IMG/VR virus record: IMGVR_UViG_3300049009_000021
Coordinates: 1 to 24,356 of that record
Strand: one strand, 5' to 3'
DNA from: a virus
Lineage: Duplodnaviria > Caudoviricetes
Length of the DNA: 24,356 nt
This document shows positions 1-24,356 of this stretch, in pieces. The translations under genes and the position numbers were made by a program. The notes beneath the pieces are model-generated. The model had not been told where the DNA came from and did no database searches. It worked only from the letters and a program-made list of their open reading frames with translations. Within the stretch, counting starts at the first letter, position 1. Every line of letters starts with the position of its first letter.

Positions 1-22
1 CAACAATGGACTGAGGCTCAAG

Positions 23-289
23 TTGACCAAAGCGCAACGTAAGCATTATGAGAAACTGGCTAACCTTGGTTGCTCACTTTGCAGGCACTTGGGATATGGG
101 GAAACACCTAGTCACATACATCACATTAGACGATTAGGGATGAAACGTGAAAATTCGCCGGTTATACCGCTATGCCCGACTCATCATGTGGGCAATGATG
201 GGGTACATGGATTGGGTAAAAAGGCGTTTGTGGTGAAATATGGCGTGACGGAGGAGGATTTATTAGCCCAAACCGAGGCATTGTTATGA
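23..289 (+). CDS. Ref-like (RecA-dependent nuclease family) HNH/zinc-finger protein
   Basis: 88 aa, TTG start. CxxC (CSLC), HHIR and PLCPTHH...GVH motifs are typical of Ref/DUF968-like phage nucleases. Overlaps the next gene by ATGA. Confidence 0.65.
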   Translation: MTKAQRKHYEKLANLGCSLCRHLGYGETPSHIHHIRRLGMKRENSPVIPLCPTHHVGNDGVHGLGKKAFVVKYGVTEEDLLAQTEALL

Positions 290-636
290 TTGCTACCCTC
301 CAGCTGCCGTTGCCACCATCAGTAAACGCTTACTGGCGCAATTTTCACGGCAGAACAATACTTTCTAAATCCGCTAGGGACTACAAACAAACCGTCAAAG
401 AATACGTTTTAATTAACAAAATCCCATACTTTGGCGATGCCAGGCTACAAGCCATCATCACGATATTCCCCAAAGACCGACGCAAGCAAGATTTGGATAA
501 CAGACTCAAAAGTTTGCTCGACAGTTTAGGCAACGCAGGCGTGTTTGACGATGACAGCCAGTTTGACAAAATAGAAATAGGCAGGGGGATGATTAAATCG
601 GGCGGCGGTTGTACAATAATCATAGCTACCCTATGA
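286..636 (+). CDS. rusA: RusA-family Holliday junction resolvase
   Basis: LPLPPSVNAYWR N-terminus and the DRRKQDLDNRLKSLLDSL...GVFDDDSQ catalytic Asp motif of RusA. Confidence 0.9.
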   Translation: MIATLQLPLPPSVNAYWRNFHGRTILSKSARDYKQTVKEYVLINKIPYFGDARLQAIITIFPKDRRKQDLDNRLKSLLDSLGNAGVFDDDSQFDKIEIGRGMIKSGGGCTIIIATL

Positions 637-643
637 GGTCACT

Positions 644-1000
644 ATGGACTATCCTGCCGTATTCGTCGCAACTTTGTTCCATAGCGGGACAAACGCACAC
701 TTTATGCACTTGCAAACAGACTCTTATGCCAAGCATAAAGCGTTGCAAAAATACTACGAAGGCATCATCGACTTAGTTGATACTTGGGCAGAAACGTACC
801 AAGGGGCTTACGAGCAGATCAAAAGCTATCCTAAAGACTTCCATTTAGCCACAGACCCAGTTAAGTACATTACAAGCGTCAAAGCCTTTGTAAAGGACAT
901 TCGTGACGAATTGCCCAAAGACACAGAGTTACAGAACCTGATCGACGAGATTGCCGGTTTGCTTGATTCAACTTTATATAAACTAAAGGCGTTCAAATGA
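644..1000 (+). CDS. Ferritin/Dps-like four-helix-bundle phage protein (DUF5856-like)
   Basis: AHFMHLQT.SYAKHKAL..YYE.I.DLVD..AE.YQG and ELQNLIDEI...STLYKL pattern. RBS GAGG upstream. Confidence 0.6.
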   Translation: MDYPAVFVATLFHSGTNAHFMHLQTDSYAKHKALQKYYEGIIDLVDTWAETYQGAYEQIKSYPKDFHLATDPVKYITSVKAFVKDIRDELPKDTELQNLIDEIAGLLDSTLYKLKAFK

Positions 1001-1149
1001 AAGCGGGACTCTATGCCAATATTCTTGCCAAACAGGAACGGATCAAGGCTGGCAGCGGCGAGAAAATGAGAAAGCCAGGCGATCCAGGCGCACCAACCGC
1101 TAAAGACTTTAAAGAATCAGCTAAGACAGCTAAAGACGAGAAGAAATGA
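997..1149 (+). CDS. Small basic conserved phage protein (50 aa, absent from the ORF track)
   Basis: MKAGLYANILAKQERIKAGSGEKMRKPGDPGAPTAKDFKESAKTAKDEKK*. ATGA overlaps with both neighbours fill the gap exactly. Confidence 0.75.
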   Translation: MKAGLYANILAKQERIKAGSGEKMRKPGDPGAPTAKDFKESAKTAKDEKK

Positions 1150-1430
1150 CAGCGGCTTGGCAACGCAAAGAGGGAAAGAACCCTGCTGGCGGTCTAAATG
1201 CCAAGGGTCGAGCGAGTGCCAAAGCAGAAGGCATGAACCTCAAGCCACCAGTAAAGTCAGGTGATAACCCAAGACGAGCCAGTTTTCTCGCACGCATGGG
1301 CAATATGCCAGGGCCAATGGAGAAAGACGGCAAACCGACGAGATTAGCCTTAGCCTTAAAAGCATGGGGTGCATCAAGCAAAGAAGATGCAAGGTCAAAA
1401 GCTAAGAATATCAGCGAACGCAATAAGTAA
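1146..1430 (+). CDS. Conserved basic phage protein (DUF6321-like)
   Basis: AWQRKEGKNPAGGLNAKGRAS...RRASFLARM...TRLALALKAWG. ATGA coupling with the upstream ORF. Confidence 0.7.
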   Translation: MTAAWQRKEGKNPAGGLNAKGRASAKAEGMNLKPPVKSGDNPRRASFLARMGNMPGPMEKDGKPTRLALALKAWGASSKEDARSKAKNISERNK

Positions 1431-1473
1431 GCTAAACTTAAAATATCTTAAATCTACGACAATTGAGAAAGAT

Positions 1474-1773
1474 ATGGAACAAGCTAAAGTAGCTAAAAGT
1501 AGAAAGAGGGTTGGCGGTAGAGCACCTGGCACACCTAACAAGTCAACAGCAAAGGCTAGAGAGGCAATTGCAGCGTTCGTTGATGGTAATGCATACCTTT
1601 TACAAGGGTGGCTAGAATCAATTGCTTTGGACGAACGACATGGCCCAAAGACAGCGTTTGACTGTTTTATGGCTGTGGCTGAATACCATGTTCCTAAATT
1701 AGCCAGACAGGAACACGTTGGGGCTGACAATGGCCCGATTGAAATGGTGGTCAAGTGGCAAGACGGGAGTTGA
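1474..1773 (+). CDS. terS: Putative terminase small subunit
   Basis: GGRAPGTPNKST motif, AEYHVPKLAR...EHVGADNGPI C-terminus, and position upstream of terL. ATG 1474 is preferred over 1369, which would overlap the preceding gene by about 60 nt. Confidence 0.7.
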   Translation: MEQAKVAKSRKRVGGRAPGTPNKSTAKAREAIAAFVDGNAYLLQGWLESIALDERHGPKTAFDCFMAVAEYHVPKLARQEHVGADNGPIEMVVKWQDGS

Positions 1774-1774
1774 C

Positions 1775-2263
1775 ATGGCAAAAGGCGATACAAGGCTTAG
1801 AAAATCATTGTCTGATAGATTTCACGACAAAATAGCTTATGAACCCAACAGCGGTTGCTGGTTATGGACTGGCGCAACCAACAAATTAGGTTACGGATTG
1901 ATCGGATTGGGGCATAGATCAGACGGTATTGCCAAAGCTCACAGGGTTAGCTACCTATTACATAAAGGCAATATAGAGGCAGGTTTGTGTGTTTTACACA
2001 GGTGCGACAACCCATATTGCGTCAACCCAGAACATTTATTTTTAGGCACGTTATCCGATAACATGAAAGATTGCGTACAAAAAAAACGCAATTTCCTTCC
2101 TAATAATCGTGCAGAAAAAGCAACATGGGCAAAACTCACAATAAAAAATGTGGTGCATATAAGAGAACGTGCAATGACAGGCGTTAAATACGCCAACTTG
2201 TACAGCGTAAGTAAAAGCGCAATATATGAAATTTGGCGAGGCAAAAATTGGCAAAGCGTTTAG
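1775..2263 (+). CDS. Free-standing HNH homing endonuclease with C-terminal HTH-like domain
   Basis: SGCWLWTGA..GYG..AHRVSY..VLHRCDNPYCVNPEHLFLGTLSDNMKD HNH motif. RBS GGGAG at 1765-1769 before ATG 1775. More AT-rich than the flanks. Confidence 0.9.
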   Translation: MAKGDTRLRKSLSDRFHDKIAYEPNSGCWLWTGATNKLGYGLIGLGHRSDGIAKAHRVSYLLHKGNIEAGLCVLHRCDNPYCVNPEHLFLGTLSDNMKDCVQKKRNFLPNNRAEKATWAKLTIKNVVHIRERAMTGVKYANLYSVSKSAIYEIWRGKNWQSV

Positions 2264-2349
2264 TTACTTTGCCGTATTCCCCAAGAGCAGCATTTAAACC
2301 TTTTCACGATAGGAGCGAGCGGTGGGCGTGTTTAGTTGCCCACCGCCGA
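2248..2349 (+). CDS. terL: Terminase large subunit, N-terminal segment (0 frame, up to the frameshift in Walker A)
   Basis: TTG 2248 with GAGG at 2238-2241 encodes MAKRLVTLPYSPRAAFKPFHDRSERWACLVAHRR, a typical TerL N-terminus. This frame continues into unrelated residues and stops at 2530-2532. Confidence 0.8.
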
Positions 2350-3590
2350 AAGGTGCAGGCAAGACAGTCGCAGCCATTAACGACATTGTTCGGGCTGCAC
2401 TCATGTGCAAAAGCACAAATCCCCTGTTTGCTTATATTGCGCCATTCCGCAGCCAGGCTAAGTCTGTGGCTTGGGATTACCTTAAACACTTTGCCCAACC
2501 AGTTCTTGCATCAAGCAACGAGGCAGAGCTAACCATTGAGCTTATAACTGGGGGGAAGATACGCTTGTTCGGGGCTGACAACGCAGATGCTATGCGTGGC
2601 TTGGGCTTTGATGGCGTTTTCATGGACGAATATGGTGACTTCAGGCCATCAGTCTGGGGTAACGTCATTCGGCCTACATTGTCAGATAAGCAAGGTTGGG
2701 CTGTGTTCGCAGGTACGCCAAAGGGAAAGAACCAGTTTTGGCAGATATTTGAAACAGCAAAGAAAACGCCTGACGAGTGGTTTCACCTTGTCTTAAAGGC
2801 TAGTGAGTCTGGACTGCTACCTGACACAGAGCTACGGGCAGCTGCCGCACAGATCAGCGATGACCAGTTCCTACAAGAGTACGAGTGTTCGTTTGAGGCG
2901 GCAATTTTGGGCGCTTTTTATGGCGAGGACTTACGCAAGATCACAGACGCAGGGCAAGTTAGGTGTGTTGATTACGATCCGCACCTACCGACTTACACGG
3001 CTTGGGACTTAGGCTATCGTGATGACACGGCTATTTGGTGGTATCAGGTCATCCGCAACGAAATCCATATCATTGATTATTTTGCAATAAGTGGTGCAAA
3101 CATTGCAGAAATAGCTAAAATAGTCGTAGAAAAGCCGTATAAATACGCAAAACATTACCTACCGCACGATGCAAGGGCAAAAACTCTAGCAGCAGCGGGT
3201 AAGTCAGTCATTGAGCAGTTGAGTGAGTATTTAGGTATTAACAACATGGCAATTGTTCCTGACTTGTCGGTGCAAGATGGGATTCAAGCGGTGCGTCAGA
3301 TGTTGCCGCAATGTTGGTTTGACAGCGAACGAACGCACGATGGGCTAGAGGCTTTACGACAGTATCAGCGGGAATACGACGAGGACAAGAAGGCATTTAG
3401 GCAAACGCCCAGGCATGATTGGACAAGCCACCCAGCTGACGCATTTAGGATGCTAGCAATTGCTTGGAGGCTAGAGCCAAAGGTTAAGCAGCCAGATATG
3501 GTTAAGCCGTTGATTGTCGGGCCTGAGAACACAGTAACTTTGAATGATATGTGGGCAACCCACACAACAAACCGGAGTAGAAGATTATGA
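2322..3590 (+). CDS. terL: Terminase large subunit, main body (-1 frame relative to the N-terminal segment)
   Basis: AGKT (Walker A C-half), GVFMDEY (Walker B), AGTP coupling motif, AWDLGYRDDTAIW RNase H-like nuclease motif, HDWTSHPADAFR. TerL-like sequence begins at about 2355. Confidence 0.92.
   Translation: MGVFSCPPPKGAGKTVAAINDIVRAALMCKSTNPLFAYIAPFRSQAKSVAWDYLKHFAQPVLASSNEAELTIELITGGKIRLFGADNADAMRGLGFDGVFMDEYGDFRPSVWGNVIRPTLSDKQGWAVFAGTPKGKNQFWQIFETAKKTPDEWFHLVLKASESGLLPDTELRAAAAQISDDQFLQEYECSFEAAILGAFYGEDLRKITDAGQVRCVDYDPHLPTYTAWDLGYRDDTAIWWYQVIRNEIHIIDYFAISGANIAEIAKIVVEKPYKYAKHYLPHDARAKTLAAAGKSVIEQLSEYLGINNMAIVPDLSVQDGIQAVRQMLPQCWFDSERTHDGLEALRQYQREYDEDKKAFRQTPRHDWTSHPADAFRMLAIAWRLEPKVKQPDMVKPLIVGPENTVTLNDMWATHTTNRSRRL
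2347..2352 (+). promoter_or_regulatory. Candidate -1 ribosomal frameshift site CGA-AAG
   Basis: In frame with the TerL N-terminal segment. A -1 slip (AAG to AAA) enters the TerL body frame exactly. Confidence 0.45.
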
Positions 3591-3901
3591 GCGGCGTACA
3601 ACATCCTTATGAATATCAATACGAACACGTTGCAGCAAGCCAAACGGCTCAAGTATTAGGCGGTACAGGTGCAGTTGGTGATTACTTAGCCCGTTTAATT
3701 TGTACCGTGTCAACAGCTGCATCCGGTAATGTGGTTTTGTTTGATGGTGCAGGCGTTTCACATACCGTTTTGCCAGCGTTGTGCGGCACAGGCATTAACA
3801 CTTACAACATTGAGTTAGGCGCTATTTCTAAGTTTGGATCGTGGCGAATCACGACAGGCGCAGGCGTGGAAGTGTTAGCAATTGGCATCTTTAGCGCATG
3901 A
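3587..3901 (+). CDS. Hypothetical phage protein (possible small beta-rich virion protein)
   Basis: 104 aa ORF with ATGA overlaps on both sides. Confidence 0.7.
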   Translation: MSGVQHPYEYQYEHVAASQTAQVLGGTGAVGDYLARLICTVSTAASGNVVLFDGAGVSHTVLPALCGTGINTYNIELGAISKFGSWRITTGAGVEVLAIGIFSA

Positions 3902-4488
3902 TCGTAGCGTCGGTCTTGCGGTCTGGCGGTGACTTTGAACCAAAGCACGTTTACGCCTTGCAAAAGATGTGCGCCAAGTATTTGCCACCGCATGAGTTTG
4001 TGTGCCTGTCGGACGTTGAGCTAGAGTGCAAAACTATCCCTTTAATGCACGATTGGGTTGGTTGGTGGGCAAAGATGGAGTTGTTCAGGCTACCAAGTGC
4101 GCTGTACTTTGACTTAGACACGGTGCTAATTGGTGACTGTACGGCAATGATCGAGGCGGCAAAGCAGCATGATTTTGTGATTATGCGTGACGTTTATAGG
4201 GGTCAGTACAACCCGAAAGCCATGCAGTCGAGCATGATGTACTGGTCGAAACCTGTTGATTTGTACGACAAGTTTGCAGCATTGCAGATGTATACGGCGG
4301 GTGGTGACCAGGCTTACATCGAACACTTTATGCGGGACAAAGTGACATACTGGCAGGACATATGTGATGGAATTGTGAGCTTTAAGGCTGATGTGCTGCC
4401 AAACGGGTTAGACGATGCCAAGGTGGTGATCTTTCACGGTAAACCAAGACCGTGGGAACAAACAAGGATACCGTATGAAATTGGTTAA
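3898..4488 (+). CDS. GT-A fold glycosyltransferase (GT8-like)
   Basis: GWWAKMELF, LYFDLD (DxD), SSMMYW, GGDQAYI and IFHGKPRPW motifs. Confidence 0.8.
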   Translation: MIVASVLRSGGDFEPKHVYALQKMCAKYLPPHEFVCLSDVELECKTIPLMHDWVGWWAKMELFRLPSALYFDLDTVLIGDCTAMIEAAKQHDFVIMRDVYRGQYNPKAMQSSMMYWSKPVDLYDKFAALQMYTAGGDQAYIEHFMRDKVTYWQDICDGIVSFKADVLPNGLDDAKVVIFHGKPRPWEQTRIPYEIG

Positions 4489-5086
4489 AGGCTGGCAAGT
4501 TCCCGATATTGACGAGTGCTGCATTAACGCACTCTTGGTTGAGCTGCCGGACTTAAATGTGAGTTATACCCACATGAACCAGTTCCGCACAGTTATTCAA
4601 GCCGGTGGCAATATCGGTGTTTATCCCGCAACGATGGCAGGGCAATTTGAGCGTGTCATTACAGTCGAGCCTGACCTGGTCAACTATCAGGCGTTGCTGC
4701 TAAACGTTGCAGGCCACGCCAACATTGAGCATCATTGGGCTGCATTTGGTGACAAAATTGGCACAGCATCAGTCGATCACCCATACCCTGAAAACATTGG
4801 GGCGCATCAATTAAAGGCAGGCAACGATGTGCAAGTTATACCAATTGATGCTTTAGAGGTTGATGATTGCGACTTTATCCAATTAGACATTGAAGGCTAC
4901 GAGCATCTAGCCATATTGGGTGCTAAACAAACAATCAAGAGAACGTATCCAGTTATCACGCTTGAGCTGAAAGGTTTGGGCAGTCGTTATGGATACACCG
5001 ACGAGGACACAATCAACCTACTCCAAGATTGGGGCTACGAGATTGTCGGGCGGGCAAACCGTGACGTAATTTTTGCGAGATACTAA
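4475..5086 (+). CDS. FkbM-family SAM-dependent methyltransferase
   Basis: VIQAGGNIGVY SAM-binding loop, VEPD, and DFIQLDIEGYE..AILGA..TI....PVI.LE motifs. Confidence 0.88.
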   Translation: MKLVKGWQVPDIDECCINALLVELPDLNVSYTHMNQFRTVIQAGGNIGVYPATMAGQFERVITVEPDLVNYQALLLNVAGHANIEHHWAAFGDKIGTASVDHPYPENIGAHQLKAGNDVQVIPIDALEVDDCDFIQLDIEGYEHLAILGAKQTIKRTYPVITLELKGLGSRYGYTDEDTINLLQDWGYEIVGRANRDVIFARY

Positions 5087-5087
5087 G

Positions 5088-7403
5088 ATGGAAGCATTAA
5101 CTGGTGTTCAGAAGTGGCTAAACGTAATTAGCCAATACGACAATGAGTTCAAGAAATGGGAAGCTCGCACAAATAAGATTGTGAGGCGCTACCGTGATGA
5201 CAACCGTAATCAGAACACAAACGAAACCGCTAAATTTAACATTTTGTGGTCTAACGTACAGACGCTGATCCCTGCGGTATATGCCAGGTTGCCAAAGGCT
5301 GACGTATCTCGACGATTTGGGGATAACGACCCAGTTGCCCGTGTTGCCAGCCAATTGATTGAACGTGCCTTGGACTTTGAGATCGAGCATTACACCGATT
5401 TCAGATCGACCATGAAACACGCAGTTGAAGACAGGTTCTTGGGTGGTCGAGGTGTAGCATGGGTGCGTTACGAGCCGCACGTTCGGGCGCAAGACATTCC
5501 TGAAGATGGGCTGCAAGTAACCGAAGATGTTGACGAGGTTGACAGTACAGGTCAACAAGTCAAGACAGCCATGACGCTCGATGGCGCTATGGGTGAGAAA
5601 GTCGAGCCACAAGAGGAAATTGAGTACGAGTGTGCGCCTACCGATTACGTCCATTGGAAAGACTTTGGTCATTCGGTTGCCCGTACATGGGAGGAAGTCA
5701 CTCAAGTCTGGCGCTGGGTGTACATGACCAAAGACAGCCTCATCGAACGATTTGGTGAGGAAACGGCTAAATCCATTCCGTTGGATGCAGGGCCTGAAAC
5801 CAATAAGCAGTATTCGACCCAATCCAAAGACTTCACACGGGCTAAAATTTGTGAGCTTTGGGACAAAGAAAGCGGCAAGGTGTACTGGATTAGCAAGAGT
5901 TGCCCAAACATTCTTGACGAACGTGACGATCCGCTAGAGTTAGAAAACTTCTTTCCATGTGCCAAACCTTTGTACGCCACGATGACGAGCGATACGCTTG
6001 TGCCTGTGCCAGACTTTGTGCTGTATCAAGACCAAGCCACAGACCTAGACATTTTGACTGACCGCATTGACGGGCTAGTCAAGGCGTTGCGTGTGCGTGG
6101 GGTCTATGACGCATCACAACCCACTTTGCAGCGTCTTTTGACTGAGGGCGATAACAACACACTAATCCCAGTTGATAAGTGGATGGCGTTCTCTGAAAAG
6201 GGTGGATTAAAAGGGTCGATTGACTTGTTGCCAATTGATGTGATGGCGGCAACGCTCATGCAATGCTATCGAGCAATGAATGAAATCAAAACCCAAATCT
6301 ATGAAATTACAGGTATTAGTGACATTATTCGGGGACAGGGACAAGCCTCTGAAACCGCTACGGCACAACAGATTAAGGGTCAGTATGCAGGACTGCGCTT
6401 GCGCTCGATGCAAGAAGATGTTGCCCTGTTTGCGAGTGAGCTATTCCAGTTAAAAGCACAGGTTATTTGCACTAAGTTCCAGCCCACAACTATCCTTATG
6501 TACGCTGCCGCACAAGGTATGCAGCCGGCAGATCAGGCGCTGATCCCACAAGCCTTGCAGCTAATTCAAGACAAGCCATTACGCTCGTTCCGCATCCAAG
6601 TGGATTCAGATAGCTTGGTGCAGATTGACGAGAATCAAAACAAACGTGAGCGAGTTGAGTTTTTGCAAGCAATGGGTGGGTTCTTGACGCAAGCGTTACC
6701 AATGGGTCAGCAGGCGCCAGAGTTAGTTCCTATGCTGATTGAACTGGTTAAGTTTGGCGTTGGCGCATATAAGAAGGCCGCACCGATTGAGGGTACGATT
6801 GACCAGGCTATGCAGCAGTTGCAAGAAAAACAGCAAATGATGGCGCAGCAGCTACCACCGCCCAATCCTGAAGTAGTAAAAATGCAAGCAGAGCAGCAAT
6901 TTGAGCAGATGAAGATGCAAGCTACAGCTCAATCTGACCAGTTAAGGGCGCAAGCCGATATTCAAGTGGCACAAGCTAAAGCTCAAACTGATATGCAAAT
7001 GCAGCAAATGAAACTACAAGCCGAAACTCAACTTGAGGCGCAAAAACAACAGTATATGCAGGCAATGGAGCAAGCTAAGTTGCAAGCTGCTGAACAGTTG
7101 GAAAAATGGAAATCAGAGCTAGAGTCTGCAACTAAGATTATGGTCGCCAGGATTGGGGCAAACCCAGGCTTAGATTTGCCGTTACTTGAGGCTCAAGAGG
7201 CTGCAAGCACTAAGATTGCCGCAGAACTGGGTGACAATGTGACGCAAGCCATGAACCGCATGGTTCAGATGCACGACAATATGAACAATATGCACAATAT
7301 GGCAATGGATAAAATCAACGGCGTGATGACAGTAATTGCAGCGCCTAAAAAGATTATCCGTGGGCCTGATGGAAGGGCATCTGGTGTTGAGGTGATTCAA
7401 TGA
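5088..7403 (+). CDS. Portal protein with long Gln-rich coiled-coil C-terminus
   Basis: About 770 aa downstream of terL. FNILWSNVQTL, IYEITGISDIIRG..ASETATAQQIK portal motifs and a Q/M/A-rich helical tail. ATG 5088 follows the upstream stop. Confidence 0.85.
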   Translation: MEALTGVQKWLNVISQYDNEFKKWEARTNKIVRRYRDDNRNQNTNETAKFNILWSNVQTLIPAVYARLPKADVSRRFGDNDPVARVASQLIERALDFEIEHYTDFRSTMKHAVEDRFLGGRGVAWVRYEPHVRAQDIPEDGLQVTEDVDEVDSTGQQVKTAMTLDGAMGEKVEPQEEIEYECAPTDYVHWKDFGHSVARTWEEVTQVWRWVYMTKDSLIERFGEETAKSIPLDAGPETNKQYSTQSKDFTRAKICELWDKESGKVYWISKSCPNILDERDDPLELENFFPCAKPLYATMTSDTLVPVPDFVLYQDQATDLDILTDRIDGLVKALRVRGVYDASQPTLQRLLTEGDNNTLIPVDKWMAFSEKGGLKGSIDLLPIDVMAATLMQCYRAMNEIKTQIYEITGISDIIRGQGQASETATAQQIKGQYAGLRLRSMQEDVALFASELFQLKAQVICTKFQPTTILMYAAAQGMQPADQALIPQALQLIQDKPLRSFRIQVDSDSLVQIDENQNKRERVEFLQAMGGFLTQALPMGQQAPELVPMLIELVKFGVGAYKKAAPIEGTIDQAMQQLQEKQQMMAQQLPPPNPEVVKMQAEQQFEQMKMQATAQSDQLRAQADIQVAQAKAQTDMQMQQMKLQAETQLEAQKQQYMQAMEQAKLQAAEQLEKWKSELESATKIMVARIGANPGLDLPLLEAQEAASTKIAAELGDNVTQAMNRMVQMHDNMNNMHNMAMDKINGVMTVIAAPKKIIRGPDGRASGVEVIQ

Positions 7404-9157
7404 CCGTTACCGTAACTCATACCAAAGTAAGCGCAATCCCTGACGGCGCAGATACGACAGTTGTTAGACCGTCAGATTGGAACGCAACGCACACTTTAGT
7501 AGGATTAGGCACAGCGGCAGAATTAGATGCTGGTGTTGCTAATGGTGTGGCAACACTTGATGCAAGTGGCAAAGTGCCATCAAGTCAATTAACGGGCGTA
7601 GTCACAAGCGTGACGGGAACATCGCCAGTTGCATCGTCTGGAGGCGCAACACCTGCGATTTCAATGGCGGCGGCAACAGCGGTGGTTGATGGGTATTTAA
7701 CGGCTACTGATTGGTCTACATTTAACAACAAACAAACAGCGGGTGCGTATTTAACAGCGGTAACTTCTGATGCGCCGTTAACTGGCTCAGGTACGTCAGC
7801 AAGTCATTTAAGCATCCCTGCGGCTACTGCCTCTGTTAATGGATATCTAACTTCGGCAGATTGGACTACCTTTAATTCTAAGGGTTCAGGCACAGTTACT
7901 TCTGTATCTGCAACGTCACCAGTTACTTCTAGCGGCGGTGCAACCCCAACAATTGCAATTCCTGCGGCTACAATGGCTGTTAATGGTTATTTAACGTCAG
8001 CTGATTGGACTACGTTTAATAATAAGGGTTCTGGCAGCGTTACAAGCGTAGCTGCAACTGTTCCATCCTTTTTAAGCATTACTGGCACGCCAATTACAAG
8101 CTCAGGAACGCTTGCTATTAGTTATAGCGGAACGGCGTTGCCAATTGCTAACGGCGGCACAGGCTTAACAGCATTGGGTACAGGCGTACAAACGGCTATC
8201 GGTGTCAACGTTGGCACAGCGGGTTCTTTTGTTGTCAACGGCGGTGCGTTAGGTACGCCATCTAGCGGTACGGTCACTAACCTGACGGGTACGGCATCAA
8301 TTAACATTAACGGTACGGTTGGGGCTACGACACCAACAACAGGTGCATTTACAACTTTATCTGCAACTGGAGTGACTACTGTTCAAGCTGGAACGGCTGC
8401 ACTTCCCGCTATTGTGTCTACGACTGGTACAGCCGACACAGGCATATTTTTCCCCGCTGCGGATACGGTTGCTGCAAGTACGGCTGGCACTGAGCGGTTG
8501 CGTATTGACTCTAGTGGTAATGTGGGGATTGGGACGAGTTCGCCAACTGCTCCATTGGATGTAAAAGTAGGTACAGGCAACTTTAGTGTTGGCTTGCAAG
8601 GTACTGCAAATGCACAATTAACCGCATCGGGCAATATGCGTTTTAACACAACCGCTGGAACAACTATATTTGCTCAAAACACTACAGAAAGTATGCGTAT
8701 CACCACAAGCGGCAACGTGGGAATTGGAACAGCAAGTCCAAATTACAAACTTGAAATCAGCACCGACTCCGCTGGAAAGCCGGGTGTAGGTGGATTGTGG
8801 ACGGTTGTTTCGGATGAGCGTATTAAATCCAACATTGTTCCTGCAAACCTTGAACGTTGCTATGAGATTGTAAAGTCAGTCCCGCTTAAACATTTTGGCT
8901 TTGCTGAAGGTGTTTACAGCGATGACCAGATTCAAGATAAACACAATCTTGGTTGGATTGCTCAAGACGTTCAAAAGGTATTTAAGAACGCCGTATCGGT
9001 CAAACCGTTTACCCCAGCTACAGGTGATGTTATTGAGGACTGCCTTGACTTAAACGGCGGGCAGATGATTGCAGCATTGTATGGTGCTGTGCAAGCATTG
9101 ATGGCAATCGTAGACACCCAAGCTGACCGCATAGCTGCATTAGAAAAAGGCATATAA
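7400..9157 (+). CDS. Fibre/spike protein with C-terminal intramolecular chaperone (peptidase S74) domain
   Basis: Thr/Ser/Gly-rich, with three ~49-aa repeats, two RI.SSGNVGIGT repeats, SDERIKSNI autocleavage motif, GWIAQDVQKVF and a terminal coiled coil. Confidence 0.85.
   Translation: MTVTVTHTKVSAIPDGADTTVVRPSDWNATHTLVGLGTAAELDAGVANGVATLDASGKVPSSQLTGVVTSVTGTSPVASSGGATPAISMAAATAVVDGYLTATDWSTFNNKQTAGAYLTAVTSDAPLTGSGTSASHLSIPAATASVNGYLTSADWTTFNSKGSGTVTSVSATSPVTSSGGATPTIAIPAATMAVNGYLTSADWTTFNNKGSGSVTSVAATVPSFLSITGTPITSSGTLAISYSGTALPIANGGTGLTALGTGVQTAIGVNVGTAGSFVVNGGALGTPSSGTVTNLTGTASININGTVGATTPTTGAFTTLSATGVTTVQAGTAALPAIVSTTGTADTGIFFPAADTVAASTAGTERLRIDSSGNVGIGTSSPTAPLDVKVGTGNFSVGLQGTANAQLTASGNMRFNTTAGTTIFAQNTTESMRITTSGNVGIGTASPNYKLEISTDSAGKPGVGGLWTVVSDERIKSNIVPANLERCYEIVKSVPLKHFGFAEGVYSDDQIQDKHNLGWIAQDVQKVFKNAVSVKPFTPATGDVIEDCLDLNGGQMIAALYGAVQALMAIVDTQADRIAALEKGI
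7670..8026 (+). repeat. Three degenerate coding repeats (AAT..V.GYLT..DW.TFN.K), period about 144-150 nt
   Basis: Copies at about 7670-7732, 7820-7882 and 7964-8026. Confidence 0.85.
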
Positions 9158-9520
9158 ATGTTTGTCGCTTTTCAAATTGATGCGTTTGAAAATGATGCGT
9201 TTCAAGTAAGCGACACTATTGTTTATTTTGATACGCACGATGGCGGCAAACGCAAAAAAGACGAAGAAAAATACCGTAAGCAAGAGGCAGCAAAGGCAAA
9301 AGCAAGGCGTGATGAAGTATTAGCGTTATTTGAGCAAATAGTTGAAGGCAAACCAAGGATTGCAGAGGTAATTGCAGAGCCGTTTGTACTGATTGAGGCT
9401 ACGATTGAAGCACCGGCGATAATTGATTACGAGGCAATGCTTGCTGATATTGCACGGGTTGAACAGATTTATAGTGCTTATATTGACATGGATGACGAGG
9501 ACGTTTTATTACTGCTATGA
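9158..9520 (+). CDS. Hypothetical phage protein
   Basis: 120 aa ORF abutting the upstream stop. DTHDG motif and acidic DDEDVLLLL end. Confidence 0.7.
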   Translation: MFVAFQIDAFENDAFQVSDTIVYFDTHDGGKRKKDEEKYRKQEAAKAKARRDEVLALFEQIVEGKPRIAEVIAEPFVLIEATIEAPAIIDYEAMLADIARVEQIYSAYIDMDDEDVLLLL

Positions 9521-9837
9521 AAAAAACTTACATATACGTTAATGGCGAACTGGTCGAGAAAGGCTCAAAAGAGCATTACGACAGCCTCGGCCCAATGGTA
9601 ATGCCAGACATTCAACCCTACAAATCCATGATTGACGGGTCAATGATTACGAGCCGGTCAATACATCGGGAACACTTGCGCCAACATAATTGCTTTGAAG
9701 TAGGCAATGAGAAGATGGAAACCAAGTTGCCACCGCCTGTTGACACACGCAGGGAAGTCATGCGGCAGCAGCTGGCGAACATGACGCACAAACAGGCAAA
9801 CCAAGTTCTTTCACAACTACGCCGTAAATTTACCTAA
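9517..9837 (+). CDS. Hypothetical phage protein of the head module
   Basis: MPDIQPYKSMIDGSMITSRS.HREHLRQHNCFEVGNE motif. ATGA overlap. Confidence 0.75.
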   Translation: MKKTYIYVNGELVEKGSKEHYDSLGPMVMPDIQPYKSMIDGSMITSRSIHREHLRQHNCFEVGNEKMETKLPPPVDTRREVMRQQLANMTHKQANQVLSQLRRKFT

Positions 9838-9843
9838 AGGGGT

Positions 9844-10764
9844 ATGCAATTGGAAAATACTGAACAGCCAGATCGTCGAGAATTACTGTCACAGCAGTTC
9901 GATGAGGTTCAGAATGAAGCACCAGTCGAGGCAGTAAAGACGCAGGAACAACCCAATCTTGAGCCACCGGCAGAGCCACCAGTTTGGGAACGACCACCAG
10001 CATCGTGGAAGAAGGATTATCACGAAGCGTGGACTACAGCTGATCCAAAGCTAAAAGAATACGCTTGGAAACGTGAAGAAGAAATGAGAGCAGGGGTTCA
10101 GCCTTTGCTTACTAAAGCTCAATATGCTGACCAAATGCAGCAAGCCATTGAGCCGTACATGAATAACATCCGTGGTTTAGGCATTGAAGCACCACAAGCG
10201 GTCAAAGCCTTGATGGAGGCTGATAACGTCTTGCGCCACGGTTCGCCACAGCAGAAACAAGCATATTTTGCACAATTAGCTCAACAGTACGGCATCAACA
10301 TGAGCGATGTGCAGATTCAGCCTACTGATCCTAACTTTTACGCCATTCAAAACGAGCTTGCACAAGTTCGTGGCGAGGTGTTAAATTGGAAGCAAGCGCA
10401 GGAAAATGCACAGAATGAAGCGCTTTTGAGCGAAATTAACCAGTTTCAATCAAAAGCAGAGTATTTTGAGGAAGCTCGTCCAACAATGATCCAACTGCTT
10501 AACAGCGGTGTGGCAAAGGACTTGGATGATGCGTACCAAAAGGCAATACGCCTAGATAACGACCTGTTTACAAAACATCAGCAAGCCTCACAGGGTCAAG
10601 CAGATGCAGCGAAACGGGAACAATCGAACAGGGCAGCGAAAGCGGCTCGGGCGGCAGCGGTCAGCGTTAAGTCCTCCACACCAGGGGCGGCAACGAGTAC
10701 CAAAGCGCAAGATAGGCGTTCATTATTGATGGAACAGTTTGACAATCTTAATGAGCGTTTTTGA
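9844..10764 (+). CDS. Putative capsid scaffolding protein
   Basis: Acidic Pro-rich N-terminus, PPASWKKD motif, helical body. Directly upstream of the MCP. RBS AAGGGG. Confidence 0.7.
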   Translation: MQLENTEQPDRRELLSQQFDEVQNEAPVEAVKTQEQPNLEPPAEPPVWERPPASWKKDYHEAWTTADPKLKEYAWKREEEMRAGVQPLLTKAQYADQMQQAIEPYMNNIRGLGIEAPQAVKALMEADNVLRHGSPQQKQAYFAQLAQQYGINMSDVQIQPTDPNFYAIQNELAQVRGEVLNWKQAQENAQNEALLSEINQFQSKAEYFEEARPTMIQLLNSGVAKDLDDAYQKAIRLDNDLFTKHQQASQGQADAAKREQSNRAAKAARAAAVSVKSSTPGAATSTKAQDRRSLLMEQFDNLNERF

Positions 10765-10784
10765 TAACCTAATCGGAGATTACT

Positions 10785-11032
10785 ATGGCATTTGCCAATA
10801 GCTCGATCAGCGACATCATTGCGACTAACATTCAAAGCCGCACCGGTGAACTTGCTGACAACGTAACAAACAACAACGCTTTACTGCGCCGTTTGAAAGA
10901 ACGTGGCAACGTAAAGACGTTTTCTGGCGGTAACGTAATTTTGCAAGAAATTATGTACCAGGATGCCGCAACCGACAATACTAATAGCTATTCAGGCTAT
11001 GAAGTTTTGAACGTTTCGCAAAACAGTCCCAT
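10785..11032 (+). CDS. Major capsid protein, exon 1
   Basis: RBS GGAG. MAFANSSISDIIATNIQSRTGELADNVTNNNALLRRLKERGNVKTFSGG...YSGYEVLNVSQNSPI. The frame runs into the intron and stops at TAG 11052-11054. Confidence 0.88.
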
Positions 11033-11292
11033 TGACGAATTAGTGGCTTTGTAGAGAAATCTGCATCGAAAAACTTTGTGAATTCGGTGAAACTCTGACC
11101 ATTAAGTTGAAGACAATACCGAGCCAAGCCCAGAGATGGGAAGGTGTAACGACTAGGGTGTGACTACCCGTAGAGCCAAGTGGCTCGAAGTGCAAAGAAC
11201 CCTACGGGGTTGTGAGATAGTCTGCTCTGCATAGAAATATGCAGCAGTCCGAAAGGGCGGCAAGGGATTAACGAAACCTTGTGAACATTTGG
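11033..11292 (+). ncRNA. Group I self-splicing intron, subgroup IA2-like, ORF-less (260 nt)
   Basis: P1 with U11032.G11043 wobble. P3 CUUUGUG (11074-80) with UGCAAAG (11191-97). P4 UUCGGU with ACCGAG. P7 GACUA (11151-55) with UAGUC (11218-22). P2, P6a, P7.1, P7.2, P8, P9, P9.1 and P9.2 hairpins. Terminal G11292. Excision restores the reading frame. Confidence 0.93.
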
Positions 11293-12046
11293 TAGTGCGG
11301 CACAGTTCAGTATCACCCAGTACGCTGCGGCAATTTCGATCAGCGGTCTGGAGATGATTCAGAACAGCGGAAAAGAAGCAATCATCGACTTGCTAGATGG
11401 TCGCATGATGGTTGCCGAAGCACAATTGGCTAACCGTATTTCGGGTGACATTTACCTAGACGGTACAGGGAACTCCGGGAAAAATATCACCGGACTCGGG
11501 GCCGCAGTCCCGGACGCACCAAGCACAGGCACATACGGCGGCATCAATCGTGCATCGTTCTCGTTTTGGCGTTCGGCTAAGTTCTCAGGCGTGACAGATG
11601 GCGGTTCGGCTACTTCAGCATCAAACATCCAGTCGTACATGGATGCTCTTGCTGTTCAGCTGATTCGTGGAACTGACAAACCTGATCTGATCGTTTGCGA
11701 CAACAACTATTACAAGCTGTATTTGCAATCGTTGCAGTCAATTCAACGCATTTCAGACGGTGGCAATTCGTCAGTTGGCGCAGGCTTTGCATCGTTGAAA
11801 TACTACGGCGCTGGCATGGCATCAGATGTGATCTTGGACGGTGGTATCGGTAACGATGCAACTGCCAATCATATGTGGTTCTTGAACACCAAATACATGA
11901 TGTTCCGTCCACACGCTGATCGTAATTTCGTGCCAATCGGCGGCGAACGTCAAGCTGTTAACCAAGACGCTATCGTTAAGCTCATCGGTTTTGCCGGGAA
12001 CCTCACATCTTCAGGCCCGCAATTCTGCGGCGTTCTGATCGCTTAA
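11293..12046 (+). CDS. Major capsid protein, exon 2 (spliced product 333 aa)
   Basis: The frame is open upstream of ATG 11354 and reads SAAQFSITQYAAAISISGLEMIQNSGKEAIIDLL...DGTGNSGKNITGL...GGI.R. Exons of 248 + 754 nt give 1002 nt. Confidence 0.88.
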
Positions 12047-12057
12047 AGGAAACCATC

Positions 12058-12591
12058 ATGGCATATACATTTGACGAACCTCGGATCGGGGTTTTAAATA
12101 TCGATCAAACGGACTCCGGTGTTACAACCGCAGGCGGCACGACTATTCCTACGCCCCCAGCTGTTCTCGGCACTATTGTTCGTGCATTTGATCCAACCTA
12201 CGGCGAGGGTGAGTTCATCCTGTTGTTAGGCGTGGCATCAACTGTTGTTGGTTCTGTTGTGCGCTACAACGCTACAACTTACCAAACAACTTTGGTTGTC
12301 AACACCGCCGTTCAAGACGTACCTGTCGCAGTCGCTATGTCGGCTTGTACAGCGGGTCTTTACGGTTGGTATCAAATTGCTGGTAATGCAGTCATCAAGA
12401 AAACAGCCGTTACCGTTGCACCTAACGTTACTCTGTTCTTGTCGGCTACAGCTGGTCGTGTGAAAGTCTTGGCATCTGCCGGTCTGCAAGTTGTTGCTGC
12501 ACGTTCAGCCAACTTGACTACCGTCACTTCTACGACTTCAACCATTACCGTTACCATCAACCGTCCACATCTCCAGTCACAGATCACCTAA
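12058..12591 (+). CDS. Putative capsid decoration/cement protein
   Basis: Directly after the MCP, RBS AAGGA. DPTYGEGEFI and YGWYQIAG motifs. Thr/Val-rich. Confidence 0.6.
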   Translation: MAYTFDEPRIGVLNIDQTDSGVTTAGGTTIPTPPAVLGTIVRAFDPTYGEGEFILLLGVASTVVGSVVRYNATTYQTTLVVNTAVQDVPVAVAMSACTAGLYGWYQIAGNAVIKKTAVTVAPNVTLFLSATAGRVKVLASAGLQVVAARSANLTTVTSTTSTITVTINRPHLQSQIT

Positions 12592-13359
12592 ATGATTGAA
12601 GCTGTACTTGATGTTGTAGGGAACACAGAGCCTGACGTTTTGTTGGGCAATGTGCAGCGATCCGTAAAAAGGTCGCTGCCTTGGTTTGATTTTGACGAGT
12701 CATCCCAAGGCAGCGTCTGTCTTGTTGGTGGTGGGCCAAGTTTGGTTGACACGATTGACCAGTTAAAAGCCCGTCATCAAAACGGCGCTAAAGTTTGGGC
12801 AATGAATGGCTCTTACGATTATTTGGTTAAGCAAGGCATTGTGCCTGACGCAATGGTTATGCTTGATGCTCGACCAGAGAACGTAAGGTTTGTTCAAAAT
12901 CCATACGCAGCAACAACTTTTTATATTGCTAGTCAATGTGACAATTCGGTATTTGAGGCTTTAAAACAAGATCATGTTGTATTGGTACACGCCAATACGC
13001 CTGGCGTTTATGAGTTGCTTGAGCATGAAAAGGCTCGACCAGTTCATCTGATGGGCGGGTTTACAACTGTTGGCATCTTGTCGTTGATATTGGCTAAGTT
13101 GCAAGGCTTTCAGCGTATCTTTATGTTTGGCATGGATTCAAGTTACCGTAATGGCGAACACCATGCTTATAAACAAGAAAGTAATGACGCAGAACGTGTA
13201 ATTGACGCTATGATTAACGATGTGACGTACAAGTGTGCGCCGTGGATGGCACAACAGGTGACAGATTTTCAGAATGTCGTAGCAGGCTTTGGTGATGTTA
13301 CGATTGAAGTATGTGGCGATGGACTTTTGCACGAAATGGCAAAAGCGATGAGTAACTAA
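12592..13359 (+). CDS. Maf/MptE-like (DUF115-type) transferase
   Basis: VCLVGGGPSL, WAMNGSY.YL...GIVPD..VMLD, GGFTTVG and GFQRIFMFGMDSSY motifs. Confidence 0.7.
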   Translation: MIEAVLDVVGNTEPDVLLGNVQRSVKRSLPWFDFDESSQGSVCLVGGGPSLVDTIDQLKARHQNGAKVWAMNGSYDYLVKQGIVPDAMVMLDARPENVRFVQNPYAATTFYIASQCDNSVFEALKQDHVVLVHANTPGVYELLEHEKARPVHLMGGFTTVGILSLILAKLQGFQRIFMFGMDSSYRNGEHHAYKQESNDAERVIDAMINDVTYKCAPWMAQQVTDFQNVVAGFGDVTIEVCGDGLLHEMAKAMSN

Positions 13360-13374
13360 ACTTTAAGGATTATC

Positions 13375-13737
13375 ATGGCATTTCCATCAAGAATTATGGG
13401 CGCAGGCAATTCATCGTTAACTGCACAAGTAATCTGTGGCGAAGGCGCTGTCGGCCTAGTCGCACTTGGCACAACCGCAGCAGACGCTTTGCAGCTAAAC
13501 GTGTCAAACAACACGATTACGACTTCAGCAGCATCGACTGGCGTTAAGTTGCCACCATGCGAAGTTGGTGCAGAAATGATTATTCGTAATGATTCGGGTC
13601 AGACAATTACCGTCTATCCTTTTGCAACAACGACTACAATGAACGCAGCTGCGTCAAGTGTTACGCTTGCAACGGCTAAAACAATGTTGGTAAAAGCAAC
13701 TTCCGCAACTACATGGGTAACATTAACAGGGGCTTAA
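13375..13737 (+). CDS. Hypothetical virion protein
   Basis: 120 aa, Ala/Thr-rich, GVKLP..IRND....TVYP. RBS AAGGA. Confidence 0.65.
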   Translation: MAFPSRIMGAGNSSLTAQVICGEGAVGLVALGTTAADALQLNVSNNTITTSAASTGVKLPPCEVGAEMIIRNDSGQTITVYPFATTTTMNAAASSVTLATAKTMLVKATSATTWVTLTGA

Positions 13738-13738
13738 A

Positions 13739-14275
13739 TTGGCTTTAGACAGCGATATTCACAGCGCAGACAACCATTTGCACGTTGAATTTTACGTTTA
13801 CGACAAAGAACCGTATAAAGAAAAGCCGTTTGTTAGAATTACAGTACCAGGCGATAAAACGAACATTGTTGACCAACCCGTTCGGGAAGATCACAAAAGA
13901 CGTTTTCCACGCCAATGGTTGCACTTTCAGATGCAAAACAACAACGCTGAAGTTATTGGCGTACCGTTGGAACAATGGGTAAAAGACGATCCTGAAAACT
14001 TTAACGATATGCAGATGGCAGAATTGCAAATCTTTAAGTTCCAGACAGTTGAGCAAGTTGCTACCGCTACCGATAACCAATTGCAGCGTATTGGCATGGG
14101 TGCGATGGGCTTGCGAGAGTTGGCAAGGCGTTATTTGCAAGTTAAAAACCAATCTTCTAGTCAAACTGAGATTGAACACACCAAGCAGGAACTTGCTCAA
14201 GTCAAAGAGCAAATGGCGGCTTTGATGGCTCAGTTGTCGGAAAAGAAGGTTGGGAGGCCAAAAAAAGAGGAATAA
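13739..14275 (+). CDS. Hypothetical phage protein with HhH-like segment and C-terminal coiled coil
   Basis: TTG start. TVEQVATATDNQLQRIGMG segment and KKVGRPKK end. Confidence 0.7.
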   Translation: MALDSDIHSADNHLHVEFYVYDKEPYKEKPFVRITVPGDKTNIVDQPVREDHKRRFPRQWLHFQMQNNNAEVIGVPLEQWVKDDPENFNDMQMAELQIFKFQTVEQVATATDNQLQRIGMGAMGLRELARRYLQVKNQSSSQTEIEHTKQELAQVKEQMAALMAQLSEKKVGRPKKEE

Positions 14276-15184
14276 ATGTCATCAACGATGCTACAGCTAG
14301 TCACCCAAGTTACCAATGAATTGGGTGTATCAACGCCAACTACTGTGGCATCGAATACGAACCAAGATGTAATTCAAATCTTGGCTTTGATGAACGCTGC
14401 TGGTTATGAATTCTTGCGAAAACATGACTGGCGGGAATTAACTAAACAACACATATTCACCACAGTCTTTACCGTAACAACGGGCGATGTGGTTGAAAAT
14501 ACATATACGATTACCAACATCCCATCGACTGCGGGACTCGATACAACGTATCAAGTCGTAGGTAACGGCATTTCAAATGCTTGTTACATTGAATCTGTTG
14601 ATTCAGCTACGCAAGTTACCGTTAATCTACCCTCCACAGGGACGTATGTGGGCACTTCAATCACTTTTGAAAAAGTGAAGTATGACTTGCCCGCAGATTA
14701 CGAATCAACTGTGCCACGAACCCATTGGGACAAATCCAAACATTGGGAAATGCTCGGTCCAGAAAGCCCACAGCAATGGGAATGGCTGTTGTCGGGCTTT
14801 ATTTCGACTGGCCCACGGATTCGTTGGCGCTTGCTAGGCAAATACTTTCAAATTTGGCCTGGCGTTTCGACTAACGAGCTTTTAGGCTACGAGTATCGGT
14901 CAAAAGGTTGGGCATTATCGTCAACTGATGTTGTAAAGAATTCATTTACTGCCGATACAGATACTTGCATTTACCCAGATCGACTAATGGTATTGGCTAC
15001 CAAGCTCAAGTATTTTGAGGCTAAAGGCTTTGATACCACAGCAATGTATCGCAACTATATCGAGGAATTTGAGATTGTTCGGGCGCAGGATACGTCAGCG
15101 GCCAACTTGTCGTTTGCACCACGCCCAGGCACAGTCTTAATCGGCTACGACAACATTCCTGATACTGGCTACGGGACAAACTAA
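14276..15184 (+). CDS. Putative head-tail adaptor protein
   Basis: Helical N- and C-termini with a beta-rich insertion. Position between the capsid genes and the nozzle. Confidence 0.6.
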   Translation: MSSTMLQLVTQVTNELGVSTPTTVASNTNQDVIQILALMNAAGYEFLRKHDWRELTKQHIFTTVFTVTTGDVVENTYTITNIPSTAGLDTTYQVVGNGISNACYIESVDSATQVTVNLPSTGTYVGTSITFEKVKYDLPADYESTVPRTHWDKSKHWEMLGPESPQQWEWLLSGFISTGPRIRWRLLGKYFQIWPGVSTNELLGYEYRSKGWALSSTDVVKNSFTADTDTCIYPDRLMVLATKLKYFEAKGFDTTAMYRNYIEEFEIVRAQDTSAANLSFAPRPGTVLIGYDNIPDTGYGTN

Positions 15185-16713
15185 TGGCAAGCCGACTTGT
15201 TCAAGGTACAGCGGCACGGGTTCAATCATTGCCTGCGCCTATCGGTGGTTGGAACGTGCGGGACTCTATTGCAAACATGGATACGCTCGATGCCGTCCAG
15301 TTGACTAACTTTTTTCCAACTGTCAACAACGTAGTGTTGCGTGGTGGCTATACAAAGTATTCAACAGGTATTACAGGTCAAGTTCAGACTTTAATGTCGT
15401 ACTCAAGCGGTGCGAATAATGAACTGTTTGCTATTGCTGGCACATCTATTTTTGATTGTACGCTCGGCGGTGCGGTAGGCGCAGCTGTAAGAACAGGGCT
15501 AACAAACGCTCAATGGGAATACGTCAACGTCACAACAGCTGGTGGCGGCTACCTCATGGCGGTCAATGGTGTGGATGCACCGTTGCTTTATGACGGATCG
15601 GTTTGGACAAACCCAACTATTACTGGCGTAACTGCAAGCACGTTGAGCAATATCACTACATTTAAAAACCAAGTTTGGTTTACGCAAAACGCAACGTTAA
15701 AAGCATGGTATTTGCAAACTTTAAGTATTTCAGGTGCAGCTGCCGCAATTGATATGAGTTCGGTTGCTCAACTTGGCGGCTATTTAGTCGCTGTAGGAAC
15801 TTGGACGCTTGATGCAGGTTACGGAGTAGACGATAACCTAGTGTTTATAACTTCCAATGGCGAGGTCATTGTTTGGGCGGGTACTGATCCATCAGACGCT
15901 ACAAAATGGGCGCTAGTGGGCGTTTGGAGGCTTGGTAAGCCCGTTGGCAAACGATGCCTAATTAAATACGGCGGTGACATACTAATTTTGACTTACAACG
16001 GTTTATATCCACTTGCGGCAAGCCTGCAATCATCAAGACTTGATCCAAGAGTTGCATTATCAGACAAAATTCAAGGTGCATTTAACGCTGCAACGCAACA
16101 ATACGGTGGAAATTTTGGGTGGGATATTACTTTTGATCCACAACGCAATGCTTTAACGGTCAATGTGCCTGTTGCTGAAGGGCAGCAACAGCAATATGTA
16201 ATGAACAATATTACAAAATCATGGTGCAACTTTACGGGTCAATACGCTAATTGTTGGGTAATTTTTAACAATGAATCGTATTGGGGTGGTAACGGATTTG
16301 TTGCTCATGCGTGGGATGACAATTTTGCTGATGACACAAGTGACATAAATGCTTATGCGTTGCAAGCGTTTAATTATTTTGATGCCCGTGGGTACAAAAA
16401 GTATTTCACTAGAGCTAGACCGTCGATCTTTACAAACGGCACACCGTCAATCTTCATTGGTTTAAACATGGATTTTGACTTGGCAGACACAACTGCGGCG
16501 CTAAGTTTTAGCCCACAAGTATCCGCTAAATGGGATACGGCTTTGTGGGATGTGGACTATTGGGCTACAGATACGGTAATCACAAACAATTGGCAAGGCG
16601 TAACTGGCATTGGTTATTGCGCTGGCACACAGTTTAAATCAGCCTCTCAAGGAACGACAATTCTATGGGCATCAACGGACATTGTTTACCAACAAGGTTG
16701 GGGTGGCATATAG
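15184..16713 (+). CDS. Putative tail nozzle / packaged-DNA stabilisation protein (P22 gp10-like)
   Basis: 509 aa, beta-propeller-like. LPAPIGGWN.RD N-terminus and WD.ALWD..YW near the C-terminus. Follows the adaptor. Confidence 0.65.
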   Translation: MASRLVQGTAARVQSLPAPIGGWNVRDSIANMDTLDAVQLTNFFPTVNNVVLRGGYTKYSTGITGQVQTLMSYSSGANNELFAIAGTSIFDCTLGGAVGAAVRTGLTNAQWEYVNVTTAGGGYLMAVNGVDAPLLYDGSVWTNPTITGVTASTLSNITTFKNQVWFTQNATLKAWYLQTLSISGAAAAIDMSSVAQLGGYLVAVGTWTLDAGYGVDDNLVFITSNGEVIVWAGTDPSDATKWALVGVWRLGKPVGKRCLIKYGGDILILTYNGLYPLAASLQSSRLDPRVALSDKIQGAFNAATQQYGGNFGWDITFDPQRNALTVNVPVAEGQQQQYVMNNITKSWCNFTGQYANCWVIFNNESYWGGNGFVAHAWDDNFADDTSDINAYALQAFNYFDARGYKKYFTRARPSIFTNGTPSIFIGLNMDFDLADTTAALSFSPQVSAKWDTALWDVDYWATDTVITNNWQGVTGIGYCAGTQFKSASQGTTILWASTDIVYQQGWGGI

Positions 16714-17111
16714 TTCAAGGCGCTGATGTAGGTCATTGGGTAGCAGAGCGAGTACAAGGCAAGTATTTTGCAGATGGTTCTCAAGCAATTGGGTTAGAGC
16801 GTGACGGTCAGATTATTGCAGGCGTGATTTACGAGAATTGGAACAAAGCCTCGATTGTGTGCCATATAGCAATTGAAGGCCGTATGACAAAAGGGTATTT
16901 AAAAGCGATATTTAGCTATCCTTTTGAGTTTTGTAAGGTAAAAAAGATTATTGTGCCGGTGAGCAGTACCCATGCAAAAAGCCTAAAATTAGTTACTAAA
17001 ATGGGTTTTGTTGAAGAAGCAAGGGTAAAAGATGCAGCACCGGATGGCGATATTATATTTTTGACATTGGCAAAAGAAAATTGCCGATTTCTAGGGGTAG
17101 AAAATGGGTAA
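16698..17111 (+). CDS. GNAT-fold acetyltransferase-like phage protein
   Basis: AIFSYPF..CKVKKIIVPV...HAKSLKLVTKMGFVEE motif. Start is either TTG 16698 or ATG 16665. Confidence 0.65.
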   Translation: MGWHIVQGADVGHWVAERVQGKYFADGSQAIGLERDGQIIAGVIYENWNKASIVCHIAIEGRMTKGYLKAIFSYPFEFCKVKKIIVPVSSTHAKSLKLVTKMGFVEEARVKDAAPDGDIIFLTLAKENCRFLGVENG

Positions 17112-18405
17112 GTCAGCAGCAGCACCACCAGCACCAGATTATATTGGCGCAGCGAAACAGCAAGGTATTGATAACTTGACGGCGGCTAGGCAGTCAAATA
17201 TTATGTCAAACCCAAATATGTACACACCATTTGGGAATCAGACTGTAACTTATTCTGCCCCAACATTTGACCAAAGCGGCTATGACACAGCGTTGGCAAA
17301 ATATAACGCTGGCAACGTAGACCGAAATAGATATTACAGACCAGATGAACAAACTGGTCAAACATATTTTGATCAAGCAAGTTTTGATGCCGACAATGCA
17401 CGGCGAGGCGCAGCGCCAACCCGAGAAGGGTTTATGACGGGTGGCGGTCAGCCAACGGTTACACAAACGTTAACCCCACAAGCTCAACAAACGCTAGATG
17501 CACAGCAACGTGTGCAAACTTCATTAGCTAACCTTGGTGAAAGAGGCATTTCAAATGCTTATGCCACGCTTTCGCAACCTTTTACACCAACGTCAACTGA
17601 TATTAAAAAAGATTTTGGTGGGTATCAAGCAGCGCCACTAGCCGATCAATATGGGTTAGCACAAGCAAGAACAGCTGCCGACACTTATGGTTTGGCACAA
17701 CGGCAAATAGATACAAGTGGCTTGACTCAAATGCCTACTAATGCAGGCATCAATGCTCAACAAGCTATTTTGGCTCGACTTGATCCAACTATTCAGGCCG
17801 GTGACGTATCTTTCAGGCAAACATTGGCAAACCAAGGTTTAGCGCCAGGCACACAAGCCTACGATGCTGCATACAGAAACCGTCAAATGGGCATTAATGA
17901 CTTGTACAGCCAAGCTGCGTTGCAAGGCATCAATATTGACATGGCGGCTCGTCAGCAAGGATTAAACGAGCAATTGTCGCAGGCCGGCTTATACAACACG
18001 GCAGTTGGTCAAAACTTTGGTCAAGGCGTGACTGCCGATCAACTAGCAAATGCTGCTGTTGGTCAAAACTTTGGTCAGGGCATTACCGCACAAGGTCAAC
18101 AGTACAACCAAGCACTAGCAAAAGCCCAGTTTCAAAATACCGCACAGCAACAGCAACTAGCGCAAGATTTGGCGTTACGACAACAGCCAATTAATGAAGT
18201 CATTGGGTTGATGGGTGGTTCACAAATTCAATTGCCTCAATTCCAAGGGTATCAAGGCATGAGCGTTGCACCATCACCAACTTTTGCGGGTACGCAGGCG
18301 CAAGGGCAGGCTGATATGTCACGGTATGGTATTCAGCAAGCTGGCGCTAATGCAGGGATTCAAGGGCTTACTTCATTGGGTGGCATGGCTGCGATGTATT
18401 TCTGA
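17104..18405 (+). CDS. Putative DNA ejection/pilot (internal virion) protein
   Basis: MGKSAAAPPAPDY..AA N-terminus, Gln/Ala/Gly-rich. Position after the tail genes. Confidence 0.6.
   Translation: MGKSAAAPPAPDYIGAAKQQGIDNLTAARQSNIMSNPNMYTPFGNQTVTYSAPTFDQSGYDTALAKYNAGNVDRNRYYRPDEQTGQTYFDQASFDADNARRGAAPTREGFMTGGGQPTVTQTLTPQAQQTLDAQQRVQTSLANLGERGISNAYATLSQPFTPTSTDIKKDFGGYQAAPLADQYGLAQARTAADTYGLAQRQIDTSGLTQMPTNAGINAQQAILARLDPTIQAGDVSFRQTLANQGLAPGTQAYDAAYRNRQMGINDLYSQAALQGINIDMAARQQGLNEQLSQAGLYNTAVGQNFGQGVTADQLANAAVGQNFGQGITAQGQQYNQALAKAQFQNTAQQQQLAQDLALRQQPINEVIGLMGGSQIQLPQFQGYQGMSVAPSPTFAGTQAQGQADMSRYGIQQAGANAGIQGLTSLGGMAAMYF
18004..18077 (+). repeat. 20-nt perfect direct repeat GTTGGTCAAAACTTTGGTCA x2 (within duplicated AVGQNFGQG)
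   Basis: Copies at 18004-18023 and 18058-18077, 54 nt apart and in frame. Confidence 0.85.
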
Positions 18406-19097
18406 TGTTAGGTTTAGCATTCTCAGGCGGGAAGGATTCTTTAGCGTGTTGGTATTTGTACCGTGAAAAAAATCCCATCGTCTTTTGGGCAAATACTGGC
18501 AAGTCTTACCCTGAAACGATCAAAATCATCGAACAGGTTAAAGCAGAAGCGGTTGAATTTATTGAAGTGAAGTCAGATCAAGAGCAGCAGATTAAGTTTT
18601 ACGGCTATCCAAGTGATGTTGTGCCGGTTGACCATAGCCTTGAAGGTATGGTGTTTGCAGGCGATAAGCCAGTACGAGTACAGAGTTATTTAAACTGTTG
18701 TTGGGCAAACGTGGGACAACCTCTGACAGAGGCAATAGCTAAACGTGGCATTACGCACTTAATTCGTGGGCAAAGGCTTGATGAAAGCCACAAATCCACG
18801 GCTCGGCACGGGTCGGTAGTGAATGGTGTGACGTACATTCAACCGATAGAAACATGGACTAAAAAACAAGTTTTGGCGTTTTTACAGACTCAATGTCAGT
18901 TACCAGAACATTTTGCAATCGACCACTCAAGCCTTGATTGTTACGATTGCACAGCGTATTTGGCGCACTCAGCGGATCGAGTGGCATGGATGAAAGAAAA
19001 ACACCCAAATTTGCATGAAAAATATAAAATAAACATGGCGGCACTAAAGTCTGCCTTGTTGCCTACTTTAGAGTTATTAAGGAATTGCGATGCTTAA
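18405..19097 (+). CDS. Phosphoadenosine phosphosulfate (PAPS) reductase-family protein
   Basis: LAFSGGKDS PP-loop, NTGKSYPET, CC, GQRLDES, PIETWT...V..FL and SLDCYDCT motifs. Confidence 0.85.
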   Translation: MLGLAFSGGKDSLACWYLYREKNPIVFWANTGKSYPETIKIIEQVKAEAVEFIEVKSDQEQQIKFYGYPSDVVPVDHSLEGMVFAGDKPVRVQSYLNCCWANVGQPLTEAIAKRGITHLIRGQRLDESHKSTARHGSVVNGVTYIQPIETWTKKQVLAFLQTQCQLPEHFAIDHSSLDCYDCTAYLAHSADRVAWMKEKHPNLHEKYKINMAALKSALLPTLELLRNCDA

Positions 19098-19404
19098 TCA
19101 ATATGTAAACCTTTCTCCGCAACAGAAAATGGCGCAGATGCTGCAACAGCAAGCCCAACAGACACCACTGCAAGGTGGGCAACAAGAGATGCCGCAATCA
19201 ATGGGTCAACAGGCAGCACAAAACCCGTTTGGCGGCGTACAAGATGCGATGAAAATGTACAACCAGTTTAATCAGCAAGGCGATATGCAAGATTATAAAG
19301 ACTACATTGCTCGACTTAAACTTGGTCAAGCACAAACTGGCGGCATGTTTGATTCGGCTAATGCTCAAGCGCCAGCGATGACTGCAAACAATTACACGGG
19401 GTAA
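19090..19404 (+). CDS. Gln-rich hypothetical protein
   Basis: 104 aa, RBS AAGGA. Overlaps the upstream stop. Confidence 0.65.
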   Translation: MLNQYVNLSPQQKMAQMLQQQAQQTPLQGGQQEMPQSMGQQAAQNPFGGVQDAMKMYNQFNQQGDMQDYKDYIARLKLGQAQTGGMFDSANAQAPAMTANNYTG

Positions 19405-19407
19405 ATC

Positions 19408-20850
19408 ATGGCTACTGCTATGCCAACAACGCAAGGTTATCGTGCGCCAGGCCCGTATGATGAGGATTACCGTTCAATTGCTCGTCGTGAGCAAATGGCG
19501 CAAATTTTGCAACAGCAAGCATTTCAGCCAATTGAAGTTGGATCGTATCAAGGTATTCAAGCGCCTATTTCTCCTATCTCCGGAATTGCTAAAATTCTGC
19601 AAGGCTATCTTGCAGGGCAGCAAATGGACAAAGCTGACGAAGGCCGACAAGATTTACTATATAGAGCAGAAAATGCTGATCGTGCTTTGGTTGGGTTGCC
19701 ACCTGTTGAAAGAACAAGACCACAACAATTAGCTCAAGCGTTACAGCAACCAGCGGCTACAACATATGGTGAAGGTGCGCCACCAACAAGTATGTCACCA
19801 ACGGGTATGCCACAAACAAGTATGCCATCAACAGGTGTTCCGCAGGCTCAAGTAATGCCAGTTGCTCAATCATTCCCGATTGGGCCATCGGGCGCATACC
19901 AAAACTTGCCACCAAATCAAGAAATTGATGCAGTGCCGCAAGCAGCGCCAGTTCAGGGTATGCCAACGCAAGGCGTACCGACTCAAGGTGTAGCGCCAAA
20001 AGGTCAATTTACACCACCAGGCGGCGGGTCACCATTGCCATCTGTTACGGGTGATCCTGTAAAAGATTTGGCATTGCTTAAACAATTTAGAGGCGATACA
20101 GCTGCATACGTTAAATTTGCTTATGAACAAAATAAACCACAAGTGGTGGCTAAAGGTGGATCATTATTTACCAATCAAGGAAAATTGATCGTTGGTACGC
20201 CTGATGAAAGCGGCAATGTAACGGTTCAACTTCCTGATGGCACTTTCCGTAGGGAAAAAGTTGCTGGCGCAGCCGAACTAACACGAGGTGAAGCGTTTAC
20301 AAAAGAATATGCAACTGAAGGCGCAAAAGCAACAGTAGCACGAGATACTACGCATTTTGGTCTAGCTGAATCTGCACCACAAAACATTGAAAAAGCTAAT
20401 CGTATTATTGATTTAGTTGAATCTGGTGCATTAACTGGGACGGCAGCAGAAAGAAAATTGCAAATTGCTCGTTTGTTTAACATTACGGGTAACGGGCCAG
20501 AAGAAACAATTAAAAAGACTGAATTGTTAATTTCTGGTCTTGGTCAAAACGTGCTTGATAATATTAAAGCGTCTGGCCTTGGTACTGGACAAGGATTTAC
20601 CGACTCTGACCGAGAATTTTTAAGAAATGTGGTTGGTGGGTCAATTGAACTTAATGCAAAAACTCTTACTGAATTGGCTAGATTGCAAAAACTATCTAAT
20701 CAACGTAACGTTGAAAAATGGAACAAACGGGTTGGTGAAATTGATCCAAACGTTAGAAAAGACATGGGTTATAAACCTGTGGAACTTGGCAACACTTACA
20801 GTCAAAGCGAAATTCGTGCTGAATTGAAACGCAGAGGATTGACTCAATAA
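19408..20850 (+). CDS. Putative internal virion/ejection protein
   Basis: 480 aa with a Pro/Gln/Thr low-complexity middle and a G.GFTDSDREFL C-terminal motif. Confidence 0.6.
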   Translation: MATAMPTTQGYRAPGPYDEDYRSIARREQMAQILQQQAFQPIEVGSYQGIQAPISPISGIAKILQGYLAGQQMDKADEGRQDLLYRAENADRALVGLPPVERTRPQQLAQALQQPAATTYGEGAPPTSMSPTGMPQTSMPSTGVPQAQVMPVAQSFPIGPSGAYQNLPPNQEIDAVPQAAPVQGMPTQGVPTQGVAPKGQFTPPGGGSPLPSVTGDPVKDLALLKQFRGDTAAYVKFAYEQNKPQVVAKGGSLFTNQGKLIVGTPDESGNVTVQLPDGTFRREKVAGAAELTRGEAFTKEYATEGAKATVARDTTHFGLAESAPQNIEKANRIIDLVESGALTGTAAERKLQIARLFNITGNGPEETIKKTELLISGLGQNVLDNIKASGLGTGQGFTDSDREFLRNVVGGSIELNAKTLTELARLQKLSNQRNVEKWNKRVGEIDPNVRKDMGYKPVELGNTYSQSEIRAELKRRGLTQ

Positions 20851-22970
20851 TGGCAAACATTGAACAATTTTCGTCGCAATACGGGCCTTTAGCCGGTAAA
20901 GTTGGCAGCGAACTGGGCGTAAGCCCTGATTTGTTATTAGGTCAATGGGGATTGGAAACGGGTTGGGGAAAAGGAATTATCCCTGGCACTAACAATCTCG
21001 GCAACATTATGGATTTTTCAGGCGGCGGTGTGGCTGCTGTTGATAACTACTTAGGTCGTACTGATAAATATCGTGCCTTTGAAACTCCAGAAGCATTTGG
21101 GGCGCATTTTGTAGATTTGATTAAGCGCAAATACCCAAACGTTGTAGGTGCGGGTGACGATGCTGTTAAGTTTGCAACAGCCTTGAAAGAAGGTGGTTAC
21201 GCAGAACATCCTGAATATATCAACTCATTAGTCAACACAATTCAATCAGTTAGAAAACAACCAAATTCTGCAAACTTAGTAGCAACCGCAACCACATCAG
21301 ACGCAAATCCAGTAGGAATATCGTCAATGAGTAACGAGCAATTGCTTAAACTTGCAACACCATCTGCGGCTAAAGGATTGGAAGGGTTAAGCAACGAAGA
21401 ATTATTAGGCATGGCAAAAGGTCAGCAGCCATCTGCACAAGCGCCACAAGGCCCAATGAAAGCCGGTGACGTTGCGTTTCAAGCTATCACAAACATTCCG
21501 TCAAGTGCAGCAAAGTTTGCAGGTGATATTTACCAAGCGGTAACTAATCCTGTTGAAACGGTTAAAAGCATTGGAATGTTGGGTGCTGGCGCAATTAAAA
21601 ATGCCTTGCCTAAGTCTGTTACAGATTTTATTACCTCAATCAGTAGCGAACCTGGTCAGATTGACAAAGCCGTTGAAATGGCTAATGCCGTGGGTGGCGA
21701 ATATGCTAAAAAATACGGCTCTCTTGAAGGGTTTAAGACAGCAATTGCAACTGATCCTGTAGGAACGGCAGCAGATATTTCTATGCTGTTTACTGGCGGC
21801 GGCTCGTTAGTAGGTAAATTGCCTGGCATGGTGGGTCGTGCCGGTGAAACGGTTGCTAACGTTGGTCGTGCAATTGACCCTTTAAATATTGCAGCCAAAG
21901 CCGTTACAAAGCCTTTGCAATTAGCAGAAATGCTTGCCACGCCTGCCGTTGGATTGGCAACTGGTGCAGGCGCTGAATCTATCCGTGAAGCTGCAAGAGC
22001 AGGTGCAGCTGGTGGCGCAAAGGCAGAAGCATTTTTAGGTCAATTGCGTGGTAATGCGCCAATTGAAAACGTGGTTAACACGGCAAAAGAAGCTGTTGCA
22101 GAGCTGTACAGAAACAAGTCAGATGCTTACAAATCTGGTATGACTGGCGTAACACAAAACAGGACATTGCTTGATTTTGCGCCAATTGACCAAGCAATTA
22201 TTAACGCTGAAAAAGTTGGCAGTTTTAATGGCGTTGTGATTCGTGGTAACGCAGCAAGTGCTTTAAAAGAAATTAAAGATAAAGTTGCTGAATTTAAAGC
22301 AGGCAATCCTGCTGTATTTAGAACGGTTGAAGGTTTTGATAAATTAAAACAAGCCATTGGCGATATTCAACAAGCGTTGCCTTATGGAACGCCTGCTCGT
22401 AAAGTTGCAGACGATTTGTATAACTCAGTAAAAAACGAAATTACGAAGCAAGCACCTGATTACGCAAAAGTAATGGGCGATTACGAGCAAGCAAGTGCCT
22501 TGCTCAAAGACATTGAAGGATCGTTGTCACTAGGCAAAAAAGCCAATATCGATACGTCGGTTCGTAAGTTGCAATCAATTTTGCGTAACAATGCAAATAC
22601 TAATTACGGCAGACGGGTTGATTTAGGTCGGCAATTAGAGGCTACGGGTGTGCCAGGCGCTGACACATTGTTTCCACAATTAGCCGGTCAAATGCTTAGT
22701 TCGCCCACGCCAAGAGGGATTCAAGGTGCTACAAGTGTTTTAGGTGGAGCTACTGCATATGCAACTAATCCAGCATTGTTGCCAGGTTTAGTATTAACTT
22801 CGCCACGATTAGTCGGCGAGGCGGCATATTACGGTGGTAAAGCAGGCGGTGCAGCACAACGAGTGGCTGAGGCGTTAAAGTCATACACAGGAAAATCACC
22901 AATTGACCCTTATACGTTAAGGATGTTGGCAGCTAAATTAGGGCAAATTCAGCCCGAAGAACAGAGGTAA
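20850..22970 (+). CDS. Putative ejection protein with N-terminal GH73/FlgJ-like peptidoglycan hydrolase domain
   Basis: GQWGLETGWG, NNLGNI, YRAFET and GGYAEHPEY motifs in the first ~135 aa, followed by a long Ala/Gly-rich helical region. Confidence 0.75.
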   Translation: MANIEQFSSQYGPLAGKVGSELGVSPDLLLGQWGLETGWGKGIIPGTNNLGNIMDFSGGGVAAVDNYLGRTDKYRAFETPEAFGAHFVDLIKRKYPNVVGAGDDAVKFATALKEGGYAEHPEYINSLVNTIQSVRKQPNSANLVATATTSDANPVGISSMSNEQLLKLATPSAAKGLEGLSNEELLGMAKGQQPSAQAPQGPMKAGDVAFQAITNIPSSAAKFAGDIYQAVTNPVETVKSIGMLGAGAIKNALPKSVTDFITSISSEPGQIDKAVEMANAVGGEYAKKYGSLEGFKTAIATDPVGTAADISMLFTGGGSLVGKLPGMVGRAGETVANVGRAIDPLNIAAKAVTKPLQLAEMLATPAVGLATGAGAESIREAARAGAAGGAKAEAFLGQLRGNAPIENVVNTAKEAVAELYRNKSDAYKSGMTGVTQNRTLLDFAPIDQAIINAEKVGSFNGVVIRGNAASALKEIKDKVAEFKAGNPAVFRTVEGFDKLKQAIGDIQQALPYGTPARKVADDLYNSVKNEITKQAPDYAKVMGDYEQASALLKDIEGSLSLGKKANIDTSVRKLQSILRNNANTNYGRRVDLGRQLEATGVPGADTLFPQLAGQMLSSPTPRGIQGATSVLGGATAYATNPALLPGLVLTSPRLVGEAAYYGGKAGGAAQRVAEALKSYTGKSPIDPYTLRMLAAKLGQIQPEEQR

Positions 22971-22975
22971 TCAAA

Positions 22976-24356
22976 GTGAGCTACAACGGTTCAGGCACGT
23001 TCGTAATCAACTCAGCTGGTCAGCCAGTTGTTACAGGAACAGTCATCTCATCAACAGCGTTTAATGCGCTGACCGCTGATTTGGCTACCGGCCTATCGAC
23101 TGCGCTTACTAAAGACGGTCAAACTACACCGACAGCCAATCTTCCTATGGGAACTTTTAAGTTTACGGGATTGAGTGCGGGATCGGCAGCAACTGACTCT
23201 GCAAATATTGCACAAGTGCAAAACTCGTTTGGCTCGTTCTTGACCGTATCTGGAACAGACACAATTACAGCGACTGTTAGCCCAGCATTAACTGCGTATA
23301 CAGCGGGTCAAATGTTTGCGTTTGTTGCAGCCAACACAAATACTGGTGCGGTGACAATCAACATTAGTACTTTAGGTGCAAAGGCAGTTACAAAAACCGG
23401 AACAACAGCGTTAGTATCAAGCGATTTAATTGCAAACTATTTGTACGTTATTGTGTACGACGGCACGCAATTTCAAGTAGTCGGTGTATCTGCAACAACA
23501 TTTGCAAATTTAACCATTAGCGGTGTTTTGACTCTTTCAGGCGCAGGCGTTCAGTTAACCAGTTCAGGTACTGGCGCATGGAAAATGCCAGTAGGTACAA
23601 CGGGTCAACGCCCAACGGGTGCTGCGGGTTTAATTCGTCAAAATACTACAACTGGAAACCCTGAATGGTATGACACAACTACTTCAACATGGCGGCAATT
23701 TAGTCAGCCTGCTGGGTACTCGGTTGATTACTTGATTGCGTCTGGTGGTGGCGGTGGAGGCGGTGGGTCAGGCGGTGGTGGCGGTGCGGGTGGATTATTA
23801 ACTGGTACGACTTCATTATCTTCAGGTGTAGCTTACACAATTACAATAGGTTCAGGTGGGGCAGGTGGAACAACAAACACAGACGGCACTATAGGCGTTG
23901 TTTCAAGCGCACTTACCGTATCGCCTGTTGGCGGCGGTTATGGGCAAGGTAGCGTAGGTGGTTCAGGCGGTTCAGGTGGGGCAGGCGGTTCAGGCGGCGG
24001 TGGATTTGGCGGCGGTGGTGGATCTGGCTCAGGCGGTACTGGAACATCTGGGCAAGGATCAAATGGCGGTAACGGTGCTACTCAAAACGCAGGTGGCGGC
24101 GGCGGCTCAAGTGCCGTTGGTGGCAATGCAGTTGCATCGGCCTCAGCGGGCGTGGGTGGGGCAGGCACATCCAATAGTATTAGCGGCTCGGCGGTAACGT
24201 ATGCAGGCGGTGGCGGTGGCGGCGCTTTGAACAATGGGTCAGCACTTGGCGGGGCAGGTGGAGCAGGTGGTGGAGGTCTTGGTGGCTACACCGCTGCCGG
24301 TGCGGCAGGATCAGCCAATTCAGGTGGTGGCGGTGGCGGTGGCGGTGGTTCTGGCT
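22976..24356 (+). CDS. Tail fibre protein with Gly-rich C-terminal region (partial, runs off the window)
   Basis: GAGG RBS and GTG 22976: MSYNGSGTFVINSAGQPVVTGTVISSTAFNALTADLATGLSTALTKDGQTTPT... Later contains VDYLIASGGGGGGGG..GGGGAGG. No stop seen before the window end. Confidence 0.8.
   Translation, partial: MSYNGSGTFVINSAGQPVVTGTVISSTAFNALTADLATGLSTALTKDGQTTPTANLPMGTFKFTGLSAGSAATDSANIAQVQNSFGSFLTVSGTDTITATVSPALTAYTAGQMFAFVAANTNTGAVTINISTLGAKAVTKTGTTALVSSDLIANYLYVIVYDGTQFQVVGVSATTFANLTISGVLTLSGAGVQLTSSGTGAWKMPVGTTGQRPTGAAGLIRQNTTTGNPEWYDTTTSTWRQFSQPAGYSVDYLIASGGGGGGGGSGGGGGAGGLLTGTTSLSSGVAYTITIGSGGAGGTTNTDGTIGVVSSALTVSPVGGGYGQGSVGGSGGSGGAGGSGGGGFGGGGGSGSGGTGTSGQGSNGGNGATQNAGGGGGSSAVGGNAVASASAGVGGAGTSNSISGSAVTYAGGGGGGALNNGSALGGAGGAGGGGLGGYTAAGAAGSANSGGGGGGGGGSG

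Follow-up and report, generated by a model that had tools for sequence, protein, structure and literature searches.

How can a phage make a complete large terminase from a gene whose Walker A motif is divided between two reading frames? The question arises from a 24,356-nt stretch of DNA from a Caudoviricetes virus (positions 1 to 24,356 of IMG/VR record IMGVR_UViG_3300049009_000021; hereafter, the window), in which terL is interrupted by five nucleotides. As argued below, the gene probably carries a mobile cassette that combines an HNH endonuclease with ribosomal bypassing, comparable to T4 gene 60/mobA and to the phiHau3 terminase. The insert is most likely skipped by translating ribosomes, a hop that would rank with the shortest described in nature. 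All features discussed lie on the plus strand.

The split terminase gene

The split falls at 2338-2366, where GCC CAC CGC CGA (2338-2349) and GCA GGC AAG ACA (2355-2366), coding for AHRR and AGKT, are separated by AAGGT (2350-2354). Upstream, ORF1 (2248..2349; 34 codons from a putative TTG start) ends in WACLVAHRR and matches residues 1-34 of uninterrupted relatives; without recoding, it continues out of frame to a stop at 2532, giving 94 aa. Downstream, ORF2 (2355..3590; 411 codons from AGKT) encodes the remaining ATPase and the nuclease domain, matches Pfam Terminase_6N and 6C and phrog_2, and is 99% identical to uninterrupted relatives. The two frames joined without the 5 nt specify 445 aa, the length of TerL in the uninterrupted relative L006, and a -1 slip would give 447 aa; the inserted letters and all three product lengths are as reported in the initial annotation. 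The gap opens with the codon AAG and closes with the triplet GGT (2352-2354), on which landing is predicted; the predicted take-off codon is CGA (2347..2349), coding for the second Arg of AHRR. No tRNA genes were found within the window.

A contig from a separately assembled public run, which may be the window's own source, matches positions 1707-2387 exactly (0 differences, 0 gaps), and the identical AAGGT is present in 3 other viral contigs; AAGGT is therefore not the assembly slip that had been raised as a caveat. The runs behind the data are freshwater metagenomes. The closest cultured TerL relatives, those of Rhodoferax phage P26218 and HTVC010P-like phages, are 38-44% identical, and no cultured phage nearer than 44% was found. 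A host search of genome_contigs recovered no gap allele: a first pattern returned 0 matches, and the 3 returned by a second were two chance matches to ABC-ATPase Walker A sequences and one plain (uninterrupted) terL.

The split copy is the only terL in 4/4 genomes that are at least 96% complete and in 2/2 further near-complete genomes. Among 61 gap carriers, no premature stop was found in ORF2 over the DNA covered, and dN/dS has a median of 0.057 over 40 pairs (maximum 0.29); for the window's ORF2 it is 0.03-0.05 against the three closest same-gap relatives. Purifying selection and sole-copy status in near-complete genomes speak against a dead allele, raised earlier as a caveat, and, to judge from these sequence comparisons, the insert must be recoded. 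The length of the Walker A loop is fixed in 138/139 distant terminase homologues, and in a PDB search HRRAGKT aligned ungapped to GRQSGKS of P74-26, in a stretch below significance.

A family of short gaps at one site

Relatives do share the insertion: an insert, 4, 5, 6 or 7 nt long, sits at the Walker A site in 61 of 231 distinct junctions, the other 170 being plain. Gaps of 4, 5 and 7 nt accounted for 30, 13 and 6 of 49 viral contigs, and gaps of 4, 5, 6 and 7 nt for 53, 16, 1 and 6 of 76 in later searches; gaps of 1, 2, 3 or more than 7 nt were absent under search patterns permitting 1-30 nt. More than 12 different gap sequences occur at this one site in contigs from many samples, each with linked synonymous changes upstream, and AAGGT is one of 11 in the main comparison, to which later alleles add more. 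Some 49 gap stretches stand against roughly 1000 plain ones, or roughly one terL gene in twenty within this abundant freshwater phage group. No report of such a terL gap family was found in the open-licence literature.

Although the gaps vary, their borders are constrained. The take-off codon in the 61 gap junctions is CGA (31), CGC (23) or CGT (7), never CGG, AGA or AGG, which occupy the same Arg position in 42/170 plain junctions. The first gap codon is AGG in 39, a stop in 10, AAA in 5, AAG in 4 and AGA in 3, such that 52/61 alleles would place a stop, AGG or AGA in the A site; the window has AAG there. Two 6-nt gaps (L314 and L508) open with an in-frame TAA, and the genome of L508, rated 100% complete, has a single terL. 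At the other end, the last triplet is GGT (44), AGT (8), CGT (7), AGC (1) or CGG (1), with a middle G in 61/61 junctions and in 6/6 later alleles, all six of which begin with TAG, TAA or AGG. With an ICG anticodon, this triplet pairs at 2-3 positions in 21/21 allele contexts and the preceding one at 0-1. A landing triplet fully matched to the take-off tRNA (CGT) is found in only 7/61, and G or A holds the first position in 53. Past the gap, the ORF1 frame runs on for 0-89 codons.

A broader pattern, applied to 28 of 64 parts, gave 120 loci, of which 83 were dropped for want of a TerL or HNH match; L246 and L266, with plain or unrelated motifs out of register, brought the number dropped to 85. 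An HRR-FGKT-type pattern also gave 120 loci, 118 of them with no TerL match and one (L586) a chance match. The last, L593, is a real distant case with neither the Shine-Dalgarno (SD) core nor the family stem described below, and it suggests that independent Walker A micro-gaps may exist in other terL families.

Upstream signals in synonymous codons

The strongest fold in a 101-nt piece around the site was overlooked in the initial annotation. It is a 10-bp hairpin at 2319..2346 (GCGGUGGGCG / UGCCCACCGC, 8-nt loop), extendable to 2316-2348 (-23.3 kcal/mol, z -6.0), whose 3' arm ends in the codon preceding the take-off codon. An SD-like AGGAG (2311..2315) lies inside the coding sequence, its GGAG core 4 nt 5' of the stem. 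A complete 8-bp stem core ending one codon 5' of the gap is present in 61/61 gap and 13/170 plain junctions, and an SD-like core 3-5 nt 5' of the stem in 61/61 and 6/170, respectively, with GGAG at exactly 4 nt in 56/61; L503, an allele recovered later, has AGGA only. On the TerL tree, SD core plus stem tracks the gap in 17/17 independent pairs. A search with the hairpin alone recovered 54 loci (49 gap and 5 plain), all of which reach AGKT within 7 nt.

Hairpin and SD core are kept across TerLs that are 44-99% identical, and synonymous sites are frozen in carriers: the Arg codon before Trp is CGG in 50/50 haplotypes, as against 52/168 for the commonest codon in plain alleles. Covariation in the stem is weak, with 7/10 pairs invariant and 19/500 shuffles reaching the score. 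Structures proposed earlier at or beyond the insert fared less well. A CGCC-GAAA-GGUG hairpin does fold in a 29-nt piece (-9.7 kcal/mol), but it is displaced in the 101-nt fold and is not conserved; folds over the gap itself vary from allele to allele, at -3.0 to -11.7 kcal/mol. The downstream GCAGCC/GGCUGC stem, noted at the outset to lie further off than a typical stimulator, does not rise above shuffles (z -1.5).

The HNH gene and its cassette

Immediately upstream of terL, an open frame of 162 aa (1775..2263) encodes a free-standing HNH endonuclease with the motif HRCDNPYCVNPEHL; it matches Pfam HNH_3 above cut-off (E 4e-11) as well as PHROG HNH families, and is likely the homing nuclease of the cassette. 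Preceding it is a putative small terminase gene, so named from its position (1474..1773, from ATG 1474 in an ORF spanning 1369-1773; phrog_15261, function unknown; no Pfam match). In front of the HNH gene, GTG GCA AGA CGG GAG (1755..1769; VARRE) is a stranded relic of the original terL start, the same letters opening terL in plain relatives (L002, L006 and L009) and in HNH-less carriers (L084 and L124).

The mobile cassette would thus extend approximately from 1769 to 2357 and comprise the HNH gene, a replacement terL 5' end, the signals and the gap; its 589 nt would replace 91 nt found in plain alleles. Plain-allele contigs part from the window at 1768 and rejoin it at 2358, with 91 letters between, in runs X24 and X3, and at 2364 in X1. 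The HNH unit supplies a new N-terminus, as in cassettes of the T4 type.

The tie between insert and adjacent HNH gene, suggested from the window alone, holds across the family: an HNH homologue adjoins 30/56 gap alleles vs 1/132 plain ones. The link is modest on independent tree pairs (6.7 vs 0 of 16, median p 0.016), and the gap persists and diversifies in the 26/56 alleles with no adjoining HNH gene. On a tree of 174 TerL proteins, which does not separate gain from loss, the gap is scattered, with 27 changes of state. The association fits the idea that the insert immunizes the site. In L235, the stranded old terL start reaches through the Walker A codons and is followed by the HNH gene, the only hint bearing on protection from the nuclease.

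A proposed minimal ribosomal bypass

The proposed HNH and bypass cassette departs from its precedents in its gap of 4-7 nt, in signals placed within upstream coding sequence and in landing triplets that are mostly unmatched. Bypassing would start once peptidyl-tRNA-Arg occupies CGA and the A site presents a stop or slower codon (AAG in the window). GGAG would then pair with 16S rRNA while the hairpin refolds behind the P site, and together these would draw message out of the ribosome and shove it 4-7 nt forward. The tRNA would re-pair with the final NGN triplet of the gap through two or all three positions, after which decoding would restart at GCN (Ala), yielding one normal 445-residue terminase with AHRR-AGKT.

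The insert would meanwhile spoil the HNH target, which would lie in the highly conserved Walker A codons. Since the target would be spoiled with the protein unchanged, nuclease, new 5' end and gap could spread together by homing, the gap often outliving the nuclease afterward. At the A-site step, AAG is neither a stop nor rare (17 per 1000 codons), and AGG, considered as a hungry codon, is used at 6 per 1000 in the window and about 10 per 1000 in terL, including within ORF1, such that phage codon usage does not bear out its rarity. Because AGG is not rare in these genes, a hungry-codon step would rest on host tRNA supply. A tentative alternative, and one we hold with well under even confidence, is that the hop is set by distance: SD core and hairpin in synonymous codons would push the ribosome 4-7 nt forward, to land with little codon match and no need of a stop. 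In the RNA runs X23 and X24, the terL site is represented solely by other strains or by the plain allele.

Alternative explanations

Foremost among the rivals, if unlikely, is a change of frame that keeps some of the inserted bases, either by a -1 shift at CGA-AAG (AHRR-KG-AGKT) or by decoding of the last triplet (AHRR-G/S/R-AGKT), the longer loop remaining active. The initial annotation proposed the former, and CGA-AAG is a published -1 site in Bacillus subtilis cdd and IS1222 (PMC5009743). A +1 move in the 4-nt gaps would add just one small residue, G or S, and the first-position mismatches of the landing triplets are left unexplained by tRNA re-pairing. The family fits this reading poorly, however. 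The hexamer, and AAG itself, is present in only 4/61 gap junctions; CGA-AGG stands in its place in sister alleles that share the upstream cassette; the two frames stand in a -1 relation in 17/61, and the 43/61 gaps of 4 or 7 nt need the opposite shift; the 6-nt gaps need no shift and, given their in-frame TAA, none could cure them. Products would vary among alleles (G, S, KG, QG, LS, IG, NR, DS and DR), and RRKGAGKT would lengthen a loop of near-constant length (138/139 homologues). No 3-nt in-frame insert appeared in the gap searches, and the P-site tRNA finds 0-1 pairs for the extra-residue version. In the window, CGAAAG occurs 5 times against 10.4 expected, so the hexamer alone signifies no more than chance; an incidental, low-level -1 slip may occur in the window allele alone.

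Somewhat more doubtful is that the gap is removed from RNA, as a 4-7 nt micro-intron cut under guidance of the hairpin by a host or phage enzyme or a trans-acting ribozyme, with ordinary translation afterward. Every gap can be written CG/...G/N with G as the last base removed, which matches the 3' splice site of group I introns; one such intron is present elsewhere in the window's phage; and the hairpin could equally mark protein binding. Yet a fixed-spacing SD-like core and in-frame stops or AGG after Arg are features of translation, and 0/4 near-complete carrier genomes have a group I intron. No Rfam match, to a group I ribozyme core or otherwise, was found at the terL site. Group I upstream exons usually end in U, but the one here would have G or C as its last base.

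It is improbable that gap alleles are dead or nearly so, selfish passengers packaged by the terminase of a co-infecting plain phage. Both types do coexist in run X1 at similar depth (plain 25.6, gap 22.7), gap alleles are in the minority, and low dN/dS could partly predate arrival of the cassette. But the lack of premature stops in ORF2 over the DNA covered in 61 carriers, a dN/dS of 0.057 in the median and 0.29 at most, signals maintained across divergent TerLs and the diversifying gap in 26 alleles lacking the nuclease all weigh against this.

Very improbable is a TerL made in two pieces, or restarted at GTG 2322 (giving MGVFSCPPPKGAGKT...). This GTG lies six bases after AGGAG, well spaced from it, and is in the ORF2 frame in the window and other 5-nt alleles, but 4-, 6- and 7-nt alleles put it in another frame, and it is buried in the stem; L086 and L314 types have no in-frame upstream start whatsoever, and a restarted protein would have neither the conserved HRR nor residues 1-34. 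A conserved ORF from a GTG at the gap end was rejected for want of a conserved frame or length, as was transcriptional slippage, there being no homopolymer run at the site. Finally, an assembly or sequencing artefact has a negligible chance: all sources are metagenome assemblies, but the variety of linked gap sequences across many samples and an independent assembly identical letter for letter to the window oppose it.

Significance

Few systems with programmed bypassing are known, and what drives the forward movement is still argued, pairing of the mRNA leaving the ribosome being among the proposals (bioRxiv 2024.12.09.627546). If bypassing operates here, over 60 natural alleles differ in gap length, in A-site codon and in landing triplet but keep the same upstream SD core and hairpin, thus isolating the proposed driver in about 45 nt and rendering it directly testable. 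The terL family would also link the two phage cases known, phiHau3 with its short terminase gap and T4 with its nuclease cassette, and annotation would take roughly every twentieth terL gene of the group for a truncated gene or a pseudogene. Were the distance-measured hop true, a 40-nt module could erase almost any small insert, homing nucleases could colonize an essential gene at its most conserved motif, and the alleles found in nature would offer a ready test of bypass drivers.

Comparison with known systems

The nearest precedent is phiHau3, whose terminase gene has a 10-nt non-coding block, with 7 nt in an S. catenulae prophage and a related case in StrepC.1; bypassing was demonstrated by mass spectrometry, with a UAA variant in E. 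coli (PMC10732093). The g6/g7 junction reads RLKGWG/KD, which we take to be the Walker A loop, and the same source describes the junction as too conserved for extra residues, a slow codon after take-off, and a 5' stem-loop and Shine-Dalgarno sequence as proposed stimulators (PMC10732093). The present family likewise has a short block in the ATPase motif of a large terminase, with 5' stem and SD core in 61/61. Unlike phiHau3, no gap begins with in-frame TTA (UUA), and no Streptomyces host is indicated, the runs being freshwater; gaps are 4-7 nt, begin with a stop, AGG, AGA, AAA or AAG and follow an Arg take-off codon; dozens of alleles exist, compared with three genes described there, in a TerL of another family; and there is a link to HNH genes, none being reported for Hau3 in the passages of PMC10732093 consulted.

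T4 gene 60, with its 50-nt bypass and MobA homing cassette (bioRxiv 2022.08.31.505936), resembles terL in that an HNH gene inserted into an essential gene near its 5' end brings a replacement N-terminus and a coding gap shortly downstream, between two parts of one conserved protein. In both, the gap accompanies the nuclease, often remains after its loss and has spread between lineages, and both show an SD-like element and stem-loops. A stop or AGG after take-off, as in the T4 type, is seen in most terL alleles (10 and 39 of 61, respectively), but AGG is not rare in these genes and the window has AAG. However, the terL gap is a tenth as long and its target is a terminase rather than T4's topoisomerase; hairpin and SD core lie upstream in ORF1, vs a take-off stem-loop in the gap and a mini-SD ~6 nt before landing; and T4-type cassettes keep matched codons, whereas landing here is mostly unmatched (CGA to GGT in the window). 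The T4 type also involves a nascent-peptide stimulator.

The resemblance to cdd and IS1222 is confined to the CGA-AAG hexamer of the window allele (2347-2352; PMC5009743). This hexamer is absent from 57/61 family members and unusable for 4-, 6- and 7-nt gaps, and a -1 shift here would alter a catalytic loop. A parallel may be drawn with the byps of Magnusiomyces mitochondria, where, as proposed for terL, many short inserts are skipped in translation with a loose match between take-off and landing. Those inserts are longer than the terL gaps. They also differ in being bypassed by mitochondrial ribosomes.

An interrupted terL gene in a head and tail gene run

The window, a 24-kb virus record, carries a run of phage head and tail genes, and its relatives come from freshwater and lake runs. 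Its large terminase gene (terL) is interrupted at the Walker A motif, where positions 2338-2366 read GCC CAC CGC CGA AAGGT GCA GGC AAG ACA. The frame upstream of the 5-nt insert (ORF1, 2248-2349) encodes 34 residues with the C-terminal end WACLVAHRR, and the frame downstream (ORF2, 2355-3590) encodes 411 residues from AGKT, including both terminase domains. Together these make up 445 residues, the length of the uninterrupted TerL of a relative. The interruption and arithmetic described in the initial annotation are borne out.

Elsewhere in the window, a group I intron without an internal ORF (11021-11244; Rfam RF00028, 67 bits; extent by eye about 11033-11292) splits the major head protein gene, with phrog_9953 matched on both flanks; G005, the genome record of a virus with an insert in terL, has a group I intron at a similar distance from that gene. 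The left end of the window (23-636) holds genes for a RecA-dependent nuclease (PF16786) and RusA (PF05866), two genes between terL and portal (3898-5086) resemble, by eye, a glycosyltransferase and an FkbM-type methyltransferase, and the product of 20850-22970, 706 aa long and bearing a glucosaminidase domain at its N-terminus, is likely a virion ejection protein. Additionally, several TerL homologues (P0020, P0038, P0045, P0071, P0078 and others) reach 730-1125 aa and match in two or three separate stretches, a pattern suggestive of inteins or domain fusions within the same family.

A family of gap alleles

Inserts of 4-7 nt at this site, here termed gaps, recur among related terL genes. Among the 80 closest loci, 78 spanned the junction, of which 73 were plain, that is, uninterrupted, and the other 5 carried an insert of 5 nt (2 AAGGT, 3 AGGGT). 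A pattern allowing 1-30 extra bases returned 49 viral contigs with a gap (4 nt in 30, 5 nt in 13, 7 nt in 6), and the search among relatives for the identical insertion, as the initial annotation had suggested, found AAGGT in three other viral contigs. Metagenome contigs with a gap numbered 35, many duplicating viral sequences, and yielded a new 6-nt gap, CGA TAA CGG. The gapless version of the pattern matched about 1000 stretches, of which 120 were retrieved for comparison. After identical junctions were merged, 231 distinct ones remained, 170 plain and 61 with a gap (window counted), the latter divided into gaps of 4 nt (35), 5 nt (17), 6 nt (1) and 7 nt (8); six of the 61 were found solely by a pattern requiring CAC-CG, positions left free in the other patterns. 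The TerL proteins of these carriers are 44% to 99% identical to that of the window. Six more alleles turned up later with a hairpin-anchored pattern in which first codon and last triplet were not fixed.

An HNH nuclease cassette and its possible spread

The gap closes a cassette (about 1769-2357) that begins with an HNH endonuclease gene (1775-2263, assigned by domain and family matches). The old terL start, VARRE (1755-1769), lies stranded 5' of this gene and the new start follows it; contigs with plain alleles diverge from the window at 1768 and rejoin it at 2358, with 91 letters against the window's 589. Where 700 nt or more lay upstream of the junction, a limit that removed 5 gap and 38 plain junctions, an HNH homologue adjoins 30 of 56 gap alleles vs 1 of 132 plain alleles. 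At this lone plain allele (L373), which has neither stem nor gap, the homologue directly upstream of terL is more distant (42%). Over the 52 nt leading up to the gap, ungapped comparisons give 81-90% identity with carriers that fall below 70% identity downstream, but 63-80% with plain alleles that exceed 85% there. Changes between gap and plain states on the tree number 27, which shows movement or repeated loss without telling the two apart.

In one locus (L235), a second copy of the terL 5' end lies stranded ahead of the HNH gene, roughly 600-680 nt upstream of the gap. This copy extends past the Walker A codons as far as the HNH gene and reads HRR, four extra bases, CGKT and then a stop, a single hint that the nuclease may act at Walker A. 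A complete 42-kb genome (L593), whose TerL is 38% identical and of the HRR-FGKT type, is interrupted at the same Walker A site by 6 nt, AGG TGA (reverse strand, about 1400-1420). A more distant HNH gene overlaps its terL start, the stem and Shine-Dalgarno (SD) of the gap family are absent, and a different hairpin ends about 14 nt upstream; this one case is possibly an independent origin of a Walker A micro-gap.

Candidate signals and junction codons

The main structure, not noticed in the initial annotation, is a hairpin spanning 2319-2346 that can be lengthened to 2316-2348 (-23.3 kcal/mol, z -6.0) and has its arms written in the codons of R-W-A and A-H-R. Its 8-bp stem core is complete in 61/61 gap vs 13/170 plain junctions, and a GGAG, GAGG or AGGG core lies just 5' of the stem in 61/61 vs 6/170, with 56 gap junctions having GGAG at a 4-nt spacing from the stem. 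A search with the hairpin alone returned 49 gap and 5 plain loci, just one of these 5 having the SD core too, and stem and SD core track the gap in 17/17 independent pairs (FastTree, 174 TerL C-terminal parts). The stem covaries weakly, since of its 10 pairs 7 are invariant and 2 changed on both sides, with a score reached by 19 of 500 shuffles for 13 hand-picked sequences, and the letters shared among cassettes are also explained by the cassette's common descent. A better argument for putative signals is persistence, as hairpin and SD core hold while neighbouring codons, gap and protein diverge. Among plain loci, L043 (contig shared with L153) has the full cassette SD and hairpin without gap or HNH gene and is likely a revertant or recombinant. 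At L033, the SD is retained alone.

The codon preceding the gap is CGA, CGC or CGT in 61/61 junctions, all readable by one tRNA-Arg with anticodon ICG; CGG, AGA and AGG precede none of the 61 gaps vs 42 of the 170 plain junctions. The first gap codon is AGG (39), TAG (8), AAA (5), AAG (4), AGA (3) or TAA (2), and the last triplet is GGT (44), AGT (8), CGT (7), AGC (1) or CGG (1). In 21/21 allele contexts the last triplet has two or three positions paired with ICG and the triplet preceding it none or one. The six later alleles begin with TAG, TAA or AGG (2 each), with G at the centre of the last triplet in all six, an SD core in five and an HNH gene in four. From these junction codons we infer where take-off and landing occur. 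Two points weaken a tidy T4-like model: landing triplets mostly mismatch at their first position, and AGG is no rare codon in these phage genes. With its AAG, the window's allele is one of the least typical.

Probable bypass of the gap and its alternatives

Sequence comparison establishes the anatomy, recurrence, linkage and selection of the gap alleles, and probably the gap is crossed by ribosomal bypass. The ribosome would pause, and SD pairing together with hairpin refolding behind it would shift it 4-7 nt forward, whereupon peptidyl-tRNA-Arg would re-pair at NGN and decoding restart at Ala. The insert may also shield the DNA against the HNH protein.

The strongest rival, though unlikely, is a frame shift leaving extra residues in the loop, which the initial annotation had placed at CGA-AAG as a -1 slip. 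The first codon of the gap is AAG in 4 of 61 junctions, sister alleles with a near-identical cassette have AGG where the window has AAG, and CGAAAG is not enriched (5 in the window vs 10.4 expected). Gaps of 4 and 7 nt would require the opposite shift direction, and 6-nt gaps contain an in-frame stop. Across alleles, simple shifts would add G, S, KG, QG, LS, IG, NR, DS or DR; loop length is identical in 138 of 139 scorable TerL homologues (150 representatives of distant clusters), the single exception being a fragment matched outside Walker A. Since loop length is fixed and shifts would add varied residues, the TerL product most likely has the canonical loop, with the insert skipped whole. In the D6E terminase, PMC5727402 describes a P-loop arginine as essential, to which one or other Arg of AHRR may be equivalent. 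A small incidental -1 slip at the window's AAG allele is possible, its by-product likely inactive; as the mechanism, it gives way to the probable bypass.

Removal of the gap from the RNA would be more doubtful still, given the translation-type signals at the gap and the fact that 4/4 near-complete carriers lack a group I intron. That gap alleles are dead passengers is very improbable: ORF2 has no premature stops in 61/61 carriers over the DNA obtained for each, dN/dS has a median of 0.057 and a maximum of 0.29 (40 carrier pairs sharing the gap), and the split gene is the sole terL in 4/4 carrier genomes at least 96% complete. The sole terL is also split, with in-frame TAA or TGA, in 2 further complete genomes. 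Judged by its sequence, the gap-bearing gene is alive. Translation restart has only the slightest chance of explaining the split, and an artefact practically none; a contig from sequencing run X1, possibly the window's own sample, has 0 differences from the window over 1707-2387.

Relation to known systems

In the open-licence literature, no published report of this terL micro-gap family was found. PMC10732093 describes a 10-nt block in phiHau3 terL and a 7-nt block in S. catenulae, with an SD and a stem-loop proposed as signals; in E. coli, mass spectrometry demonstrated bypass for a UAA variant. The short terL block, the proposed SD and stem-loop and probably a comparable working are shared with the window's gap family, which, however, is without UUA. 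The window's family would also work comparably to T4 gene 60 and MobA (bioRxiv 2022.08.31.505936; bioRxiv 2024.12.09.627546; PMC5009743), but unlike T4 gene 60 it mostly lacks matched take-off and landing codons and has no hairpin inside the gap. The window's gap family belongs to neither the phiHau3 nor the T4 gene 60 type.

Follow-up and report, generated by a model that had tools for sequence, protein, structure and literature searches.

An ORF-less group IA intron, predicted to splice itself out, in the major capsid protein gene of a small aquatic phage

What interrupts the major capsid protein (MCP) gene of this phage, and how could a full-length capsid protein still be made from it? The window -- the whole stretch of DNA analysed here, a linear virus record of 24.4 kb that is about 70% complete -- carries the genes expected for tailed phage morphogenesis, including those for terminase, portal, a probable scaffold, MCP (PHROG 9953), a virion protein and a tail protein, with the probable scaffold gene and the virion protein gene as the neighbours of the MCP gene. 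The named MCPs closest to it, at 48-55% identity, are those of phages ppBjS10J-1, BUCT555, Mx8 and Mx9. Scans of the window for promoters and terminators gave matches at chance level only, and no tRNA genes were found in it. Gene callers split the MCP into two ORFs, and the resulting 89-aa stub and 230-aa fragment distort phage trees and taxonomy built on the capsid.

The interrupted capsid gene

Exon 1 (10785..11032, + strand) comprises codons 1-82 and two bases of Ile83, and exon 2 (11293..12046, + strand) begins with the third base of codon 83 and ends with the stop. The two match adjoining parts of one profile, the PHROG 9953 major head protein (positions 4-79 of 329, E 1e-16, and 84-328 of 329, E 1e-80, respectively), which counts for reading the 260 nt between them (11033..11292, + strand) as an intron; a Pfam match was found for neither exon. 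Left in place, the insert closes the frame that opens at 10785 with a TAG at 11052-11054, after 89 amino acids, and because of this in-frame stop full-length MCP in phages carrying the insert ("carriers") would require splicing, as the original prediction had argued. Removing 11033-11292 in silico, so that 11032 is joined to 11293, gives 1002 nt encoding 333 amino acids with a terminal stop only. All coordinates proposed for the frame break, the 89-aa unspliced product and the restored 333-aa protein hold. The insert was also said to carry no endonuclease ORF, and its longest stop-free stretch is indeed 53 codons over all six frames, or 39 on the + strand.

Alignment with intron-less homologues, suggested at the outset as a check, speaks for the same splice sites. 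The homologues are single genes; among the 80 closest MCP loci in IMG/VR, kept out of at least 592 confirmed relatives, 75 are continuous across the site, four have the intron and one starts after it. The same 15 residues round the site as in the predicted spliced product are seen in 58 of the 75. Six of these empty alleles (L002-L007) encode proteins 98-99% identical to the spliced MCP, so close that a comparison of the 260-nt ribozyme with its natural empty counterparts could show what an intron costs in the late gene that is expressed most highly. At the level of sequence, a group I intron in the MCP gene at 11033-11292 is confirmed.

The two called ORFs, of 89 and 230 amino acids, would also be expected of a dead intron or an assembly artefact, with the genomes defective or the capsid built from two separate genes, and the spliced carrier junction is missing from all eight RNA runs considered below. 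Such an explanation is very hard to credit, however, given that the homologues are single genes, that the same insert lies at the same base in 24 IMG/VR contigs and in 3 of 118 metagenome matches, and that none of the 11 distinct copies has a broken pair; a separate downstream gene using the internal ATG at 11354 would, moreover, drop about 20 conserved residues.

Structure of the insert and its relation to T4 introns

The covariance-model check proposed for the insert came out positive: Rfam RF00028 matches 11021-11244 over its full length (model positions 1-253 of 253) at 67.2 bits, E 2.6e-15, against a gathering cut-off of 50 bits, and it is the sole Rfam family matched in the window at the gathering threshold. 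Four relatives score 62.8-68 bits. Every helix named in the original prediction has been found again, and P5, P6, P9.1 and P9.2 can be drawn in addition. P1 with its internal guide sequence occupies 11029..11046 (+ strand throughout) and places the U11032.G11043 wobble at the 5' splice site; P2, with a GAAA loop, occupies 11050..11065 and contains the in-frame stop. The region 11074..11145 holds the 5' strand of P3 (11074-11080), P4 (11084-11089/11117-11122), P5, which is short, P6 and a minimal P6a (11129-11140). The catalytic core, 11149..11223, consists of P7 (11151-11155/11218-11222) with a bulged C11150, P7.1 (11156-11169), P7.2 (11173-11186), the 3' strand of P3 (11191-11197), P8 (11198-11211) with a UACG loop, and J8/7; P3 ends in two G.U pairs. 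The 3' part, 11227..11292, is made up of P9 (11227-11244), P9.1 (11247-11258), P9.2 (11260-11282) and omega-G 11292, the terminal G being present in every codon-83 copy inspected. An in-frame stop lies at most 12 codons from the splice site in all 24 codon-83 copies; early in-frame stops of this kind are described as typical of bacterial group I introns in PMC3984707.

From P1 to P9.2, including the P3/P7 pseudoknot, the structure comprises 75 pairs in 14 helices, and 825 of 825 cells are paired across 11 distinct copies, the same sequences from which it was drawn by hand. Compensatory change is seen at seven pairs, in P2, P5, P7.1 (two pairs), P8 (two pairs) and P9.2, which amounts to few independent events; one of 500 shuffles gave as high a count, and slid controls pair at 34-42%. 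P3, P7 and P9 are invariant across these copies. P1 is paired in 11 of 11, including U11032.G11043, and P10, between 11039-11042 and the first four bases of exon 2, keeps its four pairs in 11 of 11; they do so with no covariation, though the guide varies, and the shuffle control is therefore uninformative for this helix. The exon nucleotides engaged in P1 and P10 are kept in all 16 copies of a set found by an intron-internal motif, versus 3 of 72 empty alleles. The fold energy of the insert has a z of -2.5 relative to shuffles, 2 of 200 being equally good; since the fold by itself beats shuffled sequence so modestly, the evidence for an intron comes from the covariance model, from the empty alleles and from compensatory changes, taken together.

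A group I intron is assigned to class IA when it has extra helices, P7.1 and P7.2, between P7 and P3's 3' strand. Both are present here in that position, and on sequence grounds they place the window intron in subgroup IA, as had been proposed. P7.1 and P7.2 are named as class features in PMC3984707, and more than half of viral group I introns are said to be IA2 in PMC11835236.

The likeness to the T4 td intron in the original prediction stands in part. A covariance model built on the window intron finds all three T4 introns annotated "group 1A intron" in NC_000866.4, scoring nrdB at 65.7, td at 65.3 and nrdD at 44.9 bits, while direct identity is 79% over 81 nt with nrdB, 84% over 32 nt with td and 69% over 80 nt with nrdD. 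Because nrdB matches at least as well as td, "T4-like IA" is more exact than "td-like". These T4 introns (nrdB, td and nrdD, the last also known as sunY) share the core and the P7.1/P7.2 region with the window intron, but their host genes serve nucleotide metabolism and they encode I-TevI, I-TevII or I-TevIII, whereas loops L6a and L8 of the window intron are tetraloops.

In vitro, such T4 introns splice themselves. This argues against a second possibility, that the intron is real but depends on a host or phage protein -- a chaperone or a maturase acting in trans -- to fold and splice, as does the presence of every core and peripheral helix, with GNRA and UNCG loops. An intron that has no ORF of its own, ends P3 in two G.U pairs, has so short a P5 and shows no spliced junction in the contigs of eight RNA runs might seem to call for such help; on balance we regard this as very unlikely.

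The insert is instead very likely to represent an intact group IA (IA2-like) intron without an ORF, predicted to remove itself and so restore the 333-aa MCP, and it is probably a near-neutral selfish passenger that plays no part in regulation. By established group I chemistry, removal from the late mRNA would follow the guanosine-dependent two-step reaction: a free G bound at P7 would attack just past U11032, whereupon the released exon, positioned by P1 and P10, would attack in its turn past G11292. Ribosomes would leave the RNA at the in-frame stop in P2, short of the core. An intact structure can be kept in this way without any benefit to the phage, because failed splicing would be lethal to capsid assembly.

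The choice of a capsid gene as host, implied at first to be unusual, proves less so. According to PMC11878797, the majority of phage genes that are split function in nucleotide or DNA metabolism, and this bias is called mysterious in PMC12350094; both still treat it as unexplained. Group I introns in MCP genes are nonetheless already reported for crAss-like phages of the Delta and Zeta groups, by Yutin et al., 2021 (PMC7886860), so that capsid-gene group I introns are known and the window intron adds a further instance. The crAss-like examples are likewise group I introns of tailed-phage MCP genes, drawn from metagenomes with splicing inferred, but they were recognised by their endonuclease domains and belong to large gut phages of Bacteroidetes. 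Unlike them, the window intron is ORF-less, interrupts a PHROG 9953 (Mx8-like) MCP gene of a small aquatic phage, and has boundaries known to the base. Staphylococcus phage Twort orf142 reportedly contains group I introns described by Landthaler and Shub in 1999, and these are said to be ORF-less. That gene resembles some relatives of the window MCP gene in being a late structural gene with more than one group I intron, though the comparison is one of description alone; it differs in that it is a tail gene, belongs to a Gram-positive myovirus and has had its splicing demonstrated by experiment. Twort orf142 is also cited as an intron-bearing structural gene in PMC11878797, whose supplement may list further capsid cases; a literature search for capsid-gene group I introns turned up no paper about the present phage group.

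Distribution of the codon-83 intron and the question of regulation

A scan of IMG/VR for this intron's 3' end yielded 44 matches, of which 24 are the codon-83 intron and 20 have no capsid match. All 24 copies are 258-261 nt long and hence too short for an endonuclease gene, and an endonuclease-bearing version at codon 83 was found in none of them. None of 14 matches in prokaryote genomes is the codon-83 locus, and in a metagenome scan with a loose pattern, covering 3 of 64 parts, 3 of 118 matches are truly the codon-83 insert.

In a tree of 92 distinct MCP genes (105 minus 13 duplicates; 600 exon-2 bases), the 19 carriers require 12 gains or losses, 11 of them forced by well-supported branches. 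Carriers are more clustered than shuffled labels would be (mean 17.5, with 0 of 500 as low as 12); they were purposely over-sampled, the scans having been directed at the intron, and selection for the copy set, the tree and the flank comparison alike made use of the flank pattern. Intron identity to the window copy declines from 100% down to 87% along with a drop in exon identity to 69%, and introns that are identical or 98% identical occur on exons only 80-88% identical (L009, L014 and L441). Between carriers, flank identity is elevated no further than 15 nt from the site (0.91 and 0.93 versus 0.81 and 0.75), in part by construction, and no long co-conversion tract was found in the flanks beyond that distance; nothing here accordingly points to recent homing that left a long tract. 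Given this, and the lack of an endonuclease version among the 24 copies, repeated loss with recombination fits equally well, and the pattern of intron and exon identities agrees with old residence accompanied by recombination and loss. The intron probably comes from an endonuclease-bearing lineage common in aquatic-phage capsid genes, the endonuclease having been lost or never gained; its present movement would depend on ordinary recombination, or on hitch-hiking when homing takes place nearby, with occasional loss. Introns are described as ancestrally ORF-less in PMC3073962. In one carrier (L111) about 13 bases seem to be absent from exon 2 immediately after the codon-83 splice site, which would shift the frame; this is perhaps an assembly error.

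Eight of 24 listed RNA runs (seven from lake water and one marine) were used as contigs, and the spliced carrier junction was seen in none of the eight, coverage of the carrier allele being fragmentary. Intron-skipping joints in runs X1 and X2, one in X3 and a loose end in X6 were considered as candidates for splicing and rejected, since the joints over the intron carry empty-allele codons. Intron sequence itself is present in runs X1, X4, X6 and X7. One contig from X1 runs through the 5' splice site and represents either unspliced RNA or DNA. An excised intron would end at omega-G, and one X4 contig (11137-11292, with no differences) ends exactly there, though as a single contig from a single study it falls below the bar set for a weak hint. 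These contigs are compatible with splicing or with its absence, and neither show nor exclude it.

The original prediction had also suggested that splicing could gate virion assembly. Splicing would then be a regulatory step whose rate, depending on GTP, Mg2+ or temperature, delays or limits capsid production, and carriers would be selected for it. Full-length MCP is indeed impossible in carriers without splicing, the intron stays intact on exon backgrounds down to 69% identity, and a "molecular on-switch" role for phage introns is floated in PMC11878797. The intact structure is, however, explained by the lethality of failed splicing alone. Alleles 98-99% identical to the carrier lack the intron, contigs of empty alleles occur in the same RNA libraries and carriers are scattered on the capsid-gene tree, so that the gating idea finds no support. 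A riboswitch aptamer near the 5' splice site was sought as well, and no second Rfam element is present in the window at the gathering threshold. A gate of this kind seems very unlikely, and the reading of the intron as a near-neutral passenger is retained.

Other capsid-gene introns and neighbouring genes

A 19-base signature spanning P7 and P9 was found at a minimum of 120 loci (about 200 estimated), 80 of them with flanking sequence. Assigned by downstream exon, with one representative scanned per cluster (seven in all), 33 of the 80 belong to the window MCP family (PHROG 9953) and 38 to PHROG 283, with one more probable; four lie in DNA polymerase genes and four are without assignment. Clustered at 95% exon identity, these form 24 PHROG 9953 groups, 29 PHROG 283 groups (including the probable one) and 8 others. 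Capsid genes of two families therefore hold 71 of the 80 loci with the core signature; as the signature was taken from the window intron, this census describes its lineage and not phage introns generally. The concentration in capsid genes suggests that highly conserved sequence, rather than gene function, sets intron location.

Up to five insertion sites occur in the window MCP family -- codons 13/14, 27 and 83, and probably 53 and 309 -- and some of its genes carry two inserts. Those at codon 13/14 are seen in L129, L130 and L160; in L129 there is a long insertion close to the intron's 5' end which, by eye, resembles an endonuclease gene on the opposite strand. The codon-27 site holds a group I intron of 700-733 nt with a GIY-YIG endonuclease ORF in loop L8 (Pfam PF01541 in L057, where the endonuclease gene lies at 2306-2767); it was observed in L057 (2133-2832), L059-L062, L064, L065, L069, L074, L075, L125, L136, L140 and L147, and is present in closely and distantly related capsid genes. 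Inserts were noted at codon 53 in L093/L404 and at codon 309 in L111/L409, L421 and L429. None of these was reported by Rfam at E 0.01, and the window-intron model gives E 2e-5 for L404, 0.09 for L429 and no match for L409; with such scores they can be called only probable group I introns.

The sister introns share one site in PHROG 283 capsid genes (L082, L088, L120, L121 and 34 more), again in an MCP gene, though of another capsid family and at another site than the window intron. They are mostly 747-768 nt long, and the one of that size tested, in L088, has an HNH ORF in loop L6a, between the P6 strands. Two are ORF-less, at 251 and 257 nt, and ORF-less PHROG 283 copies are the best-scoring relatives of the window intron (176 and 152 bits).

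The codon-27 GIY-YIG intron and the codon-83 intron occur together in L143 and L177. We can suggest only tentatively, and with more doubt than confidence, that an IA2 lineage has specialised on the MCP genes of small aquatic phages, with the ORF-less codon-83 copy hitch-hiking on the codon-27 GIY-YIG intron; if so, the textbook bias towards DNA-metabolism genes would reflect the sampling of cultured phages, and capsid genes would be a main reservoir. As for a free-standing endonuclease close to the MCP gene that might home the intron in trans, the sole free-standing HNH gene found lies 9 kb upstream of the MCP gene, beside terL. It occupies window positions 1775-2263 (Pfam HNH_3), between a probable small terminase gene and terL, the start of which it overlaps, and is absent at the same place in L204, L324, L367 and L402.

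Enzyme-like genes are found among the virion genes at 3898-5086, 12592-13359 and 18405-19097. By Pfam they include an FkbM-type methyltransferase at 4475-5086, an MptE-like protein and a protein with a PAPS-reductase domain; 3898-4488 has no Pfam match. They may serve to modify the virion or the host surface. Towards the end of the window, 22971-23957 (within 22971-24356) has no + strand ORF with a common start among those listed.

The large terminase gene (2233-3590) has five extra bases near 2350-2354, in the Walker A motif, which shift the frame. Related loci for this insertion are L202-L204, L324, L333, L343, L367 and L402. The same allele, or a one-base variant of it, was found in three contigs by exact scan and in five of the best 80 terminase loci, with two contigs common to both; one carrier of the insertion is only 81% identical in protein. 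A literature search for frameshifts in the terminase Walker A motif found none. The insertion could possibly be bypassed by a -1 frameshift or by re-initiation. The terminase carriers share a near-invariant block that includes a Shine-Dalgarno-like run, a GTG at 2322 and a 10-bp hairpin, and the hairpin is also present in L375, which has no terminase insertion.
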